NCBI GenBank assembly: GCA_037442825.1
Contig: JBBIPN010000002.1
Coordinates: 1-61,988, forward strand
Origin: Sulfurihydrogenibium sp.
GTDB lineage: Bacteria > Aquificota > Aquificia > Aquificales > Hydrogenothermaceae
Direction of reading: 5' to 3'
Length of the DNA stretch: 61,988 nt
The number at the start of each line of letters is the position of its first letter. The stretch's first letter is position 1. This document shows positions 1 through 61,988 of the stretch, piece by piece. The position numbers and the translations under genes are program-made. The notes under the pieces were generated by a model. The model did not search any database and was not told where the DNA came from. It saw only the letters and a list, made by a program, of their open reading frames with translations.

Positions 1-150
1 CATATGCAATAAAACATCTTCTTCAGATGGATCTTTAAAAGTATTTAATATTACTTCTTTATTAAATATATCTTTTATTTTTTGAGAGAAAATTTCCCAT
101 TTTTTTATGCCTTTCCCTGTATCATGAAAGCAAATCGCTAAGCTTATCAT
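1..150 (-). CDS. 5' part of an unidentified protein (runs off window edge)
   Basis: Hand translation from ATG at 150 gives MISLAICFHDTGKGIKKWEIFSQKIKDIFNKEVILNTFKDPSEEDVLLHM..., open to the edge; GAGG SD at 166-163; divergent from the che operon. Confidence 0.65.
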   Translation of the reverse strand, partial: MISLAICFHDTGKGIKKWEIFSQKIKDIFNKEVILNTFKDPSEEDVLLHM

Positions 151-248
151 AAGGAAAATCTACCTCAAAATTTTTTATTTTTTTTATTTTTATTATATAA
201 TAAAAACAATAATAGATAATCTATTAAAAAATCAAGGAGGTTGATACA

Positions 249-464
249 ATTAAAAAAATTGCAAAACAAAGTAATCTACTTGCATTAAATGCTGCTATTG
301 AAGCTGCAAGAGTTGGCGAAATAGGGAAAGGATTTTCAGTTGTAGCAAGTGAATTTAGAAAACTTGCAGATGATACAAACAAAATAGCTACAGATATAGC
401 TATACAAATTTCCCATTTGGAGGAGAAGATAAAAGAGTATGAAAAGAAATGTAAGGAGGGTTAA
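249..464 (+). CDS. Minimal chemoreceptor signalling-tip protein (~71 aa), probable ATT start; alternatively an MCP remnant
   Basis: Not in ORF track. Frame 228-464 encodes [40 protein letters not shown], the canonical MCP hairpin tip; AAGGAGG at 234-240 is followed after an 8-nt spacer by in-frame ATT at 249; in-frame TAA at 225-227 rules out a longer ORF. Confidence 0.7.
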
Positions 465-467
465 ACG

Positions 468-1409
468 ATGGAGTATGGGCTTCCAGAGACGCTAAAGACA
501 GGACAAAATGAACTTGAGATAATAGATTTTAGAATATTTGAAAAAAAAGATGATGGTAGTATATACCAGTGGATACTTGGTGTTAACGTTGCAAAAGTTA
601 GAGAAGTACTGAGAATGCCTAACCTAACAAAAGTTCCAAATATGCCAAAAGAAATAGAAGGATTAGCTGAGATAAGGGGAGAGCTTATTCCAGTAGTAAG
701 TATCGCTAAATGGATTGGTATCCCAGAACCAGAAGAGTTTAAAAAATACTTACTTTTTATGGAATTTTTAAGGGAAAAAGTAGGAATTATTATCCACGGT
801 GCTAAAAGAATAAGGAGAATAAGATGGTCTGACATAAAAAAAGCACCAGATGTACTAAATACTAAACTAAATGGTAGAATAACAGGTGTAGTAGATACAG
901 AAGAAGGGCTTCTTTTAATTCTTGATTTTGAAGGTATTCTAAATGATATGAACTTATTACAGGTATTTAGAACTTCCGAAGAAGAGACATTTACAGCCAA
1001 AAGAAAACTAAAAATCTTAGTGGCCGAAGATTCTGCAGTAGCAAGAAAGATTATTAAAGATATATTAGAAAATGCTGGACATGAAGTTATAATAACAGAA
1101 AGTGGGAAACAAGCTTGGGAAAAATTAAATCAGCTATTTGATAAAGCAAAATCTGAAGGCAAAAATATAAAAGACTATATCGATTTAGTATTGACAGATA
1201 TAGAAATGCCAGAGATGGACGGTTTAACATTAACAAACTTAATAAAACATACACCAGGATTTTTAAACCTTCCTGTTATAATAAACACAACATTATCTGA
1301 TGATGCAAATAAACAAAAAGCTTTATTAGTAGGATCAGATGATTATTTAGTAAAATTTGATTCTACACACTTACTAGAACTGGTAGATAAACACGGAGGT
1401 AAACAATGA
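468..1409 (+). CDS. cheV: Chemotaxis protein CheV (CheW + receiver domain)
   Basis: N-terminal CheW domain (GVNVAKVREV, RGELIPVV) plus receiver domain (AEDS, LTDIEMPEMDG); AAGGAGG SD. Confidence 0.95.
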   Translation: MEYGLPETLKTGQNELEIIDFRIFEKKDDGSIYQWILGVNVAKVREVLRMPNLTKVPNMPKEIEGLAEIRGELIPVVSIAKWIGIPEPEEFKKYLLFMEFLREKVGIIIHGAKRIRRIRWSDIKKAPDVLNTKLNGRITGVVDTEEGLLLILDFEGILNDMNLLQVFRTSEEETFTAKRKLKILVAEDSAVARKIIKDILENAGHEVIITESGKQAWEKLNQLFDKAKSEGKNIKDYIDLVLTDIEMPEMDGLTLTNLIKHTPGFLNLPVIINTTLSDDANKQKALLVGSDDYLVKFDSTHLLELVDKHGGKQ

Positions 1410-3340
1410 TACCTGATGAATTAAAGGAGATTTTTGAAGAATTTGTCTTAGAAGCAAAAGAACATCTTGAAAACCTTGAAAATAAACTTCTTGAAATAGA
1501 GAAAGATTCAGATAATCCAGAACTTCTAAATGCTGCCTTTAGAAGTATGCATACAATAAAAGGAGGTGCTGGTTTTTTAGGTTTAACAGCAATAGTAGAA
1601 ACTGCCCACAAAGCTGAAGATATACTTGGAAAGTTAAAAGAAGGGAAACTGAAATTTTCACCAGAAACTGGAGATATACTTTTAAAAGCCGTAGACTTTA
1701 TAAAAGAGGCTATAAGATTTTATGAAGATGGCGAAACGGTAGAAACAGATCCATACCTTATAAAAGAGCTAACATATATACTGAGAGAAAAAAAGCAAAA
1801 CGTAGAAGAAAAATCTGAAACTAATATTGATAGTTTACTGAAAAAGTATGGATTAGAATATCTTATTGGAAAACCTATAGAAGAAATTTTAGAAGAACTT
1901 GTATTACTACCACCAAGTAAAAGACCACAAGAAATAGTAGATTATATAGATAGTTTATTATCTGAAAGTGAAGAAGAAATATCAGATAATACTTTAATAA
2001 AAGTAGTAGAAGAAGAAGCCGCACAAAAAATGCTTCAAATGGTAGAAGAAGAGATTATAAGAGAAGATCTAAAAGAAGATAAAAATAATAATCAAGAAAT
2101 TAAACCTAAAGAAATTACAAAGCAAGAAACAAAACCAAAGACTCCATCTAAAAAGGAAGATGAAGAGAGAGTTTTAAGAATAGATGTTCAAAAGATAGAA
2201 GATTTAATGAACCTTGTTGGGGAACTTGTTTTAGATAGAAACAGGCTTATAAGAACTGTTCAAGAGATAGTTCAAAATACAACTTCAAATAAATATATAG
2301 AAGAGTTGGAAGCTGTAGCATCTTCTATTGATAAAATTGTAGGAGATCTACAACTTGCAGTAATGAAAACGAGAATGCAACCTGTAAAAAGACTATTTCA
2401 AAAGTTTACAAGGGTAGTAAGAGATTTATCTAAAATAGTAGGCAAAGAAGTTGAACTTGTTATTATTGGTGAAGATACAGAAATGGATAAATCTATTCTT
2501 GAAAAATTAGAAGAACCCCTTGTTCATATAATTAGAAATGCTTTAGATCACGGGATAGAAACACCAGAAGAAAGAAGGATACTCGGTAAAAATCCAGTAG
2601 GTAAAATTATATTAAAAGCATACTATCAAGGAGATAGAGTTTATATTGAAATTGAAGATGATGGAAAAGGTATAGATCCCCAAAAAGTTGCTCAAAAAGC
2701 ATTAGAAAAAGGATTAATAACGAAAGAACAACTAGAAAAATTAACGGAGAAAGAAATTTTACAACTTGTATTCATACCTGGATTTTCTACAAAAGATCAA
2801 GTTTCTGAAATATCAGGACGTGGTGTAGGTATGGATGCTGTTATGAATACTGTCCTTAATTTTAGAGGAACGATAGATATATGGAGTGAAAAAGGAAAAG
2901 GAACAAAAATCAGTATGGCATTCCCTCTAACAGTTGGAATTATTAGGTCATTACTTGTAAGTGTAAGTGGTAGAAGATTTGCAATACCAATTTTCTTAGT
3001 TACAGAGATACTTTCTGTTGAAAACGTTGAAATAAAACATCTTTCAGGTAAAGATGTGTTAATACTTAGAGAAAAAGCTTTACCTTTGATTAATCTATAT
3101 GAAATGTTAAAAATACCACCATCAAAAACTGGATATGTTATTGTATGTTTAATAGGAAACCAAAGGGTAGCATTTACTATTGAAGACCTCTATGGTGATG
3201 AAGAGATTGTAGTTAAACCTCTTGGAAAAATATTTGGAAATTTAAATGGTATTTCAGGAGCTACGATTACTGGAGATGGAAAGATTGTTTTAATATTAGA
3301 TATTGTTGAACTTTTAAAAAATAAAAATTTACGAATATAA
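1406..3340 (+). CDS. cheA: Chemotaxis histidine kinase CheA
   Basis: HPt FRSMHTIKGGAGFLG, dimerisation LMNLVGELV, HATPase HIIRNALDHGIE / GFST / SGRGVGMD, C-terminal CheW-like domain. Confidence 0.97.
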   Translation: MIPDELKEIFEEFVLEAKEHLENLENKLLEIEKDSDNPELLNAAFRSMHTIKGGAGFLGLTAIVETAHKAEDILGKLKEGKLKFSPETGDILLKAVDFIKEAIRFYEDGETVETDPYLIKELTYILREKKQNVEEKSETNIDSLLKKYGLEYLIGKPIEEILEELVLLPPSKRPQEIVDYIDSLLSESEEEISDNTLIKVVEEEAAQKMLQMVEEEIIREDLKEDKNNNQEIKPKEITKQETKPKTPSKKEDEERVLRIDVQKIEDLMNLVGELVLDRNRLIRTVQEIVQNTTSNKYIEELEAVASSIDKIVGDLQLAVMKTRMQPVKRLFQKFTRVVRDLSKIVGKEVELVIIGEDTEMDKSILEKLEEPLVHIIRNALDHGIETPEERRILGKNPVGKIILKAYYQGDRVYIEIEDDGKGIDPQKVAQKALEKGLITKEQLEKLTEKEILQLVFIPGFSTKDQVSEISGRGVGMDAVMNTVLNFRGTIDIWSEKGKGTKISMAFPLTVGIIRSLLVSVSGRRFAIPIFLVTEILSVENVEIKHLSGKDVLILREKALPLINLYEMLKIPPSKTGYVIVCLIGNQRVAFTIEDLYGDEEIVVKPLGKIFGNLNGISGATITGDGKIVLILDIVELLKNKNLRI

Positions 3341-3352
3341 GAGGTGAGGAAT

Positions 3353-3823
3353 ATGGAAATAGTAAAAGCTCCTAAATCTGCAGCTGCTTTATATGGACAG
3401 CAAGAAATCAAAGTATTAGAGTTTTTAGGTGTAAAAATAGAAGATGAGTTTATAGGAATATCATTAAAAAATGTTTTAGAAATTTCTAAAATATTAGAAA
3501 TATTCCCTGTACCATTATCCCCATCTTATATAAAAGGTGTTATAAACCTTAGAGGTGAGATTTTACCAGTAATATCAATAAAGGAAATGATAAATATAAA
3601 TGAATCAAAACAATCAACAAGACTTATAATAATCGAAACAAATTTAGGTAAGTTGGCTATCATGGTAGATGAAGTTTACGGCGTTATTAGAATAAGTGAA
3701 GATCAGTTAGAACCAAATCCTATGACAAGTATATACAGTGATTATATCTCAAATGTAGCACAGATAAAACATGGATTTATTAGTATAATAGATTTAGATA
3801 AATTATTTCCAAGTAGGGGATAA
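3353..3823 (+). CDS. cheW: Chemotaxis scaffold CheW
   Basis: GVINLRGEILPVI motif; ATG 3353 preferred over GTG 3344 on SD spacing. Confidence 0.92.
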   Translation: MEIVKAPKSAAALYGQQEIKVLEFLGVKIEDEFIGISLKNVLEISKILEIFPVPLSPSYIKGVINLRGEILPVISIKEMININESKQSTRLIIIETNLGKLAIMVDEVYGVIRISEDQLEPNPMTSIYSDYISNVAQIKHGFISIIDLDKLFPSRG

Positions 3824-4305
3824 TGGCAAAAAGTTTATTTTTGCTAAAAACTATAGAATTTATAAACAATAAAAGGATGGAGCTGTTTCAAAGTATGTTT
3901 TATAACCTTTATGAAAAGTATAATGGAAACCCAGATATGTTTGTAGAAGATTGGTTTGAAAAGTATGTATACTATACGTTAAGAAAATATCTTAAAGACG
4001 ATTTTTTTAAAGAAGATTTTGAAGAATTTTATTCAAAGCAGAAAAAAATTTTAAAATCATATATAAAAGCTTATTGGGCTTTTTGTAATAATCCAGATGC
4101 AAAACCTTATTATGTAAAAGAATCTATGAACTTTTTTAATATAGAAAAGTTAAACGTTCAAGAGCTAAAAAAAGCCTACAGAGAGATGGTAAAAAAGTAT
4201 CATCCAGATGTATACCCAGATAAAAAAGAAGGAACATTGAAAATGATAGAAATAAATCATCATTACCAAATACTAAAAGCATATATAGAAAATATGGGAG
4301 GATAA
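3823..4305 (+). CDS. J-domain (DnaJ-like) protein with C-terminal J domain
   Basis: ELKKAYREMVKKYHPD...MIEINHHYQILK is a J domain with intact HPD; TAATG coupling to cheW. Confidence 0.85.
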   Translation: MAKSLFLLKTIEFINNKRMELFQSMFYNLYEKYNGNPDMFVEDWFEKYVYYTLRKYLKDDFFKEDFEEFYSKQKKILKSYIKAYWAFCNNPDAKPYYVKESMNFFNIEKLNVQELKKAYREMVKKYHPDVYPDKKEGTLKMIEINHHYQILKAYIENMGG

Positions 4306-4308
4306 ATT

Positions 4309-4869
4309 ATGGAAGATTTAAAATCTGTTATAAAATCAATATTAGAAGAAGTTAAAACATTAGAACAAAAAATTGATGAAACCACAAAAAAAGCAGTAGA
4401 AATAGGTAATATAGTTACACCTTCTACCACAGAAAGTTTAAGAGAAGTAATAAAGTTTACAGAAGAAAATTCGAATAAGATTATATCAGAAATAGATAAA
4501 GTAGAAGAAAACTGCAAAATAATAGATAAAGAAGTTCATATACTTTTACAGTTAAATCCTTTAGATAGTATTAAAACAAAATTAGAGACAATTAGAGATA
4601 AAAATACTGAAAATATGAAAATTCTTTTAAAGGTATACGAACTTTTTTCATTTCAAGATTTATCTGCTCAGCAGATAAAAGAAGTTATAAATATACTTGA
4701 GGAAACAAAAAAACATCTTTTAAATTTAGCTGTGGCTTCAATAGAGGTATCCCAAGATTTAACAGAAGAAGAAAAAAAAGTTGTATCAGGAAAGGTACAT
4801 GAACTTTTAACAGGTGAAAGAATTTTTCAAGAAGATGTAGACAAACTATTAGAAGAATTAGGATTATAA
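4309..4869 (+). CDS. cheZ: CheZ-family CheY-P phosphatase (divergent)
   Basis: SFQDLSAQQI (DxxxQ catalytic motif) and C-terminal QEDVDKLLEELGL CheY-binding peptide; directly upstream of cheY. Confidence 0.8.
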   Translation: MEDLKSVIKSILEEVKTLEQKIDETTKKAVEIGNIVTPSTTESLREVIKFTEENSNKIISEIDKVEENCKIIDKEVHILLQLNPLDSIKTKLETIRDKNTENMKILLKVYELFSFQDLSAQQIKEVINILEETKKHLLNLAVASIEVSQDLTEEEKKVVSGKVHELLTGERIFQEDVDKLLEELGL

Positions 4870-4879
4870 GGAGGAAGAA

Positions 4880-5275
4880 ATGAGCTTTCCAGTTACTTCA
4901 AGAATGTTAACAGTAGATGATATGGCTACAATGAGAAAGATAATTAAAAGTTTACTAAATCAGCTTGGATATACAAACATAGACGAAGCTGAAAATGGAA
5001 AAGAAGCACTCGCAAAATTAAAACAAAATAGATATGAATTAGTTTTACTTGATTGGAATATGCCAGAAATGGATGGTATTACTTTACTTAAAGAAATAAG
5101 AAAAGATCCACAGCTAAAAGATATCCCGGTAATCATGGTAACTGCAGAAGCAAAAAAAGAAAACGTACTGCTTGCTATACAAACAGGAGCAAATAACTAT
5201 ATAGTAAAACCATTTACAGCAGAAACATTAAAAGAAAAACTTGAAAAAGTATGGGCACAGATTAGTGATAAATAG
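4880..5275 (+). CDS. cheY: Chemotaxis response regulator CheY
   Basis: VDD, LDWNMPEMDG, VTAEA, YIVKPF. Confidence 0.96.
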   Translation: MSFPVTSRMLTVDDMATMRKIIKSLLNQLGYTNIDEAENGKEALAKLKQNRYELVLLDWNMPEMDGITLLKEIRKDPQLKDIPVIMVTAEAKKENVLLAIQTGANNYIVKPFTAETLKEKLEKVWAQISDK

Positions 5276-5284
5276 AGGTAAACA

Positions 5285-6301
5285 ATGAATAAACAAAAAT
5301 TATCTGGTGTTGAAAAAGCTGCTATACTTTTATCTATACTACCAGAAGATAAAAATATTAAAATTTTTAAACACTTAAAACAGACGGAATTAGAAAAAGT
5401 TGTCAAAGCACTTTTAACACTTGAAGAACCATCAAGTGAAAAAATAAAAGAGATAATCCAAGAAGCATATAAACTACTATCTGAAGTAGCACCATTAAAA
5501 CTATTACCTGAAAATTTAAGGAAAATTTTAGAAAAAGCATTACCACCTGATAAAGTTAAAGAACTTTTTGAAGGTTTGGTAATGGCTGAAGAAGGAAAAA
5601 AAATTTTTCAAGAGCTTGAGAAACTCCCTTCAAAAGTTGTTGCAAATTTAATAAAAAACGAGCATCCTCAAGTTATAGCTTTAATTTTAACCCAGTTAAA
5701 ACCCCCAAAAGCAGCTGAAATTATACAGTATTTACCAAGAAGACAAGGAATATCAAACGTACAAGAAGAAGTAATAAAAAGAATAGCCACATTAGAAAAA
5801 GTATCGTCTAATATGATAAAAACAGTTGCAGATTCTTTAGAAGAAGAGATGTATACATTAGGAGCTGGAAAAGAAGAAATGTTAAGTGGAATAGATATTT
5901 CTGCCGAAATAGTAAACAACTTACCAAAAGAGTTGTCTCAAGAGTTGTTAGATGAAATTAGAAAAGAAGCACCAACATTAGCAGATAGTATAGAAGAACG
6001 TATGTTTAAATTTGAAGATATTATCAAACTTGATAATAGAGCTATTATGGAAATACTTAAAGCGGTTGACAAAAATGATCTTCTTGTTGCACTAAAAGGA
6101 GCACCACAAGAAATAATTGATAAATTTACTGCTAATATGTCTAAGAGAGCTTCTCAGATGTTTTTGGAAGATATGGAAGTTCTTGGATCTGTTAAAAAAT
6201 CTGATGTTGAAAATGCAAAAAAGAAAATTATTCAGGTTATCAAAAATTTAATTCAAACAGGTGTAATTGAGTATGGTGCTGGTAGCGAAGAGATGTTCTA
6301 A
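5285..6301 (+). CDS. fliG: Flagellar motor switch protein FliG
   Basis: EKAAILL, EHPQ, MFKFEDI, NMSKRA motifs. Confidence 0.96.
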   Translation: MNKQKLSGVEKAAILLSILPEDKNIKIFKHLKQTELEKVVKALLTLEEPSSEKIKEIIQEAYKLLSEVAPLKLLPENLRKILEKALPPDKVKELFEGLVMAEEGKKIFQELEKLPSKVVANLIKNEHPQVIALILTQLKPPKAAEIIQYLPRRQGISNVQEEVIKRIATLEKVSSNMIKTVADSLEEEMYTLGAGKEEMLSGIDISAEIVNNLPKELSQELLDEIRKEAPTLADSIEERMFKFEDIIKLDNRAIMEILKAVDKNDLLVALKGAPQEIIDKFTANMSKRASQMFLEDMEVLGSVKKSDVENAKKKIIQVIKNLIQTGVIEYGAGSEEMF

Positions 6302-6320
6302 ATTATGGAGGAATTTATAA

Positions 6321-7277
6321 ATGTCAGACTTTCTTTCGCAAGATGAGATAGATGCTTTATTAGGTAGTGAAAAAAAAGAATCTGTAAAAGAATCAAAAGA
6401 GAAAAAATTTGACATTAATAGATTTCAAAAGATTCAGAAAGGTGGATTTGGTGGTCTAGAACTTCTTTTTGAAAAATGGACTAAGATAGTAAGAGAAGAA
6501 ATAAGAATTGAACTTCCCGTTATAAATATGATAAGTAAAGGAAAGATTTCGGTAATGAGATTTGGTGATTATCTTATAAAAATACCATTACCTGCTTCTT
6601 ATACTATATTTGCTATGAAACCTTTAAAGGAATCAGCACTACTTGTAATAGACTCGAGGGTCGTTTTTAATTTGGTAAGTGCTATATTTGGTGGTGGTGC
6701 TAAACCATTTAAAATAGAAGGAAGAGAATTCACTAAACTTGAAATGAGAATTGTTGAAAAGCTTGTAGATATAGTTTTAACTACTTTTGAGAAAATTTGG
6801 CAAGATGTTTATTCAATTGAAATAGAAAGGAAAAGTATAGAACTAAACCCATTTTTAGTAAGGATAATACCACCTTCTGAGAAAGTAATAGTTGCAGAAA
6901 TTTTAGTAGATATTGAAGGTGTAGAAGTACCATTTACTTTTGCTTTTCCTCAGATGCTATTTTTACCTATTAAAGATATAATATACTCAGAAAATTTAAA
7001 TGCAGAAATACCAAAAGAATGGATAAACGATATAATATATAAAATACTAAGAGTAAAACTAAAAACAACATTAGAATTAGATAAAATAGTTTTTAGTGTA
7101 AGAGAAATTTTAAAACTTGAAAAAGGAAATGAGATTATACTAAACAAAGGTTTAAATGATGAACTAAACTTTCTTATAGAAAATAAAGTTAAATTTAAAG
7201 CAAAACTTGGGAAAATTGATAAAAAATTTGCTGCAATGATAGTATCAAAAATAGAAAAGGAGAAAGAAAATGGATGA
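6321..7277 (+). CDS. fliM: Flagellar motor switch protein FliM
   Basis: N-terminal LSQDEIDALL CheY-P-binding motif, FGGG, REFT, C-terminal SpoA domain. Confidence 0.95.
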   Translation: MSDFLSQDEIDALLGSEKKESVKESKEKKFDINRFQKIQKGGFGGLELLFEKWTKIVREEIRIELPVINMISKGKISVMRFGDYLIKIPLPASYTIFAMKPLKESALLVIDSRVVFNLVSAIFGGGAKPFKIEGREFTKLEMRIVEKLVDIVLTTFEKIWQDVYSIEIERKSIELNPFLVRIIPPSEKVIVAEILVDIEGVEVPFTFAFPQMLFLPIKDIIYSENLNAEIPKEWINDIIYKILRVKLKTTLELDKIVFSVREILKLEKGNEIILNKGLNDELNFLIENKVKFKAKLGKIDKKFAAMIVSKIEKEKENG

Positions 7278-7758
7278 TATAGAAAAGAAAGAAGAAGATC
7301 AAGAAGATTTAGCTCAACAATGGGCTGATATGCTACAACAAGAAAATGAAGAAGAAAAGAAGGAAGATCAAGAAGATTTAGCTCAACAATGGGCTGATAT
7401 GCTACAACAAAAAGACAATGAGGAAGTTATATCAAAAGAAACAGTTAAAACAGAATCAAAAGCAGGAGTAAATCCAGAGATATTAAAAAAATTAGATGTA
7501 ATATTAGATTTACCGGTAAATGTTACTGTTGAAGTAGGTTCTAAAATACTATCAATAGAGGAAATGTTAAAACTTACTCCCAACTCTGTGATAGATTTAG
7601 ATAGATATTTAAATGAACCAATAGATCTAAAAGTTAATGGAGTTCTTATAGCAAAAGGAGAACTTTACCAAGTAGAAGACAACTTTGCAATAAAAATTAC
7701 AGAAATATTAACAAAAGAGGAAAGAGTAAACTTATTATCAAAACAGGTAGGTAAGTAA
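7270..7758 (+). CDS. fliN: Flagellar motor switch protein FliN
   Basis: C-terminal SpoA domain (ILDLPVNVTVEVG...NGVLIAKGE); acidic N-terminal extension. Confidence 0.92.
   Translation: MDDIEKKEEDQEDLAQQWADMLQQENEEEKKEDQEDLAQQWADMLQQKDNEEVISKETVKTESKAGVNPEILKKLDVILDLPVNVTVEVGSKILSIEEMLKLTPNSVIDLDRYLNEPIDLKVNGVLIAKGELYQVEDNFAIKITEILTKEERVNLLSKQVGK
7294..7410 (+). repeat. Exact 48-bp direct repeat (7294-7341 and 7363-7410) within fliN
   Basis: gaagatcaagaagatttagctcaacaatgggctgatatgctacaacaa twice, period 69 bp, encoding EDQEDLAQQWADMLQQ. Confidence 0.97.
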
Positions 7759-7759
7759 G

Positions 7760-8470
7760 ATGGCTATAAACTTCCAACCTATATACATATTAGCATCTGG
7801 TAGCGAAAGGGCAGTAGATCAGTTAGATGCTATAACAAACAACATATCAAATTCAAATACACCAGGTTTTAAAAAAATACTTCTAAGAGAGATGAGCCAA
7901 AAAATAGAAGAAAACAAAGGACCAGCAAATGATTTGTTAGTATTTCCAAGATTTAGAGATACAGCTGTAATAAATTCTCAAGGGTCATTAATTAAAACTG
8001 ATAATCCATTAGATATAGCGATAGAAGGTGATGGATTTTTCACTGTTGAAAGTGGAATAGGAAGATTTTATACCAGAAACGGACACTTTCACATAAACCA
8101 AGATGGATTTTTAGTAGATGTAAACGGTGCTTATATTTTAGATGAAAACAATCAAAGAATAAGATTAGAAAACAGTAAATTTAACATAACTCAAAAAGGA
8201 GAAATATATCAAAATGGTCAAATAATAAGAAAATTAAGAATTGTAAATCTTCAAAATTTAGAAGCAGTAGGAAATTCTTACTATACAGGACAAGAAACCC
8301 AAGCTAACAATTATTCCTTAAGACAAGGATTCCTTGAAAATGCCAATTTAAGTATTATTAAAGAAATGACCGAAATGATAAATAGTCATAGAAGATTTGA
8401 TATATATATGAACCTTGTAAAGTCTTTAGATATGTTAGAAGGAAAAGTTAACGAAATAGGAAAAGCTTAA
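7760..8470 (+). CDS. flgF: Flagellar basal-body rod protein FlgF
   Basis: NNISNSNTPGFK, DIAIEGDGFF, YTRNG, QGFLE; precedes flgG. Confidence 0.85.
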   Translation: MAINFQPIYILASGSERAVDQLDAITNNISNSNTPGFKKILLREMSQKIEENKGPANDLLVFPRFRDTAVINSQGSLIKTDNPLDIAIEGDGFFTVESGIGRFYTRNGHFHINQDGFLVDVNGAYILDENNQRIRLENSKFNITQKGEIYQNGQIIRKLRIVNLQNLEAVGNSYYTGQETQANNYSLRQGFLENANLSIIKEMTEMINSHRRFDIYMNLVKSLDMLEGKVNEIGKA

Positions 8471-8487
8471 ATAAGGAGGTTTTAATC

Positions 8488-9288
8488 ATGTTAAGAGCAT
8501 TATGGACATCAGCTTCAGGTATGGAGGCACAGCAAACAAACTTAGATGTTATATCTCACAATATTGCAAACGTAAATACTGTAGGTTTTAAAAGAAGTAG
8601 AACAAACTTTGAAGACCTAATATATCAAGATATTAGAGATCCTGGTGTTCTTAGTTCTACACAAAATAGAGTCCCTGCAGGTATACAGATTGGTTTAGGT
8701 GTTAAAATTTCTGATGTTGCTAAAATGTTTGCACAAGGTAGTTTAATACAAACACAAAATCCATTAGACGTAGCTATTCAAGGAGAAGGATTTTTTAAAA
8801 TAGAAATGCCAGATGGTAGTGAAGCTTTTACAAGAGCAGGTAATTTTCAAATAGATAATGAAGGTTATATAGTAAATCCAGAAGGGTATAAATTAAGTCC
8901 AAACATACAAATATCAGCACCTGAAACCGTTTTAAGCATATCTATAAGTCCAAATGGTAAGGTTGTAGTTGTTAGAAATACAGGAGGACAGCAGACTACA
9001 GAAGAAGTTGGAAGCATTAAACTTTATAGATTTATAAACCCTGCAGGTTTAAAAGCAATTGGTGGTAATTTATTTAAGTATACAGAAGCATCTGGTCAAC
9101 CTATTGAAGGAGATCCAAACACTGATGCATTTGGTAAACTTACCCAAGGATTTTTAGAATCTTCAAATGTAAATATTGTTGAAGAGATGGTAAATCTGAT
9201 AGTAGCACAAAGAGCTTATGAAGTAAACTCTAAAGGTATAATTACATCTGATGAAATGCTTAGAACTGTTGGAACTCTAAAAAGCTAA
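8488..9288 (+). CDS. flgG: Flagellar distal rod protein FlgG
   Basis: MLRALWTSASGM, NIANVNTVGFK, FEDLIYQ, LESSNVNIVEEMV. Confidence 0.96.
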   Translation: MLRALWTSASGMEAQQTNLDVISHNIANVNTVGFKRSRTNFEDLIYQDIRDPGVLSSTQNRVPAGIQIGLGVKISDVAKMFAQGSLIQTQNPLDVAIQGEGFFKIEMPDGSEAFTRAGNFQIDNEGYIVNPEGYKLSPNIQISAPETVLSISISPNGKVVVVRNTGGQQTTEEVGSIKLYRFINPAGLKAIGGNLFKYTEASGQPIEGDPNTDAFGKLTQGFLESSNVNIVEEMVNLIVAQRAYEVNSKGIITSDEMLRTVGTLKS

Positions 9289-9293
9289 TTAAA

Positions 9294-9788
9294 ATGTTGA
9301 GAATCTTTATATTAGTAGTTTTTATTTTCAATTTAACATTTGCTGATGATAGATTAATTAAAGCTCAAGAAATGGCTCTAAACTATGCAAAAGAAAATTT
9401 TAAAGATGTAGAAATTATTAATGTTTTAAAAATTACAAAAAGTTATGAAAATAATTTAAAGGATGATTTTGATGAAGTAGAGTGTAAAAGTAAAGGTAAA
9501 AGCAGTTTATATCTATATTTAGATTGTAAATTTTTTAAAAATTCGCAAGAAGTAGGAGAAATCCCAATAACATTTAGAATAAAAGAGAGTACAAAACACA
9601 CAATAGAAAAAAACCAAAAAGTTAAAATTGTTTATATAAACAAAAATATAAAAATAGAACTTCTTGGTATCTCTCTTGAAAATGGCAAGGAAGGTGATTA
9701 TATTAAAGTTAAAAATATATCAACCGGGAAAGAGATAATAGGGAAAGTTATTTCTGGAGACACTGTTTTAATAGAAGGTGAGTTATAA
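9294..9788 (+). CDS. flgA: P-ring formation chaperone FlgA
   Basis: Signal peptide; C-terminal G..GDYIKVKNISTGKEIIGKV; lies between flgG and flgH. Confidence 0.8.
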   Translation: MLRIFILVVFIFNLTFADDRLIKAQEMALNYAKENFKDVEIINVLKITKSYENNLKDDFDEVECKSKGKSSLYLYLDCKFFKNSQEVGEIPITFRIKESTKHTIEKNQKVKIVYINKNIKIELLGISLENGKEGDYIKVKNISTGKEIIGKVISGDTVLIEGEL

Positions 9789-10450
9789 TGAAAAAGTTTA
9801 TTGTTTTCTCCATATTACTTATATCTTCTTGTGCTACAAAAAATGAGTATGGGAAACCATTTAATCCTATTCCACCAGATATAAAAGAACAAGAAGTAAA
9901 AAAAACATCAGGTTCTTTATATACAGGTAACTACAACAATCTATTTTCAGATACAAAAGCTTATACAGTAGGAGATGTTATTACTATAAAAGTTTTTGAG
10001 AATATGTCAGGACAATCTGCAAGCAATACAGCTACACAAGAGCAACAAAATATGAACCTATCAGTTCCAACACCTAAATTAATGGGAAAAGATTTAGTAA
10101 ACAAAACACCAATAGCTGGTATATCAGAACAACAACAAGATACTTATAAAGGAAATGCATCTACAAATAGAAAATCTACTCTAATAGCTTCAATATCTGC
10201 AAGAGTTGCAAAAGTTTATCCAAATGGAAATCTATTTGTAGTAGGTAAAAAAGTTGTTAAAGTTAACGATGACTATCAGACACTTGTAATATCTGGCATC
10301 GTAAAACCTACCGATATATCTCAAGATAACTCGATAGACTCATCAAGAATTTCTGATCTATATGTAGAATATAATGGTGAAGGTTATATAGCTGACAGTA
10401 CAAAACCTGGTTGGCTTGCACAGTTCCTTAAGAAAATATGGCCATTTTAA
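9788..10450 (+). CDS. flgH: Flagellar L-ring lipoprotein FlgH
   Basis: Lipobox ISSC, LFSDTKA..VGD, PNGNL, C-terminal PGWL..F..IWPF. Confidence 0.94.
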   Translation: MKKFIVFSILLISSCATKNEYGKPFNPIPPDIKEQEVKKTSGSLYTGNYNNLFSDTKAYTVGDVITIKVFENMSGQSASNTATQEQQNMNLSVPTPKLMGKDLVNKTPIAGISEQQQDTYKGNASTNRKSTLIASISARVAKVYPNGNLFVVGKKVVKVNDDYQTLVISGIVKPTDISQDNSIDSSRISDLYVEYNGEGYIADSTKPGWLAQFLKKIWPF

Positions 10451-10461
10451 GAGGTATGAGA

Positions 10462-11556
10462 GTGAAAAAGCTTAAGATTGTTTTATTTTTTATATTTAGT
10501 TTAACTTACCTTGTATATGCAAAAAACGAAGTAAAAATTAGGGAAGAAGTTTTTATAGAAGGATTTAGACCAAACTATTTAACTGGATATGGTATTGTTG
10601 TAGGATTAAATGGTACTGGTGATGGTACTACAAGCAGATATACCTTAATAAGCATAGCTAATATGCTCAAAAAACTAGGTATATACATCAATCCAGATCA
10701 AGTAAGAACAAAGAATGCTGCTGCTGTTATAGTTACAGCTGATTTACCACCTTTTGCAAAACCAGGAATGGCAATAGATGTACAAGTAGCTTCAATAGGT
10801 GATGCTAAAGATATAATAAACGGTGTACTTATAAGAACACCTCTTTATGGTCCTGATGGTAAAATCTATGCATTTGCTCAAGGACCAGTTTCTACAGGTG
10901 GTGGATTTTTAGAATCAAATAAAGGTGGAAAAGTCCAAAAAGGTTTCCCAACAGCTGGAATAATTGTAAACGGTGCAATAATAGAAGAAGAACTCCCTTT
11001 TGATTTAAACAATCTAACAGAGATAAACCTAAATCTCAAGAATCCAAATTTTGCAAAAGCTACAGAGATAGCAAACACAATAAATAAAAAATATCCAGCT
11101 GTAGCTTATGCTTTAGATCCATCTACTGTAAAAGTAAAACTACCACAAACAAAAAACAAAACAGAATTTTTAAGTGAGATATTAGATTTAAAAATCACAA
11201 CAGATAATGTTCCAACCGTTGTAATCTATGAAAAAACAGGAACTGTAATAATGAGTGGTGATATTTTAATAGATACACCTGTTTATGTATCCCATGGTAA
11301 TATATATGTTACGGTGGAAAAAACACCAATAGTATCCCAACCAACACCATTTTCTGAAGGTCAAACTGTAAAAGCAGAAGAAATTAAAACAACTGTTTTA
11401 GAAGAAAAAGGAAGGATTATATCTATAGAGTCTCCAAAACTATCTGATTTAGTAAAAGCACTAAACGATTTAGGTGTATCTCCTTATGACCTTATAGCTA
11501 TTATACAAGCCATAAAAAATGCTGGTAAAATTCATGCTGAAATAAAAATAATGTAG
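10462..11556 (+). CDS. flgI: Flagellar P-ring protein FlgI
   Basis: LTGYGIVVGLNGTGD, KNAAAVIVTADLPPF; GTG 10462 chosen on SD spacing (ORF opens at 10438). Confidence 0.95.
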   Translation: MKKLKIVLFFIFSLTYLVYAKNEVKIREEVFIEGFRPNYLTGYGIVVGLNGTGDGTTSRYTLISIANMLKKLGIYINPDQVRTKNAAAVIVTADLPPFAKPGMAIDVQVASIGDAKDIINGVLIRTPLYGPDGKIYAFAQGPVSTGGGFLESNKGGKVQKGFPTAGIIVNGAIIEEELPFDLNNLTEINLNLKNPNFAKATEIANTINKKYPAVAYALDPSTVKVKLPQTKNKTEFLSEILDLKITTDNVPTVVIYEKTGTVIMSGDILIDTPVYVSHGNIYVTVEKTPIVSQPTPFSEGQTVKAEEIKTTVLEEKGRIISIESPKLSDLVKALNDLGVSPYDLIAIIQAIKNAGKIHAEIKIM

Positions 11557-11566
11557 AGGTAACAAT

Positions 11567-11986
11567 ATGATAGATAAACTACCGCCACTCGAACAACTAA
11601 TAAAAGATTTTAAAGATATCAAATTTGATGAAAATAAAAAAAATATAATAAATTTTGATAATATTTTACAGGCAAACTTAAATAAATCAAAAACAGACAC
11701 TATAAAAAATTTCAAACCTTATTTTGATTTAAAACCTTTAAAAGAAATGAAAACACCAGAAGAAGTAGCCACAGCTTTCCAAACAATACTTTTTGAAATG
11801 ATGTTAAAAGAGATGAAAAACAGTATAGAGACGTTATCATCTGGTAGTTTTTCAAACAAGATGTACACAGATATGTTTTTTATGCAACTTGCTCAAGTAT
11901 TAGCTGAATCAAACCAAACGGGTTTAAAAGATTATATACTAAATGCTATAAACAGTTATATAAAAAACCAGCATAATGAAGGGTAA
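11567..11986 (+). CDS. flgJ: Short FlgJ-like rod-binding protein
   Basis: A..FQTILFEMMLKEM...MYTDMF...LAQ.LA...GL resembles the rod-binding domain; follows flgI. Confidence 0.7.
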   Translation: MIDKLPPLEQLIKDFKDIKFDENKKNIINFDNILQANLNKSKTDTIKNFKPYFDLKPLKEMKTPEEVATAFQTILFEMMLKEMKNSIETLSSGSFSNKMYTDMFFMQLAQVLAESNQTGLKDYILNAINSYIKNQHNEG

Positions 11987-11988
11987 AT

Positions 11989-14070
11989 TTGGAAAGGATA
12001 ATACCATTTTTTGAAAAAATCAATCAGTATTCTGATGCAATAATTATAGTTTTTATAATTATAATACTGGGTTCTCTTGTTTTACCTGTTCCACCCTTTC
12101 TTCTTGATATCTTACTCACTAGCAGTATCGCATTTTCACTCTTAATATTAATGTCTTCTGTTTACGTTGAAAGTCCTTTAAAAATTTCCTCATTTCCTTC
12201 TTTATTACTACTTGCTACACTTTTTAGACTCTCTTTAAACGTTGCTTCAACAAGAAGAATACTGCTTCATGGACATGAAGGTCCAGATGCTGCCGGCCAT
12301 GTTATACAATCTTTTGGACAGTTTGTTGTAGGTGGAAGTTATGTAGTAGGAATTATCGTTTTTTTAGTATTGGTAATAATCAACTTTATTGTCATCACAA
12401 AAGGAACAGAAAGAATATCAGAAGTAGCCGCAAGATTTACATTAGATGCTATGCCAGGTAAACAGATGAGTATTGACGCAGATTTAAACAGTGGACTAAT
12501 AGATGAAAAAGAAGCACAAAGAAGAAGACAAGAGATCCAAAGAGAAGCTGATTTTTACGGTGCAATGGATGGTGCAACCAAATTTATTCGTGGTGACGCA
12601 ATTGCCGGAATTATAATAACGTTTATAAATATCATTGGTGGTATTATTATTGGAATGGTTCAAAAGGGTATGGATTTCCAATCTGCATTACAAAATTTTA
12701 CAATATTAACTATAGGAGATGGATTAGTTTCACAGATACCTGCTTTAATCACATCTACAGCAGCAGGTTTAATGGTTACAAGGGCAGCATCTGAAACAAA
12801 CTTAGGTAAAGAAATATTTACTCAACTAACAAGTTATCCAAAAGCATTATGGATGGCATCAGGTGCTATATTTATAATGGGAATAGTTCCAGGTATGCCA
12901 ACGTTACCATTTTTAGTATTATCAGCAATTATAAGTTTCACTGGTTATATTATGTATTTAACATTACAAGAAAAAGAAAAAATAGAAAAAGAAGAAAAAG
13001 CAAAAAAACTTATAAAAGAATTAGAAGAACAATCTCCAGAAGATCTTGTATCTCCACCAGAAGTTTTAACATTTGAAATAGGTTATGGTTTAATAAAACT
13101 TGTAGATGAATCTCAAGGTGGAGAACTAATAAAACGAATCAAAAATTTAAGAAAAACATTAAGTAAAGATTTAGGCTTACTCGTTCCATTGATTCATATA
13201 AAAGATAATTTAGAACTAAAACCAAATGAATATAGAATCCTTATAAAAGGTATACAAGTCGGAAGGTATGAAGCTTATTTAGATAAGTCATTGGCAATAG
13301 AAACAGGTAGTATAAAAGAAAAAATCGATGGAATTCTAACTAAAGATCCAGCCTTTGGACTAAACGCATTATGGGTTGACAACAAGAATAAAGATAGAGC
13401 AAGTATCTTAGGATATACAGTAGTAGACGTCCCAACAGTAATAATTACCCATCTCTCCGAAATTATAAAGAGATACTCTTATGAAATCTTAACAAGAATG
13501 CAAGTAAAAGAAATTATAGATAATGTATCTAAGAAATATCCAATTATTAAAGATATAGTTCCTGAACAAGTACCACTTAACATAATACACAAAGTTTTGC
13601 AAAATTTACTTAAAGAAGGTATACCAATTAGAGATATTATAACCATAGTTGAATCTTTAGCAGACAATATAAGTAAAACAAATGATCCCGACATTCTTAC
13701 TGAGTATGTTAGAGCTTCTTTAAATAGACTAATATCTTCAATGTACAGTAAAGATGGACAGCTTTTAGCCCTTGTTCTTGGTACAAAAACAGAAGAGTAT
13801 ATTACAAACCTGTTAAAAGAAAACAACTGGCAACTTCCACCACTAAATCCTATTTTTATTCAAAAATTGATAACAGAAATTTCGAAAAATTTAGAAAAAT
13901 TTGTAATACAAACAACTCAACCAATATTAATAACTTCGCCAACTGTAAGAAGATATATAAAACAAATTTTAGAAAACTATATACCAAACTTAATAGTTTT
14001 GTCTTACAATGAAATTGATAGTAAAATAAAATTAAATATTATAGGGATGGTTGAGGTAAATGGAACCTAA
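11989..14070 (+). CDS. flhA: Flagellar export gate protein FlhA
   Basis: EVAARFTLDAMPGKQMSIDADL, FYGAMDGA, GDGLVSQIP; TTG start. Confidence 0.98.
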   Translation: MERIIPFFEKINQYSDAIIIVFIIIILGSLVLPVPPFLLDILLTSSIAFSLLILMSSVYVESPLKISSFPSLLLLATLFRLSLNVASTRRILLHGHEGPDAAGHVIQSFGQFVVGGSYVVGIIVFLVLVIINFIVITKGTERISEVAARFTLDAMPGKQMSIDADLNSGLIDEKEAQRRRQEIQREADFYGAMDGATKFIRGDAIAGIIITFINIIGGIIIGMVQKGMDFQSALQNFTILTIGDGLVSQIPALITSTAAGLMVTRAASETNLGKEIFTQLTSYPKALWMASGAIFIMGIVPGMPTLPFLVLSAIISFTGYIMYLTLQEKEKIEKEEKAKKLIKELEEQSPEDLVSPPEVLTFEIGYGLIKLVDESQGGELIKRIKNLRKTLSKDLGLLVPLIHIKDNLELKPNEYRILIKGIQVGRYEAYLDKSLAIETGSIKEKIDGILTKDPAFGLNALWVDNKNKDRASILGYTVVDVPTVIITHLSEIIKRYSYEILTRMQVKEIIDNVSKKYPIIKDIVPEQVPLNIIHKVLQNLLKEGIPIRDIITIVESLADNISKTNDPDILTEYVRASLNRLISSMYSKDGQLLALVLGTKTEEYITNLLKENNWQLPPLNPIFIQKLITEISKNLEKFVIQTTQPILITSPTVRRYIKQILENYIPNLIVLSYNEIDSKIKLNIIGMVEVNGT

Positions 14071-15220
14071 AATAAAAATCTTTGAAGGATTTGACTTAAA
14101 TCGATTAATGGAAGACATTAAAAATGAATTTGGAGATGAATATAAAATTTTATATCAAGATAAAATAAAAATAAAAACAAAGATTCCTTTCATAAAAAAA
14201 AATAAGTACATAATAATAGTAGAACCGGTAATAGGTGAGCTAAAGTTTGAAGATATTTTAGATGAAAAAATACAAGAGAACATAGAAGAAGAAACAACAT
14301 ATAGTCCTTATATATCTCAAAATATTACCACTACTGACAAAATTATACTAAAAAAAGAAGATAATAAACCGATAATAAAACATAAAGAAGAACAAATATA
14401 TCCTTCTGAGTTAACAAATGAATTTACAGGAAAAGCTTTAGATTTAATAAACATGTTAGTAAAAAAAGAAGTTGAATTAAATATTGCCAAAGAAGTTGTT
14501 AGAGGTGGATGTGGCCTTGAAATAGACACAAATAAACTTGATTTAAAACATTTTACCTATAGAGAATCCTTAATAGAAAGCATAGAAAAAACATTAGATT
14601 TTTCTGGTGATATTTTTGAAAAAGAGGAAAATAAAATAGTAGCTTTTTTAGGACCAACAGGAGTAGGAAAAACAACAAACCTATTTAAAGTTGCTTCTAA
14701 ACTCATATTAGAAAAAAAGAAAAAAGTAGCTGTTATATCTATTGATACATTTAAAGCCGGAGCCGGAGATCAAGCAAGAAGCTACTGTAATATATTAGGA
14801 ATACCTTTTTATATACTTTCTGATCCAAAAAAAATTAGAGAAGTTGTAGATGATTTAAGCTTTGTAGATCACATCTTGATAGATACTATTGGAAGAAGTC
14901 ATTATGATTATTGGAAATTAGGTGAGATAAAAGAAATTCTTAGATTTATTGATGAGATTAAATACTTGATGGTAGTGAGCTGTAACTGGAATACAAAAGA
15001 AACTTATAAACTAATTGAGAAATATCAAAAGTTCTTCAATATAAACTATTTATTCCTTACAAAGATAGATGAAACTACATATCCAGGAATAATAGTTAAT
15101 TTAGCATACAAAACAAAAATACCTTTAACTTATATTAGTACAGGACAAAATGTTCCAGAAGATATAAAATTATTAACACCAGAACGATTAACTTCATACA
15201 TACTTATGGAGCAAGAATAA
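14060..15220 (+). CDS. flhF: SRP-family GTPase FlhF
   Basis: GPTGVGKTT, DTIGRS, TKIDET, GQNVPEDI. Confidence 0.93.
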   Translation: MEPKIKIFEGFDLNRLMEDIKNEFGDEYKILYQDKIKIKTKIPFIKKNKYIIIVEPVIGELKFEDILDEKIQENIEEETTYSPYISQNITTTDKIILKKEDNKPIIKHKEEQIYPSELTNEFTGKALDLINMLVKKEVELNIAKEVVRGGCGLEIDTNKLDLKHFTYRESLIESIEKTLDFSGDIFEKEENKIVAFLGPTGVGKTTNLFKVASKLILEKKKKVAVISIDTFKAGAGDQARSYCNILGIPFYILSDPKKIREVVDDLSFVDHILIDTIGRSHYDYWKLGEIKEILRFIDEIKYLMVVSCNWNTKETYKLIEKYQKFFNINYLFLTKIDETTYPGIIVNLAYKTKIPLTYISTGQNVPEDIKLLTPERLTSYILMEQE

Positions 15221-16086
15221 TGGAAGAGCAGCTCAAGAATCTAAAAAATATTATAGAGAACAATATTTCAAATATAAAACAAAAAAAACAGAAAAATCCA
15301 AAATTTTTATGTGTTGCAAGTGGTAAAGGTGGTGTAGGAAAAACAAACTTCTCTATAAATTTAGCTTATGTATTAGCAAACTATTTTGATAAAAAAATAC
15401 TAATAATAGATGCAGATATTGGTTTAGGTAACATTCATATTATTTTAAAAATACCTTTAATTAAATCACTAAAAGAGTTTTTTGAAGGAAAAGACATAAA
15501 ACAAAATATAATAAGAGTAAAAAACTTTGACCTTATTCCTGGATTTTCTGGAATAGAAAGCTTAAATGATATTGAAAATTTAGATTTAGATCGTCTTGTA
15601 AATAGTTTAGAAGAAATAGCTTCTGAGTATGATTACATAATAATTGATACAGCAGCTGGTATTGGAAAAGATGTCATAAACTTTATTTTATCATCAGATA
15701 AAACTTATATAATAACGACTCCGGAACCTACAGCTTTAACAGACGCTTATAGTCTTATAAAATCATTGTATAAACTTTATAATTATAATAAATTTTCAAT
15801 AATCATTAATATGGTAAAAAGTTTAGAAGAAGGAGAAGAAATTTTTGAAAGATTGCAAAAATCTTGTGATAAATTTTTAAATCTAAAGTTAGATTTTGCC
15901 GGTGTTTTACCTTATTCTGAAAACTTAAAAACATCTGTATTAAATATGTCATTAATATCAGAAAGCTATCCTTCAGATAAATTTACTAAAAGCTTAATAG
16001 AAATATCTAAAAAAGATATAGGAGAGAGAGTTTCAAATACTAAAAAGGAAAGTTTCTTTAAAAAATTATTTTCATTTTTAAGATAA
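15220..16086 (+). CDS. flhG: MinD-like ATPase FlhG/FleN
   Basis: SGKGGVGKT, DADIGLGN, DTAAG, TPEPTALTDAY, amphipathic C-terminus. Confidence 0.93.
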   Translation: MEEQLKNLKNIIENNISNIKQKKQKNPKFLCVASGKGGVGKTNFSINLAYVLANYFDKKILIIDADIGLGNIHIILKIPLIKSLKEFFEGKDIKQNIIRVKNFDLIPGFSGIESLNDIENLDLDRLVNSLEEIASEYDYIIIDTAAGIGKDVINFILSSDKTYIITTPEPTALTDAYSLIKSLYKLYNYNKFSIIINMVKSLEEGEEIFERLQKSCDKFLNLKLDFAGVLPYSENLKTSVLNMSLISESYPSDKFTKSLIEISKKDIGERVSNTKKESFFKKLFSFLR

Positions 16087-16104
16087 AAATAATAAGGGAA
16101 GGAT

Positions 16105-16737
16105 GTGAAATTATCAAAAGAAGAAAAAAGAAAAATCATTTTAGACTATATAGGATTAATAAAAAAAGTTGCATCGAAAATATACTATAAATTACCTGAT
16201 TGTGAAATAAATTTTGATGATCTTGTTCATATAGGTATTTTAGGTATGTATAAAGCTATAGAAAATTATGAAAAAGATAAAGGTGCTTTTTCTACGTATG
16301 CTTACATTAGGGTAAGAGGAGAAATTTTAGATTATTTACGAGATCTTGATATAATGCCAAAAATGGAAAAAGAAAAAATCGTTACAGAGTATGCTGATAA
16401 ATTAGGTGATAAAATTCCTTTATCTAAACATGCTTTAGTTTTAAGTCTAGATAAAGTGATAAACGAAGAGGAAGGTATATCACTTTTAGACACAATATCA
16501 TCTAAAACAAACACACCTGAAGAAGAAATATCAAAGAAAGAAATTATAGAAAAAGTATCATACTATATTGACCAATATTTAGAGGAAAATGAAAAAAAGA
16601 TTATTCAGTATTTATATTTTGAAGAAAAAGATCCGAAAGAGATATCAGAGATTTTAAATATAAGTTTAGGAAGAATATCTCAGTTGAAATCAAGAGCGAT
16701 AGGAAAATTAAAAAAAGTTATGTATGATATAATATAA
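16105..16737 (+). CDS. fliA: Flagellar sigma factor FliA (sigma-28), short
   Basis: DDLVHIGILG, FSTYA..RVRGEILDYLR, EISEILNISLGRISQL; flhF-flhG-fliA order. Confidence 0.9.
   Translation: MKLSKEEKRKIILDYIGLIKKVASKIYYKLPDCEINFDDLVHIGILGMYKAIENYEKDKGAFSTYAYIRVRGEILDYLRDLDIMPKMEKEKIVTEYADKLGDKIPLSKHALVLSLDKVINEEEGISLLDTISSKTNTPEEEISKKEIIEKVSYYIDQYLEENEKKIIQYLYFEEKDPKEISEILNISLGRISQLKSRAIGKLKKVMYDII
16725..16733 (+). promoter_or_regulatory. Putative extended -10 promoter (TGaTATAAT) in the 3' end of fliA
   Basis: Exact TGnTATAAT 19 nt before the next ATG. Confidence 0.5.
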
Positions 16738-16752
16738 AGGAAGGTTATAGTT

Positions 16753-18135
16753 ATGGGTACAAAATTACAAGAGATAGCTTACAATCAAGTTGCAAATATA
16801 TCAGAAAAAGGTAAAAACAAAATAAAAAAGACTGATATTTTTGAATCTATTTTTAAATCTTTAGGAAAAGAATTAAATATAAAAAAAGATGAAATTTTAA
16901 TATTAAATGCTGAAGATAAAAATATAAAAAAAGACAAGAAGGAAATTTATAAAAAAGTTGATACAAATAAAGATATACTTAAAAATAGCACAGATTTAGA
17001 AATTGTAAATTTTAGTTTAAAAATTCAATACGATGAACATATAAAAAAGAAAGAGAATAAAAGTCAGAATATTACTAATTTAAATCAGAAATCTGATTTT
17101 AATAATCAAGGAAACGTTAATAATAAAATCTTTTATAGTTTTAATTACATAAATAGGAAAATCTTAGATCTTAAGGAATATTCTATAAAAGAAGATATTA
17201 AAGCATCAAAAAAAGACAATATGTTAGCTCAAACTTTTTACGATTTTAATTATACATATAGTAAAAATTTAGATAATAAAAAAGAATTTATAAAAGATGA
17301 TATTAAATTATCTTATAACGCCGAAAACATAGCTCAAAATTTAGAAGAAGTACTACACAAAATAAATAAACCAATTTCACAAAATACTTTAGAAATATCT
17401 CAAAATTTACCAAAAGAGCAAATTACTTTAAATAGATTAAAAAATATAAATAATAAACAGGAAATAAATTTAAATACAAATTTATACGTAAATAAGAATA
17501 TTGATATAAAAAAAAGTAGTTTGAAACAAGAATTAGATTCTAAATCTTCAAAAATACAAGAAAATGAAAAACATAACAATCAAAATAATAATTTTGTAAA
17601 TACAATAGATTTAAAAGACGTTTTCAAAAATATCGAAAATAAAAATATGGAAAATAAACAAGAAAACAGTTATTTATTATCAAATTTACAACAAAGTGAT
17701 AATAAAATAAAAGAAGATGTTAAAACTATAAACAATATAGACAACAAAGACAAGCTATCAATTTTAGACAAATTAGCTAATATAAATACATTAATAGAGT
17801 TAAAAGAAGGTTATGAATCTAATAATAATTACAATCAACAGAAAGATAACACTGGAAATTTTACCAATAAAATGTTTTCTAATCAGAATAATTTTAATTT
17901 CTCATACAATCAAACAAATATAACAGCTAATATAGTACAAAACACTTTAAATATGCTAATAAATACAAAAGATATAGTTGTAGATTACAACATAATATCT
18001 GAAATCCAAAATATTTTAGAAAAAAATGGATTTAGAAATAGTAATTTAGTAATAAAAGATAAAGAAAAATTAATAAAGATATACAAAGATGAGTTTAGAG
18101 ATTCAAAAAATCATGGTCTCAACATTGAAGTATGA
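16753..18135 (+). CDS. Asn/Lys-rich protein, probable divergent hook-length control protein FliK
   Basis: Long low-complexity body with a compact C-terminal beta-beta-alpha-beta-like segment (TNITANIVQNTLNMLIN...IQNILEKNGF); flagellar context; no other FliK candidate in the cluster. Confidence 0.55.
   Translation: MGTKLQEIAYNQVANISEKGKNKIKKTDIFESIFKSLGKELNIKKDEILILNAEDKNIKKDKKEIYKKVDTNKDILKNSTDLEIVNFSLKIQYDEHIKKKENKSQNITNLNQKSDFNNQGNVNNKIFYSFNYINRKILDLKEYSIKEDIKASKKDNMLAQTFYDFNYTYSKNLDNKKEFIKDDIKLSYNAENIAQNLEEVLHKINKPISQNTLEISQNLPKEQITLNRLKNINNKQEINLNTNLYVNKNIDIKKSSLKQELDSKSSKIQENEKHNNQNNNFVNTIDLKDVFKNIENKNMENKQENSYLLSNLQQSDNKIKEDVKTINNIDNKDKLSILDKLANINTLIELKEGYESNNNYNQQKDNTGNFTNKMFSNQNNFNFSYNQTNITANIVQNTLNMLINTKDIVVDYNIISEIQNILEKNGFRNSNLVIKDKEKLIKIYKDEFRDSKNHGLNIEV
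17131..17340 (+). repeat. Degenerate 105-bp (35-aa) tandem repeat in the FliK-like gene
   Basis: FYSFNYINRKILDLKEYSIKEDIKASKKDNMLAQT / FYDFNYTYSKNLDNKKEFIKDDIKLSYNAENIAQN. Confidence 0.75.
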
Positions 18136-20036
18136 AAAGATTTTTTTTTATATTTTTAACAATAACATTAATTTTTAATATATCAAATGCAAAAACAGAA
18201 GAAAATTTACAAAAAGCTATACAAGATTACAATAATGGTTCTTATTATAGTGCATTAACTGAAGTATCTCAAATACTATCAAATGCTGATAAAAAAAGTA
18301 AAACATACCAAAAGGCTCTACTTTTAGCAAGTAAAATATATTTATCTATAGGAAAAAAAACCGGTTTAAAAAAATATCTTTGGAGCTCATTAAATCTTAT
18401 CAATATATATGTTGCTGCGAAAGGAAATTTAAATGCAGATTATTACTATACAAAAGGTTTGATATTTGAAAGACTTTCTTTTTATGAGAGAGCTCTTACT
18501 AATTACAAAATTGCATTACTAAAAAAAGATAGTAACAATCTATCCAACAATATAATACTTGGTATAATGAGAACAAGTATTTTGATGGGAAATATCGATA
18601 ACATTACAAGATATATTATATATCTTGCTCCATTAAAAACTCATGAAGGAAAAGAACTTTCTTTCGTCCTTGGAATGAAATACTTTTATAATAAACAATA
18701 CGATATAGCATTTGAATATTTTAAAGAAGTTTACTTATCTTTTGAACATTATCTATTAGATAATCCAGAGTTTTATTACTATGTTGCAGAAACTGCATAT
18801 AGACTAAAAAATTATAGTTTTGCAAAAATTTTATTTAGAAAAATTTTAACTAATATTAAAAATGACGATGTTATTAGAAAATCATATATAAGACTTGGAG
18901 ATATAGCTTTAATTGAGAATGATAAAACAGAGAGTTTTCAGAATTATTTGACCGTTATAAATAGATTTCCAGAAACACAGGAAAATACAGTAGCAAGATT
19001 AAAAATGCTTGCATTAGTTTTAAAATATCCAGATTTAGAGTATAAAATAAAAAATATTAAAGAGCTTAAAGATCCTGTTAAATTTATTATAACTACACTA
19101 ATTTTAAATAGAACAAACTATATTGGTAAATATGCTATTGGAAATTTTGGCGTTTTAGTTTTCCAGTATCCTTCAGATTTTCTTTATAAGAGATTATCTT
19201 TTGAACTATCTCTTATTTATCCTTATAACTTTTCTTTTGAGCAAGCAGAATATATAAAAAGTCTTTGGTCTAATTATTTACTAAATATAGATAAAAACTA
19301 CTTAAGGGAACTATACATATCAAATCCAAAATTTTTTAAGGATATTTTTAATGAAGATATTTTAAAAAGAATTGTTTCTGTGTTAGACGATAAAAAATAT
19401 ATCAATTTAAAAATTGATATTTTATCTCATTTAGCAAAAAAATATGAAAAGGATGAATATAAAATTATTTTAGCCAAAAATTATTATGACATTGGTAAAT
19501 TTAATAAAGCATACGAAATTTTAGAAATTATAAAAGACAAAAATTGTGAATATTTTTCATTAATAGTAACATTAAAAACAGCATTAAAAATGGATACAAA
19601 AGAAGATATAAAAAGCATTAAAAACAAATGTGATATAAATGACCTTCCTTTTGAAATTGCGTTACAATATTATCTTTCAATAAAAGATTACAAATCAGCA
19701 GTAAAACTTTGCAATGAAAATAGGGAAAAATTAAAGAATATATATGAAAAAGACGAAAATTTTAGAAATCAAATAAGTAATTTAATTGAAACATTATTTA
19801 ATATGAAAGATTATAAAAGCTTCGTATCCATTGTAGATAGTGTAGATATAAAAATATTAGATAAAAACACATTATGTAGAATATCTTCTATAGGTTTGAT
19901 TTACAAAATAAAATTAAAAGAAACTAAAAATTTAGAAATGTATTATAATTTTTCAAAAAATTGTAATAATGAGTTATCGTTTATAGCTTCTCAGATGTAT
20001 GAAAACTATAAGTTATTAATGGAGGTGAAAAGATAA
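18132..20036 (+). CDS. Exported tetratricopeptide-repeat protein
   Basis: Signal peptide (SNA-K); TPR-like helices (YYYTKGLIFERL, YYYVAETAYRLKNY, YIRLGDIAL). Confidence 0.75.
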   Translation: MKRFFFIFLTITLIFNISNAKTEENLQKAIQDYNNGSYYSALTEVSQILSNADKKSKTYQKALLLASKIYLSIGKKTGLKKYLWSSLNLINIYVAAKGNLNADYYYTKGLIFERLSFYERALTNYKIALLKKDSNNLSNNIILGIMRTSILMGNIDNITRYIIYLAPLKTHEGKELSFVLGMKYFYNKQYDIAFEYFKEVYLSFEHYLLDNPEFYYYVAETAYRLKNYSFAKILFRKILTNIKNDDVIRKSYIRLGDIALIENDKTESFQNYLTVINRFPETQENTVARLKMLALVLKYPDLEYKIKNIKELKDPVKFIITTLILNRTNYIGKYAIGNFGVLVFQYPSDFLYKRLSFELSLIYPYNFSFEQAEYIKSLWSNYLLNIDKNYLRELYISNPKFFKDIFNEDILKRIVSVLDDKKYINLKIDILSHLAKKYEKDEYKIILAKNYYDIGKFNKAYEILEIIKDKNCEYFSLIVTLKTALKMDTKEDIKSIKNKCDINDLPFEIALQYYLSIKDYKSAVKLCNENREKLKNIYEKDENFRNQISNLIETLFNMKDYKSFVSIVDSVDIKILDKNTLCRISSIGLIYKIKLKETKNLEMYYNFSKNCNNELSFIASQMYENYKLLMEVKR

Positions 20037-20404
20037 TGTTTGATGATTTAGATAAAATAAATAAAATGTCTTCTTTTTACTTTGAACGTTCAAAAGTTAT
20101 ACAAGGTAACATAGCAAATGCAAATACACCATTTTATAAACCAGTAGATATAACTTTTGAAGAAGTTTTAAATAGAGAAGTTAAGCTAAAAACTACACAT
20201 AGTAGGCATATAAACCCAACAGATAATGAATTTATAAAAATCAAACCTATTGAAAATGGATATTTAACAGGATATGATCAAAATAAAGTTAATATAGAAG
20301 AGGAAATGGCTAAATTAGCTGAAAGTTCCATCATGTATAAAACTTTATTAGAAACACTGAAAAAAGAAATGGCTAAGATAAAGTTCGCAATATCAGGTAA
20401 ATAA
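20036..20404 (+). CDS. flgB: Proximal rod protein FlgB
   Basis: NIANANTPFYKP.D; D.NKVNIEEEM. Confidence 0.93.
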   Translation: MFDDLDKINKMSSFYFERSKVIQGNIANANTPFYKPVDITFEEVLNREVKLKTTHSRHINPTDNEFIKIKPIENGYLTGYDQNKVNIEEEMAKLAESSIMYKTLLETLKKEMAKIKFAISGK

Positions 20405-20418
20405 GGAGGGTATTTAAA

Positions 20419-20829
20419 ATGCTTTTTAAAGGTCTTGAGATATCTGTTTCTGGGATGCAAGCAGAAAGAGTAAGAATAGACCTAGCTTCAAGTAATTTAG
20501 CAAATGTAAACTCAACAAGAACAGAAGATGGGCAACCGTACAGAAGAAAGGTTCCTATATTTGAAGCATATCTAGATAAAGAATCTTCTTTACCAGTATT
20601 TAAAGTAAAAGTTAAAGATATCGTTTCAGATCCTTCTCCATTTAAAATTAAATTTGACCCAAGTTCACCAGATGCAGGCCCAGATGGATACGTTAGACTA
20701 CCAAATGTTAACCCTATTAGAGAAATGATAGATATGATGACGGCAATGAGAACATATGAAGCAAACTTAACAGCATTTAACACACATAAAGATATGCTTT
20801 TAAAAAGTATAGAACTTATAAGAGTTTAA
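20419..20829 (+). CDS. flgC: Proximal rod protein FlgC
   Basis: NLANVNST, PYRRK, GYVRLPNVN, RTYEAN. Confidence 0.96.
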   Translation: MLFKGLEISVSGMQAERVRIDLASSNLANVNSTRTEDGQPYRRKVPIFEAYLDKESSLPVFKVKVKDIVSDPSPFKIKFDPSSPDAGPDGYVRLPNVNPIREMIDMMTAMRTYEANLTAFNTHKDMLLKSIELIRV

Positions 20830-20840
20830 GGAGATAAGCA

Positions 20841-21128
20841 ATGAAGATAGAAGGATTAACAAACAGTTTACCATTGAAATTAGATACAGAGAAAAATAAC
20901 GATACAAAACAATCTTTTTCAGAAATTTTAGAGAATTTTATAAAAGATGTAAACAATGACCTTTTAGTAGCCAAGCAAACAGAACAAGATCTCTCTTTAG
21001 GTAAAATTCAAAATATTCAAGAAGCTATGTACCTTATAGAGAAAGCAGACATATCTTTTAGACTTTTAACAGAGATAAGAAATAAAGCCCTTGAAAGTTA
21101 TCAAGAAATCATGAGAATGCAAGTATAG
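20841..21128 (+). CDS. fliE: Hook-basal body protein FliE
   Basis: EIRNKALESYQEIMRMQV. Confidence 0.95.
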   Translation: MKIEGLTNSLPLKLDTEKNNDTKQSFSEILENFIKDVNNDLLVAKQTEQDLSLGKIQNIQEAMYLIEKADISFRLLTEIRNKALESYQEIMRMQV

Positions 21129-21140
21129 AGGAGAAAAATA

Positions 21141-22730
21141 TTGCCATTAGACTTTAGCACATTAAAAACAAAAGGGTTAGAAATACTAAAAGATAAGTCT
21201 AAACAAAAATATATAGTTGCTGGATTAATAGGTTTATTTATACTTATAATTGTTGGTATCTTACTTACAAAATCATTATACAAAGAAGATTATGCAGTTT
21301 TATACTCTGGACTTTCACCAGATGATGCAGGAAATGTATTAACAGCTTTATCTCAAGAAAATATACCTTATAATCTGGAAGGTAATGGTACTATTATAAT
21401 GGTACCTAAAGACAAAGTATATGATGCACGACTAAAACTTGCTGCTAAAGGACTTCCTTCAGGAAAAGTTGTAGGATTTGAAATATTTGAAGAACCAAAA
21501 TTAGGAACAACTCAATTTCAAGAAAACATTAACTATATAAGAGCAGTAGAAGGAGAACTTACAAGAACAATAAAACAGTTAGATGCTGTAGTAGATGCTA
21601 AAGTTAATATAGCTCTTCCTAAAGATTCAATATTTGTAAGAGAAGAAGATGAAGCAAAAGCATCTGTAATAATAAAGTTAGCTCCAGATAAAGATTTAAC
21701 AAAAGAACAAGTAAAAGCTATAGTATTTTTAGTATCCCATGCTGTGCCAAATCTAAAATCTGATAATGTTACCGTTGTAGATAATAGGGGAAGAGTTTTA
21801 TCTGATTTAATAGATGAGGAAAATACTATAGTTTCCGGAGAAAAAACAGTAGATTTAAAAAGAAAATTGGAAAAACAGTTAGAAAAAGATATTCAATCTA
21901 TGCTTACAAAAGTTGTAGGACCAGAAAGGGTTGTTGTAAAAGCAACTGTAGAACTTGAAACAGGAAAAGTTAACCAAAAAGATGAAATCTATGATCCAGA
22001 TAAAGTAGCCGTTGTAAGTGAAAGAAAAATTAAAGAATCAGAAATAGAAGAACCTAATCAAATAAATGTACCACCAGGTACTCCTACAAACGTACCACCT
22101 GTAATAAATACTCCTATTTTTGGTGGTGGATTAAAGAAAAAAGAAAAAAGTGATATTACTACAAACTACGATGTATCAAAATCATTGATAGAAACTCAAA
22201 AACCACTTTTTGCAATAAAGAAAGTAAGTGTAGGAGTAATGATAGATGGTATATACAAAGAAGTTAAAGACAAAGATGGTAATGTAAAAATAGAGTTCCA
22301 ACCAAGAAGTCCACAAGAATTACAGTCATATGAAAATCTAATAAAAAGTGCAATAGGTTTTGACCCTAATAGAGGGGATCAAGTTACAGTTATAAGTGTT
22401 CCTTTTGAATCTTTAGCAACTACAAAACTAGAAGAAAAAACAAACACAGCAGTATATATAATAGCTGTAGTATCTTCATTGTTACTTTTAGGTATATTGG
22501 CCTTTTTACTACTAAAGAAGAAGAAAGCAAAAGAAGCTCAAATTATCACTACAGTTCAACCAGCTAAATTAGCTGAAACATTAGCTGAAAAATTTAAAGA
22601 AGAAGAAAAAATGATGCCCGAATTTGAAAAGATACCAGAGTATATAAAAATCTTAGAAATAGCAGACGATAATCCTGTCTTAATAGCAAATATTATTTTA
22701 AAATGGCTTAAAGAAGAAAGTAAGAGATGA
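21141..22730 (+). CDS. fliF: MS-ring protein FliF
   Basis: Two TM segments, GFEIFE, RAVEGELTRTI, AKASV, RGDQVTV; TTG start. Confidence 0.96.
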   Translation: MPLDFSTLKTKGLEILKDKSKQKYIVAGLIGLFILIIVGILLTKSLYKEDYAVLYSGLSPDDAGNVLTALSQENIPYNLEGNGTIIMVPKDKVYDARLKLAAKGLPSGKVVGFEIFEEPKLGTTQFQENINYIRAVEGELTRTIKQLDAVVDAKVNIALPKDSIFVREEDEAKASVIIKLAPDKDLTKEQVKAIVFLVSHAVPNLKSDNVTVVDNRGRVLSDLIDEENTIVSGEKTVDLKRKLEKQLEKDIQSMLTKVVGPERVVVKATVELETGKVNQKDEIYDPDKVAVVSERKIKESEIEEPNQINVPPGTPTNVPPVINTPIFGGGLKKKEKSDITTNYDVSKSLIETQKPLFAIKKVSVGVMIDGIYKEVKDKDGNVKIEFQPRSPQELQSYENLIKSAIGFDPNRGDQVTVISVPFESLATTKLEEKTNTAVYIIAVVSSLLLLGILAFLLLKKKKAKEAQIITTVQPAKLAETLAEKFKEEEKMMPEFEKIPEYIKILEIADDNPVLIANIILKWLKEESKR

Positions 22731-23407
22731 TGTTAAAACTTATTGATTTTTCAACATTACTAAACGATCAAAATACAGAAAAAAATAAAGAAATTAATAA
22801 AGATGAAAAAGATAAAGAAATAAATTTTCTAAAGCAACAGATAATCCTATTCCAACAGCAAATAGAAAAAGAGAAAGAGATCTCTTTTAATGAAGGTTTT
22901 GAAAAAGGAAAAGAAGAAACAGAAAAATATTATAAAAATAAGATAGAAGAGATAAAAAAGGAAAATGAAAAGAAAATAAAAGAAATCCTAAATAGAGAAA
23001 AAGAAGATTATCAGATTTTAATTGGGAAAATACACTCTGAATTTAATAAAAAACATAACCAATTTTTAAACTTTTTTTCAGATATAATTACAGACTCTTT
23101 AGCAGATATTTTAGATTTTCTGTACATCGAAAAAATGGAAACAGAAAAAGTTGTAGAAATTATATTAAATATTTTAGAAGAATTAGGAAACGAAAATATT
23201 TTTAAAATATTAGTTAGTAAAGATGTAAACTTAGACACTCTTAAAAAGGCTTTTCCACAAATAGAGATAGAAGTCGACTATAAGCTAGAAGGTGTAGATT
23301 TTATATTGAAGTTAGAAAGTGGTAAAATTAAAAATATCTTTAGAGAAAAAATAGAGATTATAAAAGATGAGATTAAAAGAGAGATTAAGAAGTTATCCGA
23401 AATATAG
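22727..23407 (+). CDS. fliH: FliH-like export ATPase regulator
   Basis: SFNEGFEKGKEE (GxxxG-type repeat), coiled coil; lies between fliF and fliI. Confidence 0.65.
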   Translation: MMLKLIDFSTLLNDQNTEKNKEINKDEKDKEINFLKQQIILFQQQIEKEKEISFNEGFEKGKEETEKYYKNKIEEIKKENEKKIKEILNREKEDYQILIGKIHSEFNKKHNQFLNFFSDIITDSLADILDFLYIEKMETEKVVEIILNILEELGNENIFKILVSKDVNLDTLKKAFPQIEIEVDYKLEGVDFILKLESGKIKNIFREKIEIIKDEIKREIKKLSEI

Positions 23408-24677
23408 ATCTATAGGAAAAGTTAAAAAAGTTATAGGAAATACTATTGAAGCAGTTATACCTTTTGTTAGTATAGGTGATAGATGTATTATTGATAATAA
23501 AATAGAAGCAGAAGTTATAGGCTTTAAAGATAAAATCGCTATACTTATGAGTTTTGAACCTTTAGATGGGATTAAAATAGACAGTTCAATAGAAATTTCT
23601 TACTATAAACCTTCTGTTTTAGTTGGAGATGAACTTTTAGGAACTGTTTTAGATCCTTTTGGGAAACCTTTAAATAAAGAAAAAATAAACTATTCTAATA
23701 GTTTCTATTTAAAACTTGAAAATTCAAATCCACTTGAAAGAGAAAGAATAACTAATGTTCTTGACTTAGGAATAAAATCAATAAATAGTTTATTTACTGT
23801 TGGAAAAGGACAAAGAGTAGGAATCTTATCAGGTGCAGGTGTAGGAAAAAGTACACTTCTTGGTATGATATCAAGATTTACAGATTCAGATGTAAACATT
23901 ATTGCACTTATAGGAGAAAGAGGTAGAGAAGTTAGAGAATTTATAGAAGATAGCTTAAAAGAAGATGGGTTAAAAAAATCTGTTGTAGTTGTTGCAACAT
24001 CAGATATGCTACCTTTAGCTAAAATAAGAGCAGTTTTAACATCCTTGGCTATAGCAAACTACTTTTCTTTAAAAGGTAAAAATGTTTTATACCTTATTGA
24101 TTCTTTAACACGTGTTGCTATGGCTCAAAGAGAAATAGGTTTATCAGCTGGTGAACCACCTACTGTAAAAGGTTATACCCCATCTGTTTTTACACTTCTA
24201 CCTAAAATAATAGAACAAGCAGGAAACTTTAAAAATAGAGGTAGCATTACCGGACTTTATACTGTTTTAGTAGAAGGTGACGATATATCTAACGATCCAA
24301 TTGCAGATGCTGCTGTTTCATTTTTAGATGGACATATAATATTATCGAGAGAATTAGCTAATAAAAGAATCTTTCCAGCAATTGATATTCTAAAAAGTAT
24401 AAGTAGATTAATGCCACAGATAGTAAATGACGAAATAATGATATATCAATCAAAGATAATTAGCTTAATGGCAAAATATAAAGAAATGGAAGATATGATC
24501 AATTTAGGATTGTATAAAGAAGGAAGTTCTAAAGAAATAGATTTGGTTATAAAAATGTATCCTAATATTATTGATTTTATAAAACAAAGTATAGATGAAA
24601 AAGTAGACTTTAAAAATAGTGTGGAAAGTTTAAAAAATGTGATAAACTATTATTTAAGTATAGGGGGTGAGCTATAA
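23367..24677 (+). CDS. fliI: Flagellar export ATPase FliI
   Basis: GAGVGKSTLLG, LIGERGREV, DSLTRVAMAQREIGL, DGHIILSR. Confidence 0.97.
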   Translation: MRLKERLRSYPKYRSIGKVKKVIGNTIEAVIPFVSIGDRCIIDNKIEAEVIGFKDKIAILMSFEPLDGIKIDSSIEISYYKPSVLVGDELLGTVLDPFGKPLNKEKINYSNSFYLKLENSNPLERERITNVLDLGIKSINSLFTVGKGQRVGILSGAGVGKSTLLGMISRFTDSDVNIIALIGERGREVREFIEDSLKEDGLKKSVVVVATSDMLPLAKIRAVLTSLAIANYFSLKGKNVLYLIDSLTRVAMAQREIGLSAGEPPTVKGYTPSVFTLLPKIIEQAGNFKNRGSITGLYTVLVEGDDISNDPIADAAVSFLDGHIILSRELANKRIFPAIDILKSISRLMPQIVNDEIMIYQSKIISLMAKYKEMEDMINLGLYKEGSSKEIDLVIKMYPNIIDFIKQSIDEKVDFKNSVESLKNVINYYLSIGGEL

Positions 24678-25324
24678 TGATAAATATAGATACAAATTTA
24701 ACAACATTCCCTGAAAAAAAACCAAAAATTGTAGATGCAAATTATGATAATTCAAAGATGAGTGAACAAGATTTCGTAAAAGTACTATTAGCTGATTTAA
24801 AATGGCAAGATCCATTAAATGCAAAAGATATTTCAGATTTCATAGATAACACAGTAAAACTTAGACAAATGGAATCTTTAAGTAGTATTGAAAATTTAAC
24901 AAAACTTATATCACAGTTTACAAACAGTATTTTAAATGCATCTTCCTTGATAGGAAAAAATGTAAAATATGAAGGAAATTATACCTATGTAGATAATGGC
25001 CAAGCAAATATAGAGTTTAAACTAAATGCCCCAGCTAAAGAAGTTAATATATCTTTTGTTGATAAAAACGGTAACATTTTAGAATCAAAACAGCTTATAA
25101 ACTTAAATGGAAATACAGTATATCCAATCCAGATAGATAACTCAAATTTACAAAATGGATATTATAAAATAAACATTTCAGCTAAAGACGAAAAAGGGAA
25201 TAGTGTAGATGCAACTGTCTACAGTAGTGGAAAGGTTGAAAGTATAATAAGGGAAAATAATGAAATTTTTGCAAAGATTAGCGGTAATAATGTATCGTTA
25301 GATAAAATTTTTGAAATTTACTAA
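24677..25324 (+). CDS. flgD: Hook capping protein FlgD
   Basis: FVKVLLADLKWQDPLN, ASSLIGK, C-terminal Ig-like domain. Confidence 0.9.
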   Translation: MINIDTNLTTFPEKKPKIVDANYDNSKMSEQDFVKVLLADLKWQDPLNAKDISDFIDNTVKLRQMESLSSIENLTKLISQFTNSILNASSLIGKNVKYEGNYTYVDNGQANIEFKLNAPAKEVNISFVDKNGNILESKQLINLNGNTVYPIQIDNSNLQNGYYKINISAKDEKGNSVDATVYSSGKVESIIRENNEIFAKISGNNVSLDKIFEIY

Positions 25325-25341
25325 AAAGGAGGTAAACAGCC

Positions 25342-26583
25342 ATGCTTCCATCATTTTACACAGCATTAACAGGTTTAAATGGAAATCAGCAATGGTTGAA
25401 TGTAATTTCAGATAATATAGCAAACGTTAATACGATCGGTTTTAAATCAGAAAGATTAACATTTGAAGACCTTATTGCCCATAGTTTAACAACCTTTGCA
25501 AACAATACACCAAAAAATATTGAGATTGGTGGTGGTTCTTTTGTAGCACTAACAACAAAAGATTTTTCCCAAGGATCTTTTATGAATACGAACTCTCCTA
25601 CAGATTTAGCTCTTGATGGAGAAGGATTCTTTATGGTTAGAGACAATCAAGGGACAGTTTACTATACAAGAGCTGGACAGTTTAGATTAGATGCAAATGG
25701 AGACATTGTAAATGTAGATGGTATGAAGCTACAAGGTTGGAAACTTGACAGTAATGGAAACATAGCTGGAGCTATAGATAAAATAAATGTACCATATGCT
25801 ATAAATCCAACTATTACTACAAAAGTACTATTAGAAGAACCTACAAATTTAGATTCGAGGTCTTCTGTTATATCAGCCACATTTAATCCTACAGACTCTA
25901 CAACTTTTAACTATGTAAACTCAATGGCTATATATGACTCTCTTGGTAATCCTCACACTCTATCTCTCTACTTTCAAAAAACTGGAGCAAGCACTACTGG
26001 ATCAACATGGAATGTTTATGCATATCTAAACAATAATTTAACAACACAAGTTGGATCTACAACATTAAACTTTGATACAAACGGTAATTTAACATCAGGT
26101 TCTCCTATGGCTTTAAGTATAACTTTAACAAATGGTGCAATATCTCCACAGTCTATAACGGTAGATTTTACAAAAGTAAAACAAGTTGCATCAGATTTTA
26201 TATTCTATGCACAACAGGATGGTTTTGCTAAAGGTGATTTACTTGGAGTTGCAGTAACAGAAGATGGAGTTGCTAAAGGTATGTATTCTAATGGGAAAGT
26301 TATGGATATAGCAAGACTTGCAGTTGCAACTTTTAAAGATAAAGAGATGTTAGTCAGAAAAGGTAATAATCTTTATTTACCAAACACTCAAACATTTACA
26401 CCGTTAATAACACCTGGTGGTATATTAAGTAAAGTTAGAAGTGGATTTTTAGAATTATCAAATGTTGATATTTCTAAAGAATTTATAAATCTTATTACCG
26501 CTCAAAGATCTTATCAAGCAAATGCAAGAGTAATTACAACAGATGATCAAATATTACAAGAAGCTATGAATATTAAAAGATAA
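25342..26583 (+). CDS. flgE: Flagellar hook protein FlgE
   Basis: NIANVNTIGFK, YDSLGNPH, LELSNVD, QRSYQANARVI. Confidence 0.96.
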   Translation: MLPSFYTALTGLNGNQQWLNVISDNIANVNTIGFKSERLTFEDLIAHSLTTFANNTPKNIEIGGGSFVALTTKDFSQGSFMNTNSPTDLALDGEGFFMVRDNQGTVYYTRAGQFRLDANGDIVNVDGMKLQGWKLDSNGNIAGAIDKINVPYAINPTITTKVLLEEPTNLDSRSSVISATFNPTDSTTFNYVNSMAIYDSLGNPHTLSLYFQKTGASTTGSTWNVYAYLNNNLTTQVGSTTLNFDTNGNLTSGSPMALSITLTNGAISPQSITVDFTKVKQVASDFIFYAQQDGFAKGDLLGVAVTEDGVAKGMYSNGKVMDIARLAVATFKDKEMLVRKGNNLYLPNTQTFTPLITPGGILSKVRSGFLELSNVDISKEFINLITAQRSYQANARVITTDDQILQEAMNIKR

Positions 26584-26597
26584 AAGGAGTGGCAGTA

Positions 26598-27104
26598 GTG
26601 GCTGAAGAAAAAGAAAATCAACAAGAACAACAAGAAGAAAAAAGCGGAAAGAAAAAATTAATAATTATAATAATACCTGTACTACTTCTTGTTTTAGGTG
26701 GAGGTGGTTTTTTTGCTTATAAAACATTCTTTGCAAAAGAAGAAAATGAAAAACAACCAGAAAAGATAGCTAAAGAGATAAAGAGTACAGAAGAGCATGG
26801 TGTAGAACTTGAGGTAGGGACATTTGTTGCTAATCTTGCAGATAAAGATGCAGATAGATATATAAAAGTTACCATTATTATGGAAGTTCAAGACGAAAAA
26901 GTTAAAGAAGAAGCTACAAAAAGGATGCCCCAAATAAAAGATTCTATAAATACATTACTTTTTACAAAAACAAGTGAAGAATTAAAATCTCCAGAAGGTA
27001 TAGAAAAGTTAAAAGAAGAGATTATAAAAAGAACAAATGCAATATTACCACTTGGCGGCGTAAAAGATGTTTACTTTACAGAGTTTATAATTCAAACAAG
27101 TTAA
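26598..27104 (+). CDS. fliL: Basal-body-associated protein FliL
   Basis: KKK + TM + GGGG; FVANLAD; VYFTEFIIQ; GTG 26598 on SD spacing. Confidence 0.92.
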   Translation: MAEEKENQQEQQEEKSGKKKLIIIIIPVLLLVLGGGGFFAYKTFFAKEENEKQPEKIAKEIKSTEEHGVELEVGTFVANLADKDADRYIKVTIIMEVQDEKVKEEATKRMPQIKDSINTLLFTKTSEELKSPEGIEKLKEEIIKRTNAILPLGGVKDVYFTEFIIQTS

Positions 27105-27114
27105 GGTAAATATA

Positions 27115-27369
27115 ATGGAACACATTGAAATACTTTCAAAAGATTTAGAATTTTTAAAAGATATAGAAATATTAGCAAAGGTAGAACTTGCAAGCTTAGA
27201 AACAACTTTTGAGTTTATCTTAAACTTAAAAGAAGGGGATATCATAAACTTAGAAAAAGATATAGAAGATTTCGTTACACTTTATTTTTTCGATGAAAAA
27301 GTAGGTTTTGGAGAAATTGTAAATATAAATGATAAATATGGTTTTAGATTAGTGGACCTAATAAGATGA
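27115..27369 (+). CDS. Small FliM/FliN C-terminal (SpoA) domain protein
   Basis: VEL...ILNLKEGDIINLEK...GEIVNINDKYGFRL. Confidence 0.8.
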   Translation: MEHIEILSKDLEFLKDIEILAKVELASLETTFEFILNLKEGDIINLEKDIEDFVTLYFFDEKVGFGEIVNINDKYGFRLVDLIR

Positions 27370-27632
27370 TAGATTTTTATACTATATTTAAGGTTGTATT
27401 TTCTCTTTTAATTGTTATCGGGATATTATACGGTTTACTTTTTTTTATGAAAAGGTACATTGCACCTTTTAATAAGACAGTTGTAAATGATATAAAGATA
27501 AGGGATTTAAAATTTATATCTAAAGATATATGTTTTGTAAGTTTAGAGTTTGATAAAAAAGTTATATTACTTGCTTTTGATGGAAAGAATATAAAAAAAA
27601 TAAGTGAAAAAGTAAATAAAGATGAAAATTAA
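27366..27632 (+). CDS. fliO: FliO-like membrane protein
   Basis: Single N-terminal TM and small beta-rich domain; immediately before fliP. Confidence 0.65.
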   Translation: MIDFYTIFKVVFSLLIVIGILYGLLFFMKRYIAPFNKTVVNDIKIRDLKFISKDICFVSLEFDKKVILLAFDGKNIKKISEKVNKDEN

Positions 27633-28335
27633 AATACTTTTCTTGTTAATCTTTTCTTTTTTTAGTTTTTCATATGCAGATGTTTTATCTGAAACATTAT
27701 CTGCTTTTAACAGGTTTGATACTACATTAAAAATACTTCTTTTAATCACTATAATCTCTTTAGCTCCAGCTATTTTAATAAGTATGACAGCTTTTGTAAG
27801 AATTGTTATAGTTTTGTCATTACTTAGACATGCTTTAGGTATCCCAACAGCACCACCAAACCAAGTAATAATAGCCTTATCCTTATTCCTAACATTTTTT
27901 ATTATGAAACCCACCTTTGATAAAATAAATGAAGTCAGTATTTCACCATATCTAAAAAAAGAGATATCTGATATTAAAGCTATTGAAAATGCAAAAGATC
28001 CTATAAAAGAGTTTATGTTAAAAAATACAAGAAAAGAGGATTTGAAGTTATTCATTGATTTAGCAAAAGAAAAACCTTCCACTCTACAAGATATAAATAT
28101 ATCTACTTTAATACCAGCTTTTATGATAAGTGAAATTAAAACAGCTTTTGAGATTGTTTTTGTTATTTACTTACCTTTTTTAGTAATTGATTTTTTAGTT
28201 GCAAGTATTCTTATGTCTATGGGAATGATGATGATCCCACCAATGTTTATATCTCTACCATTTAAACTAATGCTATTTGTTTTAGCTGATGGATGGGAAC
28301 TTTTAGTCAAGTCATTAGTACAAAGTTATAAATGA
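27622..28335 (+). CDS. fliP: Export gate protein FliP
   Basis: PPNQV, PAFMISE, MGMMMIPP, LPFKLMLFVLADGW. Confidence 0.97.
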   Translation: MKIKILFLLIFSFFSFSYADVLSETLSAFNRFDTTLKILLLITIISLAPAILISMTAFVRIVIVLSLLRHALGIPTAPPNQVIIALSLFLTFFIMKPTFDKINEVSISPYLKKEISDIKAIENAKDPIKEFMLKNTRKEDLKLFIDLAKEKPSTLQDINISTLIPAFMISEIKTAFEIVFVIYLPFLVIDFLVASILMSMGMMMIPPMFISLPFKLMLFVLADGWELLVKSLVQSYK

Positions 28336-28345
28336 GGTTTTAGAT

Positions 28346-28615
28346 ATGACGTTAGATATGGCTGTTGGCTTAGTAGATCAAATGTTTAAAATTACTATTC
28401 TTATAGCAACACCTGTTATCCTACTTACATTTATAGTAGGTCTTTTAATAAGCATATTCCAAGCAGCAACCCAGATTAATGAAATGACAATAACATTTGT
28501 TCCAAAGATAATAGCAGCTGTTATTGGAATAATTTTCTTTGGTTCATGGATAACTTCCAAGCTTGTAGATTATACCCGTGAAGTACTATCCACTATCATA
28601 AAAATTACAAGCTAA
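28346..28615 (+). CDS. fliQ: Export gate protein FliQ
   Basis: FQAATQINEMTITFVPK. Confidence 0.96.
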   Translation: MTLDMAVGLVDQMFKITILIATPVILLTFIVGLLISIFQAATQINEMTITFVPKIIAAVIGIIFFGSWITSKLVDYTREVLSTIIKITS

Positions 28616-28617
28616 AT

Positions 28618-29397
28618 ATGATTTTAATAACACCAGATCAAGCTATTTCCGTAGCACTTGTTTTTACTAGGATCATTTCTTTTTTTATATCTTTTCCTTT
28701 AATTTCATCTCCACTTATTCCTAATAATATAAAAATTCTTTTAGTTTTAGGATTCTCTTTTTTTATTATGACAAATTTTGGGATTAACGTATCTTTTAAG
28801 GAATACGATGCCTTACTATTTTTTTTACTTATAATAAAAGAAATTCTTATAGGGTTTTCTCTTGGTTTGATAGTAAGTATATTTATGACTGTATTTTCCT
28901 ATGCTGCAGAAACAATAGGATATTTAATGGGACTTACAGTTTTAAATATGTTTAACCCAGCTTTTGGACAAACATCCGTTTTATCTGGATTTTTTCTACT
29001 ACTTTTTTATCTTATATTTTTTATCTCTGGAGCTTACCAAATTTTTATAGGTTCTATTATAAAAAGTTTTGAGATAATTCCTCTTTACTATTTCCCTCCA
29101 AACAATGAAAAGGTTTTTGAGTTTATATTAGCAAAGAGTAGTAATATATTTTTATTATCTTTTCAGATGGCTTTTCCCTTTATACTTGTTTTACTTGTAC
29201 TTAACATAACATTAGCATTAATTAACAGGATGATACCACAGATAAACGTATTTATAGTAGGATTACCAGCTCAGATTTTTATAGGTTTTGTCGTTTTGAC
29301 TTTAGCAAGTAGTATTATTGTAAGTGTAGGTTTAAATTTAGTTGATAAAATGACGAATAGTTACCTAATATTGATTAAAATTTTTGGAGCAAAATAG
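28618..29397 (+). CDS. fliR: Export gate protein FliR
   Basis: Multi-TM; RMIPQINVFIVGLP. Confidence 0.93.
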   Translation: MILITPDQAISVALVFTRIISFFISFPLISSPLIPNNIKILLVLGFSFFIMTNFGINVSFKEYDALLFFLLIIKEILIGFSLGLIVSIFMTVFSYAAETIGYLMGLTVLNMFNPAFGQTSVLSGFFLLLFYLIFFISGAYQIFIGSIIKSFEIIPLYYFPPNNEKVFEFILAKSSNIFLLSFQMAFPFILVLLVLNITLALINRMIPQINVFIVGLPAQIFIGFVVLTLASSIIVSVGLNLVDKMTNSYLILIKIFGAK

Positions 29398-29401
29398 ATA
29401 T

Positions 29402-30454
29402 ATGGCAAAAGATCCTCGTAAGACAGAAAAAGCTACACCTAAACGAAGGCAAAAAGCAAGGGAAGAAGGTCAAGTTTTAAAAAGTACAGACGTAACCATA
29501 TCAGTATCTTTGATTATTCTTTTTTTAGTATTGTTATTTTATTTACCATTTTCTTTTAAATATTTACTTGGATACTTTAAATATACTTTTTCAAATTCAT
29601 TTTATTTAATTCCAGAAAATAATAGTTTATTTATATGGTTTAGTTTTAAAGTTTTTGCAATTTTAGTACTACCTATAATATTTTTACTTTTTATTGTAGG
29701 TATTGCTTCAAATGTTGCACAGTTTGGATTTTTATTTACATTAAAACCTTTAACGCCAAAACTTGACAAACTAAACGTTATATCTGGTATTAAAAGAATT
29801 TTTTCTCTAACTGTTTTCTTTGAACTTGTTAAAAATTTATTAAAACTATCTTTAGCTCTTTTTCTATCCTACTTCTTAGTAAAGTATCTTTTAAATGATT
29901 TTTTAGTTTACATGACTGGTTCAATAAACAATCAAATCAATGTTTTTGCAAAAACTATAATAATCTTAGTTATGGCCTTTGCATTTTTATCTGTACCTAT
30001 TGCTATAACAGACTTTCTTTATAGAAGGTACGAATATGAAGAAAATCTTAAAATGACAAAAGATGAAATAAAAGAAGAAAGAAAATCCTATGAAGGTAAC
30101 CCATTAGTTAAAAGAGAAATTAGAAAAAGGATGAGGCAGCTTGCTTTAAAAAGAATGATAGCAGAAGTACCAAAGGCTGATGTTGTAATAACAAACCCAG
30201 AGCACTATGCTGTTGCATTAAAATATGAAAGAGGTAAAATGCATGCCCCAATGGTGATAGCTAAAGGACAAGATTTAATCGCCCAAAAAATAAAAGAAGT
30301 AGCAATGGAGCATAACGTTAAAATAGTAGAAAATCCCCCTATAGCAAGAGCTATATATAGTAGCTGTAAAGTAGGAGATTATATTCCAGAAAATTTATAC
30401 GAAGCTGTAGCGAAAATTTTAGCATTGATATACAAACATAAAAAAGTGATATAA
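29402..30454 (+). CDS. flhB: Export switch protein FlhB
   Basis: KTEKATPKR, EGNP, ADVVITNPEHYAVAL. Confidence 0.96.
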   Translation: MAKDPRKTEKATPKRRQKAREEGQVLKSTDVTISVSLIILFLVLLFYLPFSFKYLLGYFKYTFSNSFYLIPENNSLFIWFSFKVFAILVLPIIFLLFIVGIASNVAQFGFLFTLKPLTPKLDKLNVISGIKRIFSLTVFFELVKNLLKLSLALFLSYFLVKYLLNDFLVYMTGSINNQINVFAKTIIILVMAFAFLSVPIAITDFLYRRYEYEENLKMTKDEIKEERKSYEGNPLVKREIRKRMRQLALKRMIAEVPKADVVITNPEHYAVALKYERGKMHAPMVIAKGQDLIAQKIKEVAMEHNVKIVENPPIARAIYSSCKVGDYIPENLYEAVAKILALIYKHKKVI

Positions 30455-30455
30455 T
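30447..30455 (+). promoter_or_regulatory. Putative extended -10 promoter (TGaTATAAT) overlapping the flhB stop
   Basis: Exact TGnTATAAT; TTGATA at 30425-30430 (19-nt spacer). Confidence 0.5.
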
Positions 30456-30495
30456 ATTTTTTCATATATGTTTTTTCTTTGGAGGAGACTTAAAA

Positions 30496-31857
30496 ATGAA
30501 GTTTAAATTTATTGTATTTATTTTAATATCTATTTTTATATTTAAATCTTCTTTTGCTGATGTTAAAATTAGACCAAGTGAAATTTCTTATTTAGAAATC
30601 AACTATAAAAACACAATTATAGCAGGTGAAAACTATAATTTATCTATAAGGGCTACTGATGCTTTTGGAAACTTATCAAATAACTTTGGATTAGCAAATA
30701 AGATAAAAGTAAACTCTAATGGATTAGAAATTGACAAATCAGAATTTTTTCCTACTGATATAAAAAATGGAGAGTTTAAACTAACTGTAAAAGGTAAAAA
30801 AGTTGGCAACTATTTTTTAACTTTTTATTTAGATGAAAAACCATTGATAATAAAAATACAACCTTTAGAAGCTTTATCATCGTCTTTACCATTCAGAGTG
30901 ATAAATAACAAAGCAGAAAATGTAATAATAGAATCAAAAGACATATTTCTACCAGGTTACAGCTATACAATAAAACTTAGCTTCTATGATAAAGAAGGTA
31001 ATCCAGTTGTAGAAAAATCTCATATAAACCAAACATTTAATGTATCAGTAAATAGTGTCAATAAAACTATTGGTTTAAATGATTTTATAGGTAACTCTAC
31101 AAGTTATGAAATTATTCCATATACAACTACAAAATTTGATATTTCAGTACAAGATAATGAAAATAAAAAGATTTTAGCAAGTAAAACAGTAGAACCAGAA
31201 TTGCAAAACATAAGAAAAATTGAAATTGATTATCCAAGTGAAATTGAAGCAGGTAAACCGTTTACTATAAAGTTAAAAGCTTTAGATACACAAGATAGAC
31301 TGATTAAAGTTTTTGATAAAATAGGAAAAGATATAAAATTAAAAGTAAATGGAACAGGTAAATTATTACCAGATAATATACCAAAAGAAGCTTTTACAGA
31401 TGGATATGCTGAAATTCAAGCAATATACACAAAAAGTGAAACGGTCAATATTGAACCTGTCATTCTTGGTATAGAAAAGATAGAAAAAATAGTAAAGCAG
31501 GAGATTCAAAAAGAAGAGCAAAAAGAAGTAAAGAAAGAAGAAAAAAAGGAAAAAAGACAGACTTTTTTAAAACTTAAATTTCCTTTAGAACTTGGAATAT
31601 TATCTAAAGTAGATTTAGAATCAAAAAAAGATAACTTTTACATTTATACAGCAAAGTTCTCAACAAGAAATTTAGATTATGAAGTAAAAAAATTTGAAAG
31701 AGAAATTACAATAAATAAAGAAAACATAGGAAGTATAAAATTTTCTGAAGATAAAAAACACAATATAAAGATAGAGATATCTTTGAAAGAAGGTTTTAAA
31801 CCAAATATAAGCTTATTAAATAAGAATACTATTGAGTTAAAGGTAATTGAAGAATAA
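30496..31857 (+). CDS. Exported protein with repeated Ig/filamin-like beta modules
   Basis: Signal peptide (SFA-D); three related segments AGENYNLSIRATDAFGN / PGYSYTIKLSFYDKEGN / AGKPFTIKLKALDTQDR. Confidence 0.65.
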   Translation: MKFKFIVFILISIFIFKSSFADVKIRPSEISYLEINYKNTIIAGENYNLSIRATDAFGNLSNNFGLANKIKVNSNGLEIDKSEFFPTDIKNGEFKLTVKGKKVGNYFLTFYLDEKPLIIKIQPLEALSSSLPFRVINNKAENVIIESKDIFLPGYSYTIKLSFYDKEGNPVVEKSHINQTFNVSVNSVNKTIGLNDFIGNSTSYEIIPYTTTKFDISVQDNENKKILASKTVEPELQNIRKIEIDYPSEIEAGKPFTIKLKALDTQDRLIKVFDKIGKDIKLKVNGTGKLLPDNIPKEAFTDGYAEIQAIYTKSETVNIEPVILGIEKIEKIVKQEIQKEEQKEVKKEEKKEKRQTFLKLKFPLELGILSKVDLESKKDNFYIYTAKFSTRNLDYEVKKFEREITINKENIGSIKFSEDKKHNIKIEISLKEGFKPNISLLNKNTIELKVIEE

Positions 31858-32183
31858 TGAATAAGATAATAGTTATACCAATAATTATTAGCTTAATGTC
31901 AAATCCTGAATACAAAAATCAAATTAAAGAAGAGATTATCCCTATTTCTAAAACAAGTGTAGAAAAAATAATAGAAATAGAAAATTATAAAAAAAACGAG
32001 ATAACTATACCAATAACAAAAAAAGTAAAAAAGACAAAAAAAAGAAAATCAGATTATTTTATAAAAGTATATGAAAGTAGAAATTTTATTAACATTAGTA
32101 TATCTATATCTAAATCTCTATTAAAAAATAAAAAAGTTATCAAACTACCACCTAAGAAAGTAGATATAAGTATTGAAGAATAA
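31857..32183 (+). CDS. Small basic hypothetical protein
   Basis: TAATG-coupled ORF filling the gap to guaA; hydrophobic N-terminus. Confidence 0.55.
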
Positions 32184-32193
32184 AGGAGAGAAA

Positions 32194-33729
32194 ATGCACC
32201 AAGGGATAGTAATTTTAGATTTTGGTTCACAGTATACACAATTAATAGCCAGAAGAATAAGAGAACTACATATTTATAGTGAGATATTACCTTACAACAC
32301 ACCTATTGAAGAGATATTAAAACATAATCCAAAAGGAATAATATTTTCTGGTGGTCCGGCTTCTGTATACGAAACAGATGCACCAAAACCAGATGATAGA
32401 ATCTATGACTTAGGACTTCCTATTTTAGGTATATGTTATGGATTACAACTAATAACTCAACACTTTGGAGGTCAAGTAGTAAAATCTGATAAACATGAAT
32501 ACGGAAAAGCTGAAATAGAAATTTTAGATAGGGAAGATCTATTTTACTATATTCCACACTATACACATGTATGGATGAGTCATGGAGATAAAGTAATAAA
32601 ACTACCAGAAGGTTTTGAAGTTTTAGCAAGAACATTTAATGCTCCTTTTGCAGCAGTTAGAAATAAAGAAAAGAAAATTTGGGGTGTTCAGTTTCATCCA
32701 GAAGTAACACATACACTTTTAGGAAAAGAGATTCTTAAAAATTTTGCTGTAAAAATATGTGGATGTAACCAAGATTGGACTATGGGTAACTTCTTAATGG
32801 AACAACAGGTTAAGACAAAAGAAATAGTAGGAAATAAAAAAGCTATATGCGCTTTATCTGGTGGTGTTGATTCATCTGTTGCAGCAGTACTTGTACACAA
32901 CGCTATTAGAGATAATCTAACTTGTATTTTTGTTGATAATGGATTACTTAGGAAAGGAGAGAGAGAACAAGTTGAGAAAACATTTAGAGATAATTTCCAT
33001 ATTCCATTGATAGTAGTAGATGCAAAAGATAGATTTTTAAATGCTTTAAAAGGTATTACTGATCCTGAGCAAAAAAGAAAGATTATAGGAAATCTATTTA
33101 TAAAGGTATTTGAAGAAGAAGCTAAAAAATTAAAAGATGTTGAGTTTTTAGTTCAAGGAACATTGTATCCAGATGTTATAGAAAGTATTTCTGTAAAAGG
33201 TCCTTCTGCTGTAATAAAAACACATCACAATGTTGGTGGTTTACCAGAAAGGATGAATTTAAAACTTATAGAACCTTTAAGAGAACTATTTAAAGATGAA
33301 GTGAGAGAACTTGGTAAAGAACTTGGATTACCTGAAGATATCATATATAGACAACCTTTCCCAGGACCTGGTTTAGCGATAAGGGTTATTGGTGAAGTAA
33401 ATGAAAATGACCTAAACATACTTAGAGAAGCTGATGCTATAGTTTTAGAAGAGATAAAAAATGCTGGTACTTATAGAAATTTATGGCAGTCTTTTGCTGT
33501 TTTACTTCCAATTCACACTGTAGGTGTTATGGGAGATTATAGAACTTATGAAAAAGTTATTGCTATAAGAGCTGTAGAAAGTACAGATGGAATGACAGCA
33601 GACTGGGCAAAGTTACCTTACAATCTTTTAGATAAAATAATGAGAAGAATAATCAATGAAGTTAAAGGTGTTAACAGAGTAGTTTACGATATATCTTCTA
33701 AACCACCTGCAACTATTGAGTGGGAATAA
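32194..33729 (+). CDS. guaA: GMP synthase (glutamine-hydrolysing)
   Basis: [43 protein letters not shown] 32194 with AGGAG. Confidence 0.98.
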
Positions 33730-33730
33730 T

Positions 33731-34504
33731 GTGAAAATAGGTATAGCTTTATCTGGTGGTGCAGTAAGAGGACTTGCACATATAGGATTTTTAAAAGCTT
33801 TTGAAGAGTTAGGATTTAAACCTTCTTTTGTTTCAGGAGTAAGTGCAGGTTCCATAATAGGTGCCTTTTACTGTAATGGTTATTCACCAAAAGAGATGGA
33901 AGAGATAGTTTTAAAAACAAATTTAAATACTTTTATATTGCCTACTGTATCTAAAAAATCTTTTTTTAGTCTTGATAAAATTGAACAATTTTTAGAAAAG
34001 TATATAGGAAAAGTTGATATAAAAGACTTAAAAGTACCTCTAATTATAGCTGCAACTAACTTAAATAAAGCAAAAGTTGAATATTTTTATTCTGGTAATC
34101 TTATAAAAATAGTAAAAGCTTCTTGTTCTATACCTGTAATGTTTAAACCTATAAAAATAGATAAATATTATTATGTTGACGGTGGAATTATGAACAACCT
34201 ACCAGTAGAACCATTAAAAGATTTAGTAGATTTTACAATAGGTATGGAAGTAAACCCATTTTTAGAAGAAGAAAAAGATTTTAGCAATATAATATCTATA
34301 GGTATTAGAAGTTTCTTCTTAGCTATCCGTTCAAATATAGAAATAAGTAAAAAACTTTGCGATATGTTTATTCAACCACCAGAACTTACTAAAATACCAC
34401 TTTTTGCTACTTGGAAAGGGAAAGATGCTATAGAAATTGGCTATAGACATAGTAAAGATATTTTAGTTAAAAGTAAACTTTTTGAAAAACTTCATAAGCA
34501 TTAA
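33731..34504 (+). CDS. Patatin-like phospholipase
   Basis: LSGGAVRG, GVSAG nucleophile elbow, DGG. Confidence 0.92.
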   Translation: MKIGIALSGGAVRGLAHIGFLKAFEELGFKPSFVSGVSAGSIIGAFYCNGYSPKEMEEIVLKTNLNTFILPTVSKKSFFSLDKIEQFLEKYIGKVDIKDLKVPLIIAATNLNKAKVEYFYSGNLIKIVKASCSIPVMFKPIKIDKYYYVDGGIMNNLPVEPLKDLVDFTIGMEVNPFLEEEKDFSNIISIGIRSFFLAIRSNIEISKKLCDMFIQPPELTKIPLFATWKGKDAIEIGYRHSKDILVKSKLFEKLHKH

Positions 34505-35309
34505 ATGAACTTCTTACCAACTTACCAGAAAATACAAATTTAAAACCCATTTCATAACCAACTTTTTCTAATTCTTTAAATTCTTCATCTGTATAATACT
34601 TAGCAACAGGTAAATTATTTTTTGTAGGTTGCAAATACTGACCAAGAGTTATAATATCAACATCACTTTTATAAAGGTCTTCCATAAGTTTTAGTATCTG
34701 TTCTTTTGTTTCTCCAAGTCCAACCATAAAGCCAGACTTTGTAAGCATATTTTTATCTAAATCTTTTACAATTTTTAGTAATTTTAGAGACCTATAGTAA
34801 TTACTTTGAGGTCTAACTGTTTTGTATAACTCTTTAACAGTTTCTATATTGTGATTTATGATTTGAGGCTTGGCATCTACAATGATTTTTAAACTTTCAA
34901 GATTACCTTTGAAATCAGGTATTAAAACTTCTATAGTACACTCTTTATTAAACTCTCTTACTTTTTTTACAACGTTAGCAAAATGAGTTGCTCCACCATC
35001 TTCTAAATCATCTCTATCTACAGATGTAATAACAACATGCTTTAATCCTAAGATTTTTACAGCTCTTGCAACATTTAAAGGTTCTAAAGGATCTGGTAAT
35101 TTTGGTTTTCCATGTTTTACACTACAAAAAGGACAGCTTCTTGTACATACATCTCCAAGTATCATAAATGTAGCTGTTTTTTTAGAAAAACATTCACCAA
35201 TATTAGGACATTTAGCTTCTTCACAGACAGTGTTTAGTTCTAATCTGCGAAGAAGCTTTTTTATATATAAAACTTCTTGAGAAAGAGGCGATTTTATTAA
35301 AGGTTTCAA
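34467..35309 (-). CDS. lipA: Lipoyl synthase
   Basis: CEEAKCPNIGEC plus radical-SAM CTRSCPFC; GQYLQP; RSS. Confidence 0.96.
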   Translation of the reverse strand: MKPLIKSPLSQEVLYIKKLLRRLELNTVCEEAKCPNIGECFSKKTATFMILGDVCTRSCPFCSVKHGKPKLPDPLEPLNVARAVKILGLKHVVITSVDRDDLEDGGATHFANVVKKVREFNKECTIEVLIPDFKGNLESLKIIVDAKPQIINHNIETVKELYKTVRPQSNYYRSLKLLKIVKDLDKNMLTKSGFMVGLGETKEQILKLMEDLYKSDVDIITLGQYLQPTKNNLPVAKYYTDEEFKELEKVGYEMGFKFVFSGKLVRSSFNAYEVFQKVYF

Positions 35310-36578
35310 CTACTCCCCATATCCATAATCTTTAAACCAATCTGGATAAAGTGGATAACTTGAACAGAGAGATAAAACATCTTCTTTAACTTCCTGAATA
35401 ACTTTTTCATTATCAATATTTCTTAGAACTTTTACTATATTTTTTGCTATTCTTCTCATATCATTTTCTTTCATTCCTCTTGTTGTTAAAGCTGCTGTAC
35501 CAAGTCTAATACCTGATGTTACTGTAGGCTTTTCTGGATCAAAAGGAATAGCATTTTTATTTACAGTTATATTGGCTTTACCTAAAGCTTCTTCAGCTAT
35601 ATTTCCCTTTACATTTAAAGGTCTTAAATCTACAAGCATAAGATGACTATCTGTTCCACCAGAAACAATTCTAAGTCCTTGAGATATGAGTTCTTCTGCT
35701 AAAACTTTTGCATTTTTTACTACTTGTTCAGCATACTTTTTAAACTCATCAGTTAAAGCTTCTCCAAAAGCTACAGCTTTTGCAGCTATAACATGCATCA
35801 AAGGTCCACCTTGAAGTCTTGGGAATACCCATTTATCTATATCTTTTGCATACTCCTCTTTACATAAAATAAAACCACCCCTTGGACCTCTTAATGTTTT
35901 ATGTGTTGTAGACGTTACAAACTGTGCATAAAGTACTGGATTTGGATAAACACCACCAGCTATTAAACCAGAATAGTGTGCCATATCAACCATAAGTAAA
36001 GCACCTACTTCATCTGCAATCTCTCTAAACTTAGCAAAATCTATAATCCTTGAGTAAGCTGATGCACCAGCTATAATCATTTTTGGTTTGTGTTCTTTAG
36101 CTAATTTATAAACTTCATCGTAATCTATAAGCTCTGTTTCTGGATTTAAACCATACTGAACAGAGTTGAAGACAATACCTGAAACGTTAACTTTTGCACC
36201 ATGCGTAAGATGTCCACCATGATCTAATCTCATACCAAGTATTGTATCTCCTGGTTGAAGTTGAGAGAAAAATACTGCTTGATTTGCTTGAGAACCTGAA
36301 TGAGGTTGGACATTTGCATGATCTGCACCATATATCTGTTTTAACCTTTCAATAGCAAGATCTTCCACTATATCTACATACTCACAACCACCATAATATC
36401 TTTTATAAGGAAGACCTTCAGCATATTTGTTAGTTAAAACACTTCCTTGAGCTTCCATTACAGCTTGTGAAGTGTAATTTTCAGAAGCTATCATCTCAAG
36501 ATGTTCTTGTTGTCTTTCAAACTCTTTTGAAACTGCATTATAAACTTCTAAATCAACTTTTTTTAAATGCTCTAACAA
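35310..36578 (-). CDS. glyA: Serine hydroxymethyltransferase
   Basis: [26 protein letters not shown] at 36578 after AGGAGG. Confidence 0.98.
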
Positions 36579-36588
36579 TGCTATCCTC

Positions 36589-37035
36589 CTACATATTTCC
36601 TTTTTCAATATCTAATATAAGCTTTACTCTTCTTTCATGCCTTCCACCTTCAAAAGGTGTTTCTAAGAATGTATCTATTATAGCTAAGGCATGGTCTAAA
36701 CCTATAACCCTTTGACCTAAAGCTAAGACATTAGCATCATTATGGGATCTTGCCATTCTTGCCATAAACTCATTTGTACATAAAGCAGCTCTAATACCTT
36801 TTATTTTATTTGCTGCAATAGAAATGCCTATACCTGTTCCACATATTATAATACCAAAATCTGCTTCTTTTGATTGAACACTTTTACCTACTTCTTCACC
36901 AAAGTAAGGATAATCAACAGATTCTGGGGAGTATGTTCCTTTATCTATAACTTCATACTTCTTAGATTTCAGATATTCTTTTATCTTCTCTTTATAAAAA
37001 AATCCTCCATGATCGCTTCCTATTGCTATTTTCAA
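36589..37035 (-). CDS. rpiB: Ribose-5-phosphate isomerase B
   Basis: [27 protein letters not shown] at 37035 after GGAGG. Confidence 0.96.
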
Positions 37036-37092
37036 AATTCGATCCTCCAAAAAGATTATATTTAATTTTAACATAATTAAGGCTCTTTTATA

Positions 37093-37101
37093 TGATAAAA
37101 T
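37093..37101 (+). promoter_or_regulatory. Putative extended -10 promoter (TGaTAAAAT)
   Basis: In the divergent rpiB / L,D-transpeptidase gap, upstream of AAGGAGG. Confidence 0.45.
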
Positions 37102-37125
37102 TTTTAAATTTAAGGAGGTAATTTA

Positions 37126-38499
37126 ATGAGAATAATAGTAACAACACTTTTAATAATATTAAGTTTTAGTTATGGAGAAGAAGATTTAATAAAAGTAGCA
37201 AAAACAAAAGTATCTGCAAAAATAAATGAGATAACTTTAAATAAAGCATTAAAATTTTATAATGAAGGACTTTACTTAAATGTTATACAAACAGCTGAAA
37301 ATTTAATAAAAAAACCTCTTTCAGATATAGATACGGAGCTTGCAAATTTAATTTATGTCCATGCATTGTACAAAAATAGAGAAGAAGAAAAGATGTTTAA
37401 TTATATAAGAAACTTAAATATGGACAAATTTTCCCAGTATGGGAAGTATAGAATATATCAAATAGCTATGCTGTTATTTTTAGAGAGAAAACATAAAGAA
37501 GGAGAAAACTATATATTAGAAAAGTTAGGATTAAATGAAGATAAAAATATAAAATTAGATAACGAAGAAAAGGAAAAAATTATAGAGATTATCCTTAAGG
37601 ATAAAATTTCTAAAAAAGAAAAAGTAAACGATCTTGTAAGATATAAAGATATTAAGTTTTATGGAGAAAATAGTGAGATTATAAACTACAAAGGTATAGA
37701 TTTTATTTTAAATAAAAATATATTCAAGCTCGATAAAGATATTCCTATTATTGGAGAATTGTCAATATACATATCAGAAAAGGATCAAACATTACTTGAA
37801 ATTTCAAAGAAGTTAGGACTTGGCTACTATGAACTTAGAAATGCAAATCCATTAATAGATCCTTTTGATGTAAGAAAAAATCAGATAATTATAGTACCAC
37901 TTAAAAGAATATTACCTTTTAAGAATTTTGAATATAACGTAATATATATAAATATATATGAAACAAGACTGTACCTACCTATAAAAATAGATGAAGAAAG
38001 TTATGTTATAACGTTTCCGATAGGTATAGGAACTGATGAAGCCCAATCTCCTGTAGGAGAGTTTGAAATTTCACAAAAAAGATTAGATCCTGCATGGATA
38101 CCACCTGAAAGTATTAGAAAAGAGCAACCAGATTTACCAGAGATATTCCCACCCGGACCTGATAACCCTCTTGGTACAAGAGCTATGAGACTTGGAAATA
38201 CAAACTTTCTTATACATGGAACAAACAAAGAGTATGGAATAGGTATGAGAGTCAGTCACGGCTGTATAAGAATGTACAATGAAGATGTTGAAAAACTTTT
38301 TGAAGTTGTTGAGTTAGGAACAAAAGTAGTGTCTCATACATACAGTTACAAAATATATTCAAGTACATTTAAAATTGTTGAAGCATTTGATGAAAATTCT
38401 GTAAATGATTTAGAAAAAAGCGGTATAGTAAGTAAAAAATTCTTAAATTTTTACAAAACAAATTTATTTGGAAAAAGTTTTGCAATAAAAGCGTGGTGA
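37126..38499 (+). CDS. L,D-transpeptidase (ErfK/YbiS/YkuD family) with long N-terminal extension
   Basis: PGPDNPLG, IHGTN...SHGCIRM; LysM-like segment; signal peptide. Confidence 0.92.
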   Translation: MRIIVTTLLIILSFSYGEEDLIKVAKTKVSAKINEITLNKALKFYNEGLYLNVIQTAENLIKKPLSDIDTELANLIYVHALYKNREEEKMFNYIRNLNMDKFSQYGKYRIYQIAMLLFLERKHKEGENYILEKLGLNEDKNIKLDNEEKEKIIEIILKDKISKKEKVNDLVRYKDIKFYGENSEIINYKGIDFILNKNIFKLDKDIPIIGELSIYISEKDQTLLEISKKLGLGYYELRNANPLIDPFDVRKNQIIIVPLKRILPFKNFEYNVIYINIYETRLYLPIKIDEESYVITFPIGIGTDEAQSPVGEFEISQKRLDPAWIPPESIRKEQPDLPEIFPPGPDNPLGTRAMRLGNTNFLIHGTNKEYGIGMRVSHGCIRMYNEDVEKLFEVVELGTKVVSHTYSYKIYSSTFKIVEAFDENSVNDLEKSGIVSKKFLNFYKTNLFGKSFAIKAW

Positions 38500-38508
38500 G
38501 GGTAAAAA

Positions 38509-39870
38509 ATGAATAGAGAAACACTTATAAAATGGGATAAAGAATACTTTTGGCATCCTTTTACACAGATGAAGGTTTACAGAGAAGAAGATAACATAAT
38601 AGTAGAAAGGGGAGAAGGTAATTATATTATTGATATATATGGGAATAGATATTTAGATGGTGTGGCATCTTTATGGTGTAATGTTCATGGTCATAATCAT
38701 CCAAAATTAAATAAAGCAATATGGGAACAAGTATCTAAGATAGCTCACTTTACTACACTTGGAACATCAAATATACCAGCTATTAAATTAGCAAAGAGAT
38801 TAACAGAGATAACACCTAAAAATTTAACAAAAGTATTTTACAGTGAAGATGGTTCCGAAGCTATGGAAATAGCTATAAAAATAGCGTATCACTACTGGCA
38901 TAATATAGGTTTTAAAGAAAAAAATAAATTTATAACACTTAACGAAGCTTACCATGGAGACACTATAGGAAGTGTAAGTATAGGAGGGATAAATATTTTT
39001 CATGAAAAATACAGACCTTTACTTTTTGATGTATACAAATTACCTTCACCTTATTTACAAGCAAAAAAAATAGCTAAAGATGATAAATATCTATCTTATG
39101 AAACAACTAAAAAACTCATTGAAGAAGTAGAAGATTTTGTATTTCAGCACCATCAAAGTATAGCTGGTTTTGTCTTAGAGGCTGGAGTACAAGGTGCAGC
39201 AGGTATACTTCCTTTTCCAAAAGGATATTTAAAAGAGATAGAAAAAATTTGCAAAGAGTATAACATCTTAATGATTGTAGATGAAGTTGCTACTGGTTTT
39301 GGAAGAACTGGTGAAATGTTTGCATCTATCAAAGAAAATATTCAGCCAGATATAATTGCTCTTGGAAAAGGAATAACCGGTGGTTATCTACCTTTAGCAG
39401 CAACATTAACAACAGACGATATTTTTAATGCTTTTTTAGGTGAGTTCGGAGAAGCAAAACATTTTTATCATGGACATACCTACACAGGAAATCCTATAGC
39501 TTGCAATTTAGCGCTTACAAACATAAATTTATTCGAGGAAGAAAAAACATTAGAAAATGTAAGAAAAAATATAGCTATTTTAGAGGAAAGATTGCAAGAA
39601 TTTTTAGAGCTAAATCATGTTATTGATGTTAGAAACTATGGACTCATGGCAGGTGTAGAACTTATAAAAGACAAGGAAAAACAAGAAAATTACCCATATG
39701 GGGAAAGAATGGGATTTAAAGTTGCAAAAGCTATGTTAAAAAGAGGGATTTGGGTTAGACCATTAGGTGATGTGATGGTAATAATGCCTCCTTTATCCAT
39801 AAAAGAAGAAGAACTTAACTATTTTATAGACTCTTTAAAAGAAAGTATAATAGAAGTATGTGGAAACTAA
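38509..39870 (+). CDS. bioA: Adenosylmethionine-8-amino-7-oxononanoate aminotransferase
   Basis: WHPFTQM, YHGDT, DEVATGFGRTG, GKGITGGYLP, HGHTYTGNP. Confidence 0.95.
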   Translation: MNRETLIKWDKEYFWHPFTQMKVYREEDNIIVERGEGNYIIDIYGNRYLDGVASLWCNVHGHNHPKLNKAIWEQVSKIAHFTTLGTSNIPAIKLAKRLTEITPKNLTKVFYSEDGSEAMEIAIKIAYHYWHNIGFKEKNKFITLNEAYHGDTIGSVSIGGINIFHEKYRPLLFDVYKLPSPYLQAKKIAKDDKYLSYETTKKLIEEVEDFVFQHHQSIAGFVLEAGVQGAAGILPFPKGYLKEIEKICKEYNILMIVDEVATGFGRTGEMFASIKENIQPDIIALGKGITGGYLPLAATLTTDDIFNAFLGEFGEAKHFYHGHTYTGNPIACNLALTNINLFEEEKTLENVRKNIAILEERLQEFLELNHVIDVRNYGLMAGVELIKDKEKQENYPYGERMGFKVAKAMLKRGIWVRPLGDVMVIMPPLSIKEEELNYFIDSLKESIIEVCGN

Positions 39871-39875
39871 AAAAA

Positions 39876-39884
39876 TGATAAAAT
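39876..39884 (+). promoter_or_regulatory. Putative extended -10 promoter (TGaTAAAAT)
   Basis: Intergenic, upstream of the AAGGAGG of mqnD. Confidence 0.45.
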
Positions 39885-39912
39885 TATCTTAAAAAAGAGC
39901 TAAGGAGGATTT

Positions 39913-40740
39913 ATGAAAATAAGGGTTGCCCATAGTCCAGACTCAGATGACGCTTTTATGTTTTACGGAATAAATATGAAAAAAATTGATACAAAAGGTT
40001 ATGAATTTATAGATATTTTATCAGATATAGAAACATTAAACCAAGAAGCATTAAAAGGAACTTATGAAGTTTCTGCCATTTCTATTCATGCATTTCCCTA
40101 TGTAGCAGATAAGTATGCTTTACTATCAAGTGGTGCAAGTATGGGTGATAACTATGGCCCTATGGTTGTTGCAAAAGAAGAATTCGATTTAAAAGAACTA
40201 AAAAATAAAGTTATAGCTGTTCCTGGAACTTTAACATCTGCATTTTTAGCTTTGAAACTTTTTGAACCTAACATTAATTATAAAGTTATTTCTTTCGATA
40301 AGATTATTGATGCAGTAAAAGAAGGTATAGTAGATGCAGGATTAATTATTCACGAAGGGCAGTTAATATATCAAGAAGAAGGACTAAAATGTTTAGTAGA
40401 CCTTGGGAAATGGTGGTATGAAAAAACAGGAGGACTTCCACTACCATTAGGCGGTAACGTTATTAGAAAAGATCTTGGAGAAAACGTTATTAAAGAAGTT
40501 TCAGAAATTTTAAAGGAGAGTATTAAATACTCTCTAAATCATAGGGAAGAGGCTGTAGAATATGCATTAAAATATGCAAGAGGCATGACAAAAGAAAAAG
40601 CAGATAAATTTATTGGTATGTATGTAAACGATTTAACAGTAGATTATGGAGAAAGAGGAAAAAAAGCAATAGAGTTATTTTTAAAAAATGCTTATGATAT
40701 GAAAATTATACCTTATTTACCTGAAATAATATTTGTTTGA
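39913..40740 (+). CDS. mqnD: 1,4-dihydroxy-6-naphthoate synthase (futalosine pathway)
   Basis: HSPDSDDAFMF, IIHEG, LPLPLG, MYVN. Confidence 0.85.
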   Translation: MKIRVAHSPDSDDAFMFYGINMKKIDTKGYEFIDILSDIETLNQEALKGTYEVSAISIHAFPYVADKYALLSSGASMGDNYGPMVVAKEEFDLKELKNKVIAVPGTLTSAFLALKLFEPNINYKVISFDKIIDAVKEGIVDAGLIIHEGQLIYQEEGLKCLVDLGKWWYEKTGGLPLPLGGNVIRKDLGENVIKEVSEILKESIKYSLNHREEAVEYALKYARGMTKEKADKFIGMYVNDLTVDYGERGKKAIELFLKNAYDMKIIPYLPEIIFV

Positions 40741-40750
40741 GGTATAAAAA

Positions 40751-41221
40751 ATGAAAATAGTTTATGTAGGTAAAAATGAAGAAAGTTATAATATCCTAAA
40801 CGAAGTTGCCTCTTTAAGTGATTCTAATGTCATTTTTATTAACTCTATCCAAGAATCTATAGATTTCCTTACAAAAAATAAAGATATCCATGGTGTAATT
40901 GCAGAAACAAAGGTAGATAACATACCTTCCTTACAAATAAAAGCTTTTATGAAAAAGGATGAGATATTAAAAGATATTCCTTTTATAATTTTAGCTGAAA
41001 ACGTCTCAACAGAAGATATTGAATATTATAAAGCAATGGGAGCAGAGGAAGTTTTTGAAATACCTTTTAATCCTTTAGAGATATATTTAGTACTTACAGC
41101 TAAACTTAAAGATGTAAAAGGTGAAGAAGTTGTTAAGCAGATCTTACACGAAGCCAAAAAAGATAAATCTATATTCATGAAAATATTAGAGCTTATAAAA
41201 AAGCTTTTTGGTAAAGCTTAA
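40751..41221 (+). CDS. Atypical (pseudo) receiver-domain protein
   Basis: Receiver-fold pattern (DIPFIIL, GA..V..PF) but phospho-acceptor position is Glu and the conserved Lys is absent. Confidence 0.7.
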   Translation: MKIVYVGKNEESYNILNEVASLSDSNVIFINSIQESIDFLTKNKDIHGVIAETKVDNIPSLQIKAFMKKDEILKDIPFIILAENVSTEDIEYYKAMGAEEVFEIPFNPLEIYLVLTAKLKDVKGEEVVKQILHEAKKDKSIFMKILELIKKLFGKA

Positions 41222-41249
41222 AATTGGAAAAGTTCTCATCTTTTGATGA

Positions 41250-41567
41250 TTGGAAAAAAAATTATCAGAAGTTTCCCAAAAAGGTGATACTTGTATTTTA
41301 GTAGAAGGTATCAATGATTTTAGAAAATTAAAAAAATATAACATTGATAATATTATAATTTTAAAAGGTCAAAAATACTATGATATCGCTGAAAAAATCT
41401 TAAATAACTACGATAAAGCTATTATACTATTTGATTTAGATAAAAATGGAAAGAAAATGACTGAAAAGTTTAGCAGTCTATTAAAAAATGAAGGTTTAGA
41501 AGTAGATTTAAGCTTTAGAGATTTTTTAAAAAATCTCAATGTTGAAGAAATAGAAAATCTACCTTAA
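41250..41567 (+). CDS. Small TOPRIM-domain protein (N-terminus possibly in another frame from 41224)
   Basis: ILVEG..D and LFDLDKNG (DxD) TOPRIM motifs. Confidence 0.85.
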   Translation: MEKKLSEVSQKGDTCILVEGINDFRKLKKYNIDNIIILKGQKYYDIAEKILNNYDKAIILFDLDKNGKKMTEKFSSLLKNEGLEVDLSFRDFLKNLNVEEIENLP

Positions 41568-41604
41568 ATAATATAAAATATTTATTTTCAAAAAGAGGTG
41601 AAAC

Positions 41605-42363
41605 TTGTTAGCGAAAAGAATTATACCTTGTTTAGATGTTAATAAAGGTAGAGTAGTTAAAGGTGTTAAATTTTTAAATCTAATAGATGCGGGAGACCCT
41701 GTAGAGATAGCAAAGGTATACGATGAAGAAGGTGCTGATGAATTAGTATTTTTAGACATAACAGCATCAGCTGAAGATAGAGATATAATATTAGACGTTG
41801 TTAGAAAAACTGCAGAAACAGTTTTTATGCCTCTCACAGTTGGTGGTGGTGTAAGAACATTAGAAGATATTAGAAAACTACTTGAAAATGGTGCAGACAA
41901 GGTATCTATAAATACAGCAGCAGTTAAAAATCCATCTTTAGTTGAAAGTGCAGCTATTAGATTTGGTTCTTCTACAATTGTAGTTGCTATTGATGCAAAG
42001 AAAGTAGATGAAAATAGATGGGAAGTTTATATAAATGGCGGAAGGACACCAACTGGAATAGATGTTTTACAGTGGGCTAAAGCAGTGGAAGATTTGGGAG
42101 CTGGTGAAATTTTACTTACATCTATGGATAAAGATGGTACAAAAAGCGGTTATGATATAGAACTTACAAAATTAGTATCAAAATCAGTTAAAATACCTGT
42201 AATTGCTTCTGGTGGTGCAGGAAGTATGGAACATTTTTATGAGGCTTTTAAAGAAGGTAAAGCTGATGCATGTTTAGCAGCATCTTTATTTCACTTTAAA
42301 GAGATAGAGATAAAAACATTAAAAAGTTATTTAAAAAATAAAGGCATAAGTGTGAGGTTATAG
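41605..42363 (+). CDS. hisF: Imidazole glycerol phosphate synthase cyclase subunit
   Basis: [39 protein letters not shown]. Confidence 0.98.
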
Positions 42364-42365
42364 TA

Positions 42366-43952
42366 ATGGGAAAAAAACAAGTTTTAATATACGATACAAC
42401 ATTAAGAGATGGTACTCAAGCTGAAGGTGTAAGTGTTTCTGTAGAAGACAAATTAAGAATAGCTGAGAAACTTGCAGATTTTGGTGTTCATTATATAGAA
42501 GGTGGATGGCCTGGTTCCAACCCAAAAGATATGAATTTTTTCACTGAAGCAAAAAAACTTAATTTAAAAAGTACAAAGTTAACAGCTTTTGGCTCTACAA
42601 GAAGAGCAAGTTTAAAGGTAGAAGATGACCCTCAGATACAAGATTTAATTAAAGCAGAAACACCAGTTATTACAATATTTGGAAAATCTTGGGATTTACA
42701 TGTTACAGAAGCTCTTAAAACAACATTAGAAAAAAATCTTGAGATGATTTACGACTCTATATCTTTTTTAAAAAAATATGTAGATGAAGTTATTTTTGAT
42801 GCAGAACACTTTTTTGATGGATTTAAAGAAAATCCAGAATATGCTTTAAAAGTAATCAAAACAGCAGAAGAAGCTGGAGCTGATTTTCTAATACTTTGTG
42901 ATACAAACGGAGGCAGCTTACCTATTGATATAGAGCAAGCTTTCAAAAAAGTAAAAGAGTATGACATTAAAGCAAAGTTAGGTATACATGCCCATAATGA
43001 TTCAGATACTGCTGTATGGAACTCTATAGTAGCTGTTTTAAATGGAGCAATACAGGTACACGGAACAATAAATGGTATTGGAGAACGATGTGGTAACGCT
43101 AACTTATGTTCAATAATACCAAACATTTCTTTAAAACTTGGTATAGAAACAATACCAAAAGAAAATATCAGAAGATTAAAAGAGATATCTAATTTTGTTT
43201 CTGATATCATAAACATGCCTGTCCATAAAAACCTACCTTATGTTGGAGATAGTGCATTTGCCCATAAAGGTGGTGTTCATGCTTCAGCAGTACTTAAAAA
43301 TCCAAGAAGTTATGAGCATATACTGCCAGAAGAAGTTGGAAACAAAAGAAAAGTTTTAGTTTCTGACTTAGCAGGAAGAAGTAATATCATATATAAAGCA
43401 AGAGAGATAGGTATAGAGATAGATGAAAAAGATGAAAGAATCTCAAAGCTTGTCCAAGAAATAAAAGAGTTGGAAAATCAAGGATACCATTTTGAAGCTG
43501 CTGAAGCATCCTTAGAACTTCTTATAAAAAAACATCTTGGAACATTACCAAAATACTTTGATTTAGATGCATATAGAGTTTTAATAGCAAAAAGGTATAC
43601 AGACTTAACACCCATTTCTGAAGCTACTGTAAGGATAAAGATAGATAACCACTACGAGCATACTGCATCCTTAGGTCATGGTCCAGTAAATGCATTGGAT
43701 AAAGCTTTGAAAAAAGCTCTTATCTCAAAATATCCAATGCTTTCAGAAATAGAGTTGATAGATTACAAAGTTAGAATTGTTAATGAAAGTAGCGGAACAG
43801 CTGCAAAAATAAGGGTTTTGGTAGAAAGTAGAGATAAAAATAGAAAATGGGGTACAGTCGGAGTATCTGATAACATTATAGAAGCATCATGGCAGGCTGT
43901 AGTTGATAGTATTGTATACAAATTAATAAAAGACAGCGTGGAGCCAGTTTAA
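42366..43952 (+). CDS. cimA: Citramalate synthase (LeuA family)
   Basis: [42 protein letters not shown]. Confidence 0.92.
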
Positions 43953-43961
43953 GGAGGTTTG

Positions 43962-44543
43962 ATGACAAATAACCATGTTTACATAAGTGTTATACATTAC
44001 CCAGCAAAAAATAAAGAAGGTAGGTGGGTTTGCACATCATTTACGACACTTGATTTTCATGATATAGCAAGACCAGCAAGAACATATGAGCTACAAGCTT
44101 ATTACATAGTCCAACCTTTAGAAGCACAACAATTTATTATAAAAGAACAGTTAAAATACTGGACAGAAGGTTTTGGTTCAACTTTTAATCCTAAAAGGTC
44201 TATGGCTGGAAGTATGGTAAGGGTTGTTTCTTCCATAACAGAGATGTTAGAAGATATAAAGAAAGAAAAAGGTAAATATCCAAAACTTATATCAACATCT
44301 GCAAAAAAATATTCTCAAACAGTAAATTATAAAGAGATGAGAAGTATTTTGGCAAATAAAGATGAAATTTTTCTTATTCTTCTTGGTACAGGGTGGGGTA
44401 TACCTGAAGAGTTAGTTACAAGCTGTGATTATATTCTTGAACCAATTTTAGGACCTGGAACATACAACCACCTTTCAGTTAGAAATGCAGCTGCTATTAT
44501 TTTAGATAGATTATTTTCAATAAATAGAGATGAGGGAGATTAA
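43962..44543 (+). CDS. SPOUT-class RNA methyltransferase-like protein
   Basis: HYP, DFHDIAR, LGTGWG, YNHLSVR.AAAIILDRL. Confidence 0.85.
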   Translation: MTNNHVYISVIHYPAKNKEGRWVCTSFTTLDFHDIARPARTYELQAYYIVQPLEAQQFIIKEQLKYWTEGFGSTFNPKRSMAGSMVRVVSSITEMLEDIKKEKGKYPKLISTSAKKYSQTVNYKEMRSILANKDEIFLILLGTGWGIPEELVTSCDYILEPILGPGTYNHLSVRNAAAIILDRLFSINRDEGD

Positions 44544-45611
44544 ATGTTTTATCATATATTTTATGAATATTTAGATATAAATCTTTTTAAGTATATTACT
44601 TTTAGAGGTTTCTATGCCTTATTTACAGCATTTTTAATTTCTATTATAATAGGTCCATATATTATAAATAGATTGAAAGTATTCCAAAACAAAGAGGGTG
44701 GATACGTTAGAGAGTACACACCAGATTGGCACCAAATGAAAAAACACACACCTACAATGGGTGGTGTTTTAATTATAATTGTCGTATTACTTACTTCTTT
44801 GTTATGGTGCAGATTAGATAACTTATATATTTGGCTTTTACTTTTTACATTTTTATCTTTTGGAACTATTGGTTTTGCAGATGATTATAAAAAAATAAAA
44901 GATAAAAAAGGACTTTCTTCTAAATCAAAGTTTATATTACAGCTATTAGCTTCTTCTATAGTTGCAATAATTCTATATCTATATCCAAAATTTAACACTG
45001 TTGTTTATATGCCATTTTTTAAAAATTTGTACTTTGATTTAGAAATTATATATATACCATTTATGATTTTTATAATTGTGGGAGCATCAAACGCTGTAAA
45101 TTTAACAGATGGTTTAGATGGTTTAGCTATCGGTCCAGCTTTAATATCTATAACTACCTTTGCTGTTTTTGCTTACATTGCTGGTAATGCTGTTTTATCA
45201 AAGTATTTAATAGTTTCTTACGTCGAAGGAAGTGGTGAGATTGCGGTATTCTTAATGGCTCTTCTTGGAGCAGGGTTAGGATTCCTTTGGTTTAACTCAT
45301 TTCCAGCAGAAATGTTTATGGGAGATGGTGGTTCATTATCGATAGGTGCTGTTTTAGGTCTAACATCTATTTTAACAAAACAAGAGTTGGTACTTGCAAT
45401 TGTTGGTGGTATTTTTGTTATTGAAACTTTATCTGTTATCGCTCAAGTCGGTTATTACAGGTTTACAAGTGGTAAAAGATTGTTTAGGATGGCTCCTATC
45501 CATCATCATTTTGAGCTTCAAGGACTTCCAGAGCCAAAGATAGTTGTAAGAGTTTGGATTATATCTATAATTTTATCTATCATCGCACTCTCTACCTTAA
45601 AGATAAGGTAG
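44544..45611 (+). CDS. mraY: Phospho-N-acetylmuramoyl-pentapeptide transferase
   Basis: TPTMGG, NAVNLTDGLDGL, FMGD, MAPIHHHFE. Confidence 0.98.
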   Translation: MFYHIFYEYLDINLFKYITFRGFYALFTAFLISIIIGPYIINRLKVFQNKEGGYVREYTPDWHQMKKHTPTMGGVLIIIVVLLTSLLWCRLDNLYIWLLLFTFLSFGTIGFADDYKKIKDKKGLSSKSKFILQLLASSIVAIILYLYPKFNTVVYMPFFKNLYFDLEIIYIPFMIFIIVGASNAVNLTDGLDGLAIGPALISITTFAVFAYIAGNAVLSKYLIVSYVEGSGEIAVFLMALLGAGLGFLWFNSFPAEMFMGDGGSLSIGAVLGLTSILTKQELVLAIVGGIFVIETLSVIAQVGYYRFTSGKRLFRMAPIHHHFELQGLPEPKIVVRVWIISIILSIIALSTLKIR

Positions 45612-47930
45612 TTATTTTTTAAAAATTTTGGTTGCGTTTTTATAAAACTCTTCCAATTTTAGTTTTACTTCTTTATGGAAATCTAAGGGGTCCATATCTG
45701 ATAGTATATATATTGCTTCATCAACATTATCTACTAAATATATATTAAATAAATCATCTTTAATAGCATTAAAAACTTCATCATCTAATATAACATTATC
45801 TTTATTTCTTAATGGAATTATGACACCTTGTTTACCATCTAAACCTACTATTTTACATATTTTAAAAAATCCTTCAATTTTTTCTTTTATATCTCCTACA
45901 GGTTGGACATTTCCATGTTGATCTACTGAACCAGTAACAGCTATAAATTGTTTTAAAGGTATTTCTCCTATTTCAGATAAAACTGCTAAAAGTTCTGCTA
46001 AAGATGCACTATCACCTTCCACTTCACCATAAGATTGCTCAAATGTTATACTACATGTTAAAGATAAAGGAATGTTTTTACCATATTTTCTTCCTAAATA
46101 TCCAGACAATATAAGAACACCTTTATCATGAAACGGACCGCTTAGTTCTACTTCTCTTTCTATATTAAGTATTCCTTTCTCACCTATGTAAGCTGATGCT
46201 GTAATTCTACTTGGCTTTCCAAATTGATAATTTCCTACAGAATAAATTGATAAACCATTAGTTTGACCTACAACTTTTTTATCGATATCTACAATAATTT
46301 TACCCTCTTTAATCAGTTCAATAATCTTATCTTCTAAAAGATTCTCTCTGTAAATCTTATCTTGAATTACATTTCTTATATCTTTATCTGTTATGATTCC
46401 ATTAGATACAACGTCTGACTCTCTTAAAATATCTGTTATATGACTAAAATTTAAACTTATCTTTTTTTTATCTTCTGATAATTTTATTAAATATTTAAAA
46501 AGTTCAGCTAATCCTTCTGGAGAAACATCTTTTATGTTTTCTGATAATAGAATATTTTTTATTAAAACAGGAAAACCTTTTATTACATTTTCATCAATAT
46601 AACAACGATCATTAAATTCAGCTTTAACTTTAAATAGCTTTTGAAAATCTTCATCAAAAGATGATAAAAGGTTATAGGTAAACTCATCACCAATTAAAAT
46701 AAGCTTTACTTCCCCAGGAACTGGATATGGGGTAATTCCTACAGAAGAGTAAAATCCATAAACATCAAAACCATTTATAAAAATTTCTCTATTTTTAAGT
46801 GATTTTTTTATTAATTCCCATAAAAAATAGTCTTTTAAAACATCCTTTACATATAAAACTAAAAATCCCCCCCTTGCCCGATGGAAAGATCCTGCTGTTA
46901 TGTTTTTATGATCAGCATATAAAATACCCATCTCAACTTCAAAATTTACATTACCAAATAGATTTTTTAAATTAGGATTTGTTTCAAAAACAACTGGAGC
47001 ATGCTCCAATTTGGAGTTATCTACTACGAGATTTACTTTAAATAAATTTATCTGCTTTTTCAATATTGGATAGAATAAAGAGTTTCTATCTGTAAAATTT
47101 ATCTCTATAAATTTATCAATATTTTTTAAAACATTCTCTTTATGATAATGGAGAAAGTCAACAGCTTCTGGATATTCCTTAAAGTAATTTTCCACTTTAA
47201 AATATATACTATTTAATTTATATTTAGAGATTTTCTCTTTAAGCTCATTTAAAGATTCATCAAGTTGGTAATCTATCTCTCTCAACTCTTGTAAATAAGA
47301 TAAAAATTTATCTTCGAATTTATCTAAATTTTTCTTATAATCCTGATACTGTTTTTCCGTTAAAACATTTAAATTTGTTATATAACTACCATTTATAATA
47401 GGAACAAGATTTATATCATATAAAGTTATTAATACTCCTAAATTATAATTTGATGCATCTTTTTTTAAATTTTTCAAGATTTCTTCTCTTTTTTCTTCTG
47501 CATTTTTTATTAATCTAACCTTTTCTTCTTCATAATCTTTTCCTTCAAAAACTTTATAGATTTCTTTTTTTAATCTCTCTAATATTTCATTTATCATTAT
47601 TTCTAATTTTTTACCTAAGCCTGATTTTACAAGTAAAACTTTTGGCTTATAGATATCTTCGAAATTGTGGTAGTAAATGATATCTTCAGGTACTGGTAAA
47701 TTTTTTGAAAACTCTTCAAGTTTTTTCTTTGTAAATAATGTCCTTCCTAAACCTTCTTCTCCAGAAACATAGATATTATAACCTTCATGTTTTACAGATA
47801 GACCTGTTTGAAAAGCTTTTTCTACTCTATCTTGAGAAAAAAATATAGGTTTAGCTTCGTAATCTTTTGTAGACTTATCAAACTTAATATCAATAATAAG
47901 CTCGTTATAATCTAACTTTTTTACATCCAT
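45612..47930 (-). CDS. LonC-like (Lon family S16) protease
   Basis: Degenerate Walker A GEEGLGRT; coiled-coil insertion; catalytic EGDSAS...KEKIEGF. Confidence 0.88.
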   Translation of the reverse strand: MDVKKLDYNELIIDIKFDKSTKDYEAKPIFFSQDRVEKAFQTGLSVKHEGYNIYVSGEEGLGRTLFTKKKLEEFSKNLPVPEDIIYYHNFEDIYKPKVLLVKSGLGKKLEIMINEILERLKKEIYKVFEGKDYEEEKVRLIKNAEEKREEILKNLKKDASNYNLGVLITLYDINLVPIINGSYITNLNVLTEKQYQDYKKNLDKFEDKFLSYLQELREIDYQLDESLNELKEKISKYKLNSIYFKVENYFKEYPEAVDFLHYHKENVLKNIDKFIEINFTDRNSLFYPILKKQINLFKVNLVVDNSKLEHAPVVFETNPNLKNLFGNVNFEVEMGILYADHKNITAGSFHRARGGFLVLYVKDVLKDYFLWELIKKSLKNREIFINGFDVYGFYSSVGITPYPVPGEVKLILIGDEFTYNLLSSFDEDFQKLFKVKAEFNDRCYIDENVIKGFPVLIKNILLSENIKDVSPEGLAELFKYLIKLSEDKKKISLNFSHITDILRESDVVSNGIITDKDIRNVIQDKIYRENLLEDKIIELIKEGKIIVDIDKKVVGQTNGLSIYSVGNYQFGKPSRITASAYIGEKGILNIEREVELSGPFHDKGVLILSGYLGRKYGKNIPLSLTCSITFEQSYGEVEGDSASLAELLAVLSEIGEIPLKQFIAVTGSVDQHGNVQPVGDIKEKIEGFFKICKIVGLDGKQGVIIPLRNKDNVILDDEVFNAIKDDLFNIYLVDNVDEAIYILSDMDPLDFHKEVKLKLEEFYKNATKIFKK

Positions 47931-49898
47931 CTATGTTATCCTTAACTCTATAATAAATTCTGCTCCTTCATTTAAAGGTATAGCTTTTATAGTTCCTTTA
48001 TGTTTTTCTATTATCTCTTTTGTTATACTAAGACCTAATCCACTGCCTTTTGGTTTTTTAGAAAAATATGGCATAAATATCTTATCTATGTCTGCTAAAT
48101 CAATACCCTTTCCATTATCTTTAAACGTTATTACTATTCTATCGTTACTTTTATTTACAATAATGTTTAACTGTGTTGCTTCTTCAAAACTATTTTGAAC
48201 TATATTTGTAAAAGCTTGTTTCATCAATTTTTTATCACATTTAATTATAATATTACCACTACAATTTAGTATTACTTTAAAATTCGGTGAATTATAACTA
48301 TCAGATATTTCTTTGAGAAGTTGGCAAATATCTATGTTCTCATAATCTAAATTAGAAAGTGTACTACCAAACTGATTAAACTCCCTTACTAGATTTGCTA
48401 AATGATCTGCTTCTGATATTATAATATTAACAGAGTTTTCTAATATTTCTGGAAAATTTGGGTTTTCTTTTTTATAACTTCTTAGTATCCTTTCTGCTGA
48501 GAGTTTTATAGGGGTAAGTGGATTTTTTATTTCATGTGCAATTCTTTGAGCTACCTCTTTCCACATCTGAAGTTTTTGAGCATGTATAATATTTGTAATA
48601 TCATCAAAGACAATAACGTAACTTTTATCTTTAATATTTTTTATTTTAAAAAGTAATGTCCTGTTGTCATAGCTTACAATCTGTTCTTTACTTTCACTAA
48701 GATTTATATTAAGGAACTGTAATAAACTTTCTATATCCTTTTTCAAGAATTTAGATACTTTATCAGAAAGTATTTCTATAGCTGATTTATTCATATTCTC
48801 TATAATTCCTTCTTCATTTGAGTATATTACACCTGCATTGATATTGTTTAGTGTAGCTTCTAAGTACTCTTTATTTCTTTTTAATGTCAAATTCCTCTCT
48901 TCTAATTTCTTATATAAACGGTTTAATCTATCAACCATTCTATTAAATTCATATACTAAAATACCAAACTCATCCTTAGATTTTAAATTTATCTTTACAG
49001 AAAGGTCTCCTTCTGATAGTCTTTTTGCTCCTTCTACCAGTGCTTCTACAGGATTTGTTATGTTTTTTACTATGTACCTGCTAAACCATATTGTTGCAAA
49101 TATTATAAATATTGTTATTGTTAGTAAAATAAGGATATATCCAATTCTAATTGGTGATTTATAATATCTTAATTCGTTATACACTTTTAAAATAAGTGAA
49201 GTATCTTGTTTTGATAGATATAAGTACTTTGGAAACTCATAAACAAGTAGAGCTTTTCTTTCATCTTTAAGTTTTTCATTCAACACTATTTTATTTTCAT
49301 AAAAGCTAAATCCGTCTTTATAAAGAGCGTCAAAAACTTCTTTATCGTATGGACTACCATAAAACTCTACTAATCTGTTATCTTTGTCATAGATTGAAGC
49401 TGTTTTTAACCCTAAAACTTCTACAGCTTCTTTACAACCAATATATCCATCATCTAAAAGTTTAAAAACGTTTAAAACCCATTCTTTGCTTGATTCTATA
49501 TTTTGGACTACGATATTGTCAAGTTTTCCTAAAGCTTCTCCTACCTTTCCAGAAAACCAAAGGTTAGTAGCACTTGATATAATAGAAACTGAAACTGTAA
49601 AAAGTATCAATGACGGAATAACAACAAGAGATATAAAAATCAATGTAAGTTTTATTTTTAATTTTCCTTCCCTAAACTCTTCAAATAATACTTTTATGAG
49701 ATATCTAAGTGTGTAAGCAAAAATAATTATAAAGAATACAACATCAACATTTAAAATAAATAAAAAAAGATATGGGTTTATAACATCACTAACTTTTATT
49801 AGCTTACTGTATATATAGTAATTCCCTGCTATAAATAAGACTAGAGATAAAAAAAGTATTATAAAGTTATAACTTACTGATTTAAAAGGAAGTTTCAT
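47931..49898 (-). CDS. NtrY-like membrane sensor histidine kinase (HAMP, PAS)
   Basis: N-terminal TMs; HAMP; RIAHEIKNPLTPI; DNGKG; GSGLGL. Confidence 0.9.
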   Translation of the reverse strand: MKLPFKSVSYNFIILFLSLVLFIAGNYYIYSKLIKVSDVINPYLFLFILNVDVVFFIIIFAYTLRYLIKVLFEEFREGKLKIKLTLIFISLVVIPSLILFTVSVSIISSATNLWFSGKVGEALGKLDNIVVQNIESSKEWVLNVFKLLDDGYIGCKEAVEVLGLKTASIYDKDNRLVEFYGSPYDKEVFDALYKDGFSFYENKIVLNEKLKDERKALLVYEFPKYLYLSKQDTSLILKVYNELRYYKSPIRIGYILILLTITIFIIFATIWFSRYIVKNITNPVEALVEGAKRLSEGDLSVKINLKSKDEFGILVYEFNRMVDRLNRLYKKLEERNLTLKRNKEYLEATLNNINAGVIYSNEEGIIENMNKSAIEILSDKVSKFLKKDIESLLQFLNINLSESKEQIVSYDNRTLLFKIKNIKDKSYVIVFDDITNIIHAQKLQMWKEVAQRIAHEIKNPLTPIKLSAERILRSYKKENPNFPEILENSVNIIISEADHLANLVREFNQFGSTLSNLDYENIDICQLLKEISDSYNSPNFKVILNCSGNIIIKCDKKLMKQAFTNIVQNSFEEATQLNIIVNKSNDRIVITFKDNGKGIDLADIDKIFMPYFSKKPKGSGLGLSITKEIIEKHKGTIKAIPLNEGAEFIIELRIT

Positions 49899-49911
49899 TT
49901 TTAATTTAACA

Positions 49912-50685
49912 TTATCTTAATAAATCTTTTGGTCTTTCTCCTATATAATCTATATCTTTTTCTTCATCAAGTCTTCTAAAAATTATTCCTTCCGTAAGTT
50001 CTTCATAAGCATGGGCTACAAGTCCAGGTACTCTACCTATTATAAAAAATCCCTTTCCTAATCGCCAATCAAATCCCATATCTGATGTTATCGCAGCAAT
50101 AGCACCATCAACATTTAAAACTAACTTCTTACCTTTAATTTTAAAGATAGTACCTTCTAATGCTACAGCAAATTCACAATGTTTTCCATAAAAACCCAAA
50201 TCTTTTGCTAAGGTTAAAAGTTTTTTTGACCTTGGATCAAAATCTTTATAGTATTTATGTCCAAAACCTGAAACCTTCCATTTTTCTTCTACTATCTTTT
50301 TTGCTAATCTTTCTGCTAAACCATCTATATCTTCCTCATCTTTAGTATACTCTTGTAAAAATTTCATAGCATCTTCTAACGCTCCACCATGATAATCTCC
50401 AAAAGCTAAAATACCAGTAGCAACGCCTACATGTAAAGGATTTCCACCAGATATTACATTTCGTAATGCAATTGTAGAAGGTGGTGCAACACCATGATCT
50501 ATTACTGCTGTAAATATAGCATCAAACATTTTTTTCTCTGATTCAGAAGGTAACTTTCCTTTTAAAAGTAAATATATACTTTCTGAAAAAGATAATGTTC
50601 CTATCATCTGTGTTAAAGGATAACCTCTTATATATGTTTCTTCTTTTGTATTTAGTGTTATTCTTGTTTTCCACTTTCTATCCAT
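49912..50685 (-). CDS. ccl: Citryl-CoA lyase (citrate-synthase fold)
   Basis: WKTRIT...IRGY, DHG, YHGGA, GFGH, NVDG, GLVAH; 257 aa. Confidence 0.85.
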   Translation of the reverse strand: MDRKWKTRITLNTKEETYIRGYPLTQMIGTLSFSESIYLLLKGKLPSESEKKMFDAIFTAVIDHGVAPPSTIALRNVISGGNPLHVGVATGILAFGDYHGGALEDAMKFLQEYTKDEEDIDGLAERLAKKIVEEKWKVSGFGHKYYKDFDPRSKKLLTLAKDLGFYGKHCEFAVALEGTIFKIKGKKLVLNVDGAIAAITSDMGFDWRLGKGFFIIGRVPGLVAHAYEELTEGIIFRRLDEEKDIDYIGERPKDLLR

Positions 50686-51316
50686 CCTATTTCTCCTATA
50701 TTCTTTACAATAAAATCAGGATTTAATGATCTGGCAAGTTCTTTATTCCCATAACCATGTAAAACAAGACATGTATATATTCCAGCATTTTTTCCTGTTA
50801 AAACATCCGTTTCACTATCTCCTATAATAATAGAACAGTTTTTATCTACATTCAACTTTTCAAGTGTATAGTACACCGGTAAAGGATTTGGTTTTTTTTC
50901 TTTTGTTGTATCTGCACCTACTACAATATCTATTAAATCTAAGACCTTTAAAGAACTTAGTATTCTTTTAGATATATCTTCGTACTTATTTGTAACTACC
51001 GCTATCTTTTTTGATTTAGTTTTTAAATATTCTAAAATATCTTCTATCCCACTATAAAGTTTTGAATAAACAACGGGATTTTGAAAATAAAACTCTCTAA
51101 AGTATTCTAAAGCTTTTTCTTTTATCTCTTGACTTTCTTCAGGTATTAAATCATCTATAAGTTTTTTTGCACCATAACCTACTTTACAAATTACTTGATC
51201 TTCACTGAACTTCTCAAGACCAATTTTTTCCATAGCATAGTTAACAGCTAAAGCTATATCTTTTCCAGAATCTAAAATAGTACCATCTAAATCAAATATA
51301 TATAAATCAAACTTTC

Positions 51317-51320
<4 letters not shown>
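50658..51320 (-). CDS. HAD-family phosphatase (phosphoglycolate phosphatase-like)
   Basis: FDLDGT, VTNK, KKPNP, IGDSETD. Confidence 0.88.
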
Positions 51321-54435
<3,115 letters not shown>

Positions 54436-54439
<4 letters not shown>

Positions 54440-55665
54440 ACTAAATCACCTTCCATATTTTCTATAAAAGCTTCATGTAATGTTCTTACAGCAAGCTCTG
54501 CATATTTCTCGTCTATTAATACTGATATTTTTATTTCAGATGTTGAGATTGCATAAATATTTATTCCTTCTCTTGCTAATATTTCAAACATTTTACCTGC
54601 TGTTCCAGAATGTGTTTTCATCCCAAGCCCAACAACAGATACTTTTGCAATTTTATCATTTCTTTCTACTTCTTCAGCACCAATTTCTTTTGCTACTTCT
54701 CTCGCTATCTCTTCTGCTATATCTGCATCTGTCTTATTAACAGTAAATGATATATCTGTATAACCTTTATGGGAAACATTTTGAACAATCATGTCTACAA
54801 CAATATTTCTATCTCCTAAAGCTTTAAATAGTTTTGCAGCAACACCAGGCTTATCAGGAACTCTAACAACTGTTATTCTTGATTCTTTTAATTCATGGGA
54901 AATACCCCTAACTACCATTTTTTCCATCTCTTCATTTTCCTCCATTATCCAAGTTCCTTCTTCATCATTAAAAGAAGATCTGACATGAATTTTTACACCA
55001 TACTTAGCTCCAAATTCAACAGATCTAATTTGCATAACTTTAGAACCAAGGGAAGCCATTTCCATCATCTCTTCATATGATATAACTGGTATCTTTCTTG
55101 CATTTTCTACAATCCTTGGGTCTGCTGTAAATACACCAGATACATCTGTATATATCTCACATACATCTGCGTTTAATGCAGCTGCTAAAGCAACAGCAGA
55201 AGTATCAGAACCTCCCCTACCAAGTGTAGTAATATCTCCACCTTCTGTTACACCTTGAAAACCGGCAACTATAACTACCTTACCTTCATCAAGATGTTTT
55301 TTTATTCTATGGGTCTCAATCTTCTTTATTCTTGCTTTTGTAAAAATATCGTTTGTTATTATAGGTACCTGCCAACCTGTTAAACTAATAGCATCAATAC
55401 CAAGTTCTTTCAAGGCTATAGCTACAAGCCCAATAGCTACCTGCTCACCAGTAGAAACAACCATATCTTGTTCTCTTGGATCAGGTCTATTAGATAACTC
55501 CCTGGTAAGTCCTAACAGTCTATCTGTTTCTCCAGTCATAGCAGAAGATACAACTACAACCTGATTCCCTGCATCAACAGCTTTTTTTATTTTCTTTGCA
55601 ACATTTTTTATCCTTTCTATTGTACCTACAGACGTACCACCATATTTTTGAACTATTAAAGGCAA
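54436..55665 (-). CDS. lysC: Aspartate kinase
   Basis: [18 protein letters not shown], two ACT domains; TTG at 55665 after GGAGG. Confidence 0.96.
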
Positions 55666-55699
55666 ACAGAAGTACCTCCAACAATATTTTTTTGATTTT

Positions 55700-55728
55700 A
55701 TTATAACATACATTAAAAATGTTAAAAT
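55700..55728. promoter_or_regulatory. Back-to-back extended -10 promoters for lysC (-) and pabB (+)
   Basis: Minus-strand TGtTATAAT at 55708-55700; plus-strand TGtTAAAAT at 55720-55728. Confidence 0.55.
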
Positions 55729-55734
55729 ATTTTT

Positions 55735-56892
55735 ATGATTATTCTTTTTTCTACAAAAAATGGTTGGTTTAAAGAAGAAGGATTTTATAAATTTAAAAAG
55801 CCCTCTTTAAAAATTAAATACTATAAAAATAGATTAATAGTAAATGATAAAATAATCAAAACATCAAACCCTATTAAAATTATAGAAAAATTTCTAAAAA
55901 ATAACTATGCTTTAGGTTTTATAAGTTATAACTTTACTCCTTACATAAAAACTAAAAAAGATGATTTAAACCTTCCTTTGATATACTTAAATATTTATAG
56001 ATCTTTTGAAAAAGTAGATTTACAAATATATAACAACGTAGATTTCAAAATAAAAAGTATAAAATTTAACACAAAAAAGACAAACTTTATTCAAAAAGTA
56101 AAAAAAGTTAAAGAGTATATTCGTGAAGGTGATATATACCAAGTAAACATATCTCATCGTATAGATTTAGAAGGATTTTTTCAGCCTTTTGAAATTTTTA
56201 AAAATTTAGTTAAAATTCAACCAGCACCTTATATGATGTTTATTAAAGATAAAGATTTTTCAATTATATCTGGTTCAATGGAACTATTCCTTGAAAAAAA
56301 TGGAAATATAATAACTTCAAAACCTATAAAAGGAACGCGAAAACGTGGAGAAAATGAGATAGAAGATAAAAAACTAGAAGAAGAACTAAAACTTTCTGAA
56401 AAAGAAAGGGCTGAAAACCTTATGATAACAGATTTAATGAGAAATGATATTGGCAGAATATCTAAATCCGTAAATGTTGAAAATTTATTTAGTGTAGAAG
56501 AATATAGTACACTTTATCAAATGGTTTCTACAGTTAAAGGTGTTTTAAAAGAAGGTATTTCTCTAAAGGATATTATTTTAAACACATTTCCTCCCGGGTC
56601 TGTAACTGGAGCTCCAAAAATTAGAGCTATAGAAATTATAGATGAACTAGAAGATAAAAAACGTAGTTTATACTGTGGTTCTACACTTTTAATAAAACCA
56701 GATGGTGATTTTATTATGAGTGTAGCTATTAGACAGATTATATTTAGAAATCAAAAAGCATATTTATACGTAGGTAGCGGAATTGTTTGGGATTCTGATG
56801 AAATAAAAGAGTATGAAGAAACACTCATAAAAGCTAAAGCAAGTTTAAAAGCTTTTAATATAAATGATTTAGATAGTTTAAAACATTTCTAA
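55735..56892 (+). CDS. pabB: Aminodeoxychorismate synthase component I (chorismate-binding)
   Basis: [39 protein letters not shown]. Confidence 0.82.
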
Positions 56893-57670
56893 AATCTGGG
56901 GGAATATCTGCTCTGATATTTATATTTGTATCTTTAAATGGATGTTTTAATATCAACTGATAAGAATGTAACATCTGTCTACTAACTCTTTTTAAAAGAT
57001 TGTTTTCTATTTTTTTAACACCATAAACTTTATCACCTACAATAGGATGTCTTATAGATGCTAAATGTTTCCTAATTTGATGTTTTCTACCTGTTTCTAT
57101 ACTTACTTGAAAATAACTAAAACCATTTCCCTTTTTTAGAAGCTTAAGATGTGTTATAGCTTCTTTCCCATCTATCTCTTTATTTATTGTAAAATGTTCA
57201 AATGTAGCTTCATTGTGTGAGATGGCAAGATATATTTTATAAACATTTTTATCTTCCCAAATTTCTTTAAATTTCTCAAAGATTTTATAATCCTTTGCAA
57301 ATAAAAGAACTCCTGATGTTTCTTTGTCTAATCTATGAATAGCTTTTATTTTTTCATTCTTAAACTTTTTCCTCAGAATATCTTCCACTGAATTTTTTTC
57401 CCTATCACTAACAATATTTGGTGGTTTATTGACTGCTAATATATATTCATCTTCATAAATTATAGGTATATTTTTTTCTTCTTTTGAAATGATTATCTCA
57501 ACAATATCTCCTAATTTTAGATTATGGGAAGATATCCAAACTCTCTTATTGTTTACAATAACATTTCTACTATCTATCAAATCTTTAGCTTGATTTTTTG
57601 ATATATTTAAACTTTCTGAAACAAAATCCTTTAGTGTTTTTGGTGTTTTTACTATAAATTTTTTAATCAT
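56855..57670 (-). CDS. RluA/RluD-family pseudouridine synthase
   Basis: S4-like N-terminus; HRLDKETSG; TGRKHQIR; GDKVYG. Confidence 0.92.
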   Translation of the reverse strand: MIKKFIVKTPKTLKDFVSESLNISKNQAKDLIDSRNVIVNNKRVWISSHNLKLGDIVEIIISKEEKNIPIIYEDEYILAVNKPPNIVSDREKNSVEDILRKKFKNEKIKAIHRLDKETSGVLLFAKDYKIFEKFKEIWEDKNVYKIYLAISHNEATFEHFTINKEIDGKEAITHLKLLKKGNGFSYFQVSIETGRKHQIRKHLASIRHPIVGDKVYGVKKIENNLLKRVSRQMLHSYQLILKHPFKDTNINIRADIPPDFRNVLNYLNHLY

Positions 57671-58172
57671 TTATTTTCATTAAATAGTATTTTCTAACTT
57701 GGTTAAAAAAGTTTGCATTTTCTTTATAATCTAAGTAAGTCCATATTAATGATTGAAATGTTTTATGATGGTATAAAAGTTGTAATTCCCCATAAACACC
57801 ATCACCTATGTAGACTCTTGAGCCTCTATCTTTTCTACTTAAAGCTACAACCTGATACTCATCTACAAAAACCGGATCTATATTAACAGTTCTATTGTTA
57901 TTTTCTTTAAGACTATCTTCAAGATTTTCAGAAAACTTTTTTATCTTAATGCTATCTTCTTTATCTATAATTTTATCAAAAGCTATAAACTTCTTTATCA
58001 AATTTTGACCCATCTCTTTTTCATAGTAGTGGGAGTAATCTAATATAAACTCATCTGTTTGAAAAACTACTTCACCAAAATTTTCTTTTAATTTTTCTAT
58101 AGCAAAATTAAATTTTTCTACTTTTTCTTTATTCCACATAACTGCAAATACAATGAAAGCTTTATTTTTCAA
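57663..58172 (-). CDS. DUF4416-like hypothetical protein
   Basis: YYEKEMG..L, RTVNIDP, R.YIG.G.Y, WTY.DY pattern. Confidence 0.7.
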   Translation of the reverse strand: MKNKAFIVFAVMWNKEKVEKFNFAIEKLKENFGEVVFQTDEFILDYSHYYEKEMGQNLIKKFIAFDKIIDKEDSIKIKKFSENLEDSLKENNNRTVNIDPVFVDEYQVVALSRKDRGSRVYIGDGVYGELQLLYHHKTFQSLIWTYLDYKENANFFNQVRKYYLMKIND

Positions 58173-59083
58173 TGTTTCTTTTCACCTTTTGCCATCCTTA
58201 TTGCATGTTTTAAAAGTGGCGAAATCATTATTAAATTATCTCTTACTCCTCCAGTACTTCCAGGAAGGTTAATTATTAATGTGTTATTTCCTGCTATACC
58301 ACATACAGCCCTTGAAAGTAAAGATTTTGGTGTAAACTTTATACCTACTATTCTCATAGCTTCTGAAAATCCTATCATCTCTTTTTCAATAACTTCTTTT
58401 GTAGCTTCTGTTGTGTTATCCCTCTTACTAAAACCAGTTCCACCTGTTGTAAAAATAATATCCACTTTATCAACTAAAGATTTTAATTTTTCAACAATCA
58501 TATCTTTATCATCTGGAAGGATCGTATAATCTACAACCTTTCCATTAAACTTATTCTCTATAATATCTATAGCTACTTTTCCACTTTTATCTTCAGCTTC
58601 ATTTTTATAACAAGAATCACTAAGTGTTATAACAGCACAGTTTAGTCCAGATAAATCTTCTTCATAATCTGATTTTCCACCTTTTTTAGATAGAAGTTTT
58701 ATATCCGATATAACCATATTCTTATCAAAAGCTTTACACATATCATAAACATTTAGCAATGCAGCTGATACAGCTGTTAAAGCTTCCATCTCAACACCAG
58801 TCCTACCTATACATCTAACAAAAGACTTAGCATATACCCCATCTTCATGAAGTTCAACTTCTACAAAAGCTTGATCTATCATTATTGGATGGCAGAATGG
58901 TAAAATTTCTGGAGTTTTTTTTGCACCAATCATTCCAGCCATCATAGAAGCAGTTATAACATCACCTTTAGGAATTTGTTTATTTTTAATCATCTCAACA
59001 GTTTTTTTATCTAAGTATATCTTGCCTTCAGCTGTAGCTTCCCTTATAGTTTCAAACTTTACAGAAACATCTACCATTTTCAT
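58169..59083 (-). CDS. moaC: Bifunctional molybdenum cofactor protein MoaC-MoaB/MogA
   Basis: MVDVS.K, PFCHP, TGVEMEAL, YDMCKA fused to TLSD, DKSG, TTGGTG, NLPGS. Confidence 0.93.
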   Translation of the reverse strand: MKMVDVSVKFETIREATAEGKIYLDKKTVEMIKNKQIPKGDVITASMMAGMIGAKKTPEILPFCHPIMIDQAFVEVELHEDGVYAKSFVRCIGRTGVEMEALTAVSAALLNVYDMCKAFDKNMVISDIKLLSKKGGKSDYEEDLSGLNCAVITLSDSCYKNEAEDKSGKVAIDIIENKFNGKVVDYTILPDDKDMIVEKLKSLVDKVDIIFTTGGTGFSKRDNTTEATKEVIEKEMIGFSEAMRIVGIKFTPKSLLSRAVCGIAGNNTLIINLPGSTGGVRDNLIMISPLLKHAIRMAKGEKKH

Positions 59084-59100
59084 TTCTCTAATCCTCCATA

Positions 59101-59724
59101 CTATGTTATAAGTTCAAAAATTCCTTTTTCAAAATTATAGTTGTAAACATCTCCAGTTTCAATGATAAAATACCAACCGTAAATATTTAATTTTCCATTA
59201 TCAAACTTTTCTTTTATAAAAGGGTATGTTAGTAAATTTTTTATTTGATTTACTATATTTAGCTGTTCTATTACCATCTCTAATTTAAGTTCATCATTTT
59301 CATTGCATAAGTTTTTAGCTACTTCAACAGCTGGTTTTAGAAGCTCTATCCATTTTTCAACATGAGGTGCATTTTTTAGTATCTCTTTATTAGTTGCAGC
59401 ATAACAACCACCACAGTTAGTATGTCCACATACTACAATATTTTTAACATTTAAAAATAAAACAGCATATTCAATTGCTGAGGTAGCAGCAACATAATCT
59501 TGAGTATCCCTGTAAGGTGGTACAACGTTAGCTATATTTCTTACAGTAAAAAGTTCTCCTGGTAAAGAATTTGTTATTAAATCAGGAATAACTCTTGAAT
59601 CAGAACAACCTATAAATAAAGTATGGGGATTTTGTTTATTTCCTAACTTTTCAAATATTTTTCTATATTTTTCAAAATCTTCATTTTTAAATTTATATAT
59701 TCCTTCAAAAAGCTTCTTTCCCAA
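59101..59724 (-). CDS. Beta-class carbonic anhydrase
   Basis: CSDSR, RNIAN, GHTNCGG; TTG start. Confidence 0.95.
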   Translation of the reverse strand: MGKKLFEGIYKFKNEDFEKYRKIFEKLGNKQNPHTLFIGCSDSRVIPDLITNSLPGELFTVRNIANVVPPYRDTQDYVAATSAIEYAVLFLNVKNIVVCGHTNCGGCYAATNKEILKNAPHVEKWIELLKPAVEVAKNLCNENDELKLEMVIEQLNIVNQIKNLLTYPFIKEKFDNGKLNIYGWYFIIETGDVYNYNFEKGIFELIT

Positions 59725-59733
59725 TTTGTCCCC

Positions 59734-60264
59734 CTAAACAACTACATATATTTCCTTTAAATTTCTTCCTTCTTCTGCCCAGTCTAAACCATATCCAACA
59801 ACAAATTTATCAAGGATCTCAAATCCAACAAAATCAGCGTTAAAATCAACTTCCCTCCTTTCTTTTTTATCAAGTAATACACATGTTTTTAACATCTTTG
59901 GCTCTCTTAAGGATAAAGCTTCTACTAATGCTTTTAATGTCCTTCCCGTATCAATAATATCATCAACAATTAAAATATTTTTACCTTTTATATCAACAGA
60001 CATATCTTTTATAAAAATAACTTCACCAGAACTTTCCATACTTGTTTTATAAGATGATACCTGCATAAAATCAATATAAACTTTCCCTTCTAAATTTCTT
60101 ACTAAATCTGCAAAAAACATAAAAGAACCTTTTAAAATACCAACTACATACAACTCTTCACCTTTAAAATTAGAGTTTATTTCTTTTGCTAACTGGGTCA
60201 CTTTATTTTGAATATCTTTTTCACATATTAGAAGTTCCAAAGGTCTACCTTTAATGTCCATCAT
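59734..60264 (-). CDS. hpt: Hypoxanthine phosphoribosyltransferase
   Basis: GILKGSF, VDDIIDTGRT, FVVGYGLD. Confidence 0.95.
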   Translation of the reverse strand: MMDIKGRPLELLICEKDIQNKVTQLAKEINSNFKGEELYVVGILKGSFMFFADLVRNLEGKVYIDFMQVSSYKTSMESSGEVIFIKDMSVDIKGKNILIVDDIIDTGRTLKALVEALSLREPKMLKTCVLLDKKERREVDFNADFVGFEILDKFVVGYGLDWAEEGRNLKEIYVVV

Positions 60265-60686
60265 AACTCCTTTTTCATTAGTATAGCATCATCACCATTT
60301 GAATAATATTTTTCTCTAAAACCATATTGGGAAAATCCAAACCTTTTATAAAAATTTATAGCCTTTAAATTGTTTACAGAAACTTCTAAATAACAGGTTT
60401 TAATATTGTTATCTTTCATAGTTTTTAAATAAAATTCCATTAACATTTTACCATAACCTTTATTTTGAAACTCTGGCTTCAGTGCTATAAGTAAAAGTTC
60501 TGATTCATCAAAAAATAAAGAAAAACTTAGAAATCCAATAGTCTGGTTTTCAAATTCTAAAACTGTAGGATTATTTATTTCATCAAAAAATAAATCTCCA
60601 AAATCTTTTTTAAATATATCATAAAGTAAATTTTTTACTATAGATTTGTCTTTATCTTCTAACTTTCTAAAAGCTATACTCTCCAA
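60261..60686 (-). CDS. rimI: Ribosomal-protein N-acetyltransferase (GNAT)
   Basis: QNKGYG, LEVSVNN..A..FY...GF, REKYY...DDAILM. Confidence 0.85.
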   Translation of the reverse strand: MESIAFRKLEDKDKSIVKNLLYDIFKKDFGDLFFDEINNPTVLEFENQTIGFLSFSLFFDESELLLIALKPEFQNKGYGKMLMEFYLKTMKDNNIKTCYLEVSVNNLKAINFYKRFGFSQYGFREKYYSNGDDAILMKKEL

Positions 60687-61572
60687 TTTTTTCTGGTTTT
60701 TCTTGCCAAGAAAGTTTTCTACTTAGAATTACTTTAACTTTATCAAAATCTGAAGCAGTGGAAAACTCTATAACTTTTTCTTTTCCATAATTTAATGAAT
60801 CTTTTGGTAGTAAAGTATAACCATCACTGTACACTTGATTACCATCTTTAAAAAGAAATATATCTATGTAATATTTTGGATTTCCGTGATCTGCTGTTGG
60901 AACATTATGTGGAACTTTCTTGTTTAATATTTTTACAACCAAAATAGAACCATTTTTTTCAACTTTCACGTCAAAAAACTCAGGTTTTGATTTTGGTACT
61001 ATAAAACCATGATGATGTATCTCTTTTGGCATATGCATATAACTAAATGGAAACTTTTGAATTAGCCTACCTTTCTCTGGAGGCATATGACATTGTTGAC
61101 AGTTTTTATCAGAGTTTACAGTTTTCCACTGTTTGAATGTCTCTTGATGGCAACCTGAACATATTTCTGCTTTTGTGTATTGTAAGTCCTGTGTAGATGG
61201 ATGTGGTGGTGAAAATACATCATAAGGTCCATGCATAGATTTAGTTGAATCTCTAAAGTGGCAAGCTACACAGTTTACCCCATCTTCTCTGTGGAAATCT
61301 CTTAAAGTTGGTTTTCCTGAAACTGTTATTTCATAAGGAGCATGACAAGAAAGACATTTTTCTTTTGAATAATTTTCACTTGTCCTTTTAAATTCTGGGC
61401 TTATCCATGCTTGAGCATGTCTCGATTCTTTAAACTGCTTATATATCTCTTCATGACATTCAGCACATCTTTTTGCTATAGGTCTCTCTAATAAATCTTT
61501 TTCTTGAAAAACTTCATTTAATTTATCACAGGATGTTATAAATAAAAACATTACTAAAACTAAATATCGCAC
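60667..61572 (-). CDS. Pentaheme c-type cytochrome lipoprotein
   Basis: Lipobox-like FITSC; five CxxCH motifs: CAECH, CLSCH, CVACH, CSGCH, CQQCH. Confidence 0.88.
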
Positions 61573-61988
61573 GATAAATCCTCTTCTATTATATGACCAA
61601 GTTTATCTTTCTTTGCCTTTATATACTTTTCATTATGTGGGTTTGTGCCAGTGAAGATTGGAATTCTTTCTACAATCTCTAAACCAAATCCTTCTAATGC
61701 AACTATTTTTCTTGGGTTGTTTGTCATGAGTTTCATCTTTCTAACACCTAAATCTAAAAGTATCTGTGCACCTGTTCCAAAATCTCTTAAATCAGATTGA
61801 AAACCAAGTTTATGGTTTGCCTCAACTGTATCATAACCTAAATCTTGTAAGCTATATGCTTTTATCTTATTTACTATACCTATTCCTCTTCCTTCATGTC
61901 CTCTCATATAAACTAACACACCTTTTCCTTCTTCTGCTATCTTCTTTAATGCCAGATGAAGTTGATTTTGACAATCACATCTAAGAGA
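61560..61988 (-). CDS. ribA: GTP cyclohydrolase II, 3' part (possibly a RibBA fusion)
   Basis: SLRCDC, HEGRGIG, DTVEAN, LMTNNP.K; frame open to the window edge. Confidence 0.95.

Follow-up and report, generated by a model that had tools for sequence, protein, structure and literature searches.

A conserved tip-only chemoreceptor gene before cheV in the Aquificales and its probable deletion remnant in a Sulfurihydrogenibium genome

A gene encoding the hairpin tip of a methyl-accepting chemotaxis protein (MCP), with neither sensor nor methylation helices, is present in 53 of 178 Aquificota genomes and is maintained by selection (dN/dS about 0.08). An earlier note, made from a single Sulfurihydrogenibium sequence, had proposed just such a gene before cheV, and in this it was right. 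The copy in that sequence is very probably a remnant left by a deletion. The ATT that the note took for a rare start codon is not an evolved start: it is a conserved isoleucine codon (Ile17), placed behind a foreign Shine-Dalgarno (SD) sequence by the deletion.

Results

The tip frame at the 5′ end of the window

The window is the whole stretch of DNA that was analysed, the first 61,988 nucleotides of contig JBBIPN010000002.1 of Sulfurihydrogenibium sp. Near its 5′ end a 78-codon frame, open from stop to stop, occupies positions 228-464 of the + strand; counted from the ATT at 249-251 it has 71 codons. Direct reading bears out the earlier description of the frame, its SD, the 8-nt spacing to ATT, the in-frame TAA at 225-227, the lack of any in-frame ATG, GTG or TTG upstream of the tip, and the cheV SD inside the frame. 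The frame stops at 462-464, and the cheV ATG follows 3 nt later, at 468. The match to PF00015 (MCPsignal) scores 82.9 bits against a cut-off of 34.6, so the presence of a tip in the window is not due to chance; it is the sole MCPsignal match in the whole assembly (1.35 Mb, 99% complete, 137 contigs). The pairing of SD and ATT, on the other hand, is within chance: in this genome of 29% GC an ATT lies 5-10 nt 3′ of 68 of the 433 AGGAGG sites, in any frame. A promoter scan of window 100-480 found none, and the RNA fold across the SD of the tip gene is unremarkable (z -0.72). The features of the region are as follows.

151..242, + strand: left arm of the probable deletion, the intergenic leader of a lost PAS-only gene, first gene of a receptor cluster (alignment to the closest relative, G007, and a contig from X2)
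234..240, + strand: AAGGAGG Shine-Dalgarno, 8-nt spacer to ATT; in relatives it serves the ATG of the PAS gene, likewise with an 8-nt spacer (read directly; G007 alignment)
239..242, + strand: GGTT overlap, the probable deletion junction (contigs; G007 alignment)
240..464, + strand: probable remnant (codons 14-87) of the tip-only MCP gene (protein equals residues 14-87 of the intact 87-aa protein P0066)
249..251, + strand: ATT, Ile17 of the intact protein (alignment to intact copies)
453..459, + strand: cheV Shine-Dalgarno AAGGAGG, within the last codons of the tip-only gene (read directly)
468..1409, + strand: cheV (CheW plus receiver), the invariant downstream neighbour, intact (domains; G007 comparison)
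1406..3340, + strand: cheA, intact (domains; G007 comparison)
3344..3823, + strand: cheW, intact (domains; G007 comparison)
4309-4869, + strand: cheZ, intact (domains; G007 comparison)
4880-5275, + strand: cheY, intact (domains; G007 comparison)

Flagellar genes come after the che genes. A gene for a 160-aa DnaJ-domain protein sits within the che operon, between cheW and cheZ (3823-4305), as it does in several relatives. On the - strand, window 1-150 holds the start of a gene whose counterpart in G007 encodes 937 aa (phosphonate-binding, GAF, PAS, GGDEF and EAL domains); the remainder of this gene was not found in the assembly.

A family of tip-only genes under purifying selection

In order to define the distribution of the gene, a profile of 10 copies was run on 178 Aquificota genomes. 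This returned 52 matches of at least 111 bits, one per genome, in frames of 78-137 aa with one exception of 203; below them is a gap to matches of at most 102 bits, which lie in long-frame receptors. With a broken copy in G002 added, the gene is found in 53 genomes belonging to 10 genera and 2 families, many of them from bacteria of hot springs and vents. An ATG behind an SD begins 50 of the 53 copies, which encode 77-121 aa (median 91). The three exceptions are the window, a copy with neighbours that are frameshifted too (G022), and the G002 copy, which is frameshifted and at a contig end. The gene is followed directly by cheV in 52 of the 53 loci (48 by motif, 4 by BLAST context; the G002 copy ends its contig), and in 47 of the 48 motif-found cases the cheV start is -32 to +53 nt away. 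What precedes the gene is variable: the order is cheZ-cheY-mini-cheV in G083 and cheW-mini-cheV in G074, where "mini" denotes the tip-only gene, a name that we also use for its product. In L109 (G033) the frame upstream of the mini, a cytoplasmic receptor, is 186 aa long, compared to about 300 in relatives.

Rates of substitution were estimated by the Nei-Gojobori method for within-genus pairs with dS of 0.1-1.5. The median dN/dS over 60 such pairs is 0.085 (0.014-0.248), far below 1, which indicates that the gene is under strong purifying selection. We rejected the possibility that the mini is a decayed full-length MCP on the basis of its conserved ATG, length and dN/dS, and regard it as almost certain that these genes form a real, functional family. 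At the locus in relatives there is neither a full MCP nor an empty space. The suggestion of a low-copy product does not hold given the ATG behind an SD in nearly all copies, nor does the suggestion that gene callers would miss the gene, since databases annotate copies as MCPs.

Of the 120 best matches in a large collection of proteins, 111 have lengths of 77-131 aa and show the five-residue signature. Intact members include WP_121012011.1 and WP_012674750.1. Those with names are generic MCPs or chemotaxis proteins from Hydrogenivirga, Sulfurihydrogenibium, Thermocrinis, Hydrogenobacter/Pampinifervens and Aquificaceae bins; one comes from a bin labelled Thermodesulfobacterium. A collection of species genomes was searched for the F403 motif with an exact DNA pattern, which requires Ser397 and so misses the half of the family with Ala397; this gave 15 loci, 14 from Aquificales and one, a 416-aa frame, from a Spirochaetes bin. 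The ESM Atlas holds only generic short MCPsignal clusters. We found no description of a tip-only family in the literature, where an earlier mention in papers or supplements on chemosensory classes or cytoplasmic receptors is possible; the accessible part of a survey of CheW-like domains (10.1101/2022.05.07.491037) makes no mention of Aquificae. The tip-only protein is therefore a conserved and apparently undescribed variant of the chemoreceptor family, which databases label generically as MCP.

A probable deletion junction in the window

The closest relative of the window, G007, shares 87% DNA identity across most of its length. The G007 tip gene encodes 87 aa and starts at an ATG with an SD of its own; upstream of it are a PAS-only gene, a HAMP-MCP-CZB receptor and a PAS-MCP-CZB receptor. 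(The PAS gene in G007 is partly duplicated, along with its leader.) The PAS-gene leader, G007:C1:5088-5342, is matched at 68% by window 4-258, as far as AAGGAGGTT. From ATGGTT onward the G007 tip gene is matched by window 226-480, and the two alignments meet at GGTT, 239-242. Positions 1-242 thus derive from a lost PAS gene, whose leader and SD now run through GGTT into codon 14 of the next-but-two gene. Measured on G007 from the second PAS leader, some 3.55 kb has been lost, including two full receptors. The missing stretch is absent from every other contig of the assembly.

Near-identical strains provide a second line of evidence. Contigs from each of the four runs examined, which come from one study, match the window from 239 on, and upstream of that point carry intact coding sequence. 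One such contig, from X1, has the intact form and shows 0 nt differences from the window over 239-1304. A contig from X2 has window 1-242 with one difference and one gap, followed by other sequence, and one of the contigs ties 1-242 to the PAS gene. The joined form of the junction is in none of the contigs from these four runs. The intact conspecific protein P0066 (87 aa, ATG start) is identical to the window frame from Val14 onward, and the ATT is the codon for its Ile17. The deletion happened to leave this codon 8 nt from the orphaned SD, the same distance as that from the SD to the ATG of the PAS gene. Taken together, these data leave little doubt that the tip frame of the window is a remnant of this kind. 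The alternative of a decayed MCP, offered in the earlier note, was correct to the extent that the copy is damaged; what was damaged is a mini gene and not a full-length receptor.

The deletion itself is probably real and not an artefact of assembly. We base this judgement on an overlap too short for a mis-join, on the intactness of the rest of the cluster and on two congeneric genomes that have no match to MCP or cheV. If the junction were an assembly error, the source organism would possess an intact cluster and an ordinary ATG-started mini, a situation compatible with the family described above, in which only the account of the window's genome would differ. Such an error is favoured by the fragmentation of the assembly (137 contigs), by the finding of the intact form alone in the four runs, in one case letter-identical downstream, and by the divergent neighbour gene, which is likewise mostly unassembled. 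We nevertheless consider it unlikely. A k-mer assembler should not make a false join on so short an overlap, 4 nt (7/9 if imperfect matches are allowed); no other contig carries any of the 3.5 kb; the third receptor of G007 is also missing from the window's genome, with rearranged flanks; and the two congeneric genomes, which are 89% and 99% complete, indicate that loss of chemotaxis recurs in the genus. General decay of the che and flagellar cluster was rejected, as 76 window ORFs match G007 ORFs of similar length.

The ATT codon as a chance start at most

According to the earlier note, the 71-codon frame could be a low-copy mini-receptor with an evolved start at AUU that is subject to IF3. 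The perfect SD, the 8-nt spacer and the intact frame are all as that reading would have them. In addition, infC of the same genome (L132:1474-1490, G000:C51) seems, by homology, to start at ATT, 8 nt behind AGGAGG and with no in-frame ATG, so that AUU starts are probably readable in this genome and leaky translation of the mini is possible. Set against this, the same arrangement occurs in none of the 52 other copies, and the SD belongs to the PAS gene. The identity of the retained part to a contig from X1 over 239-1304 means that the window copy has had no time to adapt. A product begun at the ATT would be lopsided, with 23 residues on the N-terminal side of the turn and 47 on the C-terminal side, compared to medians of 45 and 44 in the family, and the assembly retains no full receptor. 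Nor does the gene resemble infC, where a non-AUG start is kept among orthologues: orthologues of the mini start with ATG, and the two exceptions besides the window are frameshifted. An evolved AUU start is accordingly very improbable. In the window's genome the ATT is a leaky chance start at most, and any product would be a low-level, lopsided fragment of 71 aa with no receptor to work with. The dN/dS between the window and G007 (0.051), which is near that of cheV (0.060), reflects history before the deletion.

Anatomy and fixed residues of the tip

Residues are numbered according to Escherichia coli Tsr, with positions 8-74 of the mini profile matching Tsr 357-423. The mini spans approximately Tsr 346-435 and is symmetric about the hairpin turn; its ends fall at Tsr-equivalent positions 316-354 and 429-441, and the methylation helices are absent. 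It ends at about what we take to be the glycine hinge of Tsr, beyond which lie the methylation helices, with methyl sites presumably near 297-311 and 493. P0066 matches PF00015 with 89.6 bits, and MCPsignal is the only domain in its 87 aa: there is no ligand-binding, PAS, HAMP or membrane domain. The protein is predicted to form a helical hairpin (pLDDT 94.7), which superposes on the Tsr tip (6S1K and 1QU7) with TM 0.81 and an rmsd of 0.9 A for 74 residues. A straight, "unzipped" helix, as the DSSP string of the model would have it, was rejected because the fold search gives a hairpin.

A comparison of 38 distinct mini tips with 49 full-length tips from the same loci revealed both strict conservation and a set of fixed differences. 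Position 370 is K or R in all 38 minis and mostly D, E or S in full-length tips; position 373 is K in 38/38 and E or D in 48 of the 49; position 389 is V in 38/38, compared to A in 46 full-length tips; 394 is K in 38/38, compared to R in 44; and 403 is F in 38/38, compared to V or I in 48. At position 409 K and R are never among the four commonest residues of minis, yet they occupy it in 47/49 full-length tips, while position 413 is mostly L or I in minis and S or A in full-length tips. Minis never have an acidic residue at 401. From Tsr 368 to 414 their net charge is +3 to +5, compared to -3 to +1 for the 49 full-length tips, and side-chain volume in the core is larger in minis at 389, 403 and 413. 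Residues 373 and 409 are presumably trimer contacts in Tsr; the change to K373 and the loss of a basic residue at 409 alter these contacts, and the mini might not enter trimers at all. F373 and CheA E533 are both in the interface list of 8C5V, which leaves contact between the two unstated, and the glutamate is kept in the window's CheA.

Of the residues listed for docking of CheW and CheA-P5 in Table 1 of PMC13098124, Q374, 377, L378, L380, N381, 384, E385, A387, R388 and R404 are invariant in all 38 mini tips; the exceptions are 373 (Lys) and 383 (Ala in 31, Val in 7). Residues E385, R388, N381, L380 and F396, to which a passage in PMC6681711 assigns the trimer contacts and the tip switch, are likewise invariant across the 38.

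A single origin, together with CheV

Quick trees were built for the tips and for CheV. With three long-branch or frameshifted rows left out, 37 minis group together in one clade, apart from 47 full-length tips (SH-aLRT 100); with all 87 rows included, the mini clade is unresolved from one long-branch full-length row (support 6). The CheV tree falls into two clades on one branch with support of 100: 45 distinct sequences with an upstream mini, and 13 without, with 2 more cut by contig ends. The mini-less systems examined have the order cheA-cheW-(MCP)-cheV-cheY. The link between mini and CheV is thus a single origin, that is, shared history and not independent co-occurrence, and the existence in the same phylum of a second CheV clade that works without a mini shows that the mini is not a universal need.

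Of note is the position of some g11 genomes (family f2), which group in the CheV tree with family f1 (L001, L002, L010, L057 and others) and have in common with them a cluster of PAS and HAMP-MCP genes; transfer of the che operon between families is a possible explanation of this grouping.

Neither cheR nor cheB was found in the window's genome, and cheR was not found in 8/8 other genomes of the genus. A connection between the mini and absent methylation was rejected, because many carriers do have cheR (18 of 19 in g17), with none found in g1, g7, g10 and g14.

Comparison with known receptors

Like E. coli Tsr (1QU7, 6S1K, 8C5V) and Thermotoga maritima TM1143 (2CH7), the mini belongs to PF00015 and shares the predicted hairpin (rmsd 0.9-1.2 A), the docking residues and E385/R388/F396. 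It differs from both in having no sensor, membrane span, HAMP domain or methylation helices, and in its fixed K373, V389, K394 and F403, its non-basic 409 and its L/I413. With MCPs as a class it thus shares the signalling domain, the predicted fold and the docking residues, and lacks sensory input and methylation helices.

T. maritima Tm14 pairs with the di-iron sensor ODP. Tm14 (TM0014; 3G67/3G6B) is closer to the mini, as it too has no ligand-binding domain, basic residues at 370/373, K394 and a non-basic 409. Tm14s, an engineered fragment of 85-90 aa and thus of the size of the mini, crystallises with CheW and CheA-P5 (3UR1, 4JPB). The solved Tm14 constructs are nevertheless 213 aa long; the mini is less than half that length, is tied to cheV and is unlinked to ODP. 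Genes of the ODP family (PF19583) are present in 126/148 genomes of the order, including genera without cheV, and in complete genomes they are far from the mini; none was found in four mini-bearing genomes that are 83-98% complete (G075, G096, G100, G104). What the mini has in common with Tm14 is thus a tip without a sensor, basic at 370/373 and not at 409; the neighbouring genes differ. All four g22 genomes have a gene of the ODP family and cheR some 1.2 kb apart (G117:C18, G118:C146, G119:C39, G120:C10).

Bacillus subtilis YfmS has an N-terminal domain. A short soluble receptor of 286 aa, with an integrative model in complex with CheW (9A72), it is a fold match to the mini at three times the length. 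Campylobacter CetA and CetB form a two-part energy-taxis receptor. The likeness to this pair, a HAMP signalling protein beside a PAS-only gene, is found in the deleted neighbours and not in the mini, which has neither HAMP domain nor membrane anchor and persists where the PAS-only and HAMP-MCP genes are missing. Such a CetA/CetB-like pair, with a C-terminal zinc-binding domain, is present at L031:5333-7680 (a PAS-only gene and a HAMP-MCP-CZB receptor). We also observed sensor-less proteins with two tandem MCP tips (P0001-P0003, P0009, P0020, P0054 and P0114, 180-206 aa; P0092, 189 aa), one of them from a Rhodospirillaceae bin; in those of 206 aa the first tip has K373, K394 and a non-basic 409, as in the mini.

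Discussion

On the strength of its docking residues and predicted fold, the mini may well be part of the structure of the chemosensory array, as a subunit blind to signals that docks on CheV, CheW and CheA, and we place about even weight on this possibility. Two minis would dimerise into a short four-helix bundle, stiffened by the larger core residues at 389, 403 and 413. The stop of the mini abuts the start of cheV, which suggests that the protein would be made at about the level of CheV and CheA. It could then join the few true receptors of these cells (two or three full-length receptors in each complete genome of the genus) in mixed arrays, where its more basic docking face would give it a preference for acidic partner tips and for grooves of the CheW type. 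Without sensing anything itself, it would occupy lattice sites in such arrays, seed their assembly or set the baseline of the kinase. Three points weigh against a place in the array: the mini might fail to enter trimers given the altered 373 and 409, the second CheV clade does without the mini, and the data on its presence amount to one evolutionary origin.

The main rival explanation has the mini binding the adaptor groove outside the array and not within trimers; it would serve CheV (or CheA-P5) as a free decoy or chaperone and buffer the supply of CheV to real receptors. Its position immediately ahead of cheV, kept even at loci with no receptor gene upstream (G083, G074), its basic face and the changed 373/409 pair are all consistent with such a function. 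Passages in the literature add that receptor selectivity of CheV is known (PMC4742279), that CheV of Pseudomonas aeruginosa binds receptors selectively and in a phosphorylation-dependent manner (PMC12691637), and that competitive titration by receptors has been proposed, as a proposal only (PMC4692393). We think a decoy rather unlikely, given that the trimer and tip-switch residues E385, R388, N381, L380 and F396 are invariant, although the docking and trimer surfaces overlap and this invariance does not cleanly separate a decoy from an array subunit.

Less probable still is a two-part receptor to which the mini contributes the signalling half while a partner senses in trans, be it a PAS-only protein, as in CetA/CetB, or ODP, as in Tm14. 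A PAS-only gene does head the cluster in several relatives, and the basic 370/373, Lys394 and absence of a basic 409 in Tm14, like residues 373, 394 and 409 in the first tips of the 206-aa tandem-tip proteins, recall the mini. The PAS gene, however, adjoins the HAMP-bearing MCP and not the mini, and is missing from many mini loci; ODP is unlinked to the mini and not co-distributed with it; and hardly any of the mini's surface lies outside the tip.

Returning to the array, we tentatively propose a more specific function: the mini may be a dedicated, sensor-free "filler" receptor of some 90 residues, belonging to one Aquificales chemosensory class and made with CheV, CheA and CheW. Its task would be to build or prime the lattice of the kinase and to determine how active that lattice is at rest. 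If this is true, the filler receptor would be a natural minimal array scaffold, in which the structural job of a receptor is split from the sensory job.

To our knowledge, chemoreceptor tips are held near-invariant and are always tied to a long, signal-carrying coiled coil. Here is a thermostable protein that consists of the tip alone, is strongly selected across ten genera and has a fixed set of changes in charge and core. It offers a tool for asking what CheV binds and why, how the contacts of the tip divide between trimer formation and control of the kinase, and how arrays are made from two or three receptors. The copy in the window, for its part, is of less consequence: it probably bears witness to the recent loss of every receptor, and serves as a warning that a perfect SD followed by a rare start can be the scar of a deletion.
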